Shown here: in pieces, positions 1 through 64,000 of the stretch
Position numbering within the stretch: the first letter of the stretch is position 1
Layout of the letters: every line of letters starts with the position of its first letter
Source of the DNA: Candidatus Hydrogenedentales bacterium
Lineage (GTDB): Bacteria; Hydrogenedentota; Hydrogenedentia; Hydrogenedentales; JAEUWI01
Direction: 5' to 3'
Assembly (NCBI GenBank): GCA_942492815.1
Contig: OW818658.1
Coordinates: 5,402,198 to 5,466,197 of the forward strand
Length of the DNA: 64,000 nucleotides
Program-made: the position numbers and the translations under genes
The notes under the pieces: model-generated
Databases searched by the model: none
The model's input: only the letters and a program-made list of their open reading frames with translations
Told to the model about the DNA's origin: nothing

Positions 1-1
1 T

Positions 2-268
2 GGCGCGGGCGGCCTCCATATTGCCGTGTCTGCCGACTGGCCCTGGGCCGGCAAGATCCACTTCGACGTTCCGCGACACGCGGAGTATTTCAAGATGCCT
101 ACGGACTACCCCCGGCTCAATCAGTTCCCCGAATGGTTCACCGTGAAACCGGAGGCACAGTTCACCGTGGACGGCGCCGCGACTTCCGGCGAAACCCTCC
201 GCGCAGGACTGCCGGTGAAGGTTGATGGAAAGACCGTGGCGCACCTGGAGCTACGCCGCGCGCCCTGA
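2..268 (+). CDS. C-terminal part of a conserved hypothetical protein (5' partial, runs off window start)
   Basis: Frame is open from nt 2 (GAGGLHIAVSADW...) to the stop at 268. Protein-like motif YPRLNQFPEWFTV. Confidence 0.6.
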   Translation, partial: GAGGLHIAVSADWPWAGKIHFDVPRHAEYFKMPTDYPRLNQFPEWFTVKPEAQFTVDGAATSGETLRAGLPVKVDGKTVAHLELRRAP

Positions 269-327
269 ATGATGATACTAAAGGACATCAAAGATATGAA
301 CGACGGGGAATTCGCATCTTCCTCCGC

Positions 328-2574
328 CTACTTTTCCACTGCGAAATAAAAGCCCCAGCCGCCCGCGATTTGATCGATCTTGAGGAGCACGGAGTTCTTC
401 CCCTTCTTCAGGGGCAAGGTTACCTGCTCATCCCCGGGCCGGGCTACGCGACTCGCCTTCGATGACAACAGCAACGCGCCATTGAGCCACAGCTTCACGC
501 CGTCGTTACTGCCCAGCGCCACCTTCAGCTCGGTGTCCTCCTTCACCTCAAACTCCCGCCAGGCATAGGATACGCCGCCCTCGGCGGGCTTCATGATCTT
601 CGCAAAATCCACATAGCCCGTTCGGCCCGGATCCGTGGCGTTCCAGCGCACCGGCGCGCCGCCCAAACCGGTGTATTCCCCCGCGAGATCGATCTCCTTC
701 TCGGGCGCATAGGCCGTGTCGAAGCCTGCACGGCCCTGATTGTCGAAGGGGCCGATGACCTGCCAGTCGGTGACATAGCTCGGGGCCTTCTCCACCTCGG
801 CTACAAAGGCCGCGATCGCGTCTTCACCCAACTGCTCGCCGAATTGCTTGATCTGATGTTCCGCCATGATCCGCTTGAAGCTGTCCAGCACCGGGGGCAG
901 CGCCTCCTTGCTCAGATAGGCCGAGCCGCCGACGGCGTAGAACTGGAGGCGCGCATAAAGGATGGGCAGGTGGGCCAGCTCCACACGCTTCAGCAGCGCC
1001 GGATCGTCTTTCGCGGCGGCCAGCGCCTTCTCGAAATGCCCGTCCGCCCGATCGAGGAACGCCGGTGTCAGATAGGCCATCTGATCCAGACTGGCGAAGA
1101 TGCTGAAGCGCAGATCCTTCGACTGCACCGCCGCCTCCGCCTCGCGAATGTAGGCCGCGATATGGGGCGCCGCGGGACCGTAGACGTTCGCCACAAACTC
1201 ATCGATCAGCGCGCGACCATCCTGGTACGGATCCCACATGAGCTGGGCAAAGACCCACGCCCGCAGGGCCGAGAACTCACCGCCGCCGTGTTCCCGCACG
1301 TTGTTGCCCTGGGCAAAGAGGCCGATGCAGTTGCGCTCGGCGTAGAAGCGCGGGTGCGCAATGACCGACGTCAGATTGGGGTAGGGCATGAGGTAGTGGC
1401 GGAAGTTGGTGTAATAATCCCAGATCGTGATGGAATCCGTAATCTTGCTCCAGGCCTCCAGCCGCTCCACGAAAACCTGATGGTCGTCGCACTCGCCTAT
1501 AGCATGGGCCTCGCAGTACTCATAGTGGCACATGCGAATGGTCACGTTGGGCCGCGGCCGGATCGTCTTCGGCGGCACCTCGGAATAAACATAGGCCAGC
1601 GTCTGCAGGCGCACCCCCGGATGCTTCACCGCCACCACATCGGCGATCTGATTCACGAAGTTCAGCAGCGTCCCCGAATGGCTGCCCTCGGCCTCGTCCA
1701 GCGCGGCGCAATTCGCGCACTCGCAGTAGCCGTAGCCGTCGTTTTGATCAATCGAGAAGACGTCCGCCTCGGGATGCTCTGCAATCCACCGAAGGGTGGT
1801 CTCCGTCGCGATGCGCAGCACCTCCGGATTCGTCAGGCAGAGCTGCACGCGATTGCCCTCGCGCTGCCGCACACCCTCCACGAGCGAGAAGTACTCGGGG
1901 TGCGCGTCGAAGTACTCCTCCGGCGGCACGAGCTGGTTGAAGGTGTGGACAAAGGGGAACACGACAAAGCGTCCGCCTTTTTCATCCGGGATGGGCACCA
2001 TGGACGGATTGACGCGATTGAACACGGAAAAATCGATGTCGTGGACCTCCCGATACCACGGCTCCCGATTGGCAAAGGCCGGCGCCTGGCGATCCGGCAG
2101 ACCGTCCAGCCGCAAAGTGTTCGATTTCGGCACCTTCGTCACTTCGCGGGTGTACCGCCGACACCCGAAGTGATCCCGTAGCAGCCCGATAACGCCATAC
2201 AGCGTGCCCCGGGGCGCCCCGCCCGCAATCAGCAGGTCATCGCCCGCCTGCTGAATGATGTACTCCTCCTTCCCGAAGGACGCTGGGTCAAGATCACCAA
2301 TCACCGCCGCGGGTGCATCCTGAAAGCCCACGTATATCAGGCTCGCGCTCTCGTCCAGCTTCGACACAATGGGCAGCGTGCAACCACTGATCCGCGTAAT
2401 ATAATCCTGCAGCACCGACGCCGCGTAGTGCTCCGCCGCCGTGGCGGAAGGCGAGGAATAGATGCGGTAGTCGCTCTTCCCCTGCTCCACCAGAGGTACG
2501 GCCAGCACCGAAGCCGCCGCCAACAGGCAAGACACGATCAAACCGTTCAGGACCAATCCTCCGCATATCTTCAT
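328..2574 (-). CDS. DUF4838 domain secreted protein with a C-terminal beta-sandwich (PA14-like) module
   Basis: 748-aa ORF with signal peptide. Motifs RGTLYGVIG and HTF..LVPPEEYFDAHPEYF...QLCLTNP. C-terminal WQVIGPFDN...GSNDG..LWLNG. Confidence 0.8.
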   Translation of the reverse strand: MKICGGLVLNGLIVSCLLAAASVLAVPLVEQGKSDYRIYSSPSATAAEHYAASVLQDYITRISGCTLPIVSKLDESASLIYVGFQDAPAAVIGDLDPASFGKEEYIIQQAGDDLLIAGGAPRGTLYGVIGLLRDHFGCRRYTREVTKVPKSNTLRLDGLPDRQAPAFANREPWYREVHDIDFSVFNRVNPSMVPIPDEKGGRFVVFPFVHTFNQLVPPEEYFDAHPEYFSLVEGVRQREGNRVQLCLTNPEVLRIATETTLRWIAEHPEADVFSIDQNDGYGYCECANCAALDEAEGSHSGTLLNFVNQIADVVAVKHPGVRLQTLAYVYSEVPPKTIRPRPNVTIRMCHYEYCEAHAIGECDDHQVFVERLEAWSKITDSITIWDYYTNFRHYLMPYPNLTSVIAHPRFYAERNCIGLFAQGNNVREHGGGEFSALRAWVFAQLMWDPYQDGRALIDEFVANVYGPAAPHIAAYIREAEAAVQSKDLRFSIFASLDQMAYLTPAFLDRADGHFEKALAAAKDDPALLKRVELAHLPILYARLQFYAVGGSAYLSKEALPPVLDSFKRIMAEHQIKQFGEQLGEDAIAAFVAEVEKAPSYVTDWQVIGPFDNQGRAGFDTAYAPEKEIDLAGEYTGLGGAPVRWNATDPGRTGYVDFAKIMKPAEGGVSYAWREFEVKEDTELKVALGSNDGVKLWLNGALLLSSKASRVARPGDEQVTLPLKKGKNSVLLKIDQIAGGWGFYFAVEK

Positions 2575-2666
2575 GCGTTCAAACTCCTATTTCTGTAAGA
2601 CATTAGCCGAATGAATTAAGTGCGCTCCTAGGACTCTTCTCGCACCAAGCAGGAAGCCGATCTTGC

Positions 2667-2918
2667 GGGGCTCAGACATTCCTGTCTGAGGCAAGACCCA
2701 CCTTGGTCACCGAAGGCCACCGGGGTGTGTCGCGTCGCCACAACGAGAAATGTCATTCCCACGAAAGTGGGAATCCAGTGCGCGGGTGCAGTGCACTCCG
2801 TGAATTCTCTGGATCCCCACCTTCGTGGGGATGACGAGACCATTGATTCCTTTACAAGTTCACAGTGCCATTTGGCCGCTCCAATGGGCTTTGCCTCAGA
2901 CAGGAATGTCTGAGGCCC
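2667..2918. repeat. Outer REP-like inverted pair (CTCAGACATTCCTGTCTGAGGCAA family)
   Basis: 2667-2694 and 2891-2918 are reverse complements (27/28). Confidence 0.85.
2752..2835. repeat. Inner dRS3/RPE-like inverted pair GTCATTCCCACGAAAGTGGGAATCCAG
   Basis: 2752-2778 vs reverse complement of 2809-2835, 24/27. Each arm is itself a hairpin (ATTCCC-N8-GGGAAT type). Confidence 0.85.
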
Positions 2919-3064
2919 TTTGAAGGCGATTCACTTGATGTTGGATACTTTGATGGAGCGTGATTGCCATTCCGTATCATTCCTCTGAAGTGCCACAAAC
3001 TTTCAATGTTGTCGACCTGTCATCGCTTCACATTCTTCGCGCCTTTGCGTGCAAAAAAACTTCC

Positions 3065-5737
3065 CTACTTCGCCTTCGAATAAATCACCACCGCCGCACC
3101 CGGCTTCTCCTTCAACTCAATCGCCACTCCCTCCTCCATCAGGGCCTTCCCAGTCATGCGTATGGCGCCTTCCGCGTCCACATTCCGCACGTCGTACTCC
3201 GCATCCGCTTCGAGACCGCGCAGGGGGAAGGTTGCGCCGAAGAACTGGCTTTCGTTCCGGCGGAAGGCCTGCACAAAGCCCGTGCCCTCTTCGGGGCGAT
3301 GGTATTGCCATGCGATCCAATTCCCCTGCGAGACGCTCCAGGGGGTCAGGGGATAGTAGTCGCCGTAGTAGTTCGGACCGACCTCCAGCCACTCCTTATA
3401 GAGCTTCATGATCAGCGCGTCGTCCACCGCCACGCGGAAGTCGAAGCAGCCGATATTGGCGGGGCACATGTTGCTCCGGCGCATGTAAGGATGGTAGGAC
3501 GAGCCGCCCGTGCCTTCGCCCCAGCCCACGGTATTGGAGGGGTTGTAGCCCGTGCCGAAGATCGGCAGCCACAGGGACAGGCCGTAGGTGTGGCCCTGCT
3601 GGCCCGCGGGCTCGAAGAGGTAGTCGCTCCGCAGCAGGGGAATGGCCCGGCGCATGGTCTCCAGATCGTTGCGACGTCCGCCCGAAGCGCAGGAGTCGAT
3701 CAACATTCCCGGATGCCGCCGCAGGAGCTCGTCCCAGTAGGCGAGGTAGCCCATGACGTACTTATTCTCCGTCATGCCCTGGCGCTCTACCGTGTCGTTC
3801 TCGCGCCAGAATTTGAGCGGGTCGATGTTGTAGTCCTGGCGGTACAGGTCGATACCTTCGTCGGTGATGATCTGGTCGATGTGGTTCACGAGCCAGTTCC
3901 AGGCTTCGGAATTGCCCAGGTTCAGCAGCCCGCCCTTGTCCCCGCCGAAGATCCACTCGGGGTGCTCCGTGGCCAACCAAGTGCCCCCCGCCACGCGCTC
4001 GGGCTCAAACCACACGATGGTTTTCACGCCCTTGCTGCGCCCATGATCGCTCACCGCGCGCAGGCCGTTGGGAAAGCGGTTCGGGCTGCGATCCACTTCC
4101 CAAGTGCCGGTCCAGGGCCAGTTGTTCTCCGCCGCGCCCACATACCAGCCCGCGTCCATCCACCAGTAATCGATCTTCAGCCCCTTGGCGAGGTAGCTGT
4201 CGAGAAAATCCTTCTGATTCTGCTCGTTCGCCTTGGTCATCTCCGCGAACTGGTGGGAGCTGCACGCCGCGAAGAAGGGCAGTTTGATTCGCTCGCCGTG
4301 GGGCTTAGGAATGTTGTACTGGATCATCCAGCGACGCCAGATGTTCTGCGCGTCGATCCAGTCGTTGTTTTGCGTGAACTGCACCACCACCAGCGGCGTG
4401 CGGATCTCTTCGCCCGGCTCCAGCCGAAGGTGGGTCAGTTCCTGGCCCGCCTGGACCTGAATTCCAGAGCCGACGTCCCGCTTGAAGTCCGCCGCCCACT
4501 GGCCCGGCCAGCCGATGGTCACAATCGCGCCTTCGTCACCGGAGCGCAGGTTGAAATAGGGATAGGCGAAGTTCGTGCCCCGGCCGCCTTCTGGCACTCT
4601 GTGGAACGATTCCCCCGCGCCCAGCGGTGTCACCAGGGGCTGATAGGCCGTTGCCGAAAGATTGTCGCCGTTGTTGTGATGGAGCACAAAATCATCGCCC
4701 GCGTCGTGCTGGAAGGTCGTGTCGATGCCCTGAACCTTCTCCAGCAACGGTGTTGTCTCGGAGGACGTGTTCTTCAGGTAGACCGTCCACTCCACCGTCT
4801 TGAAATCGCGGTACTCCAGGCCCTGCCAACGGACCTCCAGGCCCGTCTCCGGATCCTTCCACGTGATCGTGTGGGCCGTGCGCTGTCCATCCAGCGCGGT
4901 GCTTTCATCCGTGCGCGCGCTCCGCGCCAGCACCGCGTCGGAAGCCACCCCGCCATATACGAAGGAGAATGGCGCGCTCACCGGACCATCACCCAGGGCC
5001 GCCTTCCACGCCGCGCGTCGGTCCGGACCGCCCAGGGTCATGTCCGCCTGCGTGCCCAGCCAGTGCAGCAGCGCCGGTGGCGCGGGCTCATATTTCTCCA
5101 CCTGCAGCGTAAACTGGCCCACGAAATCCGGCGTGCCGCTCGCGCCCGTGGCATGGGCGCCCACCAGGTCCAGATTGTCCGCCACGGCCGGCGGTGCAAA
5201 GTGAAAATCCGTCAGCGTCGCCTTCAGTCGCTTGCCCGGCTCCGTAAACACCCACAGCCCCGCCGGATTGTCCCCATGGGTCAGCGTGCCCGCCGCAGCG
5301 ATGTCGGCAATGGGCAGACCCATGGTCACCTTCGCGCCGTTCGCCTTCAACGCTGGCGCGGCAGCACCCGCTTTCGCCATCTGCGTTATTGCGGAGAGCC
5401 CCGCCTTGTCCTGCGCGCCGTCGAAAAACAGATTCAGCCCCGTGTGCTTCCACGTTTCGCCAAACTCCGCGTGAAAGGTGTACGTGTGCGTACCCGGCGT
5501 CAGGGGAATGCGAATCGTGTTGTCCCCCGCGCCGTTCAGCCACTGCGGCGCGGCGGCGGCCTCCCCCGAATACACAAAAAGGTCCCACGCGGCATCCACC
5601 GGCCCCGCGTTGTAGCGATGCCGGGGATTCACGGTACCCTGTTCGTCGGTTTCAAAGAGGGCGATGCCGGTAAGGTCCAGGGCGGATGCGGACCAAGGCG
5701 CGGCGGCCAGCATTATGAGCGATAAATACTTCATCAT
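3065..5737 (-). CDS. Alpha-galactosidase-like glycoside hydrolase (GH36/clan D) with a long N-terminal extension
   Basis: Signal peptide MMKYLSL... (start moved from 5896 to 5737). Motifs WWMDAGWY, WFEPERV, YRQDYN, IDSCASGGRRNDLE, LLRSD. Confidence 0.8.
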   Translation of the reverse strand: MMKYLSLIMLAAAPWSASALDLTGIALFETDEQGTVNPRHRYNAGPVDAAWDLFVYSGEAAAAPQWLNGAGDNTIRIPLTPGTHTYTFHAEFGETWKHTGLNLFFDGAQDKAGLSAITQMAKAGAAAPALKANGAKVTMGLPIADIAAAGTLTHGDNPAGLWVFTEPGKRLKATLTDFHFAPPAVADNLDLVGAHATGASGTPDFVGQFTLQVEKYEPAPPALLHWLGTQADMTLGGPDRRAAWKAALGDGPVSAPFSFVYGGVASDAVLARSARTDESTALDGQRTAHTITWKDPETGLEVRWQGLEYRDFKTVEWTVYLKNTSSETTPLLEKVQGIDTTFQHDAGDDFVLHHNNGDNLSATAYQPLVTPLGAGESFHRVPEGGRGTNFAYPYFNLRSGDEGAIVTIGWPGQWAADFKRDVGSGIQVQAGQELTHLRLEPGEEIRTPLVVVQFTQNNDWIDAQNIWRRWMIQYNIPKPHGERIKLPFFAACSSHQFAEMTKANEQNQKDFLDSYLAKGLKIDYWWMDAGWYVGAAENNWPWTGTWEVDRSPNRFPNGLRAVSDHGRSKGVKTIVWFEPERVAGGTWLATEHPEWIFGGDKGGLLNLGNSEAWNWLVNHIDQIITDEGIDLYRQDYNIDPLKFWRENDTVERQGMTENKYVMGYLAYWDELLRRHPGMLIDSCASGGRRNDLETMRRAIPLLRSDYLFEPAGQQGHTYGLSLWLPIFGTGYNPSNTVGWGEGTGGSSYHPYMRRSNMCPANIGCFDFRVAVDDALIMKLYKEWLEVGPNYYGDYYPLTPWSVSQGNWIAWQYHRPEEGTGFVQAFRRNESQFFGATFPLRGLEADAEYDVRNVDAEGAIRMTGKALMEEGVAIELKEKPGAAVVIYSKAK

Positions 5738-5771
5738 GGGGTAATTCCTTAATCCAGACTTGCCATTGGGC

Positions 5772-6152
5772 TTATGCACGAACCCTGAAGAACTCGATTT
5801 GAATACCTGGCTCGATGCGAATGCGCGCACCGTAAGGTATGGGCGCGTCGCCGTCATATCGACCGCCAAACAGACATCCGCCACCAATTTCGACATAGTT
5901 GCCCCGGGAATCGTTCACCCACCGCGCGGCATCGCTTTCTGCAATCCGACAGTCCACAATCGCCAGGGCACAGCCATCACGAAACAATGCAATGTCTACG
6001 TCCCCATCGAACTGGCGCACCTTCACCACGAGACGCATCTCATCCTTCATAACGGTAAAGGTGTGGCTGATGTCGTACTCTTCCACTTCTGGAACGACGC
6101 CCAGACATTGGATAAAGTCTACTGAACTCCACTTAAGCAGTGGCACCGGCAT
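5772..6152 (-). CDS. Hypothetical protein (126 aa)
   Basis: ORF with plausible globular composition. ATG 6152 is preceded by a G-rich RBS-like sequence. Confidence 0.55.
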   Translation of the reverse strand: MPVPLLKWSSVDFIQCLGVVPEVEEYDISHTFTVMKDEMRLVVKVRQFDGDVDIALFRDGCALAIVDCRIAESDAARWVNDSRGNYVEIGGGCLFGGRYDGDAPIPYGARIRIEPGIQIEFFRVRA

Positions 6153-6258
6153 TCCCCACTTTGTCGGCCGCAAATGGCACGGCCATCACCGTGATCTCAC
6201 ACAAGATTGGCACGGCATCTTCCGTGCGCTCGCTCGTTCCTCGTTCCCAGGCTCTGCC

Positions 6259-7764
6259 CTTGTCATTACCCATAAGTTTTCTGTCCTAGTGCGATTAGAT
6301 ACCCTTCAAGTAGGAGCATGAGTTGGAGCCAACCTCGCCAGATACTGAGCCAGCCGGGTGGGCCGTCGTTTTTTCTCCCGACGTAGCCGCCCATCCGGGC
6401 GATGGCGCGCATGGCGGATGCGTTGGTCCACCCGCACTTGGGACGGCCGATGGTTTTTTCGAGGATGTCCAGCGCTTCGGGCCGCAGCAGGCCGGGGCTG
6501 ACGGCCTCGTCGGGCAGATTATTGGCGAGGAGCTTGAGTTGGAGCAGATCCGCAGCGATGGGCGCATGAATGGCGAGCAGGGCTTCGATCCGCTTGGCGC
6601 TGGACAACTGGCTGTCTTCGATATGGGTGCCCGTCTTGAGAGCTTTGTGATACTCCTCGATCAGCCAGCGGCACGCATAGGCGCCAATCACGCGCCGGGT
6701 CTGGATGAAGTGCTCGCATGGCCAACTGGTCAGCAAGACCCAGTGGATAGGCTCCTTTACATCCGCCGGCGGATCGATCTCGCGCACTTCCACCACGCTA
6801 GTCGACTGGGGGGCATGGCGTCCTGGCAAGTCGCGCGGCGGCACGATCTCGGTTTTCACCGCCCGTACTTCTACCCGCGCTTTTCGTGCGGCAACATCGG
6901 GACGGGCGCGCAAATCCAGCGTGTACCGCCCCTGCACGGGAGCATGGGCCACCGTCGCGAATACACTGCCAGCCTCCGATGTGGTGCGTCGAGCCTGCGC
7001 AGCGCGGATCACCCAATCCTGGCTTATAGGCCGCGTTACATTGTTCAAGCACCTCGAAGATATCGGACTCCCGATCCGACACCAACGTCCAACGTGCCCC
7101 TTCGGGCGGTGCTCCGGCTTCTGCCATGGCCCGGCCCCAGCGCCAGGACTCACCCGTTTTGCCTTTCGTGCGCTTTTCGATCCGTTTTACGCGCTTGCGT
7201 TCAGCCCGGGTGCCCTCGGGTTCCGTACGGGCCCAAGCCTGTTGTCCAAAGACTCCCACGAGCACCACTTGCGGTTCGTGTTCGTTACCCCATTGCGTGA
7301 TGCGTGCCGCCAGATTGGTATGAACCAGGAGCCCTTGGCTGGTATCGCATGTGAGCGGCCCCATTCCCGGAATCGCTCCTCGCTGCGTAAAGGACAGCGC
7401 TGTCGTGTCCTCGATCAACAAGTATTCGCCCGGCTCTCGGCACTGTTCGCGTGTCGCGCTTACATGTGGCTTCAATATACCTTCGTGCGTCACCTTCGGA
7501 TTACCCAACAGCCGATAAGCGGCTTTCAGCGCCATTCCATCGTTAATGGCCTGTGGAAGCGTACCACGAGGATTCCTGCGAATACACGAGGCCACCTCCA
7601 CAAGACGACGGAGCAAGCGAAGGTCACCCAACGCCGCGCCCCAAAAGTGCCGATGAGCCCACGTCGATGTATCCATAACCATACTCCCAGCAATAGCTTA
7701 GCAAGAAAATACTATATATGGTATGGATATTAAATATAAACAACAATATATGGGTAATGACAAG
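6259..7764 (-). mobile_element. IS4-family (IS50/Tn5-like) insertion sequence, 1506 bp
   Basis: Perfect 16-bp TIRs CTTGTCATTACCCATA (6259-6274) / TATGGGTAATGACAAG (7749-7764). 9-bp direct repeat GGCTCTGCC at 6250-6258 and 7765-7773. Confidence 0.95.
6266..7682 (-). pseudogene. IS4-family DDE transposase, frameshifted near 7025
   Basis: ORF 6798-7682 has the Tn5-like N-terminus (ALGDLR, LLIEDTT, SDRESD). ORF 6266-7153 has DWVIRA, YACRWLIEEYHKALK (YREK) and PPGWLSIWRGW. The two join by a 1-nt shift. Confidence 0.9.
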
Positions 7765-7831
7765 GGCTCTGCCTGGGAATGCAGTCCCCGGAGCTACGCT
7801 CCGAAGTCCACCCTCCATGATGGCCGATGCA

Positions 7832-8206
7832 TCACCTCACATACAAGCACCCGTGTGCTGTGCTTGGAAACACGCTCGGCTCCCGGTGTGCTACGCTATT
7901 CGGCAACGCCGATTCGTTGCCCGCCTTGCGCAGGCCGTGGAAGATGTCCGCCATTTCCTGTGTGATGATGTCTTCGAGCTTGAGTCGGCGAAGGATGTCG
8001 CTGAAATCGTCCTCGGGGAGCAGGCGCATACCGTCGTAGGCCGCCGCGTCCTCCGCCAGGGCTTCGGCGAGCTGGCGTAACTTGATCAGGGTGGTATTTG
8101 GGTCATCCAGGACATAGCGCTCCGCCCGCGCCGCGTATTCCAGGAGCTGGGGATCGTGATCGGCGAGGAAATTGAAGTTGGGCGATTTCAGGGCAGGTGC
8201 TGTCAT
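7832..8206 (-). pseudogene. Truncated DUF4145 (HsdR N-terminal, HEPN-like) paralogue: 98 homologous codons plus a 26-aa unrelated tail
   Basis: MTAPALKSPNF...LRKAGNE is 95/98 identical to the N-terminus of CDS 41103-42323. Homology ends at 7913. Confidence 0.8.
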
Positions 8207-8317
8207 GGGTGCTCTCTTTCGGTGGAGGTAGTTATACCGCAAGAGCGATGGCGGGATGCAAGGAAGAATGATTGGCCGGGAAAGGACGTAAAGAGTAACG
8301 CCCGGAATTTCGGAATG

Positions 8318-8499
8318 AAGGATCTTGGACATTCTTGTCCGAGGCAAAAGGCGTTACGGCATGGAGGCACTTTCTCCGCGTGCAGGTCGCCTGTGAATCC
8401 TGAGTCACAACTTCGGCGACACACGATCACGGAGCATGTTCGACGGGTCCTTCCGCGTTGGCGCGCGCCTTGCCTCGGACAGGAATGTCCAAGATCCTT
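8318..8499. repeat. REP-like inverted pair, same family as 2667-2918
   Basis: 8318-8347 vs reverse complement of 8470-8499, 29/30. Core TTGCCTCrGACAGGAATGTC. Confidence 0.85.
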
Positions 8500-8557
8500 T
8501 ATGCGGCAATGTCGGGTGAACCTTCGAACTTCGCCCCGCGCCAAAAGGCTATGCTCT

Positions 8558-11500
8558 CTATTCTTTATCTTGGCCTATCGGCTGGAGTGCGATGGTGATA
8601 ACTTCGCCCAGTCGCGCGCCGTTGACCGGTTCCGATGTGGCGGTGACGTAGCCTTGGGCCGATACTCGGGCGGCGAATTCCGTCTGGCGGTCCGCCATCA
8701 GCCAGCATCGTGGCAAGATGGTGAAGTCGCCCGCGTCGGGGCCGCGGGTTATCTTCACCGTTTCGGTGCTGATCCAATTAAATTCACTGCCGACCATTCC
8801 CAGGCCGATCTCAACTTCTGGCACTGGGACCGAAAGGCCTGAGTTGGCGTCCACGACACGCCCGCGAAAGGGTTTCTTGAGAATCAAGTTGGCACGGAGC
8901 GGCTCATTGAAACTTGGTTCTACCTGGATGGACGCATCGAAATAGTCGCTATGGGCAAAGGTAAAGAGGATTCTACATTGCTGTGGCGTGTGGGGCATTT
9001 CAAAGTGCCCATCGGCACCGGTGCGAGTCTGCCGGAGCACGGCAGGAGGCCTGACAGAGTGCCAACCTCCAGCCGCATTGCCCTCAAGGTCGGCTAACCA
9101 TCCCTTGAAAGTGACGGTGACACCCTCCACGGGCGCACCCCCCGCATCGATAACCTCACCGCGCAGCACGGCGCCCTCGCTCAGGGTGATAGATATAGAC
9201 GATTTCCATGAATCCGCTAGCAGGGTGATCGCTTCCGGTGCGTGAACGTCGTTGAGCACGGTCATCGTCTGATCCTGCGTGTCGTCCACGTGGTGAATCG
9301 TGAACTTTCCGTTCTCGTCCGTGCGTGCGCTGGCAGTCTGTTCTTCCGAGCGCAGCTCGCGTATGTCACGACAAATCGTGGCCCCTGCGACTGGATTTCC
9401 CTCGCTATCCCGCACGGCACCTGATAGCGAAACGCCAGCCTTCACGACAAGCTCCGCCGTGTGATCGCGTAACTGAGATTCGGGTGGGGTTACGCGGCTT
9501 TCCAGCGAGAAATCGCTTACATATTCGTCGGTGCTCAGCGCGACCTTCAGGCGGTTCCAACCGGTTGGCATTCTAACCTCCCAGTGCCCGTCGCTCGCGG
9601 TGATGCCTCTATCGCCCATCGGCACGGTGTCTTCGTACTCACCTATCAACCCCACGCTCACGTTCGGTGCGGGTTCGCCGCTTTCGTTTACCACGCGGCC
9701 GCCCAGCGTGATCATCTGGTGTTCCGCATCCGGCGCGGCGGTGTAGTCCACGTCTATAGACGCGAGCCCGGGCAGCGCCGCGAGGAACTCTTTGTAACCT
9801 TCGGTGATCCGGGTTTTCTTCAAGGACAGGACAGCGAGTTTTTCATAAGGGTAAATATAGCGCAAGTCCTCGTTGGCAATTGGGGCGGCTTCCAGATCGA
9901 GCGCCAGAAGCCCGGTGAGAGCAGCGAGATCATCAAGCTGTTCGCCCGAGATTCCCGTAAAGGAGAGATCGAGGGATTGGAGTCGGTCCAGCTCGGCCAC
10001 GCACTGGAGGGGGCTTCGATTCAGACTCGGGACCGTAATATTGAGCGCGCCGAGTTGCGGGAGGGCCGTCGCGGCACGATTTGAAAGTTCCACGCCCCTC
10101 AGGCTGAGATGGCGCAATTGCTTCAGGACGACAAGGGGCGTGAGATCGCGGGTTTGGAGTACTGCGTCCTCCAGGTCTAGCCAGCGCAGGTTCGCCAGGG
10201 GCCTCAAGTGTTTCAGCTCCACATCGGGCACCCTGCAACGCCGGAGGCTGAGGGCTTCCAGGTCGGTCCACCCGGCGATGTGGCGCAGCGTGCCGCCGGA
10301 GACCCCTATGCCTCGAAGATTGAGGTACTGGATACCATCCGCGGGCAGGCTCGAAAAGGCTGGGGTTATTCCTAAAACGGCCACGTCCAGGCGGACCATT
10401 TTTCCCGCCGGAATCTCCACGTTGCCCTTTGCCTCGCCGATCAGTTCCCAGCCTTCTTCCGAGTGCATCGACGTTTTGGCCTCGGAAGTATAGGTATAGT
10501 CCATCGGATCATGGAGGTAGAGGGTGCCGAGGGAACTATCCGCCGGAAAGGAGAGCGTGCGCGCGGAAAGCACTTCCGCGCCCTTGCCTTTGTCACCTTC
10601 TTCTTGCTTCACGACTTCGCGGACCAAGGCCTTTCGGATCTTAAAGGTGTGGTTATCGTAGGTCAGCAGGTAGAACGATTCATCCTCCTCGACGGCGTCC
10701 GCAGGCTGGCTGTGCCCGCTGCGCAGGTGGACCATGTACGGCCGCTCTTTCACGGTCGGGCCCGTTGATTTCTCCAGTGAAAACCGGCGTGATCGCGTCG
10801 TGGGCAATTCCTGACTTTCGTCTTCCGGTGTCGTGAGTGTCACCGTCTCACCATCGATGACGACCGTTTTCTCCCGGACAGAGGTTTCTATGCCATAGGC
10901 TTGGGCAATCACGGCACGCGCTATCTCCGCAGCTCCCGTGCCGCCGTGCATACCGTGCTCCAGGAGTACGCTAACGGAAATCTTCGGCTCGCGATCCATC
11001 ACGCCCGCGACAAACCAGGCGTGGTCCCGCATCTCGTAGGGAATCTCCTCATCCGACGCGTATTTCGACCACTTTGTGGCGCTCATGATCTGCGCGCTTC
11101 CGGTTTTTCCAAGCACCTGAACGCCGTCGACTCCCGCGCGCCAGCCGGTGCCGGCGGGGTAGTCGGGCGGGGCCTTTTCCACGGTCTTGCGGAGTGCCGC
11201 GTGAAGGACTTCCAGTGTGGCGTCGCTGAGCATTCGTTCGCTGCGATCAGGAGGCAACTCCGCGTTCATACGGGGTGCGACCCGGAAGCCGCCGTTCACG
11301 ATGGCCGCCATCATCACGGCGTTCTGCAGGGGCGTGATGGCTGCGCTGCCCTGGCCGATGCTGAGATTGACGGTGTCGCCGGGATACCATTTCTGCTCGC
11401 TGACCGTTTTGTCGGCGTAGTTCTGCTTTTTCCAGTCCTGGCTGGGGATGAGGCCGCTGATTTCGCGGGGTAGATCGATGCCCGTGGAAATTCCCAGGCC

Positions 11501-13120
11501 AAACTTGCCGGCCCACTTGTTGATCTTGTCCACGCCCAGGGAGAGGCCCACGTTGTAGAAAAACACGTCGCAGGAATAGACCAGCGCGTCCGTCACATTA
11601 ACCCCGTCATGCCCGTCGCGCTTCCAGCAGCCCCACGCCCGGCCTCCCCCGTTGATTCGATAGGAACCGCCGCAGTAGTGCGTGGTGTCCGGCGTGATGA
11701 CGCCCTCCTCCAGCGCGGCGGCGGCGAGGAGGATCTTGAAGGTCGATCCCGGCGGATACTGTTCCTGGTAGGCCCGCGTGTAGGCGGGCCGGATCGGAGA
11801 TGCGTTGCCCGAGGCCTTCTGACCTTCGATCACCTCTTTCATCGTGCCAAAGGGCGCGCTGGCCATGGCGAGCACCGCGCCGGTATCGGCGTTCAGCACG
11901 ACGATGGCACCCGCCTGGCCTTCGAGCAGGGACTCACATTTTGCCTGCAATGCAGGAGCCTGCGGGCTTGGCAGTGATTGCTCGGTTTCCTCAGCCGCGG
12001 TTTCTTCCTTTGCTTCTTCACGATCGGCAATCGCACCACCCACGGCAAACACGGTGCCGGCGAACAGGATGAGGGATAGCACCGCCGCGATGCCGAGGCG
12101 CGCCGGGGTATTCAGGGAATTGCCGAGCAATGCGGCGATGCGCGTGTTGATCTGCGTGCGCGTGGCGAAGAGGCCGGTGGCCATGGTGCGCTGACGCTGT
12201 TGGCGGGCCTGGACGAGGATGGCGTAGAGCTGTTCCGCGTAGGCGGTGACGTCGTCGTCGGTGCGGACGACGGCGCGGTCACAGGCGAGCTCCACGGCGG
12301 CCTCCCAGCGTCGGCTGGCCCACCAGGTGACGGGGTGGAAGAAGAAGAGGATCTGGGCGAGGCGTCGCAGGGCATTGGCGATGGGATCGCGGTGTTTTAG
12401 GTGGGTCAGTTCGTGGCGCAGTGCCCAGGCGAGTGCGGTTTCATTCTCGGGCGCGTTGAGCCATTGTGGGATGACGATGGTGGAGCGGAACCAGCCCACC
12501 ACGGCGGGCGATTCGAGCTCCGCAGTCACGCGCAGGGGCGGAACGGTGCGCAACTGGAGCGAGGCCGCGCCTTGGGCGAGCGCCGTGGTGGCGTGGGTCG
12601 ACGGAGAGGTTGTGCGCGCGATAAAACGGCGCAGGCGGATGCGATCGAGCAGCGTGGAGCCAAGGAGGAGCACGACGCCCGCGAGCCAGAGGGACGCGAG
12701 GATGCGCGGTGTGAGTACGTTCCAGTTGATCGGTGTTCGCACGGGGATGGCGGTTGCGGCCGGCTTGGCGGGGGTGGCCGGAAGCGGTGCAGGCGGGAGT
12801 TCAAGGGCAGACATCTGCGGCATGGCCTCGCTGCGAACCGGCGGCGCTTCGGGCAATGGGGCTGCCGTGATGATCGGTTCGGGCGGCGCGAGGCGCAACA
12901 CGGGAACCACCGCGCCGAAAGTGAGCGTGACAATGGGTTTGGCCAATACGATGAGCCAGAGCATGGCGCAGGCGCGTGGCGAACGGATGCGAAAGACCGT
13001 GATGGCGAGCGCGACCGCGACGGCGAGTACGGCCAGCTCCGCGCTGGCGAAGAAGAGGCGCTCGAGGAGGGGGTGCGCGTCCATGGCGGCGAGAAAGGTG
13101 TTGAGCGTATCGGTGTTCAT
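8558..13120 (-). CDS. BlaR1-like M56 peptidase fused to a PBP2-type transpeptidase, leucine-rich repeats and carboxypeptidase-regulatory-like Ig repeats (1520 aa)
   Basis: ATG 13120 overlaps the blaI stop (ATGA). TM helices, HELTH at 12401-12415 with ELACD. STFK 11735-11746, SCD 11567-11575, KTG 11099-11107. LxxLxL LRRs about 9760-10330. Confidence 0.85.
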   Translation of the reverse strand: MNTDTLNTFLAAMDAHPLLERLFFASAELAVLAVAVALAITVFRIRSPRACAMLWLIVLAKPIVTLTFGAVVPVLRLAPPEPIITAAPLPEAPPVRSEAMPQMSALELPPAPLPATPAKPAATAIPVRTPINWNVLTPRILASLWLAGVVLLLGSTLLDRIRLRRFIARTTSPSTHATTALAQGAASLQLRTVPPLRVTAELESPAVVGWFRSTIVIPQWLNAPENETALAWALRHELTHLKHRDPIANALRRLAQILFFFHPVTWWASRRWEAAVELACDRAVVRTDDDVTAYAEQLYAILVQARQQRQRTMATGLFATRTQINTRIAALLGNSLNTPARLGIAAVLSLILFAGTVFAVGGAIADREEAKEETAAEETEQSLPSPQAPALQAKCESLLEGQAGAIVVLNADTGAVLAMASAPFGTMKEVIEGQKASGNASPIRPAYTRAYQEQYPPGSTFKILLAAAALEEGVITPDTTHYCGGSYRINGGGRAWGCWKRDGHDGVNVTDALVYSCDVFFYNVGLSLGVDKINKWAGKFGLGISTGIDLPREISGLIPSQDWKKQNYADKTVSEQKWYPGDTVNLSIGQGSAAITPLQNAVMMAAIVNGGFRVAPRMNAELPPDRSERMLSDATLEVLHAALRKTVEKAPPDYPAGTGWRAGVDGVQVLGKTGSAQIMSATKWSKYASDEEIPYEMRDHAWFVAGVMDREPKISVSVLLEHGMHGGTGAAEIARAVIAQAYGIETSVREKTVVIDGETVTLTTPEDESQELPTTRSRRFSLEKSTGPTVKERPYMVHLRSGHSQPADAVEEDESFYLLTYDNHTFKIRKALVREVVKQEEGDKGKGAEVLSARTLSFPADSSLGTLYLHDPMDYTYTSEAKTSMHSEEGWELIGEAKGNVEIPAGKMVRLDVAVLGITPAFSSLPADGIQYLNLRGIGVSGGTLRHIAGWTDLEALSLRRCRVPDVELKHLRPLANLRWLDLEDAVLQTRDLTPLVVLKQLRHLSLRGVELSNRAATALPQLGALNITVPSLNRSPLQCVAELDRLQSLDLSFTGISGEQLDDLAALTGLLALDLEAAPIANEDLRYIYPYEKLAVLSLKKTRITEGYKEFLAALPGLASIDVDYTAAPDAEHQMITLGGRVVNESGEPAPNVSVGLIGEYEDTVPMGDRGITASDGHWEVRMPTGWNRLKVALSTDEYVSDFSLESRVTPPESQLRDHTAELVVKAGVSLSGAVRDSEGNPVAGATICRDIRELRSEEQTASARTDENGKFTIHHVDDTQDQTMTVLNDVHAPEAITLLADSWKSSISITLSEGAVLRGEVIDAGGAPVEGVTVTFKGWLADLEGNAAGGWHSVRPPAVLRQTRTGADGHFEMPHTPQQCRILFTFAHSDYFDASIQVEPSFNEPLRANLILKKPFRGRVVDANSGLSVPVPEVEIGLGMVGSEFNWISTETVKITRGPDAGDFTILPRCWLMADRQTEFAARVSAQGYVTATSEPVNGARLGEVITIALQPIGQDKE

Positions 13121-13533
13121 GATTGGTTGCCCCTTTTTTTGCGTTCTTTGATCAGGGCCTGAATGGCCTCCAGGTCGGCCTCGTCGATGTCGTGATCGTT
13201 GATCAGACAGGCGATGGCGCGCCTCGGACTGCCATCGAGGAGGCGCCGGGTAATCTGCCGCAGCGTGCGCGCTGCAAAGTCGTTGCGCGAGACCGTGGCC
13301 CGGAGGCGGAAGCCCCGCTCCGTGGTGGCCACGGGCTCCAGGTAACCCTTCTCGCGAAGATTCGCCAAGACTGTTCGGATGGTGGTCTTGGCGAGCGGTT
13401 CGTTGGCATCGTTGTAGGCGTCGATGACCTCGGCTGAGCTGCATTCGCCCAAGCGCCACACGGTGGCCATCACGTCCTCTTCCAGGCGGGTGAGGTCATT
13501 GGGACGCTTTTCGTCGTTCTTTTTACGGACCAT
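13117..13533 (-). CDS. BlaI/MecI/CopY family transcriptional repressor
   Basis: LTRLEEDVMATVW...SSAEV...TTIRTVLANLREKGYL winged helix. Directly upstream of the M56 gene. Confidence 0.9.
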   Translation of the reverse strand: MVRKKNDEKRPNDLTRLEEDVMATVWRLGECSSAEVIDAYNDANEPLAKTTIRTVLANLREKGYLEPVATTERGFRLRATVSRNDFAARTLRQITRRLLDGSPRRAIACLINDHDIDEADLEAIQALIKERKKRGNQS

Positions 13534-13557
13534 GATGGAGCGCTCCGGGTAGTTGCG

Positions 13558-13613
13558 ACTATAAAATTGAGGCTGTAACTATAAAAATAGTCCATCGTGG
13601 TCCGATTTGTCAA
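13558..13613 (-). promoter_or_regulatory. Putative blaI promoter (TTGACA-N18-TATTTT) overlapped by the palindromic operator ACTAT-AAAA-ATAGT plus a degenerate second box
   Basis: TTGACA at 13613-13608 (minus strand). Perfect 14-bp dyad 13578-13591. Half-match ACTATAAAAT 13558-13567. Confidence 0.65.
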
Positions 13614-13643
13614 TCACTATTTTGCAGCGGACATGGGCCGGGT

Positions 13644-13678
13644 AAAAAAAAGCCGCGGATGTCGCCATCCGCGGCTTT
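13644..13678 (-). terminator. Rho-independent terminator of the FG-GAP gene
   Basis: 12-bp stem AAAGCCGCGGAT/ATCCGCGGCTTT followed by a T-run on the minus strand. Confidence 0.8.
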
Positions 13679-13691
13679 GCTTTCGTGCCGC

Positions 13692-16600
13692 CTATCGATG
13701 AAGGAGGATTGATATATTGCTTGCGCCACTGTTGCCGGCAGCGATATCGGGCAAGCCATCCTCGTTGAAGTCGCCGGTGACGATGCCACTCGTAAAGGGA
13801 TCGGCCAGATTGTAGCTGCTCATACCCGAGAAGAAGCCCGTGCCATCGCCGACGAGGATGCCGACCGCCTCGATCCCGGGTTCTTCAGTGAAGAGGATGT
13901 CCGGTGTGCTGTCCAGATTCACGTCGGCAATGAACAAGTGGCTGTAGCTGGCGTCGTAGGGGCGATTCGGGATCTCGAAGGGGACGGAACTGTTGAAGCT
14001 GCCATCGCCCCGACCAAGGCTTACATAGATGGTGCTATCGTTAAAGTTGGTTCCGATGACATCGGGATCGCCGTCGCCATTCACGTCGCCCACGGCGATG
14101 GCGTACTGCCCGTTCCCGGCCGAGGAGGGTGCCTGGAATGATCCATCTCCGTTGCCAAGGTAGACCCGCGCCCCCCCCCCGGCGTCGGCGGTAACCAGAT
14201 CGGGATTGTTGTCCCCGTTGATGTTGGCGACTCTGACGACTTGCGGGGAGCTGCCGCCCGAGACGTCAAAGGAATTCTGAAAAGTGCCGTCGCCTATCCC
14301 GAGGAGGATCGCGACCCCGTTGCTCGGCGAAGGCACGGCGGCCACGTCCGTGGCTCCATCTCGGTCAAAGTCGCCGAGGGCAACGCTCGCGACGCGGTCC
14401 CCGGAGGTGATGAACGTAGGTGCTTCAAAAGCGCCTTCGCCGCTTCCCAGCAGTATCCCGATCCGGCCGGGCGATGCGTGGGCGGAGATCGCATCGGGCA
14501 ACGTGTCGTTGTTAACGCGGCCGACGACCAGGTCATTGATTCCGGTGGCGAGGGGCGAGGCGATGGGGGACGCGAAGGTGGCATCCCCATTGCCTGGAAG
14601 CACCAGCACCTGTCCGTCGGAGGTACGAACGGTGACCAGGTCCAGGTGATCGTCTCCATCCATGTGGGTCGCATTGAGCGAGCGGTTGCCGAAATCGCCC
14701 GTCTGGACGATGAGCTGGGTGTCGAATTCGCCACCGCCCAGACCGCGCAGCACGACGATTTCGCCATAGCCCGAACCCGTAATGGGGAGCAGATCGGGGA
14801 TCGCGTCGCCGTCCGCGTCCAGATTGGTGATGCACGGGGAGAATCGCGACGAGCCGACAAGCCGACTGTCCGCGAAACCGCCGTCGCCGTCGTTGAAGAA
14901 GACGTTGATGGCGCCCGAGTTGATCACCGAATTCGCCGTGGCCAGATCGATGCTGCCATTCCCGTCGAGATCGCCCGCCGTGAGGCAGCGGGCGCTTCCG
15001 GTGATGGGATAGGTAACCTGCGCACCGAAAGTTCCATCCGCGGCTCCGAGCAACACACCCAGCGGCGCTTCCTGTCCCGTGAAGGCAACGTCCAGCGAAT
15101 CATCGCCGTTGAAATCGGCCAACACGAGATGGTCGGGGGCAAAGACCGTATCGTAGCTGATCGGATCCTGGAAGGTTGCGTCTCCGTTGCCCAGCCGTAT
15201 CTCGAACTTTGAAAGCCCGCGATTCAGCACGTACAGATCGAGATTGTCATCGCTATTGGCGCGTGCCAGGCCGAGATCGAGCACATTGTTTCCGGGGATT
15301 TGCAGGGTGGTGGGCGCTTGCAGGGTTCCGTCGCCGTTTCCGAGGAAGAAGTTCATGAACCCGGAGTTGCTGCTGCTGGCGACCACGTCGGGGACGTCGT
15401 CGTTGTTGATGTCGCCGATGGCTAAATCGCCGGTGCTTTCTGCGGTCGCGGCGAAGCCGACGGGTTCGCCGAAGGTACCATCCCCGTTGCCCAGCGCGAT
15501 GAAGACGCTGTCATCGATGAATCCAGCGAACACGGCATCAAGGTTCGTGTCGTCGTTCATGTCCTTCAGCGTCACGTCCGCCGGGAGTGCGCCGATGGCA
15601 ATCGAGTTCGGCGAGTTGAAGGTGCCGTCTCCGCGGTTCAGGATAGATACCAGCGCGGCGGTTGTGACGTTGTTCAGGGAGTCGTTGGTCACCACGACGA
15701 TATCCGGCAGGTCGTCGCCGTTAATGTCGCCCGTGGCGATATCCTGGGCCGTTCCTCCGTAGGGGAATCGTGCGCCGGGATAGAGCAGGGCGATGGTTTC
15801 CTGAATCGTGATCGCACCCGCATTGGTGACGCCATCGGGCACGATGGTCAGTCCCGTGACCTGTCCGGAGAGGGTCGTCTCTTCGGTCGTGAGGCGCGCC
15901 GTAACATCGAGGAGGGGCAGACCGCCGGACGGCACATTGCCTTGGAGCACGAAGGAGAAAGCGCCGCTGGCATTGGTGAGGCCCTGGCCGCCGAGGCTGG
16001 TGAAGACGGCCGCGCCTTCGACGGGCGATTCGTCTTCGCGTTGCACGGTGCCGCTTACCGTCGTGGAGAAGAGCACCAACCGGGGTGCCAGGATGCCCGC
16101 GTCGGTGATTCCGTCCGCCACGACGGGAATGAGGCCGGAGTCGAGCTCGTCTTCACCGACCGTTGTGACGAGCGTGACGAAGTTGGTCGTAGAGGGCAGC
16201 GTGAGGACCAGAGTGAAGAAGCCATTGGCGTCGGTGGTGGCGGTGCCGCCAAAGGCCGTTGTGGTTACGACGACCCCGGCCACGGGGTTGCCTTCCGCGT
16301 CCCGCACGAAGCCCTCAATGGTCGTGGAAATCGTATCTGAGGCGATGGTGACGCGTTTTGCCGAGGTGACGCCCTGATTGGACGCGGTCACGACGGCGAC
16401 GCCGTTTTGGAGTGCCGTGAGGACGCCTGCTTCGTCCACCGTGATGAAATCGGTACTGCTCACGCGGTAGGTCGTTCCCGCAGCCACGGGGGTGACGTCA
16501 TTCTCCGTGTCGTCGAACTGGATGGCCGTCGCGGCGAGTTGGGTGGTGGCTTCGGGCTGCAATACCGAGGCGGCGGCGTCCAGGTCAAGCTTTTTCGGGA

Positions 16601-19600
16601 AGAGCGGGGGCGTGTCGGACAGCGTGAAGCTGTTTACGATGGCGACGCCATTGTTCAGCACGCGGAAACTCCCGCTGGTGGCATATTTCATCTGCCCGTC
16701 GATGTTGGCCACGCCCACCACGCTGATCACGTCGTCGGCCACGAAATCCGGCCTCGATCCGGGGCCGCCGGTTCCAAATTGATCGGGCGCGGTAATATTG
16801 GGAATGACGAAGAGGCCATCGTCGTCGACGCGGAAGGCCTGGCCATTGGCGAAGAGGGTATAGCGGCTGTCGAGGAGTACGGGCGGATCATCGCCCTGCT
16901 TGGGTGGTGTTGGCAGATCGAGGGCTACAACGACTTCCTGGCGGACACGGTCCTGGAATGCCGTACTCTCGATGATCGATTTGTGATCGGTTCCCGGCAC
17001 TTCAATCACGCTGTCGCCCTCGACCCGGAAGCCGCGCAGGCATTCGATGTCGCCGAAGTTGTCCACGCCGATGTTGGAACAGTTCGCCCGTTCAACATCG
17101 GTCAGCCCGTCGGGGGTGACAAAATTGATGACACCACCCACGCCGGGCAGCACCTGATCGCGCTGGTAGAAGGGGACACCGGGGAAATCCTGCAACACGA
17201 GATCGCGGCTGATACCGTCGGCAATGATGGCGACATCGGGGTTGAGATCCCCCGAGAGGCGCACGGTGTCGCCGCCCAGGCTGTGGCCCACGAGGATGAG
17301 GAAGGGGCGGGGGCATTCGGCGGAGCCGGGCACATTTTCCCGGGCTTCTTCTGTGAGGCGATCGAGCCACTGGTTTACGGCGAAGAGCTGTGACGCGGCC
17401 GAATTGGCGGCGGGGAAGACTTTTGCCGTAACGCGATAGGGCTCAATTTCCCGCAGGCTGTCCGCCAGTGGGCCGAAAGCGGCGGAGAAGTCACCCGCGC
17501 TCCATTCTTCGGGGCAGAGCCCGGGGAAGGCCTGTGGGCATCTCGGTCCTCCTTCGAGGAAGGCCACGGCGACCTCAAAACAGTTGCGCACGACACCGGT
17601 GACGGCGTAGGGCGGGCAATTGCCGCCCCAGCCGGCCACATAGAGGCCGGAGCCGGGATCGGAAACGATCTCGCTCGCGTCGTCGCTCACCCGGCCCGAA
17701 GCTGCGATCTCAAAGGCGTTGGTGCCATGCTCGAAGCTGAGGAAGTAGGCCGCGGCCCCGGCGGGCAGGCCGGACATGTTGGGGTAGGTAATTTCCACGG
17801 GCGGGTCGAAGCGGGCCTGGGAGGGTTGCAGCGTCCAGGCGAACTGCGTCGCCACGCCGCCGGGCAGGGCCATGGGCACGTCGTCGTAGTGCACCTGGGT
17901 GAGGGACAGGGTGGCGGGATTCGACGGGGAAGGAATGGTGCCGTCGGAGTTCGTCATGGAACCTGCCTTGACCACCATTTTCAGCCCTTCAACACCCACG
18001 ACGCGCAGCTCCACGTCCTGGGTGCCGTCGTACTGCACCTCGTTCGCGGGGTCGAGCTGTGGTAGGAATACCGGTCGCGGCAGCGTGTTGGCGGCGTTCG
18101 CGATAATGGTGGTCTCGAAGGGCAGCCGGGGGAAGCCACCGCCGGTGATGGGTTCTCCGCCGAGGGTTGTGGCGGTGCGCCCGTCGAAGCGACCTCGGGC
18201 GGGGCCATCGGGAATGCCGGTAAACAGAAAGCGACCTTCCTCATCGGTGATGGCCGGTTCCAGGAAGACGCCATTGACCGAGATGTCCACCTCCACACCG
18301 CCGACGGGCGAGCTCGCGTTGTCGAGCACAACCCCGGAGAAGGTCGTGGGCTGCCCCTCGGTGCGCTGAACCCCTTCAATCGTGAAGGTGGCGGGCAGGC
18401 CCGTGTTGCCTTCGAAATTCGCTTCGATGATGTTCTTTCCGGGTGTCTCCCCCGCAGTGAAGTAGGTCCGCGCATTCCCGGTGATATCCGTATCGATGGT
18501 GATCTCCGGGGTCCCGTCCGGTTCGAATCCGCCATCGCCGGACACGACCCGGAAGGTCACGGGGACGCCGCCCACGGAATTGCCGCCGTCACTCACCCAG
18601 GCAATCAGACGCTCCGGTGCCGGGGCACCCGTTTCCGCGCGCTGATCATTGCCCATCATGATGTTGATCTGGGCAGGCGGCCCGGCCAGGGCCGAAGCGC
18701 AGAAGAAGGTGGTCCCCGCGATATCCTCGCTGGTAACGCTGATCCGGTTATTGCCCTGGCCCGCGTCGGAGCCCAGCGTCCAGAAAACCGTAGCCAATCC
18801 CTCGGAATCCGTCCTTGTCTGCAGGGTCATCTCACCGGTGTCCGCACCCGACGCCGTGGCGAGGCGCCCGTCGCTTCGGGTGACGTGGAAGTTCACGGTC
18901 TTCCCGGCGAAGGGCGAGCCGTCTTCGTTGGCCACCTTCACGACGACCGGGTTCGCGAGTTCGGCGCGAATCTCCCCGCTCTGGTCATTACCGGAGACGA
19001 TGGTCATGCGCGGGCCCGTCGCGGCCACGCGGGTGACGGTCACCGTGGCGGTCGTGCTGTTGCCGGCCGCATCGACGCCCGTGGCGGTGATGACATTGGC
19101 ACCGAGGGCGAGGGGCACCGCCTGGCGTTCGAAGGAGCCATTGGTGCCGATGCCGGGGAATACCTCGGCCACGCCGCCGTTGACCTGGACTTCCAGGCCC
19201 AGGAAGCCGCTGAGCACATCGCTGATGCGCCCGGCGACCTGAACGGATTCATTGGTAAGCTCGGCGCCGTCTTCCGGGAAGTCGATGGCCACCATGGGCG
19301 CCTGTGCGTCCTGAGTGATCTCCACCGGGGCCGGGGCGCTGCGGAGGCCGAGGGCATTCTCCGCGATGACCGAGAGGCGATTGCGCTGGCCGGCCAGGAG
19401 CGTTACATCCACGGAGAAGGCGCCGGATTCATCCGCGACGGTCGTAAAAGTCATGTTCGTGGTTACGATGACATGAATGGTCGTGTTAGGGTCCGCCGAG
19501 CCGGAAATGGTTGCGGCGGTTCCGGTGAGGGGCGTCAGGGGGAATACAAGGTTGGCCGGCGTGCTGGGCGGCGCATCGGGGTCCCGGACTTCGATCAGGT

Positions 19601-19934
19601 CGGTTTCCGTCGCGGTGTCGATTTCCTCGCCCAGCGTCACCGTCAGCGAGACGGTATAAACACCAATGTCTTCGTAGGTATGGGAGGGGGACTGGCTTGT
19701 GCTGGTGCTGCCGTCGCCGAAGTCCCAGAGCCAGCTTTCCGGGGTGCCGCCGCTGGAAGTCGTGGACGCGTCGGTGAATTGAACCAGCAGCGGTGCGGGA
19801 CCGGTCGCTGGGGAGGCCGTAAACGCCGCACTTGGAACGTCGGGCTCCGGCGGCGTACATGCCGTAGAGAGCAGGCCAATGGCGGCAATGATCGCGACCG
19901 AGCAAAGGAGGGGCAAACCGAAAAGCGACTTCAT
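13692..19934 (-). CDS. Giant surface lipoprotein: PKD, Ig-like/invasin-like and carboxypeptidase-regulatory-like domains, internal alpha/beta-hydrolase-like module, C-terminal FG-GAP/VCBS repeats (2080 aa)
   Basis: Lipobox LSTAC after MKSLFG (start moved from 19997). PKD motif SWLWDFGDG..STSQSPSHTY. Many DxNxDxxxD / LGNGDGTF repeats. GHSLG at 17274-17288. Confidence 0.85.
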   Translation of the reverse strand: MKSLFGLPLLCSVAIIAAIGLLSTACTPPEPDVPSAAFTASPATGPAPLLVQFTDASTTSSGGTPESWLWDFGDGSTSTSQSPSHTYEDIGVYTVSLTVTLGEEIDTATETDLIEVRDPDAPPSTPANLVFPLTPLTGTAATISGSADPNTTIHVIVTTNMTFTTVADESGAFSVDVTLLAGQRNRLSVIAENALGLRSAPAPVEITQDAQAPMVAIDFPEDGAELTNESVQVAGRISDVLSGFLGLEVQVNGGVAEVFPGIGTNGSFERQAVPLALGANVITATGVDAAGNSTTATVTVTRVAATGPRMTIVSGNDQSGEIRAELANPVVVKVANEDGSPFAGKTVNFHVTRSDGRLATASGADTGEMTLQTRTDSEGLATVFWTLGSDAGQGNNRISVTSEDIAGTTFFCASALAGPPAQINIMMGNDQRAETGAPAPERLIAWVSDGGNSVGGVPVTFRVVSGDGGFEPDGTPEITIDTDITGNARTYFTAGETPGKNIIEANFEGNTGLPATFTIEGVQRTEGQPTTFSGVVLDNASSPVGGVEVDISVNGVFLEPAITDEEGRFLFTGIPDGPARGRFDGRTATTLGGEPITGGGFPRLPFETTIIANAANTLPRPVFLPQLDPANEVQYDGTQDVELRVVGVEGLKMVVKAGSMTNSDGTIPSPSNPATLSLTQVHYDDVPMALPGGVATQFAWTLQPSQARFDPPVEITYPNMSGLPAGAAAYFLSFEHGTNAFEIAASGRVSDDASEIVSDPGSGLYVAGWGGNCPPYAVTGVVRNCFEVAVAFLEGGPRCPQAFPGLCPEEWSAGDFSAAFGPLADSLREIEPYRVTAKVFPAANSAASQLFAVNQWLDRLTEEARENVPGSAECPRPFLILVGHSLGGDTVRLSGDLNPDVAIIADGISRDLVLQDFPGVPFYQRDQVLPGVGGVINFVTPDGLTDVERANCSNIGVDNFGDIECLRGFRVEGDSVIEVPGTDHKSIIESTAFQDRVRQEVVVALDLPTPPKQGDDPPVLLDSRYTLFANGQAFRVDDDGLFVIPNITAPDQFGTGGPGSRPDFVADDVISVVGVANIDGQMKYATSGSFRVLNNGVAIVNSFTLSDTPPLFPKKLDLDAAASVLQPEATTQLAATAIQFDDTENDVTPVAAGTTYRVSSTDFITVDEAGVLTALQNGVAVVTASNQGVTSAKRVTIASDTISTTIEGFVRDAEGNPVAGVVVTTTAFGGTATTDANGFFTLVLTLPSTTNFVTLVTTVGEDELDSGLIPVVADGITDAGILAPRLVLFSTTVSGTVQREDESPVEGAAVFTSLGGQGLTNASGAFSFVLQGNVPSGGLPLLDVTARLTTEETTLSGQVTGLTIVPDGVTNAGAITIQETIALLYPGARFPYGGTAQDIATGDINGDDLPDIVVVTNDSLNNVTTAALVSILNRGDGTFNSPNSIAIGALPADVTLKDMNDDTNLDAVFAGFIDDSVFIALGNGDGTFGEPVGFAATAESTGDLAIGDINNDDVPDVVASSSNSGFMNFFLGNGDGTLQAPTTLQIPGNNVLDLGLARANSDDNLDLYVLNRGLSKFEIRLGNGDATFQDPISYDTVFAPDHLVLADFNGDDSLDVAFTGQEAPLGVLLGAADGTFGAQVTYPITGSARCLTAGDLDGNGSIDLATANSVINSGAINVFFNDGDGGFADSRLVGSSRFSPCITNLDADGDAIPDLLPITGSGYGEIVVLRGLGGGEFDTQLIVQTGDFGNRSLNATHMDGDDHLDLVTVRTSDGQVLVLPGNGDATFASPIASPLATGINDLVVGRVNNDTLPDAISAHASPGRIGILLGSGEGAFEAPTFITSGDRVASVALGDFDRDGATDVAAVPSPSNGVAILLGIGDGTFQNSFDVSGGSSPQVVRVANINGDNNPDLVTADAGGGARVYLGNGDGSFQAPSSAGNGQYAIAVGDVNGDGDPDVIGTNFNDSTIYVSLGRGDGSFNSSVPFEIPNRPYDASYSHLFIADVNLDSTPDILFTEEPGIEAVGILVGDGTGFFSGMSSYNLADPFTSGIVTGDFNEDGLPDIAAGNSGASNISILLHR

Positions 19935-20083
19935 CCTGTGGATCTCCCGTGATGTTGAAGCACCATAATACAATATGAGGCGAGTTCTGGGAAGCACGTT
20001 CTTCTGAAGGCCGAAGTCTGCGCGTGGGCGCTCGCTTCCGGTGGGTGTGTGTTGCCCGTCCTATCGTGCGCGCCGGAAAACAG

Positions 20084-20114
20084 AAAAGGGCCCGCGCGGA
20101 TTGCGCGGGCCCTT
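20084..20114 (-). terminator. Rho-independent terminator
   Basis: Stem AAGGGCCCGCGC/GCGCGGGCCCTT with an A-run on the left, downstream of the minus-strand gene ending at 20140. Confidence 0.75.
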
Positions 20115-20139
20115 AGCTTGTGTGCCGTTTTGTACCAAT

Positions 20140-22632
20140 CTACTCCGGGGCTTTGTCCAGATACTGGACGGTATAGCCGTAGTCGAAGCTTTCGCCGCTT
20201 TTCAGCTCCTGGGAGCGGGTGTAGAGCTCCAGATTGATCTGGGAGCGGTTGGGGCGCCAGTAGAGGTCGAGGCGCTCGATCTCGTCGCGGTTGTAGGTCT
20301 GGACGACGCCGTAGCCCGCTTCGCGGTTGAAGAAGGCGATCTTGTTTCCGGGTGCCTTGCGGAGGGTTTCCTCGTTGGGTCCGCCGCCGAATTTGTCATC
20401 TTCGACGAGGGCTTTCCATCCGTCGTATTCTACGTAGCCGGTGACGGCCTTTTCGTTGGCCGCGGTGGTGTTGGTGTCGTATTCCGGGTGAATCCAGACC
20501 TGGTAGTTGGCGGGTTCGGCGCCGTGGTGGGTGAGGGTGGTGTGGAAGCGCACCCGGCCCGGATCGGCGGGATCGAAATCGATGCGGCGCACGACGGTGA
20601 GGCGGTCGCCGAGCTTGCCGGTCAGGGTGACTCCGTTGTCGATCACCTCGGCGCTGAAGTCCAGCAGGTCCTTATCGGTGAATCCGGCGACGCCCCATTC
20701 TTCCATGGCGCGATGGCGCGTGAACATGCGGCCGCGCGGGAAGACCATGTCGCGGCCGGTGGGCTTGTAGATCATGGAGGCGAGCTTGCCGTTCTGGGTG
20801 GGCAGCACGGTGATCTGCCAGACGTCATTTTCAATGCGCGTGGCGGGGAAGCCTCCGCTCATGCTTTTCAGGCTGGTGTAATACTCTTCGGCGGTCTGGG
20901 TTTCCCGGGCCATGGTGAGGCCGGCCTTGCGCCCGAGGGCGATGTAAGTTTGGACGAGGTTTTCGTAGCCTTTGGGAAGGTCGAGGTAGCACGTGCCGTT
21001 TTCATAGTGGGTGCCGCCGCTGGTTTCAACGAGGCCCTTCCAGGCGCAGAGGCTGGCCTTCTCCACGCGGTCCTTCGTGACTTGATCGGGGGCGAGTTCG
21101 AGGGCCTGCTGGAAGAAGGCGACGGCCTTGATGGCGAAGTCGCGGTCGAGGCCGACTTCTATGGCGGTGGGGAAGCAGTCCGGGTGGAGCTTCAGGGATT
21201 CCGCCCGGTCGTGGAAGTCTTTGAGGTATTCCAGGATGGGTCCGGCGGCGGGGCCGTAGTGGAGCTTGCAGAATTCCTCGACGCGCGGCCAGCCGCCCTC
21301 CTGGGGATTCCAGATGGTGTGGCTGATGACGTAGTTGCGGAGGTCGCTCATTTCGCCGCCGAGGCAGTTGCCGGAAGCCTGCATGAAGAGGCCGTGGACA
21401 TTATTATCCAGGAAGTATTTTACATTGGGCTCTATGCTGCGGAGGTTGGGGAAGGGGAGGTCATAGCTGGCGAAGTTGGTGTTGTAGTTCCAGACCCAGA
21501 TGTCCTCGGAGATGGCCTTCCAGTTGGCGAGGTCGTCGCAGAACTCCTTATTCTTCGCGCACGCGGGGTCGTTGATGGCGTGGAGGGTGCAGCATTCGAT
21601 GCTGCATAACTGGATCTGGACATTGTGGCGCGGGCGGATGGTTTTCGGGGCCTTGCGCGTGTGCCAGTAGGCGAGGGTGCCGATCTTCGTGTTGGGGAAT
21701 TTTGGCTCGACCCGCTCCGCCACGGCGTTGACGAAGGCGAGGTAGGTGCCCATGGGCGTGCCTTCGCGCTGGTTGATGGCCTCGCAGTCCGCGCAGCGGC
21801 AGTAGGCGTCGTTGTCATTCTGGCTGACGCTGATGTTGCGCAGGTGGGGGCTCTTCTCGAGATCGGCCAGGACCGACGCGGTCACGACATCGAGCACATC
21901 GGGGTTGGTGAGGCAGAGTTCGGGGCCGCCGCCGTGCATTTCGAGCTTGCGTTCGCCGCCGACGAGGGCGAAATACTCGGGGTGCTCCTTGCCGTAGGTT
22001 TCGGACGGGCAGTGGTGGTAGAAGGAGTGGCTGATGAGATTCTGGGGCGTGACACCGCCGAACTTTTCGTCGGTCGCCACGGTGTTGACGCGCATGCGCG
22101 TGGCAAAGGCGGGGTTGTAGTTGTTCTCGCCGTAGTAGCTCCAGCGGAAGGCAAAGGGCGGCGTATAGCGGTATTCGCCATTCTTCAGTTCGCGGGTGGC
22201 GGCGTCTTCTGGGAACCAGGTGTGGTCCGTGGTGAGGAAACGGGCGCCGATGTAGCGTTCGAAGAACTCGTAGACGCCGTAGAGGGTGCCGCGCGGCTGG
22301 CCACCGGTGATGACAAGGGCGTTTGGGGCGACCCGGATCCGGAGACCCTCTTCGCCGAGATCATTGTTGTTCACGCCCGCCTGGCTCGCCATGCCGGGGC
22401 CGATAACAATGTAGTTCTTGCCGGTCTCGCCAACATTGCTGATGGGGAGGGTGACGCCGCTGCAAGTCTGCCAGAGCGTCTGGAATTCCTGGGCGGCGAA
22501 TTGATCGCTGGGGATGGCGTCGGGCGCGACAAGGATGCTCCATTGGGAGAGATCCTTTGCGGGGAGTGCGAAGGCGGCGAAGGACGCGGCCAGCGCGATG
22601 CAGGTGCTTAGCAGGCGTGTGGTGGTGGACAT
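20140..22632 (-). CDS. DUF4838 domain secreted protein (830 aa)
   Basis: Signal peptide. Motifs RGTLYGVYEFFE and HSF...HPEYFAL...LCLTNP. Paralogue of 328-2574. Confidence 0.8.
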   Translation of the reverse strand: MSTTTRLLSTCIALAASFAAFALPAKDLSQWSILVAPDAIPSDQFAAQEFQTLWQTCSGVTLPISNVGETGKNYIVIGPGMASQAGVNNNDLGEEGLRIRVAPNALVITGGQPRGTLYGVYEFFERYIGARFLTTDHTWFPEDAATRELKNGEYRYTPPFAFRWSYYGENNYNPAFATRMRVNTVATDEKFGGVTPQNLISHSFYHHCPSETYGKEHPEYFALVGGERKLEMHGGGPELCLTNPDVLDVVTASVLADLEKSPHLRNISVSQNDNDAYCRCADCEAINQREGTPMGTYLAFVNAVAERVEPKFPNTKIGTLAYWHTRKAPKTIRPRHNVQIQLCSIECCTLHAINDPACAKNKEFCDDLANWKAISEDIWVWNYNTNFASYDLPFPNLRSIEPNVKYFLDNNVHGLFMQASGNCLGGEMSDLRNYVISHTIWNPQEGGWPRVEEFCKLHYGPAAGPILEYLKDFHDRAESLKLHPDCFPTAIEVGLDRDFAIKAVAFFQQALELAPDQVTKDRVEKASLCAWKGLVETSGGTHYENGTCYLDLPKGYENLVQTYIALGRKAGLTMARETQTAEEYYTSLKSMSGGFPATRIENDVWQITVLPTQNGKLASMIYKPTGRDMVFPRGRMFTRHRAMEEWGVAGFTDKDLLDFSAEVIDNGVTLTGKLGDRLTVVRRIDFDPADPGRVRFHTTLTHHGAEPANYQVWIHPEYDTNTTAANEKAVTGYVEYDGWKALVEDDKFGGGPNEETLRKAPGNKIAFFNREAGYGVVQTYNRDEIERLDLYWRPNRSQINLELYTRSQELKSGESFDYGYTVQYLDKAPE

Positions 22633-22918
22633 GGGAAATGGGCTCCTTTAGATGGTTACCCCCGAATATTGCTCTCGAAGAATGGTAGCGCATGGGCACG
22701 GGGGATCACAAAAGAGAGTGAAGAGATTTGACCACGGAAAGGCACGGAATTTCACGGAAGGGAGATACAACAGGGACGACGGGGCATTTCTTTCCTGCTC
22801 TCTCTGTTGTCTCTGCTGTCCCTGCAACCATGTGATACGTTGGCAATGCGCGCGCGGGGCGGTGTAATGTCTGGGGAAAATTCAGTCACCGAAAGTTCGA
22901 TTGCGAAGGAGATTTGTC

Positions 22919-23278
22919 GTGCCGATTAAAGTGTATGCCTATAAGAATTGTGATACCTGCCGAAAGGCGGTAAAGTGGCTGGGCAAACAGGGCGTGGCCT
23001 TCAAGGAAATGCCCATTCGCGAGACGCCACCGACGGTTGCGGAGCTGAAGAAAATGCTGAAGGCGATGGGGGGAGATGTGCGGAAGCTGTTCAACACCTC
23101 GGGCGTGGATTACAAGGCGCTGAACCTGAAAGACAAGCTGCCGGGAATGAGCGAGGCGGAGGCGCTGGCGTTGCTGGCATCGAATGGGAATCTGGTGAAG
23201 CGACCCTTCGTGATGGGGGATGGCGTGGCTACGGTGGGATTTAAGGAGGAGACGTGGGTGGACATTTTTGGGAAATAG
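22919..23278 (+). CDS. ArsC/Spx family thioredoxin-fold protein
   Basis: GTG start after AAGGAGA. Motifs CDTCRKA and NGNLVKRPF. Confidence 0.85.
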   Translation: MPIKVYAYKNCDTCRKAVKWLGKQGVAFKEMPIRETPPTVAELKKMLKAMGGDVRKLFNTSGVDYKALNLKDKLPGMSEAEALALLASNGNLVKRPFVMGDGVATVGFKEETWVDIFGK

Positions 23279-23309
23279 AGAATTTTGAATAGTGAATGTT
23301 GGGCCCTGC

Positions 23310-23612
23310 GGGTGCCACCCTCAAAGGGAGGAGCGAAGCGGGGGAACTTTGTGGGTGACGGGACTTACACCTGGCAAAGCCCGCTCAACATGCATCCATG
23401 ACTTACTACAGCATGAAGCCCGAGCCCGGCGGTTTCATTTACGCCCTCCGCCCAAAGCGGTCGCGACCTCTGGTGGGGTGGGTTCAGAAGCATAGCACTT
23501 GGAAAGTTGCTGTAGGTCAGTTTTCACTGGCCTTGAGGTGGATTCTGCTCGTGTGAAGTCTCATCACCCACAAGCTCCCGCAGCGAAGCTGCCCCGCTTG
23601 AGGGTGGCACCC
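23310..23612. repeat. 303-bp element with about 60-bp imperfect inverted arms (GGGTGCCACCCTCAA termini)
   Basis: 23310-23370 vs reverse complement of 23551-23612. The terminal 15 bp are perfect. Confidence 0.75.
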
Positions 23613-23640
23613 ATGGTTCCCTTTTTTCGCGTCAGTCCCC

Positions 23641-25143
23641 TCAGGCCAGCCCGTAGAGGTGTAGGTATTTCTTTTCGAGGTACTTCATGAAGGGCTCGGC
23701 GGAGGGGGCCTTGCCGGTGACGTGGGTGATGAGTTCGGCGGCAGTCATGCGGCGGCCGACCTGGTGGATGTTGGTCCGGAGCCAGGCGAGGAGGGGGGCG
23801 AAGCGTCCGGCTTCGATGTCGCTCCACAGCTCAGGCAGCGCTACCTCGATGGCTTCGAGGAACTGGGTGCCGTAGAGATTGCCCAAAGCGTAGGTGGGGA
23901 AGTAGCCGATGCTGCCGTGGGACCAGTGGATGTCCTGGAGGCAGCCCATGGCGTCGCTGGGCACGTCGAGGCCGAGGTACTGCTTCACTTTCGCATTCCA
24001 CGCCTCGGGTACCTCGGAAACCTTCATCTGGCCTTCGATCAGGGCGCGCTCGATCTCGTAGCGCAGGATCACGTGGAGGTTGTAGGTGCATTCGTCGGCC
24101 TCGACCCGGATGAAGCTGGGCTGGACGCGGTTGACGGCGCGGTAGAGGTCTTCCGGCGTTTTGCCGTCGAGCTGGCCGGGGTAGGCCTTGATCAGGCGGG
24201 CGGTCTGGCGCTTCCAGAAGGGGAGGCTCTGACCGACGATGTTTTCCCACGTCAACGACTGGGATTCGTGGATGCCGAGGGATATGGCCTGGCCCAGGGG
24301 CGTGCGGCGGTCGCTCTCGCGAAGGCCCTGCTCGTAGAGGGCGTGGCCCCCTTCGTGCATCGAACCCATGAGGCCGGAGAATAGGTCGCGCGGATTGATC
24401 CGCGTGGTGATGCGCACGTCGGTAATGTCGAAATTGGTGCTGAAGGGGTGGACCGATTTGTCCTGGCGTCCGGCATCGAAGTCGTAGCCCATTTCCTTGA
24501 GGATCTTGACGCTGAGCTTCCACTGGGCGTCGGGATTCCACTCCTGATCCAGCCAGGCGAGATCGGGCTGATTCGGCGCGTTGGCGATGCGCTCCACCAG
24601 CGCGCTCTGGCGCGGTGCGAGATCGCCGAAGAGCCCAGCGAGGTAGTCGGCGGTCATGCCGCGTTCGTACTCGTCCAGCAGCGCATCGTAGGGCGAATTT
24701 TCATAGCCGAGGTGTTCGGCCTTTTCCAGCATGAGATCGACCATGCCTTGGAGGTGGGGCTGAAAATCGGCGAAGCACGAAGCCTCGCGAGCCTTCACCC
24801 AGGCTTCGTAGGCGCGGCTCTGGGCAATGGCGAGCTTCTGAACAAAGGCCTCGGGAAGTTTCGTGGCCACGGTGTAGTCGTGGAGCCCCTCCGAAACCAT
24901 CTTGGCATCATCCCCCGTCAGGGTGTCGCCCTCGTGGAGATCGCGGAGCAGGCCGCCGATTTCGGGCGACGTAAAGAGGCGATGGGCGAGTCCGGAGAGT
25001 GTGGCGAGTTGTTGTCCGCGACCCGGCGCGGCCTTGGGCGGCATCATAACTTCCTGATCCCAGTGGAGGAGGGAGATGGCGCTGTGGATATCGCTGACTT
25101 CGCCCAAGCGGGCCTTGAGGGTTTCCAACTTCTCCGAGGACAT
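23641..25143 (-). CDS. Carboxypeptidase Taq (peptidase family M32)
   Basis: Motifs HPF, HEGGHALYEQ, IHESQS, IRVEADE, GCLQDIHW, YFPTYALG. Confidence 0.95.
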   Translation of the reverse strand: MSSEKLETLKARLGEVSDIHSAISLLHWDQEVMMPPKAAPGRGQQLATLSGLAHRLFTSPEIGGLLRDLHEGDTLTGDDAKMVSEGLHDYTVATKLPEAFVQKLAIAQSRAYEAWVKAREASCFADFQPHLQGMVDLMLEKAEHLGYENSPYDALLDEYERGMTADYLAGLFGDLAPRQSALVERIANAPNQPDLAWLDQEWNPDAQWKLSVKILKEMGYDFDAGRQDKSVHPFSTNFDITDVRITTRINPRDLFSGLMGSMHEGGHALYEQGLRESDRRTPLGQAISLGIHESQSLTWENIVGQSLPFWKRQTARLIKAYPGQLDGKTPEDLYRAVNRVQPSFIRVEADECTYNLHVILRYEIERALIEGQMKVSEVPEAWNAKVKQYLGLDVPSDAMGCLQDIHWSHGSIGYFPTYALGNLYGTQFLEAIEVALPELWSDIEAGRFAPLLAWLRTNIHQVGRRMTAAELITHVTGKAPSAEPFMKYLEKKYLHLYGLA

Positions 25144-25472
25144 GGGGAGGCTCCTGATGTTATTGGGATTCTGCTATACTGCGCCGTCGATCGTAAATGG
25201 CGATCCTAGCATCTGGCGGCTTCGGGCCGCCAGCCGATAAAGAACGCGCGCCGCCCGGGCGCGCTGGAGCAGTACATGCAGATTTTGCTGGTGGTCTATT
25301 TGCTGGTGCGGGATACGCTTTTCTTCGTGTTGAATTTTGTTACCGAGGGGATATCGGCGCTGAGCCTGCTGCTGGGCAGCCTGCTGTAGGGGGCACAGGG
25401 GCCATGGGTCCTATGGGTCATGTGATGTTTGAAACCACAAAGTCATAAGTCCCATACGACCCATTTTTTGCC

Positions 25473-26297
25473 CTACACGTGTTTCAGGTACGCATTTTTG
25501 ATCCGCTTGAGCAGGCGCTCCTGATCCATCGCCCAGAGGTCGTCGGAGAAGATCTCCACCTCGATGAAGCCCTTGAAGCCCGCTTTCTCCACCCAGCCTC
25601 GAATCTCATTGATGCGGATGCAGCCGTCCCCCATCATGGCGCGATCGGTAAGCAGATTGCGCGTGGGCACGCGCCAGTCGCACACGTGGAACGCGAAGAT
25701 GGTGCCCGTGGCGCGCTCGATCTCGGCCTTGAGGAAGTGGTCCCACCAGACGTGGTACACATCGACGGCCAGGCCCACCTGCTCGCTGCCAAGCATGAGG
25801 ATCATGTTGTTGGCCTGGTCCATGGTGCTGACGGCGGAGCGATCGGCGGCGTACATGGGGTGGAGGGGCTCGATGGCGAGGCGCACGCCGGCGGCCTTGG
25901 CGTGGGGCACGATGGCGTGGATGCCTTCGGCGATTTGCTGGCGCTGGGTCTGAAGATCGAGATCGGGGATCGCCCCGCAGACCAACACCACGAGGGGCGC
26001 GCCGATCTCGGCGGCCTCGTCGATGATTTTCCGGTTGTCCGTCCGGGCCTGCTCGCGCGCCATGCCGGCGGTCGCGGGGAAGAAACCGCCCCGGCAGAGG
26101 CTGACCACATCCAGCCCGGAATCGCGCAGCATTTTCCCGGCTTCCTTCGCGCCGTAGGGCTCGATGTGATCGCGCCACACGGTGATGCCCTTCACACCGG
26201 CGGCCTCATAGGCCGGGAGGGCCTCCTTGAGGGAGAGGGGCTTCGTGGTCATGGTGTGAACGCAGAGGCGCGAGGTGTCGGTAAGCTGGTCGGGCAT
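25473..26297 (-). CDS. Sugar phosphate isomerase/epimerase (xylose-isomerase-like TIM barrel)
   Basis: Motifs LAIEPLHP, AVDVYHVWW, FHVCDW, MMGDGCI, IEVEIFS. Confidence 0.85.
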   Translation of the reverse strand: MPDQLTDTSRLCVHTMTTKPLSLKEALPAYEAAGVKGITVWRDHIEPYGAKEAGKMLRDSGLDVVSLCRGGFFPATAGMAREQARTDNRKIIDEAAEIGAPLVVLVCGAIPDLDLQTQRQQIAEGIHAIVPHAKAAGVRLAIEPLHPMYAADRSAVSTMDQANNMILMLGSEQVGLAVDVYHVWWDHFLKAEIERATGTIFAFHVCDWRVPTRNLLTDRAMMGDGCIRINEIRGWVEKAGFKGFIEVEIFSDDLWAMDQERLLKRIKNAYLKHV

Positions 26298-26381
26298 GAG
26301 AATTCCTTTGCGGGATAGGATATGCAATGTGAACGGGCGTGATTATAGCAGGTGGCGACCGTTTGCATCATACCGGTAGTG

Positions 26382-26795
26382 TCAGGCTTCTCCGAAGGCA
26401 GCCTTCACAGAGGGGCGGGACAGTACGATGATTGTGAGGATGCCCAGAATGGTGCCCAGAGGAGTGTTGGTGCAGGAAATGCAGGCGACGACAAAGCTGA
26501 AGGTATAGCCCGTGCGCCGATTGAGGTGCTTTCCGGTAATGACCATGCAGATCGACAACGCTTCGCTGATCGCAATGACCAGGAGCCCCACGGCCACGAA
26601 GATCCAGCCCGACGCTGGGGGCGCATCGAATTCAATGGCGCCAGAGACAATACCGATGCCCACGGCGACCGGGATCAGGAAAAAGAGGCCGAGCAACGCA
26701 TTCAATCCGCCAACAATGTAGTAGGCCAGGGCCAGGCTATTGAGCTGGCTGATGTCCTCGTTGGTGAGTTGCGGCGTGTCGATTTTGTTTTGCAT
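26382..26795 (-). CDS. Small integral membrane protein
   Basis: 3-4 hydrophobic helices. C-terminal PLGTILGILTIIVLSRPSVKAAF. Confidence 0.7.
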   Translation of the reverse strand: MQNKIDTPQLTNEDISQLNSLALAYYIVGGLNALLGLFFLIPVAVGIGIVSGAIEFDAPPASGWIFVAVGLLVIAISEALSICMVITGKHLNRRTGYTFSFVVACISCTNTPLGTILGILTIIVLSRPSVKAAFGEA

Positions 26796-26835
26796 GGATT
26801 GCTCCCCTTGGTTTGAGAAAATGTTCATAAGCGGA

Positions 26836-27516
26836 CTATCCGGCGGGATAGCGTTCCGCGATGGTTTTGTTGTGCAGTAGATTGCGTCGCATCCAATACC
26901 ACCAAGTGCTTCGGATCTGCCAAAAGGGCAACGAGCGTATATATTTCACCTGGCTGCGAACAGACTCTGCAATGAGCCGATCCGCCGACTTGGCGAGGTG
27001 GATCGGTGAAAGGTGTCTGGAATTGCGAAGATGCTCAAGGCCCTGATTGTGACGTTGAAACAGATCATCAAGTTGAAGGCGGTTGAAAGCCTGCACGTAC
27101 CGCTGGGGTGCGGTTGGCAGCATCATGGCCAACTTCGTGTTGGATGTGGTCAGATCCGAGTCCTCGCCCAATGTCGTGACAAATTCCGTGTATGTTAGCG
27201 CCGGGGCTTTGACGTTGCACAGAAAGTCATGCCCACTCTGACTTCTCCAAACAGCGAATACCGTAGCCTTGCCACCTAACTCGCACCGGAAATGGATCAG
27301 CATTTCCGGCGAGAATTCATGATCTTGCGCCCAGTGCCGCACCGCATCATAATGGCCCCCCGCAGACATGACCGCAGGACCATTTTCCACGACCTCTATG
27401 AGTTTCTCGGGTTCCGAGAGCCTGCGCAGAGTGAGGATTATCAGCGGATTAACGACAACGAACATGATGCCAAAATACATGGCGGCAAATATCAGCAAGC
27501 CATAGACCAAAGCCAA
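26836..27516 (-). CDS. Hypothetical protein with an N-terminal membrane anchor
   Basis: 226-aa ORF co-oriented with its neighbours. Visibly more AT-rich. Confidence 0.6.
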   Translation of the reverse strand: MALVYGLLIFAAMYFGIMFVVVNPLIILTLRRLSEPEKLIEVVENGPAVMSAGGHYDAVRHWAQDHEFSPEMLIHFRCELGGKATVFAVWRSQSGHDFLCNVKAPALTYTEFVTTLGEDSDLTTSNTKLAMMLPTAPQRYVQAFNRLQLDDLFQRHNQGLEHLRNSRHLSPIHLAKSADRLIAESVRSQVKYIRSLPFWQIRSTWWYWMRRNLLHNKTIAERYPAG

Positions 27517-27564
27517 ATGTTTACCCTCCAGTTGTAGCGCCGAGTATTGGCCGTCCGATGGAGG

Positions 27565-27972
27565 TCAACCTGCCGAGCTCAGCCGCGCGATGAGCGCTTC
27601 CACGGTGGCCTTCCAGAAGGGGAAATCCGCCTCGTTCTCCGCCCAGAGTTCGCGCAATTCGGAATTGGTGCCCAGGGCGGCGCGGACGTGGGCCAGGGCG
27701 GCTTCGCGGTAGGGTCGCGCATCCAACCCGCGGTGCTCGGCGATCCAGCGCGCCACGTCGACGGGCAGGTCGCTGGCGGGGTGACCCAGAAGTGCGGCCA
27801 CGACTTCGGCGGCGGCCAGGGCCTCGCAGGCCTCGGGGGCTTCCAGGTACTCGCCGTTGCAGGGCGCGCGGAGCACCCGCTCCACTGGGCCCAGCCCGGA
27901 ACCTTCACCCAGATCGAAGACCCAGTCCAAGGCATCGTCGTTTTCAAAGGTGCCGGTGCCCCAGCTTCCCAT
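27565..27972 (-). CDS. DUF4259 family protein
   Basis: N-terminal MGSWGTGTFENDDALDW and C-terminal SELRELW motifs. Confidence 0.85.
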   Translation of the reverse strand: MGSWGTGTFENDDALDWVFDLGEGSGLGPVERVLRAPCNGEYLEAPEACEALAAAEVVAALLGHPASDLPVDVARWIAEHRGLDARPYREAALAHVRAALGTNSELRELWAENEADFPFWKATVEALIARLSSAG

Positions 27973-28145
27973 GGTTCTCTCCTTGCTTGCCATCCAACAG
28001 CGCTGCGATCCTAGCGCCGTGGGCGGGGCAAAGGCAAGCGGTCGTTGGCCGGTCCAAACAGGATATTGTCATGGGTCCCCGCAGGTTGTAGACTAAAGGG
28101 GAGTCTGGAAATTTCACCCCGCAGTGTATTGTGAGAGCATCAGTC

Positions 28146-31100
28146 ATGCATCGACGTCGTTCAACCTGGGTTTCGGGATTGGTGGCGGCCATAATGGCCC
28201 TCTCCGCGCCCGCCGAAGAACCCCTCCAGTATAACCGGGACATCCGCCCCATCCTCTCGAAGCATTGCTTCGCCTGCCACGGGCCCGATTCCGCCGCGCG
28301 CAAGGGGGAATTGCGGCTGGACCGGGCTGCGGATGCCCTGGCGGCAAAGGCGATTCTTCCCGGCGACGTTGCGGGCAGCGAGGCCATCGCGCGCATCTTC
28401 GCGAGCGACGCCGACGACCTGATGCCGCCGCCGAAAGCGAAGCTGGAACTCTCCGATGCGCAGAGGGAAACCCTGAAGCGCTGGGTCGCCGAGGGCGCGC
28501 AGTACGAGAAGCACTGGGCCTTCATCTCGCCGACGCAACACCCTGTGCCCGCCGTGGCCGATGCGCCCACGCCTGAGGATGCTTTCATCCGCGCGCGGTT
28601 GGTGGCGGAGGGCCTCTCGCCCGCGCCCGAAGCAAGCAAGGAGACCCTGATTCGCCGCGTGGCCTTCGACCTCACGGGCCTGCCGCCGACGCTCCCGGAG
28701 ATCGACGCCTTCCTGGCCGACTCGTCGCCCGTGGCCTATGAGACGATGGTGGACCATTTCCTGAATGGCCCGAACTACGCGGAGCACATGACGAACCAGT
28801 GGCTGGACGTGGCGCGCTACGCGGACACTTTCGGCTACCAGGCGGACCGTGACAGCACGGTATGGCCCTGGCGTGACTGGGTTATCCGCGCCTTCGATCA
28901 GAACATGCCCTACGACGAGTTCATCCGCGCCCAGATAGCGGGGGACCTGCTGCCGAACGCCACGCAGGACCAGCGCCTGGCCACGGCATTCAATCGTCTC
29001 CACCGACAGACGAACGAGGGCGGGAGCGTGCTAGAGGAGTTTCGTGTCAACTATGTGGCGGATCGCGCCGAAACCTTTGCCACGGCCTTTCTCGGCCTGA
29101 CGGTGGGCTGCGCGCGCTGTCACGATCACAAGTTCGATCCGGTCACGCAGGAGAATTACTTCCAGCTTTTCGCGTACTTCAACAATATCGACGAATCGGG
29201 CATGTATTCCCACTTCACGTCGCCCATTCCGTCGCCCAGCATGTTTGTTTATGGCGAAGGAGAAAAGGAGCGTCACGAAGCGCTCCGCGCCGCGATTTCA
29301 GGCAATGAAGGGGAAGTCGATCACGTGCGCACCGAAGCAACCGGGCGCTTCGAGGCGTGGCGGACCGATCCCAATCGCACGGCGCCATCGTCAGTGCCCG
29401 TGGTGGCTCTGCCACTGGACGCACAGGCCGAAGGCAAGACACGCAACATCGCGGCGGAGGGCAGCGAGGCCACCCTTTCCCGCGCACCCGAGAGCGTGCC
29501 GGGCCCCGAGGGCGGGGCGTTGCAGTTCAACGGCGACAACGGCCTGGATCTTCTGTCTGCGGCGGCGGCCTTCGACCGCCACCAGCCCTTCAGTTTCTCA
29601 CTGTGGCTGCGCACGCCGGATCTTGCCGCACGCTACGTGATCTTTCACAAGAGCATGGCGGCGGAAGACGCGGCCAATCGAGGCTACGAATTCTTACTGT
29701 TGGAAGGAAAGCCCACCTTCAGCCTCTGCCACTTCTGGCCCGGCAACGCGATCCAGGTGCAGGCCCCCGCGATTCCCGCGAACACGTGGACCCACTGCAC
29801 GATCACCTACGACGGCAGTTCCCGCGCCGACGGCGTCTCCATTTACATCGATGGCGCACCGGCCCCGCTGACCATCGTTCGCGACGGGCTTAAGAAGTCC
29901 ATCCTTTACGAATCCGAAGCGGACCCGGCCAAACCGCCACTGCAACTGGCCATGCGCTTCCGCGATGCCGGCTTCCAGGGCGGGCGCATCGACAGCTTCA
30001 AGGTTTTCAATCGGCGTCTGACCGAGTTGGAAGCGCTCACTCTGGCGGGCAAGACCAACCTGGCGGCGGAAGTGGATCGTCTGGCGGCGCTGTCCCAGCC
30101 CGACGAACGCCTTGTCGCCTACTACGCCGAAACATCGGATGAACCGCTCCGCGCGCAGTTGGCGGCCCTGGAGACGGCCCGGAAGGAAGAGGCGGATTTC
30201 GTCAACGGTGTGCGCGAGATCATGACGATGGAGGAGATGGCCGAGGTGCGCCCGGCCTACCGCCTGGAGCGCGGCGAGTACAACCACCGCGCCGAGGAGG
30301 TGCTGCCCGGCGTACCGGACGAGATCCTGCCCATGGATCCCGCGCTACCGCGCAACCGCCTGGGACTCGCGCAGTGGCTCACCGATCCCCGCAATCCCCT
30401 CACCGCGCGCGTGGCCGTGAACCGGCTCTGGCAGGATGTCTTCGGCCAGGGGCTCCTGAAGACCCAGGAAGATTTTGGCACGCGAAGTGTCCCGCCGACC
30501 TATCCGGAGTTGCTCGACAATCTCGCACTGGATTTTGTGGAATCCGGCTGGGACGTGAAGGCCCTGCTGAAAAAAATAGTGATGACGGCGGCCTATCGTC
30601 AGGATTCTACCGCGAGTCCGGCCCTGCTGGAGCGCGATCCCGACAATGCCCTGCTGGCGCGGGGTCCCAGCCACCGCATGAGCGCCGAGCAGATCCGCGA
30701 CAACGCCCTGGCGAGTGCGGGGCTGCTGGTGCTGAAGCAGGGCGGGCCCAGCGTGAAGCCTTATCAGCCCGAGGGCCTGTGGAAAGACGGGCCGACCTCG
30801 TCCTACAAGCCCGACACCGGCGAAGGGCTCTACCGGCGCAGTCTCTACACGTTTATCAAGCGCACCATGCCGCCCCCATCCCTGCTTACCTTCAACGCCA
30901 CGGGCCGGGAATACTGCATCGTGCGGCGTGAATCCACCATGACCCCGCTCCAGGCGCTGGTGCTGTTGAACGACCCGCAATACATCGAGGCCGCCCGCGT
31001 GCTCGCGACGGAAGCCCTGGCCGCGGACGGCGAAGGCTGGATCACCACCGTGTTTCGTCGCCTCACGAGCCGCGCGCCCGATGGTGAAGAGTTGCGCATC

Positions 31101-31280
31101 CTGTCGGAGGCATTCGACGAACAACGCAGTCATTTCGCGGGCGATCCCGAAAGCGCGAAGACCTATCTCGCCATCGGCGAAAAGCCCATGCCCGAAGGGG
31201 CCGATCCCGTCCAACTCGCGGCGGCCACGGCCCTGGCCCAGGCGATCATGAACCACGAGGAGTTTCAGGTAAAACAATGA
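28146..31280 (+). CDS. Planctomycete cytochrome c / DUF1549 / LamG / DUF1553 protein
   Basis: CFACH and CARCH heme-type motifs. Motifs LIRRVAFDLTGLPP, WLDVARYADT, NRLWQ..FG.GL, TPLQAL.LLND. Confidence 0.9.
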   Translation: MHRRRSTWVSGLVAAIMALSAPAEEPLQYNRDIRPILSKHCFACHGPDSAARKGELRLDRAADALAAKAILPGDVAGSEAIARIFASDADDLMPPPKAKLELSDAQRETLKRWVAEGAQYEKHWAFISPTQHPVPAVADAPTPEDAFIRARLVAEGLSPAPEASKETLIRRVAFDLTGLPPTLPEIDAFLADSSPVAYETMVDHFLNGPNYAEHMTNQWLDVARYADTFGYQADRDSTVWPWRDWVIRAFDQNMPYDEFIRAQIAGDLLPNATQDQRLATAFNRLHRQTNEGGSVLEEFRVNYVADRAETFATAFLGLTVGCARCHDHKFDPVTQENYFQLFAYFNNIDESGMYSHFTSPIPSPSMFVYGEGEKERHEALRAAISGNEGEVDHVRTEATGRFEAWRTDPNRTAPSSVPVVALPLDAQAEGKTRNIAAEGSEATLSRAPESVPGPEGGALQFNGDNGLDLLSAAAAFDRHQPFSFSLWLRTPDLAARYVIFHKSMAAEDAANRGYEFLLLEGKPTFSLCHFWPGNAIQVQAPAIPANTWTHCTITYDGSSRADGVSIYIDGAPAPLTIVRDGLKKSILYESEADPAKPPLQLAMRFRDAGFQGGRIDSFKVFNRRLTELEALTLAGKTNLAAEVDRLAALSQPDERLVAYYAETSDEPLRAQLAALETARKEEADFVNGVREIMTMEEMAEVRPAYRLERGEYNHRAEEVLPGVPDEILPMDPALPRNRLGLAQWLTDPRNPLTARVAVNRLWQDVFGQGLLKTQEDFGTRSVPPTYPELLDNLALDFVESGWDVKALLKKIVMTAAYRQDSTASPALLERDPDNALLARGPSHRMSAEQIRDNALASAGLLVLKQGGPSVKPYQPEGLWKDGPTSSYKPDTGEGLYRRSLYTFIKRTMPPPSLLTFNATGREYCIVRRESTMTPLQALVLLNDPQYIEAARVLATEALAADGEGWITTVFRRLTSRAPDGEELRILSEAFDEQRSHFAGDPESAKTYLAIGEKPMPEGADPVQLAAATALAQAIMNHEEFQVKQ

Positions 31281-32741
31281 ACACGCCCAACCCCCTCTGC
31301 ACCGGCTCCATCCCGCTTCTGGGCATGACGCGCCGCGAGTGCCTCAGCAAAGTCGGCATGGGCCTCGGTGCCCTCGCGCTTGGTCAACTGCTTCACACCG
31401 ACGCGGCCCGCGCGGCCGTGGCGGAAAACGCGCCCTCGCTGGCCTCGCCCCACTTCGCGCCCAAGGCCAAGCGGGTGATCTATTTGTTCCAGAGCGGTGG
31501 CCCCTCGCAATTGGAAACTTTCGACTACAAGCCCAGCCTCGTGAAGCACAACGGCGAGCAACTGCCCGACTCCGTGCGCGCGGGTCAGCGCCTTACGGGC
31601 ATGTCGGCGAATCAGGCCAGCCTGCCCATGGCGGGATCGATCTTCAACTTCGCCCAGCACGGCCAGAGCGGCGCGTGGTTGAGCGAACTGCTGCCCCACA
31701 CGGCGAAGGTGGCGGACGAGTTGTGCATCATTCGCTCCATGTACACCGAGGCGATCAACCACGATCCCGCGATCACCTTTTTGCAGACCGGATCGCAGCT
31801 TTCCGGACGGCCCTGCATCGGCTCGTGGCTAAGCTACGGCCTGGGTTCGGAGAACGACAACCTGCCCTCCTTCGTGGTATTGGTGACGAAGGACATGGGC
31901 GGCCAGCCGCTTTATTCGCGCCTCTGGGGCAATGGCTTCCTGCCCGGCGGCCCACCAGGGCGTGCGCTTTCGCTCGGGGAAGGACGCGGTGCTCTACCTG
32001 GAGAATCCCGAAGGCGTAAGCCGGGAAAGTCGCCGCAAGCTGCTGGACACGGTCAACGAATTGCACCTCCACAAGCAAGCCCAGCACAGCGACCCCGCAC
32101 TGGAGGCGCGCATTGCCCAGTATGAGATGGCCTTCCGCATGCAGGAGTCCGTGCCGGATGCGACGGACTTCTCCGACGAGCCGGAGCATATATTTGAGCT
32201 CTATGGCGAGGACGCACGGAACCCCGGTACCTATGCGGCGAATTGCTTGCTGGCGCGGCGGCTGGCCGAGCGTGGCGTGCGCTTCATCCAGCTTTATCAC
32301 CAGGACTGGGATCATCATGGCAACATTCCCGACGGCATGCGCAATATGACGAAGCTCACGGACCAGGGATCGGCGGCGCTAATCACGGATCTGAAGCAGC
32401 GCGGCATGCTCGACGACACGCTGGTGATCTGGGGCGGCGAGTTCGGGCGCACGAACTACTCTCAGGGCGAGCTGACGGCCACGAATTATGGTCGCGATCA
32501 CCATCCGCGCTGTTTCTCCATGTGGATGGCCGGCGGCGGCGCAAAGCCGGGCACGACCTACGGCGCGACGGACGAACTGGGCTACAACGTGGCGGAGAAC
32601 GGCGTACACGTCCACGACTTCCACGCAACGCTGCTGCACTTGCTGGGCATCGATCACAAACGGCTGACGTACGATTTTCAGGGGCGGGCCTTTAGATTGA
32701 CGGATGTGTTCGGGAATGTGGTGAAGGATGTGATCGCGTAG
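31277..32741 (+). pseudogene. DUF1501 (Tat-exported sulfatase-like) protein, frameshifted at about 31946
   Basis: Tat motif TRRECL and KRVIYLFQSGGPSQLE in the first frame. CLLARRLAERGVRF and GGEFGRT in the second frame. One extra base joins them. Confidence 0.85.
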
Positions 32742-32754
32742 GGAAGAGGAAGGA

Positions 32755-32897
32755 GATTGACCACGGAAGGGCACGGAATTTCACGGAAAATGGAAAATGG
32801 GAGTCTGCCCGTTAATGCAGTACCCATGGTCATTTTCCGATTCGCCTTCTTTTTTCCTCTTCCTTCCGTGAAATTCCGTGCCTTTCCGTGGTCAATC
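32755..32897. repeat. Inverted pair with 10-nt internal periodicity (CACGGAA x3)
   Basis: 32755-32788 vs reverse complement of 32864-32897, 33/34. A lone arm also occurs at 22730-22759. Confidence 0.85.
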
Positions 32898-32902
32898 CAC
32901 TT

Positions 32903-34135
32903 CTATTTTCCCAGCCACCAGGCGTCGATGCTCTTTGTTAATGCCTCCACGCGCTCGGGCTGCATTCCGGCCAGGTTTTCCTTCTCCCACGGATCGGCGG
33001 TGATGTTGTACAGTTCCGCCGTCTCCCCCGCTCGCGCGGGCAGGATCAGCTTCCAATCCCCGGCCACGGTCCAGCGATAGAACAAGCTTGCGGCGGGATT
33101 GTCGATATCCGCCAGGTCGTGACTGTAGATCTCGCCGAAGACCTGATCGCGACCCGCAGGCGGGCCCTGGAGCAGGCTCACGCCGGGCAATTCCGTTACC
33201 GGCGCAATCCCGCAGGCTTCCAGGATCGTGGGCACGATGTCGATGCTGCTCACGAGGGCGGTGTCATTGCGTGACGGCGCGATCTTCCCCGGCCAGTGGA
33301 AGATGATCGGGGTGCGGACGCCGCCGTCGTAAGGCGAGCGCTTGCTCTTGGGGGCGAAGCCGCGCTCGTTCTCATTCTGAATCCAGCCATTGTCCGTGAC
33401 GTAGACGACCAACGTGTTCTCCGCGACACCGCGCTGCTCCAGCAGGGTCATGAGTTCGCCGATGGTCTCGTCGAACCACTCGCACATGGCCCAATACTTC
33501 GCCACATACTCCGAGCGTCCCTCGACGCGGTATTTTGCCAGCAGGCGCTCCGGTGGCGTGTGGGGCTCGTGGGGCATGAACGGCGCATACCACAGGAAGA
33601 AAGGCTTCCCCGCCGTTTCGTCCAAGAAATTCGCGATGGGTGCCAGGCCTTCCCGACCGATCTTCAGGCCGTCGTCGCCATGGCGACCACCCCGGGCGAC
33701 GTCCCCGTGGGTCATGCCGTGGGTGAAGCCACCGCGGCTGGGCGCACCCTCCCACCATTTGCCGGACTGGTGGGAGACATAGCCGACCTCGCCCAATCGA
33801 TCCATCAATGTGGTGGCTGCATCGATATGCTTGAGCATGAGGTTGCGATCCACGCCCTTTACGGGGTCGTTCCCCGTGACCTTGTGTTGATGGGGGTAGC
33901 GCCCCGTGGCGAAGGTCATCAGGCTCGGTCGACACAGGCTGGTGGGCACATAACCCCGGGTGTACGTCATGCCTTCGGCGGCGAGCTTGTCGATGTGAGG
34001 CGTCTGGATGGCTTCATGGCCCATGAAGCTGTAGTCGCCCCAGGCCTGATCGTCGCTGAGGATGAGGACGACATTGGGCGGCGCGGCGAAGGAGAGTGCG
34101 GGTAGGAGGAGGAGGGCGAGGGCTAAGAGTCGCAT
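32903..34135 (-). CDS. Secreted sulfatase (S1 family) with variant signature CRPSL
   Basis: Signal peptide. Motifs NVVLILSDD, TPHIDKLA, GKWW, VYVTDNG, YDGGVRTP, DIVPT. Confidence 0.9.
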   Translation of the reverse strand: MRLLALALLLLPALSFAAPPNVVLILSDDQAWGDYSFMGHEAIQTPHIDKLAAEGMTYTRGYVPTSLCRPSLMTFATGRYPHQHKVTGNDPVKGVDRNLMLKHIDAATTLMDRLGEVGYVSHQSGKWWEGAPSRGGFTHGMTHGDVARGGRHGDDGLKIGREGLAPIANFLDETAGKPFFLWYAPFMPHEPHTPPERLLAKYRVEGRSEYVAKYWAMCEWFDETIGELMTLLEQRGVAENTLVVYVTDNGWIQNENERGFAPKSKRSPYDGGVRTPIIFHWPGKIAPSRNDTALVSSIDIVPTILEACGIAPVTELPGVSLLQGPPAGRDQVFGEIYSHDLADIDNPAASLFYRWTVAGDWKLILPARAGETAELYNITADPWEKENLAGMQPERVEALTKSIDAWWLGK

Positions 34136-34180
34136 GGGGTTTCCTTTCGTGTGCCGGGTGAACCTGCATGATAGCGGATG

Positions 34181-34317
34181 AATGGACAATTGACAATGGA
34201 CAATGGACAACTGGGAAAGACAGCAAAGACAAGATCGATCGTGTCCAGAGAAACCTCACCTGTCGGTTTTATACGCCCGGCTATCCGTTGTCCATTGTCA
34301 ATTGTCCATTGTCAATT
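34181..34317. repeat. Inverted pair of heptamer tandem arrays (AATGGAC/AATTGAC)
   Basis: 34181-34210 and the reverse-complement array at 34288-34317. Confidence 0.85.
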
Positions 34318-34395
34318 ACCACCTGCTACACTATCCTCCGGCCGGCGGGATGCCGGTGGGAATGATCCAACTTGCCTTAGAAAGTGTTTTCCACG

Positions 34396-35679
34396 ATGAA
34401 TCACACCAAATCCAAAGCGTTGTTTGCGGCGGCGAATCAGACCCTGGTGGGCGGGGTGAACAGCCCCGTCCGCGCGTTCAAGGGCGTGGGGGGCGAGCCC
34501 TTCTTTGTAAAATCGGGCAAGGGCGCCACGATCACGGACGTGGACAACAACGAATATATCGACTATGTGCTCTCCTGGGGCCCGCTGGTGCTGGGCCATG
34601 CGAGCGAAGTAATCGAGTCGGCGGTGCGCGATGCGCTTTCGCGCGGCGCGAGCTTCGGCATTCCCACGGAGGCGGAGATCCGCCTGGCGGAAAAGGTGGC
34701 GTCCATCGTGCCCTGCGTGCAGAAGCTGCGCCTTGTGAACAGCGGCACGGAGGCGACCATGAGTGCGATCCGTCTGGCGCGGGGCTACACGGGCCGCGAT
34801 CTGGTGGTGAAAATTGAAGGTTGCTATCACGGCCATGTGGACAGCCTGCTGGTGAAGGCGGGCAGCGGCCTCACGACACTGGGCGTGCCCACGAGTCCGG
34901 GCGTCCCCAAGGCCTATGCCGCGACGACGCTCACGATTCCCTACAACGATCTGGAGGCGGTGCGCACGGTGTTCGAAGAGCACGGCGAGCACATCGCCTG
35001 CCTTATTGTGGAGCCTGTAGCGGGCAATATGGGTGTGGTGCTGCCCGAGCCAGGTTATCTCGCCGGCTTGAAATCCTTCACGGAGCAATATGGTTCCCTG
35101 CTGATTTTCGACGAAGTGATGACGGGCTTTCGCGTGGCGCTGGGCGGCGCGCAGGAGCGCTATGGCGTCACCCCGGATCTTTGCGCGCTTGGCAAGGTCA
35201 TCGGCGGCGGATTGCCCGTGGGGGCTTATGGCGGTCCGGCGGAGATTATGGATAACCTGTCGCCCGTGGGTCCGGTGTATCAGGCGGGCACCCTTTCCGG
35301 GAATCCCCTGGCCACGGCGGCGGGTCTGGCGGCCCTGGGCGCGCTGTCGCAGCCCGGCGTGATCGACGGACTCGAAGCCCAGTTGACGCGCCTGAGCGAA
35401 GGCTTCGGCCAGATCGCGAAGGAGGCGGGCATCCCGATTTTCCAGACCCAGGCGGGCTCGATGGCGTGCATGTTCTTCCACGAAGGTCCCATCCGCAACT
35501 ACGAAGAGGCGACGAAATCCGACACCGCGCGTTACGCGAAGTTTTTCTGGGGCATGCTGGAGCGGGGTGTCTATTTCGCGCCGTCCCAGTATGAGGCGTG
35601 CTTCATGAGCACGGCCCACGAAGAAAGCCACATCGACCGGACGCTGGAAGCAGCCCGGGAAGTGTTCAAGGAACTGTAA
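34396..35679 (+). CDS. hemL: Glutamate-1-semialdehyde 2,1-aminomutase
   Basis: Motifs GGVNSPVRAF, VNSGTEATMSA, GCYHGH, FDEVMTGFR, GKVIGGGLP, YQAGTLSGNP. Confidence 0.97.
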   Translation: MNHTKSKALFAAANQTLVGGVNSPVRAFKGVGGEPFFVKSGKGATITDVDNNEYIDYVLSWGPLVLGHASEVIESAVRDALSRGASFGIPTEAEIRLAEKVASIVPCVQKLRLVNSGTEATMSAIRLARGYTGRDLVVKIEGCYHGHVDSLLVKAGSGLTTLGVPTSPGVPKAYAATTLTIPYNDLEAVRTVFEEHGEHIACLIVEPVAGNMGVVLPEPGYLAGLKSFTEQYGSLLIFDEVMTGFRVALGGAQERYGVTPDLCALGKVIGGGLPVGAYGGPAEIMDNLSPVGPVYQAGTLSGNPLATAAGLAALGALSQPGVIDGLEAQLTRLSEGFGQIAKEAGIPIFQTQAGSMACMFFHEGPIRNYEEATKSDTARYAKFFWGMLERGVYFAPSQYEACFMSTAHEESHIDRTLEAAREVFKEL

Positions 35680-35831
35680 GCAACGAAGGACCTAAAGGAC
35701 AAGAGGGACTTAAAGGACTTGATGGGCGATCGGTGGATGCGCTGCGAGCCCATTGGTCCCATAAGACCCATAAGACCCATCCGGGCCTGCCGCGAGCGCG
35801 CAGGCCCCGGTTTCAAAAGGAGAGTGCAATC

Positions 35832-37526
35832 ATGTCGTGGTGGACCAGTCTTGCAATCGTCGTTTTCGGCGCGGCCTCGGCCGTGGCCCAGTTGCCCGAA
35901 AAAACGGTGGTACTGACCTTTGATGATGCGGTGAAGTCCCATGTGGACTTTGTGGCACCTGCTCTGAAAGAACGTGGATTCGGGGCGACTTTCTTCATAT
36001 CCCAGCTCTGGATGAATGATACGGCCAATTTCCTTTCCTGGGACGACGTGGCGGCGATCAACGCCATGGGCTTCGAAATCGGCAACCACACCTGGACCCA
36101 CCTGGGCGTGGCGGGTCCGAAGTCAGCCGCCCTGCTGGAGGGCGAGCTCGCGCTGGTGGAGTATGCCTTGAAGAAGGTGGGCGTGCCCAAGCCGATTTCC
36201 TTTGCATGGCCGGGGAATTCGTACAGCATCGAGGGCGTGCAGGTGCTGGAAAAATGCGGCTACAAGATCGCGCGCCGGGGCATGCAGCCGGAAATGCCCT
36301 ATGGCCGGATCGAACTCGGCCCGCGTTATGAGCCCGACCGGCACCACCGCCTGCTCATCCCCACGACGGGCGACGCCTATCCCGATTGGACGCTGGAGCA
36401 CTTCAAGACTCTGGTGCATACCGGGAAACCGGGCCAACCGGTGATTCTCCAGTTTCACGGCGTGCCCGATGTAGCTCACCCCTGGGTGCACACGGACCCG
36501 GCGCGGTTTATCGAGTTCATGGACTATCTTAAGTCGGAAAACTTCAACGTGATTGCGCTGCGGGATCTCATTCCCTTGGCCGATGCCAATCCCGAGGCGA
36601 AAGGCATGCCCGCCGATCGCTATCCGCTTCCCAAAGACGGAATGCTCGCTCAGTCGCCGGAGGTGGCCGCAACCCGCGCCGATCTGCGCTACTGGCTGGA
36701 AAACATGCTGGTTCATCATGGCTACTCCTTTGAGGAGGCGGCCCAGGTGACCGGGTGGGATGTGGAGACCGTGACCCAGATTGCCGAGGCCGCGGCCTTC
36801 GGGCGTGAAACGCTGGAAGGGGCGCGCAAACCCGGCCTGAAGATCCTGCCCTACCCAGGCGGACGCCATCCGCGAATCGGATTTCTCGAAGGGGCCGTCG
36901 CGCCGCAGCGGGGCACCAAGGCCAGCATCTTCGCGCCGTGGGAGGGCGGCGGCTATGCCGTGCTCGATGTGCCGGAGGCCATCTGGCACCAGAAAGACCT
37001 GATCTATCTTGCCCACACCCACATCCCCACCTACTGGGACGCACAGAACGAGCGCATAGAAAACATCGACTGGACCCGCACGGAGACGGGCCTGTCACTG
37101 TCGCGCACGCTACCGAACAAGGTGTCCTTCGGGGTGAACCTCAGCGCAGCGGATACCACCGTCGATATCGAAATGTGGATCGAAAACGGGACCGATGCCG
37201 CGCTGACCGATCTGCGCGCCCAGGTCTGCCTGATGCTGAAGGACCTCGTGGGTTTTGAGGCCCAGACCAACGATAACAAGACCTTCGCCGACCCGGTCAC
37301 CACCGTGGGCAACGCCGACGGGACCCGCTGGTTGCTCATCGCCTTTGACCCGGTGGACCGCTGCTGGGGCAATGCGAAATGCCCCTGCGCCCACGTGGAT
37401 CCGCAGTTTCCGGACGCGGCGTCGGGCGAGCGGCAAGTGGTTCGTGGCCGTATCTGGTTTTATGAAGGGAAGCTGATCGAGACGCAGCAGAAAGCCGCCG
37501 AGTCGTGGGCCGCGGGTGCGCGCTGA
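35832..37526 (+). CDS. Secreted polysaccharide deacetylase-family protein with an additional C-terminal domain
   Basis: Signal peptide. Motifs VLTFDD, EIGNHTWTH, SFAWP, ILQFHGVPD. About 300 further residues unassigned. Confidence 0.75.
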   Translation: MSWWTSLAIVVFGAASAVAQLPEKTVVLTFDDAVKSHVDFVAPALKERGFGATFFISQLWMNDTANFLSWDDVAAINAMGFEIGNHTWTHLGVAGPKSAALLEGELALVEYALKKVGVPKPISFAWPGNSYSIEGVQVLEKCGYKIARRGMQPEMPYGRIELGPRYEPDRHHRLLIPTTGDAYPDWTLEHFKTLVHTGKPGQPVILQFHGVPDVAHPWVHTDPARFIEFMDYLKSENFNVIALRDLIPLADANPEAKGMPADRYPLPKDGMLAQSPEVAATRADLRYWLENMLVHHGYSFEEAAQVTGWDVETVTQIAEAAAFGRETLEGARKPGLKILPYPGGRHPRIGFLEGAVAPQRGTKASIFAPWEGGGYAVLDVPEAIWHQKDLIYLAHTHIPTYWDAQNERIENIDWTRTETGLSLSRTLPNKVSFGVNLSAADTTVDIEMWIENGTDAALTDLRAQVCLMLKDLVGFEAQTNDNKTFADPVTTVGNADGTRWLLIAFDPVDRCWGNAKCPCAHVDPQFPDAASGERQVVRGRIWFYEGKLIETQQKAAESWAAGAR

Positions 37527-37591
37527 GCCTGGGACAACAAGAATAGCGCGACAGCCTTGGAGCGTATTCCTTCAGAATTTTCGAGCGATAT

Positions 37592-37702
37592 GGTGGGGCT
37601 TTTCAGCCCCCGAGTTGTGGCAAGTTGCGCGGCAAGATTTGGTATTTCCTTCATGCGGCGGTGTCGCACGAAAAAGGGGGGGGCTGGAAAGCCCCCCTCC
37701 AC
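37592..37702. repeat. REP-like inverted pair (GGGGCTTTyCAGCCCCC hairpins)
   Basis: Hairpins at 37592-37611 and 37676-37702 in opposite orientation between convergent genes. Confidence 0.55.
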
Positions 37703-37756
37703 AATTGAGGCAACTCGGTAGCGAGTCATAAACTGGATTGTTGTTTACTACACCAT

Positions 37757-38542
37757 TCAGGCTGCGGAGTCGCGGAGGAAATCCTGGCTATACAAATCGG
37801 CCACGGAGTTGACCACGAGGTCGGGCCGATAGCCGTAGTGTTTCAGATCCTCCTCGCGGGTGCCGCCGGAGAGCACCAGGATCGTGCGATAGCCCATGTT
37901 CACGCCGCCGAGGATGTCGGTCTCCATGGTGTCGCCGATCATGGTGGTTTCGTCCGCGCTGAGGCCCAGGACCTTGCGGGCGGCGCGCATCATGATGGGG
38001 CTGGGCTTGCCCACACTGAAGGCCTTCACGCCCGTGGCCGCTTCCAGCATGGCGATGGTGGCGCCGCAGCCGGGGCGGATGCCGTTGGGCGTGGGGCAGC
38101 TCGGGTCCAGGTTGGTGGCGATGAGTTTCGCGCCGCCCTGGATAAAGTTGACCGCCGACTCAATGAGTTCCAGATTCAGCGTCCGCCCTTCGCCCACCAC
38201 CACGTAGTCCGGGTCGTGATCCACGATGGAATAGCCGTGATCGTGGAGGGCATTGAGGAGCCCGCCTTCGCCAATGACATAGGCCGTGCCATTTGGCTTC
38301 TGGTGCGCTAGAAACTGGGCCGTGGCCATGGCGCAGGTGAAGATGTGCTTCTCTTCCACGTCGAAGTCCCGGCGCTGGAGCTTGGTGGCCATGTCGCGGC
38401 GGGTGCGCTGGCTGTTGTTGGTCAGAAAGAGGAAGGGGATTTTCCGGGCGCGCAGGGCGGCGACGAATTCGACCGCGCCCTGGATCATTTCATTGCCGCG
38501 GTAGATCACGCCGTCCATGTCGATGAGAAAGCCTTGTTTCAT
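37757..38542 (-). CDS. HAD-IIA family hydrolase (NagD-like)
   Basis: Motifs DMDGV, LTNNS, GKPSP, IGDTMETDI, VLSG. Confidence 0.92.
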   Translation of the reverse strand: MKQGFLIDMDGVIYRGNEMIQGAVEFVAALRARKIPFLFLTNNSQRTRRDMATKLQRRDFDVEEKHIFTCAMATAQFLAHQKPNGTAYVIGEGGLLNALHDHGYSIVDHDPDYVVVGEGRTLNLELIESAVNFIQGGAKLIATNLDPSCPTPNGIRPGCGATIAMLEAATGVKAFSVGKPSPIMMRAARKVLGLSADETTMIGDTMETDILGGVNMGYRTILVLSGGTREEDLKHYGYRPDLVVNSVADLYSQDFLRDSAA

Positions 38543-38808
38543 GGGGGTATTCCTTTCTTGCGCGGGCGGATACTACGTGGCCCGCGCGTTGGCGGCCGAG
38601 TAGGTTCGGGTGGGCCGCCGTGCTTTGGTTGTCGTTTTACGTTCTTTAGTTGGCGGAATGATACCGGGTGAATGTACGGCAATTGTTAGAGAAGGGTTAA
38701 TTTTCAGGAGATAGGACGGATTCGACCGATAGGACGGATTCTGGCAGTCGGTCCTATCGGTCGAATCGGTCCTGTTTCTCCGTTATACTTGGCACCGAAA
38801 GGCACCTC

Positions 38809-39675
38809 GTGACTCCAGGCAAACTCTACATCGGAACGGCAGGCTGGTCCTACGCGGACTGGAACGGCGTCGTGTATCCCGAGGCCCGCAGCAAGGGCTT
38901 TCATCCGTTGCGCTGGCTGGCCCAGTGGTTCAACTGCGTGGAGATCAATTCGAGCTTCTACCATCCGCCCCAGGCGAAGCATGCGGCGTCATGGGCAAAG
39001 CTGGTGGACGATATCGAGGATTTTCAGTTCGCCGCGAAGCTGTGGGAGCGCTTCACGCACCACCGGGACTCGTGGCCCACGTCGCACGAGATCGCGCAAT
39101 ATAAGGACGGAATCGCACCGCTGGTCGAGGCCGGGCGGCTGGGTGCCCTGCTGGTGCAGTTTCCCTGGAGTTTCCGCCGCACGCCGGAGAACCGGGTGTG
39201 GCTAGGGCGAATCGCGGAGTGCTTCGAGGGCTATCCGCTGGTGGTGGAAGTGCGCCACGAGACGTGGAACACGCCGGAGGTCTTCGACGGCCTGCGCGCC
39301 CGGGAGATCGCCTTCTGCAATATCGATCAGTCGCTGTTTGACGATTCCATCGCCCCATCGGACCACGTCACCGCGCCGCTGGCTTACGTGCGCTTTCACG
39401 GGCGCAACAAGGCGAACTGGTTCAAGGAGGGCGTGAGCCAGAACGAGCGTTACGACTACCTCTACAGCGAGGAAGAACTCAAGCCGTGGCTGGGGTTGAT
39501 CAAGAACATGCAGGGCAAGGCGAAGAACGTCTATGTGGTGACCAACAACCACTTCCATGGCCAGGCCGTGGCGAATGCCCTGGAAATACAGGCCACGCTG
39601 GGGGGAGCGCGCTTTCAACTGCCCGAGCACCTGCTGGCGGCTTATCCGAGGTTGCGGGGGATTTCATCGGACTGA
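38809..39675 (+). CDS. DUF72 family protein
   Basis: Motifs IGTAGWSY, VEINSSFY, LVQFP, VEVRH, YVRFHGRN, YDYLYS, NNH..GQA. Confidence 0.92.
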   Translation: MTPGKLYIGTAGWSYADWNGVVYPEARSKGFHPLRWLAQWFNCVEINSSFYHPPQAKHAASWAKLVDDIEDFQFAAKLWERFTHHRDSWPTSHEIAQYKDGIAPLVEAGRLGALLVQFPWSFRRTPENRVWLGRIAECFEGYPLVVEVRHETWNTPEVFDGLRAREIAFCNIDQSLFDDSIAPSDHVTAPLAYVRFHGRNKANWFKEGVSQNERYDYLYSEEELKPWLGLIKNMQGKAKNVYVVTNNHFHGQAVANALEIQATLGGARFQLPEHLLAAYPRLRGISSD

Positions 39676-39743
39676 TCAGACCGATCGGACCGATCAGATA
39701 GGTCAGATCGGTCTGATCCGTCCGATCCGTCCGATCTCTTGTC

Positions 39744-40664
39744 TCAAATTCGCGCGATCAACCACGGCACCGCCACGCCCACATAGTCGCCCGGCAGCTT
39801 ATGGCCGCTTTCGAAGAGTTCGAGCCTGGTGTTGGGTCCTTCGAGGTGTTTATAGAGCTCCAAGGCCTGAGCTTCGTTGCAGAGTTCGTCGGTCTTGCCC
39901 TGGACTATCATGAAAGGGCGCTCGCCGATGCCGCGCAGGTAGTTCGCGGGGTCGAGAATGGGGTCGTCGCGCCAGGTGACGGGCACCACGCAACCGACGG
40001 AGGCTTTGATGCGGGGCTCCACCGCCGTCAGCGACACCGCGTGGAAGCCGCCCATGCTGTAGCCCATGGCGCCGATGCGGGCCATGTCCACGTCGCCCCG
40101 CGTGGCGAGGTAGTCGATGCCCCGGCGGTAGTCGAGCACCGTCTGGGTGATGACATCCCGGAGGGTGAAGTAGTTCTTGCGTGGCGGCGCGCCGGGCTCT
40201 TCGAAGAGATTCACCACGTGATAGTCGTTTTCCGCTATGCGGTCGCCGTGGCCCTGGGCGTCCAGCGCGAAGACGGCAAAGCCCGCCTCAAGCAGGGCCT
40301 TGCGCACTTCGCCGCCGTGGATGTAACCGCCGTCTTCCCACCAGTTCTTCTTGCCGCCCGACCAGCCGTGCATGAGCACCACGCAGGGGTACGGGGCTTT
40401 GGCCGTTTCGGAGACTTCGAAGTAGCCGGGCACCATGAAGCTGCGGGTGCTGCGGAAGACCACCTTGTCGCGGACGGTGCCTTCTTTCTTTTCGCGCTCC
40501 ACCACGCGGGCTTCAAGGGGGATCGTCGCGTCGTAGTCGTACATCCGAACGAGGAGTTTGTGGGCTTCCTCGCCAATAACCGGGGGCGCGGCGGGGGCCT
40601 CGGCGAAGGTCGGGCGGAGTGTCGCGGAAAGCAGCAGCAGGGATAGGGCAATGAAGCGGTTCAT
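39744..40664 (-). CDS. Secreted alpha/beta hydrolase (esterase-like)
   Basis: Signal peptide MNRFIAL. GYSMG nucleophile, QGKTDE, SGH. Confidence 0.85.
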   Translation of the reverse strand: MNRFIALSLLLLSATLRPTFAEAPAAPPVIGEEAHKLLVRMYDYDATIPLEARVVEREKKEGTVRDKVVFRSTRSFMVPGYFEVSETAKAPYPCVVLMHGWSGGKKNWWEDGGYIHGGEVRKALLEAGFAVFALDAQGHGDRIAENDYHVVNLFEEPGAPPRKNYFTLRDVITQTVLDYRRGIDYLATRGDVDMARIGAMGYSMGGFHAVSLTAVEPRIKASVGCVVPVTWRDDPILDPANYLRGIGERPFMIVQGKTDELCNEAQALELYKHLEGPNTRLELFESGHKLPGDYVGVAVPWLIARI

Positions 40665-40869
40665 GGGCGTGCTCCTGGGGTTGATCATGTTGGGGCTACG
40701 ATACCAGTGGCGACTTGAGGGGTCAAGTGGGATTGGAAACGTGCCACGCGATCGGGCAACGCCGGTTCGTGTGCCAGTCTCGTGGTGGAATTGACACGAC
40801 CACAGAAGCGCCGGGACGAGCGGTGTCCAACACATGAGCCCTCTTGATAGTTGCACGCTGCATAGCCAT

Positions 40870-40993
40870 TCACGGGGTCATAGGGACAGCGTCGCCCCGC
40901 GTCCTGAAGTGGCGAAGATCGCTACGGTCCATGGTCCTGGCGGGGTCGAGCGAAGTTCGCTTCAACAGGCGGGGCTGTCCTATGACAATGTGA
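40870..40993. repeat. About 124-bp element with imperfect terminal inverted repeats (GTCATAGGGACAGC / GCTGTCCTATGAC)
   Basis: Arms read directly. The interior motif GTCGAGCGAAG recurs at 45295-45305. Confidence 0.55.
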
Positions 40994-41102
40994 ATTTTTG
41001 CCCGATGCCTTTGTGCTCTTTGCGTTCTTTTGCGGCCAATCATCTTCCTTGCATCCCGCCATCGCTCTTGCGGTATAACTATCCCACCGAAAGAGAGCGC
41101 CC

Positions 41103-42323
41103 ATGACCCCACCTGCCCTGAAATCGCCCAACTTCCATTTCCTCGCCGATCACGATCCCCAGCTTCTGGAGTATGCGGCGCGGGCGGAGCGCTATGTCCT
41201 CGACGACCCGAACACCACCCTGATTAAATTGCGCCAACTCGCCGAGGCCCTGGCGGAGGACGCGGCGGCCTACGACGGCATGCGCCTCCTTCCCGAAGAC
41301 GATTTCAGCGACATCCTCCGTCGCCTCAAGCGCGAGGACATCATCACGCAGGAAATGGCGGACATCTTTCATGGCCTGCGCAAGGCGGGCAATGAAGCGG
41401 CGCACGAGGGCGGCGGCACGCGGCAAGACGCCGTGTCGCAATTGAAACTGGCCCACCGCCTCGCGGTGTGGTTTCACCGGGCCTTTCGCAATCCGGCATT
41501 CAAGCCGAAGCCCTTCCTGCTGCCGCCCGCGCCGGACGGTGGTTCCCCGGAGCTGAAGGAGGAGCTGGAGCGTCTGCGCAAGGCCCGCTGGGAAGCGGAG
41601 CGCGAGGCCGACGAAACGGAAGAGGCCCTGGAAGTAGCCGAGCGCAAGCGCGCGGCGGCGGAAGCGAAGGCGGCGGAGCTCTACGCCGACCTGGAAGCCG
41701 CCCTGGCCCTCGTACACGATAGCGACCCGCGCCACGAACGCATCGCGCGGCGGCATGAAGAGACGGTGGAGCAACTCCGCGCCGAAGCCCACGCGGCCAG
41801 CCACGAGGAGCGCGCCGCGCGCCAGCATCAGGCCCGCAGCGCCGCGCGCGCCTTCGACCTTTCGGAGGAAGAAGCCCGCGACCTGATCGACGCCCAACTC
41901 CGCGCGAGAGGCTGGGAGGCGGACGCCGTCGTGTTCACCTGGGCCCACAGCGCGCGCCCCGAGGCCGGCCGCAACATGGCCATCGCGGCCGTCCCCACCA
42001 GCGCCGGCCCCGCCGACTACATCCTCTATTGCGGACTGCGCGCCGCCGCCGTCATCGAGGCCAAGCGAAGCAACACCGATCTCCGCGCCGCTCTGGATGA
42101 CGCCGCACGCTACGGCAAGGCCTATCAGATCCTTGCGGACGAGACCATTGCCGAAGACTCCAAAACGGGCCACGCCATCCCCCTCCTCTTCGCCAGCAAT
42201 GGAAAGCCCTTCACCAGCGAATCCGATCCCCTCAGCGGCATCTGGATGCGGGATATTCGCAACGGCAAAACCCTGGCCCTGAAAGATTGGCCAACTCCGG
42301 AAGAATTGGAAAGTTCGCTGTAG
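41103..42323 (+). CDS. DUF4145 (HEPN-like) + coiled coil + HsdR_N PD-(D/E)XK nuclease; no helicase/motor domain
   Basis: EcoKI-HsdR-like N-terminus (SPNFHFL, KLRQLAE, LRKAGNEAAH). Charged helical linker. LIDAQLRARGW...GPADY...VIEAKR, then stop at codon 407. Confidence 0.85.
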   Translation: MTPPALKSPNFHFLADHDPQLLEYAARAERYVLDDPNTTLIKLRQLAEALAEDAAAYDGMRLLPEDDFSDILRRLKREDIITQEMADIFHGLRKAGNEAAHEGGGTRQDAVSQLKLAHRLAVWFHRAFRNPAFKPKPFLLPPAPDGGSPELKEELERLRKARWEAEREADETEEALEVAERKRAAAEAKAAELYADLEAALALVHDSDPRHERIARRHEETVEQLRAEAHAASHEERAARQHQARSAARAFDLSEEEARDLIDAQLRARGWEADAVVFTWAHSARPEAGRNMAIAAVPTSAGPADYILYCGLRAAAVIEAKRSNTDLRAALDDAARYGKAYQILADETIAEDSKTGHAIPLLFASNGKPFTSESDPLSGIWMRDIRNGKTLALKDWPTPEELESSL

Positions 42324-42391
42324 AAATCCCGCCGTGCCCGTCTCCGTTACGACTCTGAATCACGACGCGAATGAAACGCCTGCACCTCTGC

Positions 42392-43291
42392 TCAATCGCC
42401 GGAAGCCCCGCCACCAAATAACCCAGCAAATTCGCACCGATCAAACACGTCCAGCGCAGTGTGGGCGCTCGCGTTAATCACCCGCCGCCCGTCGGCTTCG
42501 AAAGCCTCGCGCGCCGCCCCATAGGCCGCCTCCTGCATGGCCACATCGGGCACGCCGATCTGATCACCCACCTGGTAGTACTGGTTGCTGAAGTGCAGCC
42601 CCCGAATGAGCTCGATGTTCTCTTCGGTGATCGTAATCTTCCCCGGTGGGAACAACTTCGGCAATTCGCCGTAGTCGTGATCGAGTCCGACGATATACAC
42701 GGGATCGCAGCCGAGATGATAGGCGAGCTGCAGCATGATGTAGGTCACCGTACTGCCCAAGTGCACGACCGACGCGAAGTCCGTGGAAAACTGAGGATAC
42801 AAATCTCGCCAGTAATAGAGCTGCCCGCGCATCCGGGGCGCGTTGAAGAATATCGTTCGCTTATCCGCCTTGAAGGCGTAGGCGTTGTACAGCGCGGCCA
42901 TCTTGATCGGCCCCTGAACCCGCCCCACGTCGTGACGCCGCAATTCCAGTTGCTCGATATCCTCAAAGAGCAAGTAGGTCGTGTGGAAGCCCCATTCCGG
43001 AAAGGCGCGGTAGATGCCGTTGCAGCCGAGGGTCACTTCCTTGCGCAGCTTCGTCATATCGAGCTGTTTCAAGCTCGGGCCATTCGCAATGATGAAACAG
43101 CGCTGGCCCCTGCACTTGTCCCGCATCATGGCGATGCGCTGTTGGCTCCCGGCCACGTGGGTGAAGCGCGGGAGGCCCCAGGGTCCGATCCGCAGCCCCA
43201 CGCGATCAAAATACCCGTGCCGAGCCCGCAGCAAGCGCCAGTACGCCAGCGGAAGGGCCGACTTCGGAAATTTGGGCGTCCAGGCAATCAT
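42392..43291 (-). CDS. MptE-like / DUF115 (Maf-type) glycan-related protein
   Basis: Motifs CFIIANGPSL, LGCNG, TVTYIMLQLAYHLGCDPVYIVGLDH, HFSNQY. Confidence 0.7.
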   Translation of the reverse strand: MIAWTPKFPKSALPLAYWRLLRARHGYFDRVGLRIGPWGLPRFTHVAGSQQRIAMMRDKCRGQRCFIIANGPSLKQLDMTKLRKEVTLGCNGIYRAFPEWGFHTTYLLFEDIEQLELRRHDVGRVQGPIKMAALYNAYAFKADKRTIFFNAPRMRGQLYYWRDLYPQFSTDFASVVHLGSTVTYIMLQLAYHLGCDPVYIVGLDHDYGELPKLFPPGKITITEENIELIRGLHFSNQYYQVGDQIGVPDVAMQEAAYGAAREAFEADGRRVINASAHTALDVFDRCEFAGLFGGGASGD

Positions 43292-43460
43292 CAGGCGGCC
43301 ACGCTGGGAGGATCAATTGCACACGCGGATTTCCGTGTGCGGATTGCAGGGACAACAGCGACGACAGGGACATCAGGAACAAAGAGAGGAACCAATCCTG
43401 CCGTCCCTGTCGTCGCTGCCGTCCCTGTAAGACTCCACAGAGGTCCGCGCCGCCCAGCCA

Positions 43461-43955
43461 TCATCCTTCCGGCAACTCCAGCGCCTTCTCCGAGACCAGC
43501 AATCCATCCTCATCGGCATACACATAGTGTCCGGGGATAAAATCCACGCCCGCAAAACGCACCGGCACATTGTGGCTTCCCGCATCCAGCTTCTCCGTCT
43601 TCAATGGGTGCGTGCCCAGCGCCTTTACACCGATCTCCATTTCGGCGATGTCCGCCGAATCGCGGATGCAGCCGTTGATCACGATTCCGGCCCAGCCGTT
43701 TTTCACAGCCTTCGCCGCAAGCTGATCGCCCAGCATGGCGCAGCGCATCGATCCGCCACCATCCACCACCAGCACCTTCCCCTTCCCTGGCGAATCCACG
43801 CATTCCCGCACTTTGCTGTTGTCCTCGAAAGCCTTCACGGTCTCGATCACCCCGCTGAAAGCGCCCAATCCACCAAAATCACCCATCTGCTCCTCGGCAA
43901 TCTGGACGATATCGGAAAAGTGGTCACAAAGGTCGGCGGTCTTGAAACTCATCAT
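43461..43955 (-). CDS. rraA: RraA family protein (RNase E regulator / HMG aldolase fold)
   Basis: Motifs TADLCD, FEDNSKV, VLVVDGGGS, GCIRDS, YADEDG. Confidence 0.9.
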   Translation of the reverse strand: MMSFKTADLCDHFSDIVQIAEEQMGDFGGLGAFSGVIETVKAFEDNSKVRECVDSPGKGKVLVVDGGGSMRCAMLGDQLAAKAVKNGWAGIVINGCIRDSADIAEMEIGVKALGTHPLKTEKLDAGSHNVPVRFAGVDFIPGHYVYADEDGLLVSEKALELPEG

Positions 43956-43971
43956 CGTTCTCCTTTAAAAA

Positions 43972-45129
43972 GTGCCTTCCCGAAGTTTAGCAGGGACCCC
44001 GCAGGTGGTACAATGCGCCGCAGTTCGCCAGCGCAAGCACCAGCACCCCGGCAGCGGGTACGTGGCAGTCCCGAGGAGCAGTACCATCAAGATCACCGAG
44101 AACGAGACCCTCGCCGAGCGCAAGCAGGCGATTCTTGCGCACCTGAACCAGTTCCCCTTCCGCCCCGCGTGGTGGTTGCGCAATTGCCACGCCCAGACCA
44201 TCTGGGGACCCGTGTTCCGCCGCCCACCGGCCATGGACTACCACAAGGAAGTGTGGGACACGCCCGATGGCGACGAGCTCGCCCTCTATTTCTTTCCCGG
44301 CGACGCGGACAAGCCCTGGGTGCTGCTGTTGCACGGTCTCGAAGGCCACATCAATTCCTTTTATCTGCCCGGCTTCAACCAGGCCTTCCACGCCCTCGGC
44401 TGGAATGTGGTCACCCTGATCTTTCGGTCCTGCGACGGCGGCATCAACAAGGCGAAGCGCGTCTACCACATGGGCGAAACCTCCGACCTCGATTTCGCCG
44501 TGCGTCAGCTTCGCGAAGAGCGCGGCGTGGACAAGCTCTACATCGCGGGCATGTCCCTTGGCGCAAACGTCCTCTGCAAGTGGCTCGGCGAACTCGGCGA
44601 CAACGTGCCGGAGTACGTGGCCGGTACGGCCGCCCTTTCCCCGCCCTTTCGCCCAGAGATCTCCGTCAGCCTCTTCGAGAAGGCCTTCTTCGGCATCTAC
44701 AACCGCCGCTTCCTCGGCACCCTCATCCCCAAGGCGCTGGAGAAAGAGCGCCAATTCCCCGGCTGCATCGACGTGGAGAAAGTGCGCAACTGCAAAAGCT
44801 TCCACGTCTACGACACCGAAGTCACCGCCCGCCTCCACGGCTACCGCGACGCCGTGGACTACTGGGAACAAGTCGGCTGCCACCAGTTCCTCGCGGACAT
44901 CCGCGTGCCCACCCTCCTCAACACCTCCGCCGACGACGCATTCAATCCCGCCGACACCATCCCCCGCGAAATCGCCGACGCCTCGGACTACCTCTATCCC
45001 CTCTGGACCACCCACGGCGGCCACGCGGGCTTTGTCTACGGTGCCTGGCCCTGGAAGGCAAAGTACTGGCAGGAAGAACAATTGGTGCGCTTTTTTGTGG
45101 CGCTCGACGACCCAACGGGACCGTCCTGA
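43972..45129 (+). CDS. YheT-family alpha/beta hydrolase (start uncertain, possibly GTG 44062)
   Basis: Motifs HAQTIW, WDTPDGD, LHGLEG, GMSLG, SADD, GGHAGF. Confidence 0.88.
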   Translation: MPSRSLAGTPQVVQCAAVRQRKHQHPGSGYVAVPRSSTIKITENETLAERKQAILAHLNQFPFRPAWWLRNCHAQTIWGPVFRRPPAMDYHKEVWDTPDGDELALYFFPGDADKPWVLLLHGLEGHINSFYLPGFNQAFHALGWNVVTLIFRSCDGGINKAKRVYHMGETSDLDFAVRQLREERGVDKLYIAGMSLGANVLCKWLGELGDNVPEYVAGTAALSPPFRPEISVSLFEKAFFGIYNRRFLGTLIPKALEKERQFPGCIDVEKVRNCKSFHVYDTEVTARLHGYRDAVDYWEQVGCHQFLADIRVPTLLNTSADDAFNPADTIPREIADASDYLYPLWTTHGGHAGFVYGAWPWKAKYWQEEQLVRFFVALDDPTGPS

Positions 45130-45423
45130 ACGCCAGGCCCCTCAACAAAGAGGCGTGATCGAAGACCAAATCACTCCACCCAGACCGATCAAGCCCCACT
45201 GCGCGTTCGGGACCGTCCCGCGCTTTTGAGGGACGTACCGCCGCACAGGCCCCCTGAGCACCAATGTAACCCCCACACCCTCGCCCCGACCCCAGTCGAG
45301 CGAAGCCTGCTCCAAAGCGGCGGCATGTCCCCGTGGATGTTAAATCCCGACGCGGGGCAATCCAATCCGCCTCATCGTTCTGAACGAGTGCTGGAGCCTC
45401 CCGCGCAGTGTTGATCTCTCTGG

Positions 45424-45467
45424 TTGACGGTTGGTCGATATTCGGCGACAATAGCGAGACAAGGAGG
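45424..45467 (+). promoter_or_regulatory. Putative sigma70 promoter TTGACG-N17-GACAAT and RBS AAGGAGG
   Basis: -35 at 45424-45429, -10 at 45447-45452, RBS at 45461-45467. Confidence 0.5.
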
Positions 45468-45473
45468 CAAACC

Positions 45474-45662
45474 ATGGAAAAGAGAGACGAGTTCAAACCC
45501 TTAATTGAATGGCCCACCCATGGGGAACATAAGCGCTGTCAAGAATCAACGGCGCTCTTGAATATACTCGCCATAGATCGAAAAGAGATCGAGACCGGAG
45601 AATACCAGCTCGCATCCGAGTTTTTTGATGAGTTGCGCAGAGAGAGGCAGGCCAATCCATGA
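45474..45662 (+). CDS. Small protein (62 aa) resembling the C-terminal half of Phd/YefM-type antitoxins
   Basis: Strong RBS. QESTALLNILAIDRKEIETG..ASEFFDELRR resembles antitoxin C-terminal helices (recognition only). Confidence 0.45.
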   Translation: MEKRDEFKPLIEWPTHGEHKRCQESTALLNILAIDRKEIETGEYQLASEFFDELRRERQANP

Positions 45663-45853
45663 ACTGGGAATACAAGACCATCAAGATCGGTGCAACGGGC
45701 TTCATGGGGGGCAAAGTGGACGAGATAGAACTTGACACGCTAATGAATCGACTCGGTTCGCAGGGGTGGGAACTGACCACGGCTTTCGACACGAATCAAT
45801 CATACGGACAAACCCGAGACGTCGTGGTGATCTTCAAGCGGCCCAGAGGATAG
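45659..45853 (+). CDS. DUF4177 family small protein
   Basis: WEYKTI...LDTLMNRLGSQGWEL...IFKRP. ATGA-coupled to the upstream ORF. Confidence 0.85.
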   Translation: MNWEYKTIKIGATGFMGGKVDEIELDTLMNRLGSQGWELTTAFDTNQSYGQTRDVVVIFKRPRG

Positions 45854-45861
45854 CGCGGCGT

Positions 45862-45949
45862 GGGGACTGCCTCCCGCCGCAACAGAACCTCCGCCGCGCA
45901 AGCGCTCCAGCACCTTCCATCGGCGGGTGGCTGTACACAGGAGAAACGG
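45862..45949 (+). repeat. Half copy of the 185-bp element found at 51690-52059
   Basis: GGGGACTGCCTCCC.CCGCA ... CGCCGCG.AAGCG ... CGGCGGGTGGCTGTAC....GAGAAACGG is collinear with the reverse complement of 51970-52059. Confidence 0.7.
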
Positions 45950-46360
45950 TAATACGGGGGACGGTCCCCGCACGCCTGGCGGCCCTTCCTCCACGAAGTC
46001 ATCCCGGATTGGTCAGGTAAATTTCGAAAGGCCAGGCGGCCTTTCGTGCAGGACGGTCCCCGCGAGCCGACGGGACCGTCCTGAACGCAAGGGCACTCGA
46101 CAACGGGTCGTGAACCTGTGCCAAACACGCAAGCCCGAACAAAGTAAAGCCTGCCAGGCGTTCGGGACCGTCCCGTGAAGTTTTACTACGGGGGACGGTC
46201 CCGCACGCCTGGAAGCCCGCCCTCAACAGAGGCGTCTTTAATTGGTCGAGTGAATCCCTTGCGCTCCAAGGGGCCTTTCGTTCGGGACGGTCCCCTTGGG
46301 GTGAATCCTACTGTCGGATTGCAGCGTCTAACCCATTAACGCAACCCAAAGGACACCGCC

Positions 46361-47668
46361 ATGCCTACCAAGAACCTCATAATCCTCGTGTTTGCCCTGA
46401 CCTCCCTGCTGTCCCTGCCCGCCACCGCCGAGACCTTCAAAGCGGGCTTCGCCAAGGCCGATATCACCCCGACGGCCCCCATGCCCATGTGGGGCTATGG
46501 CGCGCGGCACGATGTCCTGTCCCAAGGCGTGCGCGATCCGCTTTTTGCCAAGGCCGTGGTCGTGGAGGCCGGGGACCAGAAAGTGGCCCTTGTGGGGCTG
46601 GATCTGGGCCGCTCGCCCGATGCCGCCATGATGGACCGCATCCGCGCCGCCGTGAAGGCCACCTCGGGCGTGACCTTCGTCATGCTGTCGGGCTCCCACA
46701 CCCACCACGGGCCGGTGCTGGAGATGCAGGACAAGGAGGGGATGGGCAAGGGCAAGTTCGACGACGCCGTGGCCTATGTGAAGACCCTGGAAGAAAAACT
46801 CATCGCTGTGATCAACGACGCGGCCGCCTCCGCGCAGGATGCGCGCATCGGCTGGGGCTCGGCCATGGTGGATCGCAACCGAAACCGCCACAAGAAATTC
46901 GACCCAAAACCCACCGACCCTGAATTGAGCGTGCTTCGCTTTGACGACCTCGCGGGTAAGCCCATCGCGCTGATGATCAACTTCGCGGCCCACCCGACCA
47001 TGCTGCCGGGCGAGGATCTGCGTTTCTCCGCGGAGTGGCCGGGCCAGATGATGTACACGGTGGAAGAGGGCCTGGGCACGAACGCGGGCTTCCTCCAGGG
47101 CGCGGCGGGCGACATGTCCTGCAAGCCGACGGATACCACGAAGGACATCGAATCCTTCGGAAAGGCCATCGGCGCGGAAGTGATCGAGATCGCTAAAGCC
47201 ATTGAAACCAAAGTGCCCGAAAATCCCCGCATTCAGGGCATGGATGAAGACTTCGATTTCAAGACCCGCATCCCGCTGGACAATCCCATGACCCTGGGAG
47301 TGCTCTCCACCGCCTTCTTCCCCGAGCTCGCCGCTGCCGCCGTCGACGCGATGAAGGGCGACCGCATTACGCCCCACCTCACTACGATTCTCATCAATCA
47401 GGAGCTCGCGCTGGTGGGCGGCTCGGGCGAGTTCTTCTGCGATCATTCCAATCGCCTGAAAGAGCGCGCCTGGGGCCTGAAGACGATCTTCGTGGGCTAT
47501 TGCAATGGCCACCACATGTACTTCCCCACCATAGAAGGCGCGTCCGTCGGCGGTTATGGCGCGGATGCCACCGTGAGCTGGGTCCCCGTCGGCGCGGGCG
47601 AGCAGATGATGGACAAGGCCCTCATCAACCTCTACACGATGCTGGGAAAATACGTGTTAAAGCTGTAG
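46361..47668 (+). CDS. Neutral/alkaline ceramidase-like secreted amidohydrolase
   Basis: Motifs AGFAKADITP, DPLFAKA, SHTHHGP, NFAAHPT, FLQGAAGD, GEFF, GYCNG..YFPT. Confidence 0.8.
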   Translation: MPTKNLIILVFALTSLLSLPATAETFKAGFAKADITPTAPMPMWGYGARHDVLSQGVRDPLFAKAVVVEAGDQKVALVGLDLGRSPDAAMMDRIRAAVKATSGVTFVMLSGSHTHHGPVLEMQDKEGMGKGKFDDAVAYVKTLEEKLIAVINDAAASAQDARIGWGSAMVDRNRNRHKKFDPKPTDPELSVLRFDDLAGKPIALMINFAAHPTMLPGEDLRFSAEWPGQMMYTVEEGLGTNAGFLQGAAGDMSCKPTDTTKDIESFGKAIGAEVIEIAKAIETKVPENPRIQGMDEDFDFKTRIPLDNPMTLGVLSTAFFPELAAAAVDAMKGDRITPHLTTILINQELALVGGSGEFFCDHSNRLKERAWGLKTIFVGYCNGHHMYFPTIEGASVGGYGADATVSWVPVGAGEQMMDKALINLYTMLGKYVLKL

Positions 47669-47687
47669 CAATCCGATTTTGAAAGAC

Positions 47688-47718
47688 AAAGGCGCGGGGA
47701 AATACTCCCGCGCCTTTT
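47688..47718. terminator. Bidirectional terminator between convergent genes
   Basis: Stem AAAGGCGCGGG/CCCGCGCCTTT. Confidence 0.8.
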
Positions 47719-47739
47719 GTGTGTCAATTCAAAATCGAT

Positions 47740-48828
47740 TTACGCCGCCTTCGCGGGCTTGTGGCGGAACTCGTAGATCGCCGTGCCCAGGATCAGCAGG
47801 GCCACAACGGGCAGTACGCCGAGTCCCACGACCTTCGAATAGGTCGGCAGGGAGGACGAAGATCCCGCGTGGAGCACCAGGTAGACGGTATAAAGAATGT
47901 AGAGCCCGAAGAAGACCGCGCCTTCCCACCGGAGGATAAGCAGGCCGGTGAAGAAGATGGGCAAACAGATGATGGCGACGCCGATCATGACGGGCAGATC
48001 GAGCTGAATGGCCGAGGCCTGGACGTTGATCGGCGACACGATGGCGGTAAAACCCAGCACCGAGAGGATGTTGAAGATGTTGCTACCCACCACATTGCCG
48101 ATGGCGATGTCCCGCTCGCCGCGGATGGTGGCGACGACTGAAGTGGCCACTTCGGGGAGGGAGGTGCCCGCCGCCACAATGGTAAGCCCGATGACCAACT
48201 GGCTCACGCCCATGGCCTCGGCAACGGTAATGGCCGAATCTACGAACATGCGCGCGCCGGTCACCAGCAGCACCAGACCGATCAGCAGCAGGAGAAAATT
48301 CCACGCAACCGTTTTCGGGCTGTGCTCCTGGACAACCGCATACTCCTGATCGAATTCCGCCTTGATCGCCTTGGTCTCCCGCCGGCTCTTGATCACGGTG
48401 AAAGCCGTATATCCGATGGCGCCCGAGGCCAGGATCAGGCCGTCCACGCGCCCGATGCTCCCATCCAGGCAGAGCACGAATCCCAGAATGGACACGCCAA
48501 TCATGATGGGCACATCCATGCGCACCAACTGGCTGTCCACTTTGAGCGGCAAGATCATCGCGCAAATGCCGAGAATGAACAGTACGTTGAATATGTTGCT
48601 CCCGATGACATTGCCCAGAGCAATATCGCTCTGGCCGGCGAGAGCGCTCTTCATGCTCACTGCAAATTCCGGGGCACTGGTGCCATAGGCCACCACCGTC
48701 AACCCGATCACCAGCGAGGACACGCCCGCCAGGGCCGCGAGCCGGGATGCCCCGCGCACGAGGAACTCCGCACCCACCGTAAGGATCGTGAGACCCACCA
48801 GAAGGGTCAGAAAAATCATCGGTGTCAT
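47740..48828 (-). CDS. Calcium/sodium:proton antiporter (CaCA, YrbG-like)
   Basis: Two alpha repeats GTSAPE...GNVIGSNIFN and GTSLPE...GNVVGSNIFN. Confidence 0.93.
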   Translation of the reverse strand: MTPMIFLTLLVGLTILTVGAEFLVRGASRLAALAGVSSLVIGLTVVAYGTSAPEFAVSMKSALAGQSDIALGNVIGSNIFNVLFILGICAMILPLKVDSQLVRMDVPIMIGVSILGFVLCLDGSIGRVDGLILASGAIGYTAFTVIKSRRETKAIKAEFDQEYAVVQEHSPKTVAWNFLLLLIGLVLLVTGARMFVDSAITVAEAMGVSQLVIGLTIVAAGTSLPEVATSVVATIRGERDIAIGNVVGSNIFNILSVLGFTAIVSPINVQASAIQLDLPVMIGVAIICLPIFFTGLLILRWEGAVFFGLYILYTVYLVLHAGSSSSLPTYSKVVGLGVLPVVALLILGTAIYEFRHKPAKAA

Positions 48829-49125
48829 GGAATAGGGGGTCTCCTGGGGCTGCTACCGGCTCTCTCGGTAAAAAAGGGAAAATTCTATGGATTGGAAACG
48901 GCAAGACGCGGCCCACCGCAGCAAAAGGGTACTTTATGCCGCTTGGCGATGCAACCTTTCCGCCGTGGTGTGGGTCCTTGCAGGTATAATGGCGGGTGTC
49001 TGCAGGCCCGAGCCCGCCTCCCCGAAATATGCATGGCGGGGTGCAGTGCAAGAGGCAGTCTTCACCCGGCCCGCCCCGTTTGTTGAGTCCCGAAACCACC
49101 CACATCCCAGGTAAGCCCCCAATCG

Positions 49126-50046
49126 ATGTCCACCCTCTTAAAGTGCCCCGCTATCCTCATGGGTGCCTCCGCCTACATCCTCTGGGGCATCTTCCCCCTT
49201 TACTTCTACTACCTGACCTCCGTCGGCAGTTGGGAGGTCCTCTCCCACCGCATCGTCTGGTCCGTCATCGCCCTCGTCGTCCTGCTCTGGTGGAAGGGAC
49301 GCCACGCCGCCGCCCTCCAGGCCCTTCGCTCCCCACGGCTGGTCGGACTGCTCGCCATCACCTCCGGCCTCATCACCACCAACTGGATTGTCTACATCCA
49401 CGCCGTCGCCACCCACCGCACCATCGAGGCCAGCCTGGGCTATTTCATCAATCCCATTATCCTCATCCTGCTCGGCCTCCTCGTATTTAAGGAGCGGCTC
49501 AACCCCTACCAGAGGATCTGTATCTCGCTGGCGGCCGCTGGCGTCATCTACCAGATCGCCATGCTCGGTTCCGTCTCCTGGATCTCCCTGATTCTCCCCG
49601 CCTCCTTCGGGCTCTACGGCATGATGAAGAAGCACATACCGCTGGACTCCATCTCCAGCCTCTTCATCGAGACTCTGATCTCCGCGCCCATCGCGGCGAT
49701 CTACCTCGCCGTGCTCGCGGCCCAGGGCAAGCTCGGTCTTTTCAATGGGCCGGCCCATGTTCAGGTGCTCCTCCTCCTCGCGGGCCTCGTCACCTGCATC
49801 CCCCTGATCCTTTTCGCCGAAGGCGCGCAGCGTCTCCCCCTCAACACCATGGGCTTCCTCCAATACATCACCCCCAGCCTCCAGTTCTCCATCGGACTCT
49901 TCGTCTTCGGGGAACCCATGAACACCCACAAACTCATCGGCTTCATCTTCGTCTGGTCGGGACTCGCCATCCTCGCCATCGGTCAGATGCACGGCTACCG
50001 CGCTCGGCGAGAACTCATGCCCGCCCCGGTCCCCGAGGCGGAGTGA
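49126..50046 (+). CDS. rarD: EamA-family transporter RarD
   Basis: Motifs AYILWG.FPLYF, HRIVWS, EASLGYFINP, SFGLYG, GFLQYITPSLQF. Confidence 0.9.
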   Translation: MSTLLKCPAILMGASAYILWGIFPLYFYYLTSVGSWEVLSHRIVWSVIALVVLLWWKGRHAAALQALRSPRLVGLLAITSGLITTNWIVYIHAVATHRTIEASLGYFINPIILILLGLLVFKERLNPYQRICISLAAAGVIYQIAMLGSVSWISLILPASFGLYGMMKKHIPLDSISSLFIETLISAPIAAIYLAVLAAQGKLGLFNGPAHVQVLLLLAGLVTCIPLILFAEGAQRLPLNTMGFLQYITPSLQFSIGLFVFGEPMNTHKLIGFIFVWSGLAILAIGQMHGYRARRELMPAPVPEAE

Positions 50047-50138
50047 GGGGACTACCAACAAGCCGTCAACGCCTATTGCCTGCACTTACGAAAATCATCG
50101 TATATACGAAAAGTGTGTTTTGAGATATTATTGCAGCC

Positions 50139-50179
50139 ATCATTGAAATCTCGGAGCGTCACTCCGAGATTTCAATGAT
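50139..50179. terminator. Perfect 18-bp-stem hairpin between convergent genes
   Basis: ATCATTGAAATCTCGGAG-CGTCA-CTCCGAGATTTCAATGAT. Confidence 0.55.
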
Positions 50180-50188
50180 AAACTAGCT

Positions 50189-50869
50189 TCAAGTCCGCAC
50201 TCTGCAACCTCCCAACTCATCAGGAAAGAACGCCTGATAGCTCCCATTCCCGATATCAAGGATGCCAAAGGCACCAGACCGGCCGCTCTGACTTTTGCTT
50301 TTTACGCTGCCTACCCCGCCCGGCAGGATGAAATACCGCGTATTCCCATCCAGTGAAATCACCCCACCGGGCACAATTGGGATCGTTCCAGTCTCGGCAA
50401 TCACGCCGGGTGGGCAGGAATGGCCCACGCAACAAATACCGCCGCTCCGCCCTTCCGGGAAGGCCCCGTACTCCCGAAGCAGCTCCACGAAACCGATTGG
50501 CTCACGGGGGCCCCTTGGGCTGCCCGGAAACACCTCGAATGTTTCGAAATGGAGCCCAATGGGCAGGCCCCGCAACCACGCCGAGCTTTCATCCGTCAGG
50601 ACTTCCCGCGTCCACAGCACACTTGCCAGCGCCTCACGCGAAAAACCCCAGGGGTCGGCCAGGCCGCAGGCCACGGAATCGTGGGAACCACGTATTGCCA
50701 GGACGCCTCGGCCCCGAAGGATCGCGATGCATTCGTTGGGCTGACCGCCATACCCCACGATGTTGCCGAGGCATACGACCTGATCCGCGCCCTCGGCCTC
50801 GATAGATTCAAGTATTTGACGCAGCGAGGGTTCGTCGGCGTAAATATCGGCAATGATGGCGTAGCGCAT
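50189..50869 (-). CDS. Calcineurin-like metallophosphoesterase fold with degenerate metal ligands
   Basis: Motif positions are recognisable: IIADIY, CLGNIVGYG, RGSHD, PGSP, VGHS, PGGVG. Confidence 0.7.
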   Translation of the reverse strand: MRYAIIADIYADEPSLRQILESIEAEGADQVVCLGNIVGYGGQPNECIAILRGRGVLAIRGSHDSVACGLADPWGFSREALASVLWTREVLTDESSAWLRGLPIGLHFETFEVFPGSPRGPREPIGFVELLREYGAFPEGRSGGICCVGHSCPPGVIAETGTIPIVPGGVISLDGNTRYFILPGGVGSVKSKSQSGRSGAFGILDIGNGSYQAFFPDELGGCRVRT

Positions 50870-51006
50870 GACTGACGTCCTTTCTCCATCCAGAGTACCA
50901 CGCGAAACGCTCCCTATCTCCCGCTTGTAAGAGGCGTTTCAACCTCTTCTTGAACAACTACCGAGTTCTTCAAAGGTATACCCATGGTCAAACTTACCAG
51001 CCCCGA

Positions 51007-51600
51007 TCAACCCTTCTCCACAGGAATATCCGAGATACTGCTGTATATCCACACGTTCTGGGCAGCACCGGGACCGTCGTAGTAGGTAGCCTCCACCACC
51101 TCACTGCCCGAATATAACTGAATTGTCGTGTTCCCGATCTTTCTTCCCTGAAATACCCCGTTGTCCCAGCGAACGCCGACGGGAGCCTTGCTGCGTTCGG
51201 CCATTTCCGCGAGCGCGCTCACCAGCTTGGAAACTATCGTTCCGCCTTCGGGGCTTTCAAAGCGTCCAAGGGTGCGAATAACACGTGTCAACACACCATG
51301 TTCGAAGTGCAATGATCCAATATGCTCCTTGTTACCTTCGCGCTTGTGAATCGTGTAGAACGAGATCTCGGGCTGGTCGATATCGGGTTGGCTCATACTA
51401 ACCAGAAACTCCCTCTGAAATGATTCGAGCACCTCGACCTCTTTCTGCCCCAATGCATACACACAGTCGCCAAAGCGGTAGACCTCGCCCACCTTGTCCG
51501 TTTCCGCCCGCACCCCATCGAATTGGGTTAACCTTCCCAGGCAGAAACTCGCGGCACACAGCAACACAACCCATCCCCACCTCAAGCTTTTGCGTTTCAT
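51007..51600 (-). CDS. Hypothetical exported protein (197 aa)
   Basis: Signal-like N-terminus MKRKSLRWGWVVLLCAASF. AT-richer than the flanks. Confidence 0.6.
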   Translation of the reverse strand: MKRKSLRWGWVVLLCAASFCLGRLTQFDGVRAETDKVGEVYRFGDCVYALGQKEVEVLESFQREFLVSMSQPDIDQPEISFYTIHKREGNKEHIGSLHFEHGVLTRVIRTLGRFESPEGGTIVSKLVSALAEMAERSKAPVGVRWDNGVFQGRKIGNTTIQLYSGSEVVEATYYDGPGAAQNVWIYSSISDIPVEKG

Positions 51601-51689
51601 AACGGGCCTCCTCAAATTGTTTTCAGACAATGATATAACGATTTTGAACCCAGGATCTGTGAATCTCATTATGGGCGGCGTCTTTTCAG

Positions 51690-52059
51690 GGGGACTGCAT
51701 CCGTCTGCCACACGATGGGAAGCACGGAGCCACGTCGCCGCCGCAGATCGAGGCTGTCCCCCCAAAGAATCGTCCGCGTCGATGCCGTTTCTCCAAGGGT
51801 ACAGCCACCCACCGCTCAAAGTCGCCTCCACCGCTTCCGCAGCCAAGATCGTATTGCGGCGGGATGCAGTCCCCGGGGACTGCATCCGTCTGCCACGCGA
51901 CGAGAAGCACGGAGCCACGTCCCCGCCGCAGATGGTGGCTGTCCCCCCAAAGAATCGTCCGCGTCGATGCCGTTTCTCCAAGGGTACAGCCACCCGCCGC
52001 TTATCGACTCTCGAACCGCTTACGCGGCGAAGCCAACCCTGCGGTGGGAGGCAGTCCCC
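51690..52059. mobile_element. Two head-to-tail 185-bp MITE/REPIN-like elements with GGGGACTGCATCC terminal inverted repeats
   Basis: Units at 51690-51874 and 51875-52059. Internal inverted pair GGTGGCTGTCCCC/GGGTACAGCCACC. Confidence 0.75.
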
Positions 52060-52139
52060 ATTGAAGTCCCCCGCCGTGTGCCTTAAACTATACCCCGACA
52101 GCCCATACCCCCAAATCCCCGGAGCAACCCGTCCCCGCC

Positions 52140-52982
52140 ATGACCCTGCAGCACTTTGAAGGCACCGACCAGTATTACCTCGACCCCGAGCTCAAGGCCA
52201 TCGTCAATATTGCCCTGACGATGGAAAAACCCCTGCTGCTCACGGGTGAGGCGGGCACGGGCAAGACCCAGCTCGCCATGGAAGTGGCGCGCTCCCTGGG
52301 CATGGACACGGAAATCCTCCGCTGCAAGTCCACCATCAAAGGCGAGGAAGCCTGCTACACTCAGGACACGGTCCTGCGCCTGAACGACGCCCGCTTCGGC
52401 GGCGGCAACTCGGGCCGCAATGTGGAGAGCTTCTACGATTACGTTATCTGGGGACCCATCGGTCGAGCCTTCCGCACGGACAAGAAAGTGGTGCTGTTGC
52501 TGGACGAGGTGGATAAGACCGAGTCGGACGTGCAGGACAACCTCCTGGACATCCTGGAAGACTGCCAGTTCACCATCCGGGAAGTGAATGACACGATCAA
52601 AGCCAAAATCCGCCCGGCGATCTTTATCACGTCCAATGCCAAGCGCGAGCTTTCCGATCCCTTTCTCCGCCGCTGCTATTGCCACCACATCGCCTTTCCT
52701 TCGCGCGATGACATGAAGCAGATCGTGAACCTTCACTATCCCCAGACCAGCCCGAAGCTGCTGGAAGCGGCCATCAACATTTTTTACGAACTCCGCGAAC
52801 GCGGCTTTGAAAAGCCCCCGGCGACGAGCGAACTCCTCGACTGGATCGGCGCGCTGGAGGCCACGGGGCAGATGCCCACGCGGGAAATGCCGCCCCTTAC
52901 CGGTGCGCTGCTGAAGCGCGCGGGCGATATCCTCCGTTATCGCGGCGGCGGCGCGGGCAAGACCCGAGGCTCGAACTACTGA
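52140..52982 (+). CDS. MoxR-family AAA+ ATPase
   Basis: Walker A GEAGTGKT, Walker B LLDEVDK, ITSNAKRELSDPFLRRC. Confidence 0.92.
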   Translation: MTLQHFEGTDQYYLDPELKAIVNIALTMEKPLLLTGEAGTGKTQLAMEVARSLGMDTEILRCKSTIKGEEACYTQDTVLRLNDARFGGGNSGRNVESFYDYVIWGPIGRAFRTDKKVVLLLDEVDKTESDVQDNLLDILEDCQFTIREVNDTIKAKIRPAIFITSNAKRELSDPFLRRCYCHHIAFPSRDDMKQIVNLHYPQTSPKLLEAAINIFYELRERGFEKPPATSELLDWIGALEATGQMPTREMPPLTGALLKRAGDILRYRGGGAGKTRGSNY

Positions 52983-54205
52983 TGCTCACGGTCTCGCCGG
53001 ACTACAGCAACGTCCTCTTCATGGACTTCGTCTACCGCCTCCGCGAGTATGGCGTGCCCGTCAGCCCGAAGGACCTGCTGGAGCTGAACGCGGGCCTGGA
53101 GAAAGGGCTGGTCAAGGATCTCGACGACCTCTTTGTATTCGCGCGCCTCGTTTTCGTGCGCAAGGTGGAGTACATGGACGCCTTCGAGCGGGCCTTCTGC
53201 TTCTATTTCTACGGCATCGATATCCCCCCCGTGGCCGAGGGCGACTTTGCCCTCTTCAACACCAAGCAATTCAAGGAATGGCTCCGGCAGCAGATCGAAG
53301 ACGGCAAGATCCCGAAGAAGGCCGTCTGGCACTACGACCCCGACGAGCTCATGGCGAAATTCTGGGAGACGGTGCGCGAACAGATGGAGGCCCACGCGGG
53401 CGGCAGCAAGTGGGTCGGCCAGCGGGGCAACTCCCCCTTCGGCCACAGCGGCAACTCCGAGCGGGGCATCCGCGTGGAGGGTGAATCGCGCAACCGCAGC
53501 GCGCTGAAGGCCATCGGCGATCGCCGCTACGTGGAATACGCCGACACCCAGCAACTGCGCGCGGAAAACCTGCGCCAGGCCCTCGAATCCATGAAGCACA
53601 TGAAAAACGAAGGCCCCCGCGACCGCCTGAACCTGGACGACACCATCCGCAACACGGCGCGCAACGGCGGCGACATCGACCTCTGCTTCGAGCGCGATCT
53701 CCGCGACAAGATCAGCGTAGTACTCCTCATCGACAACGGCGGCTACTCCATGACGCCCTTCGTGGAGATCACGCGCCTCCTCTTCACCAAGCTCCACGAG
53801 CGCTTCGAAGACCTGCAGGTCTACTACTTTCACAACACCGTCTACGAAAACGTCTGGACCGACTTCCGCCGCCTCCGCGCCCACCCCACGGAGCTGCTAC
53901 TTCAACGCCGCAACGACACCCGCGTGGTCATCTTCGGCGATGCCTCCATGGCCCCGGAGGAGCTCGTGTCCCACGGCGGATCCATCACCAACTACGGCGG
54001 CGGCGACCAGCGCCCCAGCCTCTACTGGCTCAACCGCTTCGCCGAGCGCTTCCCCCACACCTGCTGGCTCAACCCAATCTCGAAAGAGCTCTGGAAAGAC
54101 ACCTACGGCTACTACACCCTCAACCAGATTCGAAACATCTTCCACATGGAAGACATGACCCTCGGCGGCATCAAGCGCATGGTCGATTTTCTGAGCGAGA
54201 AGTAA
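52982..54205 (+). CDS. VWA-domain (CoxE-like) partner of MoxR
   Basis: Motifs KWVGQRGNSPFGHSG, LDDTIRNTA, LLIDNGGYSM, YYFHN, GDASMAP. TGATG-coupled to the ATPase. Confidence 0.85.
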   Translation: MLTVSPDYSNVLFMDFVYRLREYGVPVSPKDLLELNAGLEKGLVKDLDDLFVFARLVFVRKVEYMDAFERAFCFYFYGIDIPPVAEGDFALFNTKQFKEWLRQQIEDGKIPKKAVWHYDPDELMAKFWETVREQMEAHAGGSKWVGQRGNSPFGHSGNSERGIRVEGESRNRSALKAIGDRRYVEYADTQQLRAENLRQALESMKHMKNEGPRDRLNLDDTIRNTARNGGDIDLCFERDLRDKISVVLLIDNGGYSMTPFVEITRLLFTKLHERFEDLQVYYFHNTVYENVWTDFRRLRAHPTELLLQRRNDTRVVIFGDASMAPEELVSHGGSITNYGGGDQRPSLYWLNRFAERFPHTCWLNPISKELWKDTYGYYTLNQIRNIFHMEDMTLGGIKRMVDFLSEK

Positions 54206-54209
54206 GGAC

Positions 54210-54280
54210 GGGGACAGTTGCCGATTGGCACGTGACCCCACCACAAAGTCAGGTCGTCGCCCCAATCGGAAACTGTCCCC
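54210..54280. repeat. REP-like inverted pair GGGGACAGTT(G/T)CCGATTGG
   Basis: 54210-54228 vs reverse complement of 54262-54280, 18/19. Confidence 0.8.
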
Positions 54281-54351
54281 CTGAAGAAACGCTCACGCAG
54301 AATGCGTTTTCACTTCAAACGCTATCCACTGGAAGCATCAACAATACTGAC

Positions 54352-54520
54352 TGAACCACGAATGGACACGAATTCACACGAATAAGAAAAACGGCAAACC
54401 ACAAAGAACGCACAGGCCCCTCCTTTGTGCTCTTTGCGTTCTTTGTGGTTTGATCTCAAACCTGCTTTTGGAACGATGTTCAATTCTTATTCGTGTGAAT
54501 TCGAGTCCATTCGTGGTTCA
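54352..54520. repeat. Nested inverted pairs: outer 37-bp arms (CACGAAT x3), inner 18-bp arms (CAAACCACAAAGAACGCA)
   Basis: Outer 54352-54388 / 54484-54520, 36/37. Inner 54395-54412 / 54435-54452, 18/18. Confidence 0.85.
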
Positions 54521-54719
54521 GCTCCTTTGAGGATTTACACCGTCGGGGCTCTGGACCATTGACGAGGACCATGGAATACGTTGATGTATCCCGCGCACCT
54601 CCCTGACGACGGGACGGCCACACGCGCTGACGTGCCTGCCGCTACCACCAATCTAGTTTAGGCCTTGGGTCTGCGCCGCCAGTTACGAGTGCGCCTGCGT
54701 GCGTCAGTCCCTATGTGAA

Positions 54720-55721
54720 CTAAAATCCACTCAATACAATCTTCCCCCGCGACTTACCGCTCTCCAGCAGGGCGTGGGCCTTGAGCAGATTCGCGGCGTT
54801 GATCGTGCCGAAGTTCTCGGCGACGGTGGTTTTGATATCGCCACTGTCAACAAGCTCCGAGACGCGGTTGAGCATCTCGTGTTGTTTGATCATATCCTCG
54901 GTCTGAAACAACGACCGCGTGAACATCAGTTCCCAGTGCCACGAAACGCTCTTCCGCTTGAAGGGCATGATGTCGATGGCGACCGGATCATCAATCACCG
55001 CAATCTTCCCTTGCGGCGCTATCAACGCCGCATACTGGTCCAGGTAATCCCCCGTGTTGGTCAGGCTCGCGATGTAGTTCACGGTGACGCCAATACGCTC
55101 CAGTTGCTCGACCATCGGCTTGCTATGATCAATCACATGATCCGCGCCCAGCGACTTCACCCAATCCACCGTCTCTTCCCGCGACGCGGTCGCGACGACC
55201 GTCAGCCACGTGAGCTGTTTCGCAAGCTGCATCAGGATGGAGCCCACGCCGCCGCCCGCGCCAACGACCAGAATCGCGCCAAGGTGATACTCCGAAATCT
55301 CAAACCGATCGAACAGAATCTCCCACGCGGTCACCGTCGTAAGCGGCAACGCCGCAGCTTCAACAAAACTCAGCGACGACGGCTTCCGCCCCACGAGCCG
55401 CTCGTCAACCAGGTGAAACTCCGAGTTACAGCCCTGGCGCATCAACTCGCCGGCGTACCACACCTCATCGCCGACCTTGAAGAGCGTTACGCCATCGCCC
55501 ACCGCCTCCACGACCCCCACCGCATCCCAGCCCAGGATCTTCGGCTCGTCCCCCTCCGGCTGCGCACGTTTCCGCACCTTGGCGTCGACGGGATTCACCG
55601 AAATCGCCTCGACGCGTACGAGGATATCCCGCCCCGACGCCGTGGGCCTGGGCAACTCAAAATCGAACAATGCCATAGGGGCATCGACAGGCAGGGACTC
55701 TTTGTAACCGATGGCTTTCAT
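54720..55721 (-). CDS. Zinc-binding alcohol dehydrogenase-like MDR oxidoreductase (quinone reductase-like subfamily)
   Basis: Motifs SVNPVDAK, ILGWDAVG, AALPLT..TAWE, GAGGGVG, WELMFTRS, GKIVL. Confidence 0.92.
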   Translation of the reverse strand: MKAIGYKESLPVDAPMALFDFELPRPTASGRDILVRVEAISVNPVDAKVRKRAQPEGDEPKILGWDAVGVVEAVGDGVTLFKVGDEVWYAGELMRQGCNSEFHLVDERLVGRKPSSLSFVEAAALPLTTVTAWEILFDRFEISEYHLGAILVVGAGGGVGSILMQLAKQLTWLTVVATASREETVDWVKSLGADHVIDHSKPMVEQLERIGVTVNYIASLTNTGDYLDQYAALIAPQGKIAVIDDPVAIDIMPFKRKSVSWHWELMFTRSLFQTEDMIKQHEMLNRVSELVDSGDIKTTVAENFGTINAANLLKAHALLESGKSRGKIVLSGF

Positions 55722-56042
55722 AGGATGCTCCTGAATTCTTTTGGTTCTCAATCAACGGGGTTCCGGCGAGCATTGTAACCGAAGCGAACGCGACCACGGC
55801 AGATAGCTGGCTCCTCCGTGACGGGCCCCCTAGATGCACCTCGCGCCTGACCGGTGCTATTCCCCGCGCCGACCGGCTTAACCCATTCTCCTGAGTACGC
55901 TCAATAGCCCCCCAAGGATACCGCGCGCTGCGGTTGTATTCCCTTCACAGGCTCCGGTAGTCTTGCGGAGTTGGTAATCGGGCTGCGCGAAGTGCAATTC
56001 GGGGGCGTGCCGCCCGGCAGATCGCGCATTCTGGAGAGTGGT

Positions 56043-57443
56043 ATGTGGAAGAGTCGGCGGTTTTGGGTGAAGCTCTGCGCGGCGCTGGTGGGAACAGTTC
56101 TGCTCGGGGTGATCTGGTTCTCTCTTACCGCGCTTCCCGTTCTGACGGGCTACAAAGCGAAGGTGCTGGCCTCGGGTGTTTTCGTGGCGCGACGCTCCTT
56201 TGAATCGGTCATCGAGCAGGACGTGGATCTCCTGGCGCGCAAGCTCACCTGGTCTATTGATCAGGAGAAGCGCTCCGTCACGGTCTCCTTGTGGGGCGTT
56301 GCATCACGGACGGCAATCTTCCACGAGGGCCTTGGCGCGACGCTCCTGCCCCCGGACCGGAAAGACGTTTCCTTCGATCCGGGTTACACCCTGCTTCCGG
56401 TGCCGAAGCCCGATCTGGACGCCTACTGGCCGCTGGGCGATGACACCTCGCAACGGGATATGAAGCCAGGCAAGCGCACGGCCCTCGATGCAACGGTGGA
56501 GTGGGCCTTCACTGATCCCGAGCCGGACGAATCATGGGGAACGCGGGCGATTATTGTGGCCCAGGGTGGCCATGTCCTCTCGGAGCGTTACAGCCGTGGC
56601 TTTGGCCTGAGTACGCCGCTCCACGGGTGGTCCATGTCCAAGAGCGTCGTGAACGCCTTGATCGGCGTTCTGGTGATGGAGGGCAAACTGGACATTCAGG
56701 TGCCCGCGCCGGTGCCGGAGTGGAGCAAGTCGGGGGATCCCCGCGCGGCGATTTCGGTGAACCAGCTCCTCCAGATGAGTAGTGGCCTCTCCTTCAGCGA
56801 GGCCTACCTGAACCCCTATGGCGACGTGCTGCACATGCTCTTCCTGGAGGGAGATTACGCCGGTTATGCGGCAAAGCAGCCCCTGACGGCGGAACCGGGT
56901 ACGGTGTGGTCCTATTCCAGTGGGACGACAAATCTACTCTGCCGCATCATCCGCCAGCGGGTGGGCGGCACAGACAGCGACTACTTCAACTTCCCCCGGA
57001 CCGCGCTGTTTGGAAAACTGGGCATGACCAGCGCCATCCTGGAGCCCGACGCGTCGGGCACCTTCGCTGGATCGTCCTATGCTTATGCCACGGCGCGGGA
57101 CTGGGCGCGCTTCGGGCAATTCTACCTGCAGGATGGTGTGTGGAACGGGGAGCGGCTGCTGCCGGAGGGCTGGGTGAAGTACTCCACCACCCCGGCACCC
57201 GGTGCGCCTCAGGGCCGCTATGGGGCCCACTGGTGGCTCAATGCGGGCGAGCCGGAAAATCAAGACAACCGGCCCTTTCCAAGCCTGCCGCCCGACTTGT
57301 ACTACGCGTCGGGCCATGAGGGGCAGTTCGTCGTGATCGTTCCATCGCGCAGGGCGGTCATCGTACGCCTGGGCGTAACGCGCGGGCGGGATTTTGACCT
57401 GGAAACCTTTGTCCGGCAGATTCTGGATACACTGGAAGGATGA
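56043..57443 (+). CDS. Serine hydrolase of the beta-lactamase/class C-like family, N-terminally anchored
   Basis: WSMSKS (SxxK), LLQMSSGL, YSSG, DWARFGQ.YL.DG, GHEGQ. Confidence 0.88.
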   Translation: MWKSRRFWVKLCAALVGTVLLGVIWFSLTALPVLTGYKAKVLASGVFVARRSFESVIEQDVDLLARKLTWSIDQEKRSVTVSLWGVASRTAIFHEGLGATLLPPDRKDVSFDPGYTLLPVPKPDLDAYWPLGDDTSQRDMKPGKRTALDATVEWAFTDPEPDESWGTRAIIVAQGGHVLSERYSRGFGLSTPLHGWSMSKSVVNALIGVLVMEGKLDIQVPAPVPEWSKSGDPRAAISVNQLLQMSSGLSFSEAYLNPYGDVLHMLFLEGDYAGYAAKQPLTAEPGTVWSYSSGTTNLLCRIIRQRVGGTDSDYFNFPRTALFGKLGMTSAILEPDASGTFAGSSYAYATARDWARFGQFYLQDGVWNGERLLPEGWVKYSTTPAPGAPQGRYGAHWWLNAGEPENQDNRPFPSLPPDLYYASGHEGQFVVIVPSRRAVIVRLGVTRGRDFDLETFVRQILDTLEG

Positions 57444-57458
57444 ATCTCGACATTGTAT

Positions 57459-57540
57459 AGTTGACAGTTGACAGTTGGCAGCCTACAGCCTACAGCCTAC
57501 AGCCTACAGCCTACAGCCTATAGCCTATAGCCTATAGCCT
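57459..57540 (+). repeat. Heptamer tandem repeat: AGTTGAC x2, AGTTGGC, AGCCTAC x5, AGCCTAT x3, AGCCT
   Basis: Read directly. Ends 6 nt before the GAGGAG RBS of the next gene. Confidence 0.95.
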
Positions 57541-57557
57541 TCACATGAGGAGACTCC

Positions 57558-58871
57558 ATGCATCACTCTGTATCACGCCGCAGTTTCATGGTGGGCGGTG
57601 CGGCCGCATCGCTGGGTCTGGCGACGGCGCTGTCTTCGGGCCGTGCCGCCGGTGCAAACGAGCGCGTCCGCCTCGGCTTTATCGGCATTGCCAATCGGGG
57701 CAGCCAGCTTATCGAGGCGACCCTCCCCCATGCCGACGCCGACATCGTGGCGCTCTGCGACATCGACGAGAACGCGATCAATCTCTGGAAGGGCAATCCG
57801 AAACTTCCCCTGACGCCCCAGATCTACAAGGACCACCGGGAACTGCTGGCGCGCCAGGATATCGACGCGGTGGTAATCGCCACGCCCGATCACTGGCACG
57901 CCATCCAGACGATGGAGGCCTGCGACGCGGGCAAGGACGTCTACATTGAAAAGCCCCTGGCCATGACCGTCTACGAAGGTCGGCGCATGGTGGAAAAAGC
58001 ACGGCAGACAAATCGCGTGGTCCAAGTGGGGCTGCACCGCCGCTCGTCTAAGCTGCTGCTGGAACTGCGCGATCTCGTGCGCTCGGGCAAGCTTGGCAAG
58101 ATCACCATGGGTCGCTCCTACCGCCTGAGCAACATGTACCCCAACGGTATCGGCAAGATGGCCCCGGGCGATCCGCCGCCCACGCTGGATTGGGACCGCT
58201 GGCTCGGGCCCCGAGCCTTCCGGCAATTCCAGGGCAACATCGCCCCCTATAAATTCCGCTGGTGGCTGCCCTACAGTTCCCAACTGGGCAACTGGGGCGT
58301 TCACTACTTCGACCTCATCCGCTGGATGCTCGACGAGGATGCCCCCGCATCGGTTTCCTCCCATGGCGGCCGCTTCGCCATCGACGATGATCGCACCATC
58401 CCCGATACGCTGGAGACCATCTTCGAGTTTGCTTCGGGACGTCTCATGCTCTTCGGCCAACTGGAGGCCAGTGGCGCGCCCATGCTGGATTATGGTGCCG
58501 AGTTTGAATTGCGGGGCACCCAGGGCATCGTCCATGGACACGCGAGCCGCTGCAAGATCCTTGGCGAGACGGGCGGTCAGTTCCAGGATGCTGCACTGCG
58601 GATGGAAGAGATGGAACTGACGACGGACGAGGGCGATCTGACGGAGGCCCACATGCGGAATTTCCTGGACTGCATCAAGAGCCGCGCGACACCGAACTGC
58701 GACGTGGAGGAGGGCCATAAATCAACGATCTTCGCCCACCTGGGCAACATGGCCCTGGCGTCGGAGGCCCGGATCAAATGGGATGCCGCGGGCGAGCGGG
58801 TTATCAGCCCGGAGTCGGTCAATGAGATGCTCCATTATGAATACCGGGCACCTTGGAAACTACCGGAGTAA
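57558..58871 (+). CDS. Tat-exported Gfo/Idh/MocA oxidoreductase
   Basis: Motifs SRRSFM, GFIG..NRG, IATPDHWH, YIEKPLA, NWGVHYFD. Confidence 0.92.
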   Translation: MHHSVSRRSFMVGGAAASLGLATALSSGRAAGANERVRLGFIGIANRGSQLIEATLPHADADIVALCDIDENAINLWKGNPKLPLTPQIYKDHRELLARQDIDAVVIATPDHWHAIQTMEACDAGKDVYIEKPLAMTVYEGRRMVEKARQTNRVVQVGLHRRSSKLLLELRDLVRSGKLGKITMGRSYRLSNMYPNGIGKMAPGDPPPTLDWDRWLGPRAFRQFQGNIAPYKFRWWLPYSSQLGNWGVHYFDLIRWMLDEDAPASVSSHGGRFAIDDDRTIPDTLETIFEFASGRLMLFGQLEASGAPMLDYGAEFELRGTQGIVHGHASRCKILGETGGQFQDAALRMEEMELTTDEGDLTEAHMRNFLDCIKSRATPNCDVEEGHKSTIFAHLGNMALASEARIKWDAAGERVISPESVNEMLHYEYRAPWKLPE

Positions 58872-59006
58872 AGAAAAAGAATGTGGCACAGCTCAGGGAC
58901 GCGACTGGGCGGGAGTCCCGGCTGTGGTTTTTCGCCGATAGGCGCTCCACTATTCGGGGGCTGGTCTTAGACGCGCCTGGGCGGGAATGACCCCGCTCCC
59001 CAATAA

Positions 59007-59041
59007 GAAAAACCCCGCGAAGCCTGGGCCTCGCGGGGTTT
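59007..59041 (-). terminator. Rho-independent terminator of the OmpA gene
   Basis: Stem AAACCCCGCGA/TCGCGGGGTTT with an A-run on the left. Confidence 0.75.
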
Positions 59042-59056
59042 GTGGTTTGTTCTGGC

Positions 59057-60103
59057 TTACTTAGCGACGGAAAGCTCGACGCGACGATTCTTTGTGCGGC
59101 CCTCGCGCGTGCTGTTATCCGCAGCGGGCGACTCTTCACCGTAGTACTTCATCTCCAGGCTGCCCTCGCCTACGCCCTGGGCGCGGAGCGCGGCGGCTAC
59201 GGCTTCGGCACGGCGCTTGGAAAGGGCCATGTTGTAGCCGTTGGAAGCGGTGTAGTCGGTGTGTCCCTGAACCCGCACCACCATCCCCGGCGTCGACTTA
59301 ATCGTGGCGGCGACATCATTCAGCATGTCGAAGTACTCGCTGTTCACGACCGACTTATCGATATCGAAGTAGACGATGCCCAGGATATTCCGGGTGCCGT
59401 CGGCGGAGACGGTCTCAAGCACCGCGAGGTCCTGGAAGAAGACTTCGCGGATGAAAGCATCCATCCCCGTGTCGGTGGCGATGCTGTCGCCATGGCGGTA
59501 GGTGCCGCAGGGGGTGACGGTGGCCAGATCGGCCAGGAGTTTGCCACCCGCCGCATCGTCGTTCACCTGGATGGTGTGGATGCAGAGGTTGCCGCCGTAG
59601 GCCATCTTCACGGCCGTGTCGAGCACCGGCTGGGGATCGGTCTTGCCGTCGGAGATGATGATCAGGGCGCGGTTGGCGGAGGTATTGAAATACTTCTTGC
59701 CCACGTAATCAATGGCTTCGTTCAGGGGCGTGGAGCCGGTGAGGAAACGCAGGTCGTCCGCGGATTTCTCCAGCGTCGGGCGGTTCAGCGGCACAAGGGG
59801 GTGATCGATCCACTGGAAGGTCCACTCGCCGCCGTAGGACAGAAGCCCGGCCTTATAGTTGCCGTCGGGGAAGGCCTTGACCATGGATTGGGTCAGGGCC
59901 TTGGCATAGGTAAAGGAAGTCCCGGGGTACATGGAGCCGGACGCGTCCACGACCACCATCACTTCATGAAGGCTGACGTATTCTCCGGGGCCCGGCACGG
60001 TGACCGAAGCGGGCACGACGGTCTTATTCCCCATCGTGGTACAACCGGCCAGGGCCGCGCCCAGAGCGATCAGGGCTACCGCCCACGAATATTTTACATG
60101 CAT
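59057..60103 (-). CDS. Lipoprotein with a VWA domain and a C-terminal OmpA-like peptidoglycan-binding domain
   Basis: Lipobox LAGC. MIDAS DASGS, STPL, ISDG. VYFD..KS, GHTD, LSKRRAEAV, NRRVE. Confidence 0.9.
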   Translation of the reverse strand: MHVKYSWAVALIALGAALAGCTTMGNKTVVPASVTVPGPGEYVSLHEVMVVVDASGSMYPGTSFTYAKALTQSMVKAFPDGNYKAGLLSYGGEWTFQWIDHPLVPLNRPTLEKSADDLRFLTGSTPLNEAIDYVGKKYFNTSANRALIIISDGKTDPQPVLDTAVKMAYGGNLCIHTIQVNDDAAGGKLLADLATVTPCGTYRHGDSIATDTGMDAFIREVFFQDLAVLETVSADGTRNILGIVYFDIDKSVVNSEYFDMLNDVAATIKSTPGMVVRVQGHTDYTASNGYNMALSKRRAEAVAAALRAQGVGEGSLEMKYYGEESPAADNSTREGRTKNRRVELSVAK

Positions 60104-60221
60104 GGTTTGCTCCTTATTTCAACAGACAACGGTTGCCGGGTACCCCAGCGGTTTCTCTCGTGACATTCATAGTACGGTTCCGCCCGGCGCGTGTCAACTG
60201 TTTTCCCGGATGATAAAGTAC

Positions 60222-61088
60222 CTACCAGGCCAGTTCCGCCGGGAAGTAGCGCCGAATGAGGTCCTCATACCAGGGGCGGAGTGCCTCCACTTCGGGCGGA
60301 GCGTCGCTCTTGGTGTAGAGGTCGTAGGGATTGAAGGCGCGCACCCACTGAAAGAGGGCCTGATCGTGATCATTCATCAGGTGGTCGTAGGCCCGCTCGC
60401 GATGGGCGGCGTAGAAGGAGTGGTAGCGGATCATGTAGAGGGCTTCTTCGGGCAGATAGTCCTTTACGACCTGGTAAAGGTACTCGTCGTGGCCCCAGCT
60501 CAGGTGAACCTGGTCCAGGCCACAACCGGGTGCGTAGATGCCGCATTTCGTGGTCAAGTCGGGACGGTGGATATCGGGGTTGGCCGAAAAAAACTCGGGA
60601 TAAACCACCTTGTCGGAAAAGGCGCAGCCCACCGGAAAGGTGTCGCCCACCACGGCCCATTGGGGCTCGCCGTGGAGGCAGAGGACCTTGCCGAGGTCGT
60701 GAATGAGCCCAGTGAGCACAAACCAGTCGGGATGGCCGTCTTTCCGGATGCCTTCGGCGGTCTGGAGAAGGTGCTGAATCTGGGACATCTCCGTGTCGGG
60801 ATCTGAGTCATCCACCAGCGTGTTCAGAAACTCCATGGATTCCCAGATGCTCCGTCGGCCATGGAGACCGGGCCGGTACTCGGCCTTTTTTCCCAGGACA
60901 AAGTCCAAGGTTTGACCCTCGTGGTTGACGCGGTAGAACTCGCGGACCGAGTCGCGCCCCGGGTCGTCGTAATTGCGAAACGCTTCTTTCTCCTTGCCGT
61001 TGGGGTCGTAGTCGGTTTCGGGATAACGACGCTTCAGGTCTTCTTCCCAGGCTTCTTCGAGGGCGAGATCATAGGGGGTGTGACTCAT
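60222..61088 (-). CDS. Myo-inositol oxygenase family (HD-fold di-iron) protein
   Basis: Motifs [63 protein letters not shown]. Confidence 0.9.
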
Positions 61089-61307
61089 GCTGCTGCTCCG
61101 GTTGCTGGCGATAGTTTAGCATGGGTTGGGCGAATGCAGAAAAGCTATAGGACAAATCGGACCGATAGGACGGATTTGATCAATCGGTCCTATCGGTCGT
61201 ATCCGTCGTACCGACGCGCCACACTTGCTACTAACTGTTGCATTTCTAACAATCACATGGTAGGATGGCTGTGAGCAACAGCAGTGACGGAAAAAGGAAC
61301 GACCACA

Positions 61308-63191
61308 ATGCATTCCATGGGACTACTTCGGCAGCGGCGTTTTGCGCCCTTGTTCTGGATCCAGGCGCTGGGCGCGTTCAACGACAACGTGTTCAAGAAT
61401 GCCCTGATCATCCTGGTAACCTTCAAGTCCATGGGCATTGCCGGGCTCGCTCCGTCGCAAGTGGTGCCCCTGTGTGCGGGACTCTTTATCCTTCCTTTCT
61501 TCCTCTTTTCCGCCGTGGCGGGTCAGATGGCGGACCGCTGGCCGAAGACGCGAATCATCCCTTGGATCAAATTTGCCGAAATCCTGATCATGCTCCTGGC
61601 GACCGTGGGGCTGTTCAAGGAGCACCTCGGCCTGTTGCTGATCGTGCTCTTTCTGATGGGCGTCCATTCGGCCTTTTTCGGCCCGATTAAATTTGGCATC
61701 CTGCCGGAAATCCTGGCCGAAGAAGATCTCGTGGGCGGCAACGCGCTGGTGGAGATGGCGACCTTTCTGGCGATCCTCCTGGGCACGTTGACCGGCGGCA
61801 TATTGATCGCGCTGCCGGGGGGCGCGTGGTGGGTGAGTGCCGCGGTGTTGGTCGTCGCGATTGTGGGCTGGCTCGCGACCTTTCTCCTCCTCCCTACGCC
61901 TTCCAACAATCCAGGCAAAAAGATCAATATCAATCCTCTGTCCGCCGCTTTCCACATTCTCCGGGGCGTAAGCCAGACCCGGGGGATCTACCTGCCCATC
62001 CTGGGCATTTCGTGGTTCTGGTTTTTCGGGGGGAGTATGTTGACCTTGTTCCCCGTTTTCTCCAAAGACGTGCTCCACGGCACGGAGCATCTGGTTACCT
62101 TCTTTCTCGCGGTTTTTTCCATCGGCGTGGGCATCGGTTCCATCCTGTGCGAGCGCCTTTCCAAGGGCCGACTGGAACTTGGACTCGTGCCTATTGGCTC
62201 CGTCGGCCTGACGATATTCGCCCTGGATCTTTTCCTCGCGGGGACGCCCACGCTCGCGGGAGAATTCACCCTGCGCGCTTTTCTATCCGATTGGACGGGC
62301 CTGCGCATCACGGCGGACATCCTCCTGCTCAGCATTTTCGGCGGCTGCTATATCGTTCCGCTGAACACGATGATCCAGCAGCGCTCCGAAGCGTCCCAGC
62401 GGGCCTCGGTGATCGCGGGCAACAATATCGTCAACGCCCTGTTCATGGTGGCCTCCGCTGTGTTGCTGATCCTGTTTGAGTGGGCCGGGCTCGATACATC
62501 TCATATTTTCCTGGTGCTGGCGCTGATGAACGCGGCCATCGCCGTGTACATTTACCTGCTTATCCCCGAGTTCATGTATCGCCTTTGCTGCTGGATGCTG
62601 GCAAACGTGCTCTACCGGCTGAAGATTACCGGCGAGGAGCACATCCCCAAAGAGGGCCCCGCGGTGCTGGCGAGCAACCATGTGACCTTCGTGGACTGGC
62701 TGCTCATCGCCGGGGCCTGCCATCGCCCCGCGCGCTTTGTGATGCACCACAGCTTCATGAAGATCCCCGTGGCCAAGTGGTTCTTCAAGGGCGCCCGGGT
62801 GATCCCCATTGCGTCGGCGAAGGAATCGTCCACCGTGTTGAAGCAGGCCTTCGAAGAAATTTCACAGGCCCTGGAGAATGGAGAAGTCGTGTGCATTTTT
62901 CCCGAAGGCCAGATCACGCGGGACGGCAATTTCAACGAGTTCAAGGCGGGCATCGAACGGATCGTGGAGCGGAATCCCGCACCCGTGGTGCCGATTGCGT
63001 TGCATGGCCTATGGGGCAGTTGGTTCAGCCGCAAAGAGGGACGGGCCTTGAAGGGGAATCCGCTGCGCTGGCTATGGGCGCGGGTGGAGCTGAGGATTGG
63101 CGCTGCGATCCCCGCTGCGGAGGTGAAGGCGGAAGTGGTGAGGGAGCGGGTGGCGGAATTGTACGGCGGCGAGATGAAGACGGGGGAGTAG
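61308..63191 (+). CDS. MFS transporter (LplT-like) fused to a PlsC-type acyltransferase
   Basis: QALGAFNDN.FK, multiple TMs, NHVTFVD, FPEG.ITRDG. Confidence 0.9.
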   Translation: MHSMGLLRQRRFAPLFWIQALGAFNDNVFKNALIILVTFKSMGIAGLAPSQVVPLCAGLFILPFFLFSAVAGQMADRWPKTRIIPWIKFAEILIMLLATVGLFKEHLGLLLIVLFLMGVHSAFFGPIKFGILPEILAEEDLVGGNALVEMATFLAILLGTLTGGILIALPGGAWWVSAAVLVVAIVGWLATFLLLPTPSNNPGKKININPLSAAFHILRGVSQTRGIYLPILGISWFWFFGGSMLTLFPVFSKDVLHGTEHLVTFFLAVFSIGVGIGSILCERLSKGRLELGLVPIGSVGLTIFALDLFLAGTPTLAGEFTLRAFLSDWTGLRITADILLLSIFGGCYIVPLNTMIQQRSEASQRASVIAGNNIVNALFMVASAVLLILFEWAGLDTSHIFLVLALMNAAIAVYIYLLIPEFMYRLCCWMLANVLYRLKITGEEHIPKEGPAVLASNHVTFVDWLLIAGACHRPARFVMHHSFMKIPVAKWFFKGARVIPIASAKESSTVLKQAFEEISQALENGEVVCIFPEGQITRDGNFNEFKAGIERIVERNPAPVVPIALHGLWGSWFSRKEGRALKGNPLRWLWARVELRIGAAIPAAEVKAEVVRERVAELYGGEMKTGE

Positions 63192-63304
63192 CCTGCCTCG
63201 GTTTCAGGGACGGCAAGGACATCAGAGACGACAGGTTAATCTGTTTTCTGATGTCCCTGCTGTCCCAGTTGTCCCTGTGATCAGGTAAGGTCTCTGCCGA
63301 TGAA

Positions 63305-64000
63305 TCACATCCCGTTTAGCACCAAGCCGCCCAACAGCAACACCGCCAGGGGCTCGATCAGCCCGATGAGTATCCGCAGCCTGAATACCGCACTGTCGTA
63401 GAGCGACCCCGACAACTTCTCAAACGCCACGTCCAGCTTGCCGGTGTGCTCGCCCGTGTTGATGTAGACCAGGTTTTTCTTCGGAAAGAACTTCGACTGG
63501 ATCAGGGCCTCTTCCAGCGTGAAACCCGCCTGCAGGAGCGGAGCGAGCTTTTCAAAGTCCGCCGCGATGCGCCTCGCACCGGTCACTTCGCCCGACATCC
63601 GCACGGCGTGGTGCAGGGGGAGTCCGGCGCGGGTGAAGACCATCATGGCCCAGGCGAAGCGGGAGAGCAGGAGGGTCCGCACGATTCCGGCGAAAGGCCA
63701 GCAGTGCATGAGGATGGACTCGCGGGTGGCGAGCGAAAGGGTGAGTCGGGCGATGACGACCACGGCGAGCAAGGTCCCACCCACGGTAAGGCCTAGGTTC
63801 GACACCAACCAGAAGAGCTGAATTTCAAAAGGCTCCTTGGCGATTCCCGCGACATCGGAAAGGAACGCTTTGAGGATGGGAATGCCCACGAACATGGCCA
63901 CCAGCACCGAAGCGGGATAGGCCACTTGCCGAATGACGGCGTTGTACATCGCGCGGAGGTCTTCGTAGTACTTCGTGAGCTGGGGCAGGACAACGGCGAG
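63305..64000 (-). CDS. Type II secretion/type IV pilus F-family (PilC/GspF) protein, 5' partial
   Basis: Frame is open to the window end. Motifs GLPLHHAV, GEHTGKLD, IEPL. Confidence 0.8.
   Translation of the reverse strand, partial: LAVVLPQLTKYYEDLRAMYNAVIRQVAYPASVLVAMFVGIPILKAFLSDVAGIAKEPFEIQLFWLVSNLGLTVGGTLLAVVVIARLTLSLATRESILMHCWPFAGIVRTLLLSRFAWAMMVFTRAGLPLHHAVRMSGEVTGARRIAADFEKLAPLLQAGFTLEEALIQSKFFPKKNLVYINTGEHTGKLDVAFEKLSGSLYDSAVFRLRILIGLIEPLAVLLLGGLVLNGM

Follow-up and report, generated by a model that had tools for sequence, protein, structure and literature searches.

The window, a 64,000-nt stretch of a closed 7.9-Mb Hydrogenedentales chromosome, contains a cluster of inverted-repeat units next to two forward-strand genes. 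An alpha/beta-hydrolase (YheT-like) gene is located at 43972-45129 (ORF; Pfam Abhydrolase_1/Hydrolase_4), and a neutral-ceramidase-like gene (ORF and profile match) lies downstream of the array at 46361-47668. The four units, which had been recognized in a first-pass annotation of the sequence, are all present. Each is exactly 103 bp long with GGGAC...GTCCC ends, and their order is + (gap) - + -. The pattern GGGACSGTCC was matched 13 times in the window, always within these four units, and shuffled sequences would be expected to give 0.72 matches. The units are members of a genome-wide family, termed family A. Their alternating orientation, which is defined by an asymmetric central base, is an addition to the first reading, as are the sister-family unit and the partial copy described below.

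Unit 1 (45117-45219, + strand) carries a-type arms (TGAACG/CGTTCG). The final four codons and the TGA stop of the hydrolase ORF fall inside this unit, so that unit positions 11-13 serve as the stop codon, as had been proposed. The hydrolase C-terminus is different in G001, a relative without unit 1. A T-run tail (GCGCTTTTGA, 45220-45229, +) follows unit 1. Next is a unit of 102 bp from sister family B (GGGACGTACCGCCGC...GCGGCGGCATGTCCC, 45230-45331, +), which has many genome-wide matches. Family B is also the family found around the RAYT-like genes at 5.99 Mb.

The promoter and two small genes reported between units 1 and 2 were found again. The putative promoter is a sigma-70-like consensus match (TTGACG-17-GACAAT, 45424-45452, +) before the small genes. 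The first gene is a 62-aa ORF (45474-45662, +), corresponding to the C-terminal half of a Phd/YefM-like antitoxin that is full-length in the relatives G007 and G002. The second is a DUF4177 gene (45659-45853, +), whose start overlaps the stop of the preceding ORF (ATGA). Then comes an incomplete copy of a different dispersed repeat that starts with GGGAC (GGGACTGCCTCC..., approximately 45863-45937, +) and has matches in several genomes.

Unit 2 (45958-46060, - strand) has c-type arms (TGCACG/CGTGCG), one of which contains a one-base bulge. It is joined head-to-head by an 11-nt linker (46061-46071) to unit 3 (46072-46174, +), which has a-type arms and a positional orthologue in G002. A 17-nt tail-to-tail linker (GTGAAGTTTTACTACGG, 46175-46191) separates unit 3 from unit 4 (46192-46294, -). 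Unit 4 has hybrid arms (CGAACG in the 5' arm, CGTGCG in the 3' arm), a combination that is unique in the genome; the related units in G002 are those labelled B and C there. The mosaic structure suggested for the interiors was weakly supported, the clearest case being unit 4 with its arms of different subtypes.

Distribution and hairpin structure of family A

Family A includes 66 units with an exact core in this genome, and 88 to ~93 units were recovered by looser searches. The unit length is 98-105 bp with a mode of 102-103 bp. The strict length noted at the locus is thus tight genome-wide, but the value of exactly 103 bp does not hold. All copies are intergenic, and none of the 88 lies inside a called gene. 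Dispersed near-copies were found 2.3 Mb apart, and the replication-strand bias is weak (34/88 units). Family A is present in four of the nine species of the genus and in none of 32 other genomes of the order. Among 185,579 species genomes scanned, only two Hydrogenedentales MAGs contain it. Within the Hydrogenedentales, its range is a single subclade of one genus. The multi-copy, strictly intergenic and hairpin-forming units, with their alternating clusters and fixed linkers, bear out the REP/REPIN/BIME-like nature assigned to them initially.

Each unit consists of two inverted arms of 16-24 nt, an interior of ~55 nt and a short T-rich tail, flanked by CGAC/CGAG and GCG/CCG. On the strand reading GGGAC-C-GTCC, the arms form a terminal stem of five pairs, one pyrimidine-pyrimidine mismatch and ten more pairs including a T-G wobble. 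The conserved inverted ends of the first reading correspond to this 16-position stem. Pairing at positions 1-5 and 7-16 holds in 97-100% of the units, and 87 of 88 have a Y-Y mismatch at position 6. At position 11, 72 units have T-G and 14 have C-G; at position 12, 82 have G-C and 5 have A-T; and at position 13, 45 have A-T and 38 have C-G. The exchanges A-T/C-G and G-C/A-T are compensatory, and the folding z-score is about -4.

The interiors are divergent, as had been noticed within the window: across the genome, BLAST matched 69 of the 88 interiors to no other unit. Among 15 positional orthologue pairs, the arms are 92% identical and the interiors 71%, and the interiors drift at about the neutral rate. 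The length difference within these pairs is at most 3 bp, which agrees with the proposal that length is conserved despite sequence drift. For example, the positional orthologue of unit 1 in G007 has an equal length, with 44/48 identical arm positions (the outer 16 nt being identical) and 43/55 identical interior positions. At the window locus and at other loci, the presence of units varies from species to species.

Two other kinds of element were considered and rejected. A CRISPR-like array is not consistent with conserved parts that are inverted rather than direct, with interiors that are unmatched elsewhere in the genome, or with the strand composition bias. Integron attC sites are not consistent with the arms (c-type units have no GTT and a-type units have GTTCGGG), the alternating orientation, or the linkers of 11-17 nt.

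Sister families and Y1 transposase genes

The GGGAC...GTCCC ends define a genus-wide superfamily with units of 99-104 bp and family-specific arms. All four class-2 Y1 genes in this genome are flanked by GGGAC...GTCCC units, and so are most of their homologues in the genus. The flanking units are 99-104 bp long for three of the four genes and ~330 bp long for the fourth. They belong to sister families B/C, D/E and the 7.83-Mb family; the Y1 gene at 7.83 Mb, which had seemed bare, has distinct flanking repeats of its own. The Y1 proteins match Pfam Y1_Tnp and NCBIfam REP_Tyr_transpos, and the translated ORFs carry the HuH (NHIHIV) and Y---NP (YVELNP) motifs. Pfam identified only Y1_Tnp in the Y1 proteins of the genus, with no C-terminal HTH in the ~70-aa tail. 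A PDB sequence search with one Y1 protein gave no match. Homologous Y1 genes outside the genus are accompanied by units of 71-80 or 106 bp, or by none under a strict test. The ~102-bp unit size is therefore specific to the genus rather than universal.

Family A was found within 3 kb of none of the 12 Y1 loci in this genome. Across 30 Y1 loci of the genus it adjoins one, on one side only (G007 contig C149). The family A units there are co-oriented with the neighbouring htpG and not with the transposase, and this Y1 gene has no orthologue in the present genome. A Y1 gene was also found on none of 12 metagenome contigs bearing family A. The RAYT/Y1 link that the first-pass annotation had anticipated thus holds for the sister families, which share the GGGAC/GTCCC ends, but not directly for family A. 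Since family A brackets none of the Y1 genes covered in this genome, in the genus or on the metagenome contigs, it is the sister families that suggest its mobilization by a Y1 enzyme.

Taken as a whole, the units are probably a non-autonomous, REP/BIME-like palindromic family that was spread by a Y1 enzyme and kept behind stop codons, with the local two-gene islet not being cargo. A RAYT/TIRYT-like HUH-Y1 enzyme may have acted in trans on the single-stranded hairpin, and the enzyme gene of family A itself might since have been lost from this genome. Copies would survive directly behind the stop codons of co-oriented genes, where they may be tolerated, and the hairpin with its T-run there is probably a 3'-end or terminator structure. 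Such a role could explain why the arms are kept while the interiors decay. Clusters might grow and shrink as units are added and as the 11-bp cores recombine or undergo deletion between them. It counts against this explanation that no clean empty or filled site with defined borders was found, both candidates being partial deletions or core-only states.

Gene ends, solo cores and the two-gene islet

Behind co-oriented genes, 28 units begin no more than 10 nt past the stop codon or overlap the gene end by 13 nt, and only two have their 3' end beside a convergent gene end. Seven units, including unit 1, donate their own TGA, so that seven genes in the annotated genome end in a repeat-supplied stop codon. 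A TTT is found within 12 nt on the 3' side in 62 of 88 units, on the sense side only, and an AAA on the 5' side in 6 of 88. It is possible, though rather unlikely, that the units are a host RNA element: a 3'-end hairpin that terminates transcription or protects mRNA, with RNA-selected arms and any link to transposases being historical. The 28 versus 2 co-orientation with upstream genes and the T-run on the transcribed side only would both be expected. Read on the sense strand, the fixed non-Watson-Crick pair is T-G (G-U), where the other strand would give A-C, and the arms of orthologous copies are conserved while the interiors drift. A gap of 4 nt separates the long stem from the T-run, a spacing less than ideal for an intrinsic terminator of the classical type. 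The 3' arm and tail can also fold as a small GC-rich hairpin that directly abuts the T-run.

Other features do not fit an RNA element of the host. Roughly two in three units have no gene end next to them, and many units are in clusters of alternating orientation. Genome-wide, there are 17 tail-to-tail pairs with linkers of 15-17 nt and seven head-to-head pairs with linkers of 6 or 11-12 nt, and the paired units are usually of different arm subtypes (a-type with c-type). A hairpin 0-10 nt past a stop codon would lie inside the footprint of the terminating ribosome. Five of the nine species of the genus manage without family A. The Rfam search of the region identified no family, its sole match being a spurious miRNA (E = 0.018).

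A related and more speculative proposal, which we regard as doubtful, is that in this genus the ~102-nt module is not just selfish DNA in decay but a 3'-end device kept by the host 0-10 nt behind stop codons. It would be read on the sense strand with its obligatory Y-Y mismatch, and its length would be held by its reader, possibly a domesticated Y1/TIRYT protein. If this were true, RAYT-like enzymes would both install and maintain gene-end punctuation. Family A is well suited to the question of host 3'-end function versus transposase activity because of its frozen arms, its neutral interiors, a length held to ~3 bp and a sense-strand position close to stop codons.

The cores may also be read as a target site. 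Read along one strand, the two cores of a unit share their central base (66 units with C,C and 10 with T,T, against 1 with C,G), so at this base they are direct rather than inverted repeats. Each unit might then be a miniature transposon of ~92 bp that inserts specifically into the 11-bp palindrome GGGAC-N-GTCCC and duplicates it; the cores would represent a duplicated target site instead of belonging to a hairpin. We consider this improbable, although on the point of the direct-repeat cores it is simpler than spread by a Y1 enzyme. Solo cores are found 33 times in the genome, 30 of them intergenic, and another mobile element (terminus GAATGGCACTAAC) abuts the same GGGAC-N-GTCCC cores. At 6.8068 Mb one solo core occupies exactly the place of a complete unit in a related metagenome contig, and G007 has a degenerate solo core in place of window units 2-4. 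However, a solo core would also be expected from deletion between two 11-bp direct repeats, and G007 has neither core nor unit at the 6.8068-Mb site. Sister families B-E retain the outer half-sites only, without a direct repeat, and the genome contains no longer element with the family A subterminal arms that could be a parent IS.

It is very improbable that the 11-bp cores are duplex sites bound by a dimeric nucleoid or regulatory protein of the host, with the 92-bp core-to-core spacing reflecting the geometry of the complex. The cores are near-perfect palindromes with ~100% conservation, and within the genus their spacing varies little, even between families that differ in their arms. A symmetric duplex site, however, would not be expected to show strand-specific features, here a T-G wobble, a T-run on one side only and co-orientation with genes. 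The corresponding units in other genera measure 71-80 or 106 bp, and no candidate protein was identified.

The window locus was also compared with five other species. In the outgroup G004, an antitoxin/ParE-type islet is found at the matching place, between the hydrolase and ceramidase genes, without any unit, and in G007 the islet is present with a unit on the left only. G001 lacks everything between the outer ends of units 1 and 4. In G002 the units are arranged differently, and an additional 1.4-kb gene is present that also occurs in G004. The insert, whose presence in relatives had been proposed for comparison, is absent in one of them and present without repeats in the outgroup. The sequence comparison indicates that the two-gene islet is older than the repeats, a variable toxin-antitoxin-type islet rather than cargo, and that the repeats sit at gene ends in and around this pre-existing islet. 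Cargo capture, which the first-pass annotation had suggested, is not supported, since the outgroup has the islet without repeats and one relative has no islet at all. A composite element or pair of attC-like sites, with units 1 and 4 as inverted ends that captured the two genes, can practically be dismissed: these units are mutually inverted and delimit the absence in G001, but the layouts in G004, G007 and G002 contradict it, as do the 11- and 17-nt linkers, which are too short for cassettes, the alternating orientation and the lack of GTTRRRY/RYYYAAC boxes. In annotation, the cassette should not be taken for mobile cargo.

Comparison with known repeat systems

Family A consists of GGGAC-tagged REP/BIME-like repeats; these are of a known kind, and the family itself is new. 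Bacterial MITEs such as Correia/NEMIS, ERIC and RUP are co-transcribed with adjacent genes, and some provide stop codons or terminators. Family A resembles them in being a non-coding repeat of ~100 bp with terminal inverted repeats. It differs in having no parent insertion sequence with matching ends and no ordinary short target duplication, unless the 11-bp core is counted, and in that its terminal 11-mer is itself a palindrome.

Closer similarities are found with the REP/BIME sequences of enterobacteria and the REPINs of Pseudomonas and their RAYTs (Nunvar 2010, PMC2817692; Bertels & Rainey 2011, PMC3116915). Like these, family A is intergenic, forms hairpins and is found after gene ends, and its arms persist over speciation. 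The alternation of two oppositely oriented subtypes across linkers of fixed length recalls BIMEs, and the two inverted arms at a fixed distance, folding as one hairpin, recall REPINs. However, family A ends in GGGAC/GTCCC and has no GTAG or CGTC tag. REPIN spacers are conserved, but the family A interior is close to saturation and lacks self-complementarity. The stem also has a fixed Y-Y mismatch, the host belongs to the Hydrogenedentota, and no cognate RAYT is flanked by family A copies.

The inverted repeats of TIRYTs share the motif GGGG[AT][CG]A[CG] (Di Nocera, De Gregorio & Rocco 2013, PMC3733652). TIRYTs have been equated with TnpA-Y1 subclass 2.1, for which no REP-like sequences were reported (Quentin et al. 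2018, PMC6006769); the enzyme subclass relevant to family A is thus one published as lacking REP-like partners. In family A, three features differ from the TIRtron/TIRYT systems: there is no flanking Y1 gene in this genome, the unit is a fixed-length ~102-bp doublet with a drifting interior, and the Y1 proteins of the genus have no Pfam-detected C-terminal HTH. The similarities are the GGGAC-type terminal tag, which is close to GGGG[AT][CG]A[CG] (PMC3733652), the sister families that flank RAYT-like Y1 genes on both sides, and the moderately abundant families that occur as singles, dimers and clusters. The c-type units read GGGGACCG in 7/8 and sister families C and E read (G)GGGACAG, and a-type units have a C before GGGAC. 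An orphan but well-delimited family, from a host phylum without a cultured model, is thereby added to the little-studied GGGAC-tagged repeats that are linked to TIRYT-type tyrosine transposases.

Repeat units in the window and along the chromosome

The window contains four 103-bp units with GGGAC...GTCCC ends, at exactly the positions claimed by the first-pass annotation: unit 1 (45117-45219), unit 2 (45958-46060), unit 3 (46072-46174), and unit 4 (46192-46294). A window scan found the 10-mer GGGACSGTCC 13 times versus 0.72 expected, always inside these units. The terminal 11-mer (the core, GGGAC-N-GTCCC) is palindromic except for its central base, and this asymmetry gives each unit an orientation. 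The central base on the plus strand is C in units 1 and 3 (+) and G in units 2 and 4 (-); the array thus reads +, a cassette of two small genes, -, +, -. The linkers among units 2-4 are 11 nt (head-to-head) and 17 nt (tail-to-tail). Two further repeats had been overlooked. A 102-bp unit of a sister family, family B (GGGACGTACCGCCGC...GCGGCGGCATGTCCC), occupies 45230-45331, 10 nt past unit 1, and its family also surrounds two RAYT-like transposase genes at 5.992 and 5.998 Mb of the genome. Between the end of the DUF4177 gene and unit 2, at about 45863-45937, a different dispersed repeat that starts with GGGAC (GGGACTGCCTCCCGCCGC...) is present as a partial copy, with matches in three related genomes (G002, G004, and G007).

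The four units belong to a genome-wide family, termed family A. On the whole closed chromosome of this Hydrogenedentales bacterium (7.93 Mb), core-pair spacing has a sharp peak at 88-93 nt, giving 66 exact-core units of 99-104 bp. About 93 full-length copies were found by profile search and 88 by one-mismatch search. The 88 units measure 98-105 bp (29 at 102 bp, 26 at 103 bp); the proposed tight length was confirmed genome-wide, but not a strict 103 bp. The exact pattern occurs in four of the genus's nine species; 32 other genomes from the order all lack it. A scan of 185,579 species genomes recovered family A from two Hydrogenedentales MAGs alone, and 12 metagenome contigs, all from one data set, also carry it. 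Family A is real and well delimited, and its host phylum is unusual.

Most units (72 of 88) are located within 3-7 Mb of the chromosome, around the point at about 6.18 Mb where cumulative GC skew is lowest, which is likely the origin of replication; the skew peaks at about 2.76 Mb. Direct tandem arrays occur at 4485611-4485980 (three copies, period 134 bp) and 4850716-4851538 (four copies, period about 240 bp) of the source chromosome; with their near-identical interiors, these arrays are local duplications. Another mobile element, with the terminus GAATGGCACTAAC(TTAAGG), abuts 11-bp GGGACNGTCCC cores at chromosome positions 744014, 4225306, 5854952, 5856865, and 6034025, and at 516-540 of locus L124; these cores seem to be targets for its insertion.

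Pairing was counted over the 88 units, read on the strand GGGAC-C-GTCC. Stem positions 1-5 are complementary to the five bases at the far end, 87 units have a pyrimidine-pyrimidine mismatch at position 6, and positions 7-16 are paired in 97-100% of units; pairing falls off thereafter. At position 11, 72 units have T-G and 14 have C-G. At position 13, 45 units have A-T and 38 have C-G, and on this basis the arms fall into two subtypes: a-type (TGAACG/CGTTCG) and c-type (TGCACG/CGTGCG). Double changes at positions 12 and 14 are rarer. The interiors, about 55 nt between the arms, have no conserved fold; 69 of 88 lack detectable similarity to other units or the rest of the genome, and global identity among interiors barely exceeds that of shuffled controls. 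The mosaic interiors described earlier were weakly borne out, with the best support from unit 4, the sole unit in the genome whose arms differ in subtype.

A tail with the consensus (G/C)CG(Y)TTTTAAAAGCG follows on the 3' side, where 62 of 88 units have TTT no more than 12 nt from the end, versus AAA on the 5' side in six. An inverted core, solo or belonging to another unit, lies 14-17 nt past the tail in 55 of 88 units. Genome-wide, there are 17 tail-to-tail pairs (linkers 15-17 nt) and seven head-to-head pairs (6 or 11-12 nt), mostly joining one a-type and one c-type unit. These clusters are BIME-like.

Gene ends and evolution of the units

Genes were called with a simple codon-usage caller, which reproduced the genes of the window. 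All 88 units are intergenic. In 28, the 5' end lies 0-10 nt past the stop of a co-oriented gene or overlaps the stop by exactly 13 nt; only two have the 3' end equally near a convergent gene end. The T-G wobble and the T-run thus lie on the sense strand with respect to the upstream gene. The TGA at unit positions 11-13 serves as the gene's stop in seven cases. Unit 1 is among them: it provides the final codons of the YheT-like (alpha/beta-hydrolase) gene and, as previously claimed, its TGA stop.

Family A is best read as a REP/BIME-like, GGGAC-tagged non-autonomous repeat. A RAYT/TIRYT-type enzyme would have spread it by acting on the single-stranded hairpin, and copies would have persisted downstream of stop codons, with the hairpin and T-run probably serving there as a 3'-end structure. 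This reading as a whole is considered rather probable. Its main rival, that the units are RNA elements serving the host alone, draws on largely the same evidence and is considered unlikely.

Fifteen positional orthologue pairs were compared between the source genome and its relatives (about 75-94% identity over the aligned locus). Arm identity is 92%, with the outer 16 nt nearly invariant, and interior identity is 71%; the arms are thus kept while the interiors drift. The length differs by 0 bp in eight pairs, 1 bp in four, and 2-3 bp in three. For family A alone, the length constraint is estimated to exceed by just a moderate margin what a low rate of indels would produce. Families of the genus with quite different arms all measure 99-104 bp, which argues for a genuine length constraint within the genus; homologous systems outside it measure 71-80 or 106 bp, so the value itself is lineage-specific.

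Comparison of loci shows that units are gained and lost between species. Two units follow htpG in G007, where the source genome has an ordinary hairpin-plus-T terminator. At 6.8068 Mb, a full unit in a metagenome relative is matched by a solo core in the source genome and by neither in G007; at 806 kb only a 16-nt 5' arm remains in the source genome. Two copies 2.3 Mb apart share 86% identity through the interior, which shows that whole units get copied. Alternatively, a unit might be a 92-bp insertion into an 11-bp palindrome that duplicated the core. This would account for the equal central base in both cores (C,C in 66 units, T,T in 10, and C,G in one) and for the solo-core versus full-unit polymorphism. 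However, there is no parent element and no such duplication in the sister families, and deletion between direct cores would yield the same picture; this explanation is thought quite improbable.

The cassette locus in related species

The 62-aa ORF of the cassette (within 45474-45853; compared with L038 4539-5510 and with L041, reverse strand) represents the C-terminal half of a Phd/YefM-like antitoxin; the stop codon of this ORF overlaps the start of DUF4177. The hydrolase-ceramidase interval was examined in other species. The outgroup G004, which has no family A, carries a truncated antitoxin, a ParE-like toxin, a 1.4-kb opposite-strand gene, and two small membrane ORFs, with no units and no DUF4177. 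G007 has unit 1, a family B unit, the full antitoxin, the ParE-like toxin, a small ORF, and DUF4177, with only a degenerate solo core on the right side. G002 has the antitoxin, DUF4177, two units, the 1.4-kb gene, and one unit. In the close relative G001, about 50 bp separate the hydrolase stop from the conserved ceramidase leader (contig C222, 54365-54419; L058); the interval contains neither islet nor repeats, and the hydrolase C-terminus differs. The hydrolase gene is inverted in G003, G005, and G008.

The islet is thus an old, variable toxin-antitoxin-type spot. Units were added at gene boundaries of this pre-existing islet, and the 1.4-kb gene has been lost from the source genome, possibly through recombination between co-oriented units. 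A duplex protein-binding array is poorly supported and very improbable. Cargo capture, or an integron-like system, is likewise poorly supported and the least credible reading: the insert is indeed absent from G001, but nothing points to capture or transport of the two genes by the units, and G004 has an antitoxin/toxin islet with zero units.

Relationship to tyrosine transposases

The source genome has 12 Pfam Y1_Tnp matches, four of which are RAYT-like proteins (208-214 aa) with HuH and Y---NP motifs; the two scanned scored slightly under the NCBIfam cut-off for REP-associated tyrosine transposases. Three of the four genes sit among 99-102-bp GGGAC...GTCCC units with family-specific arms, or have such units on either side (families B/C at 5.99 Mb, D/E at 3.98 Mb). 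The flanks of the fourth, at 7.83 Mb (chromosome 7825351-7826670; L087 1128-2447), are longer and of GGGACAGCGGCGC type: each side has a composite repeat of about 330 bp. These repeats start with GGGACAGCGGCGC, end with GCGACGCTGTCCC, and contain the inner pair GCGCGGCTGTCCTGTCG/CGACAGGACAGCC. Homologues across the genus show the same flanking pattern with still other arms, always of 99-104 bp.

A transposase flanked by family A itself, which the first-pass annotation suggested looking for, was not found in the source genome. The sole adjacency found is one-sided: in G007, a Y1 gene has two family A units directly at its 3' end, both in the same orientation as the htpG gene next to them, and its other side is bare. 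This Y1 gene has no orthologue in the source genome. Family A may have been mobilised in trans by a Y1 enzyme, or its own enzyme may have been lost.

In the literature, the inverted repeats at TIRYT genes have GGGG[AT][CG]A[CG] in common (PMC3733652). Quentin et al. treated TIRYT as equivalent to TnpA-Y1 subclass 2.1, for which they detected no REP-like sequences (PMC6006769). Family A matches the GGGAC...GTCCC superfamily of Y1 flanks in tag, size, and architecture; unlike the sister families, it has no transposase of its own in the source genome. Three traits are worth experimental attention: the invariant mismatch, the position close behind stop codons, and the unit length shared across the genus. 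None of them places family A beyond the REP/BIME/TIRYT framework.
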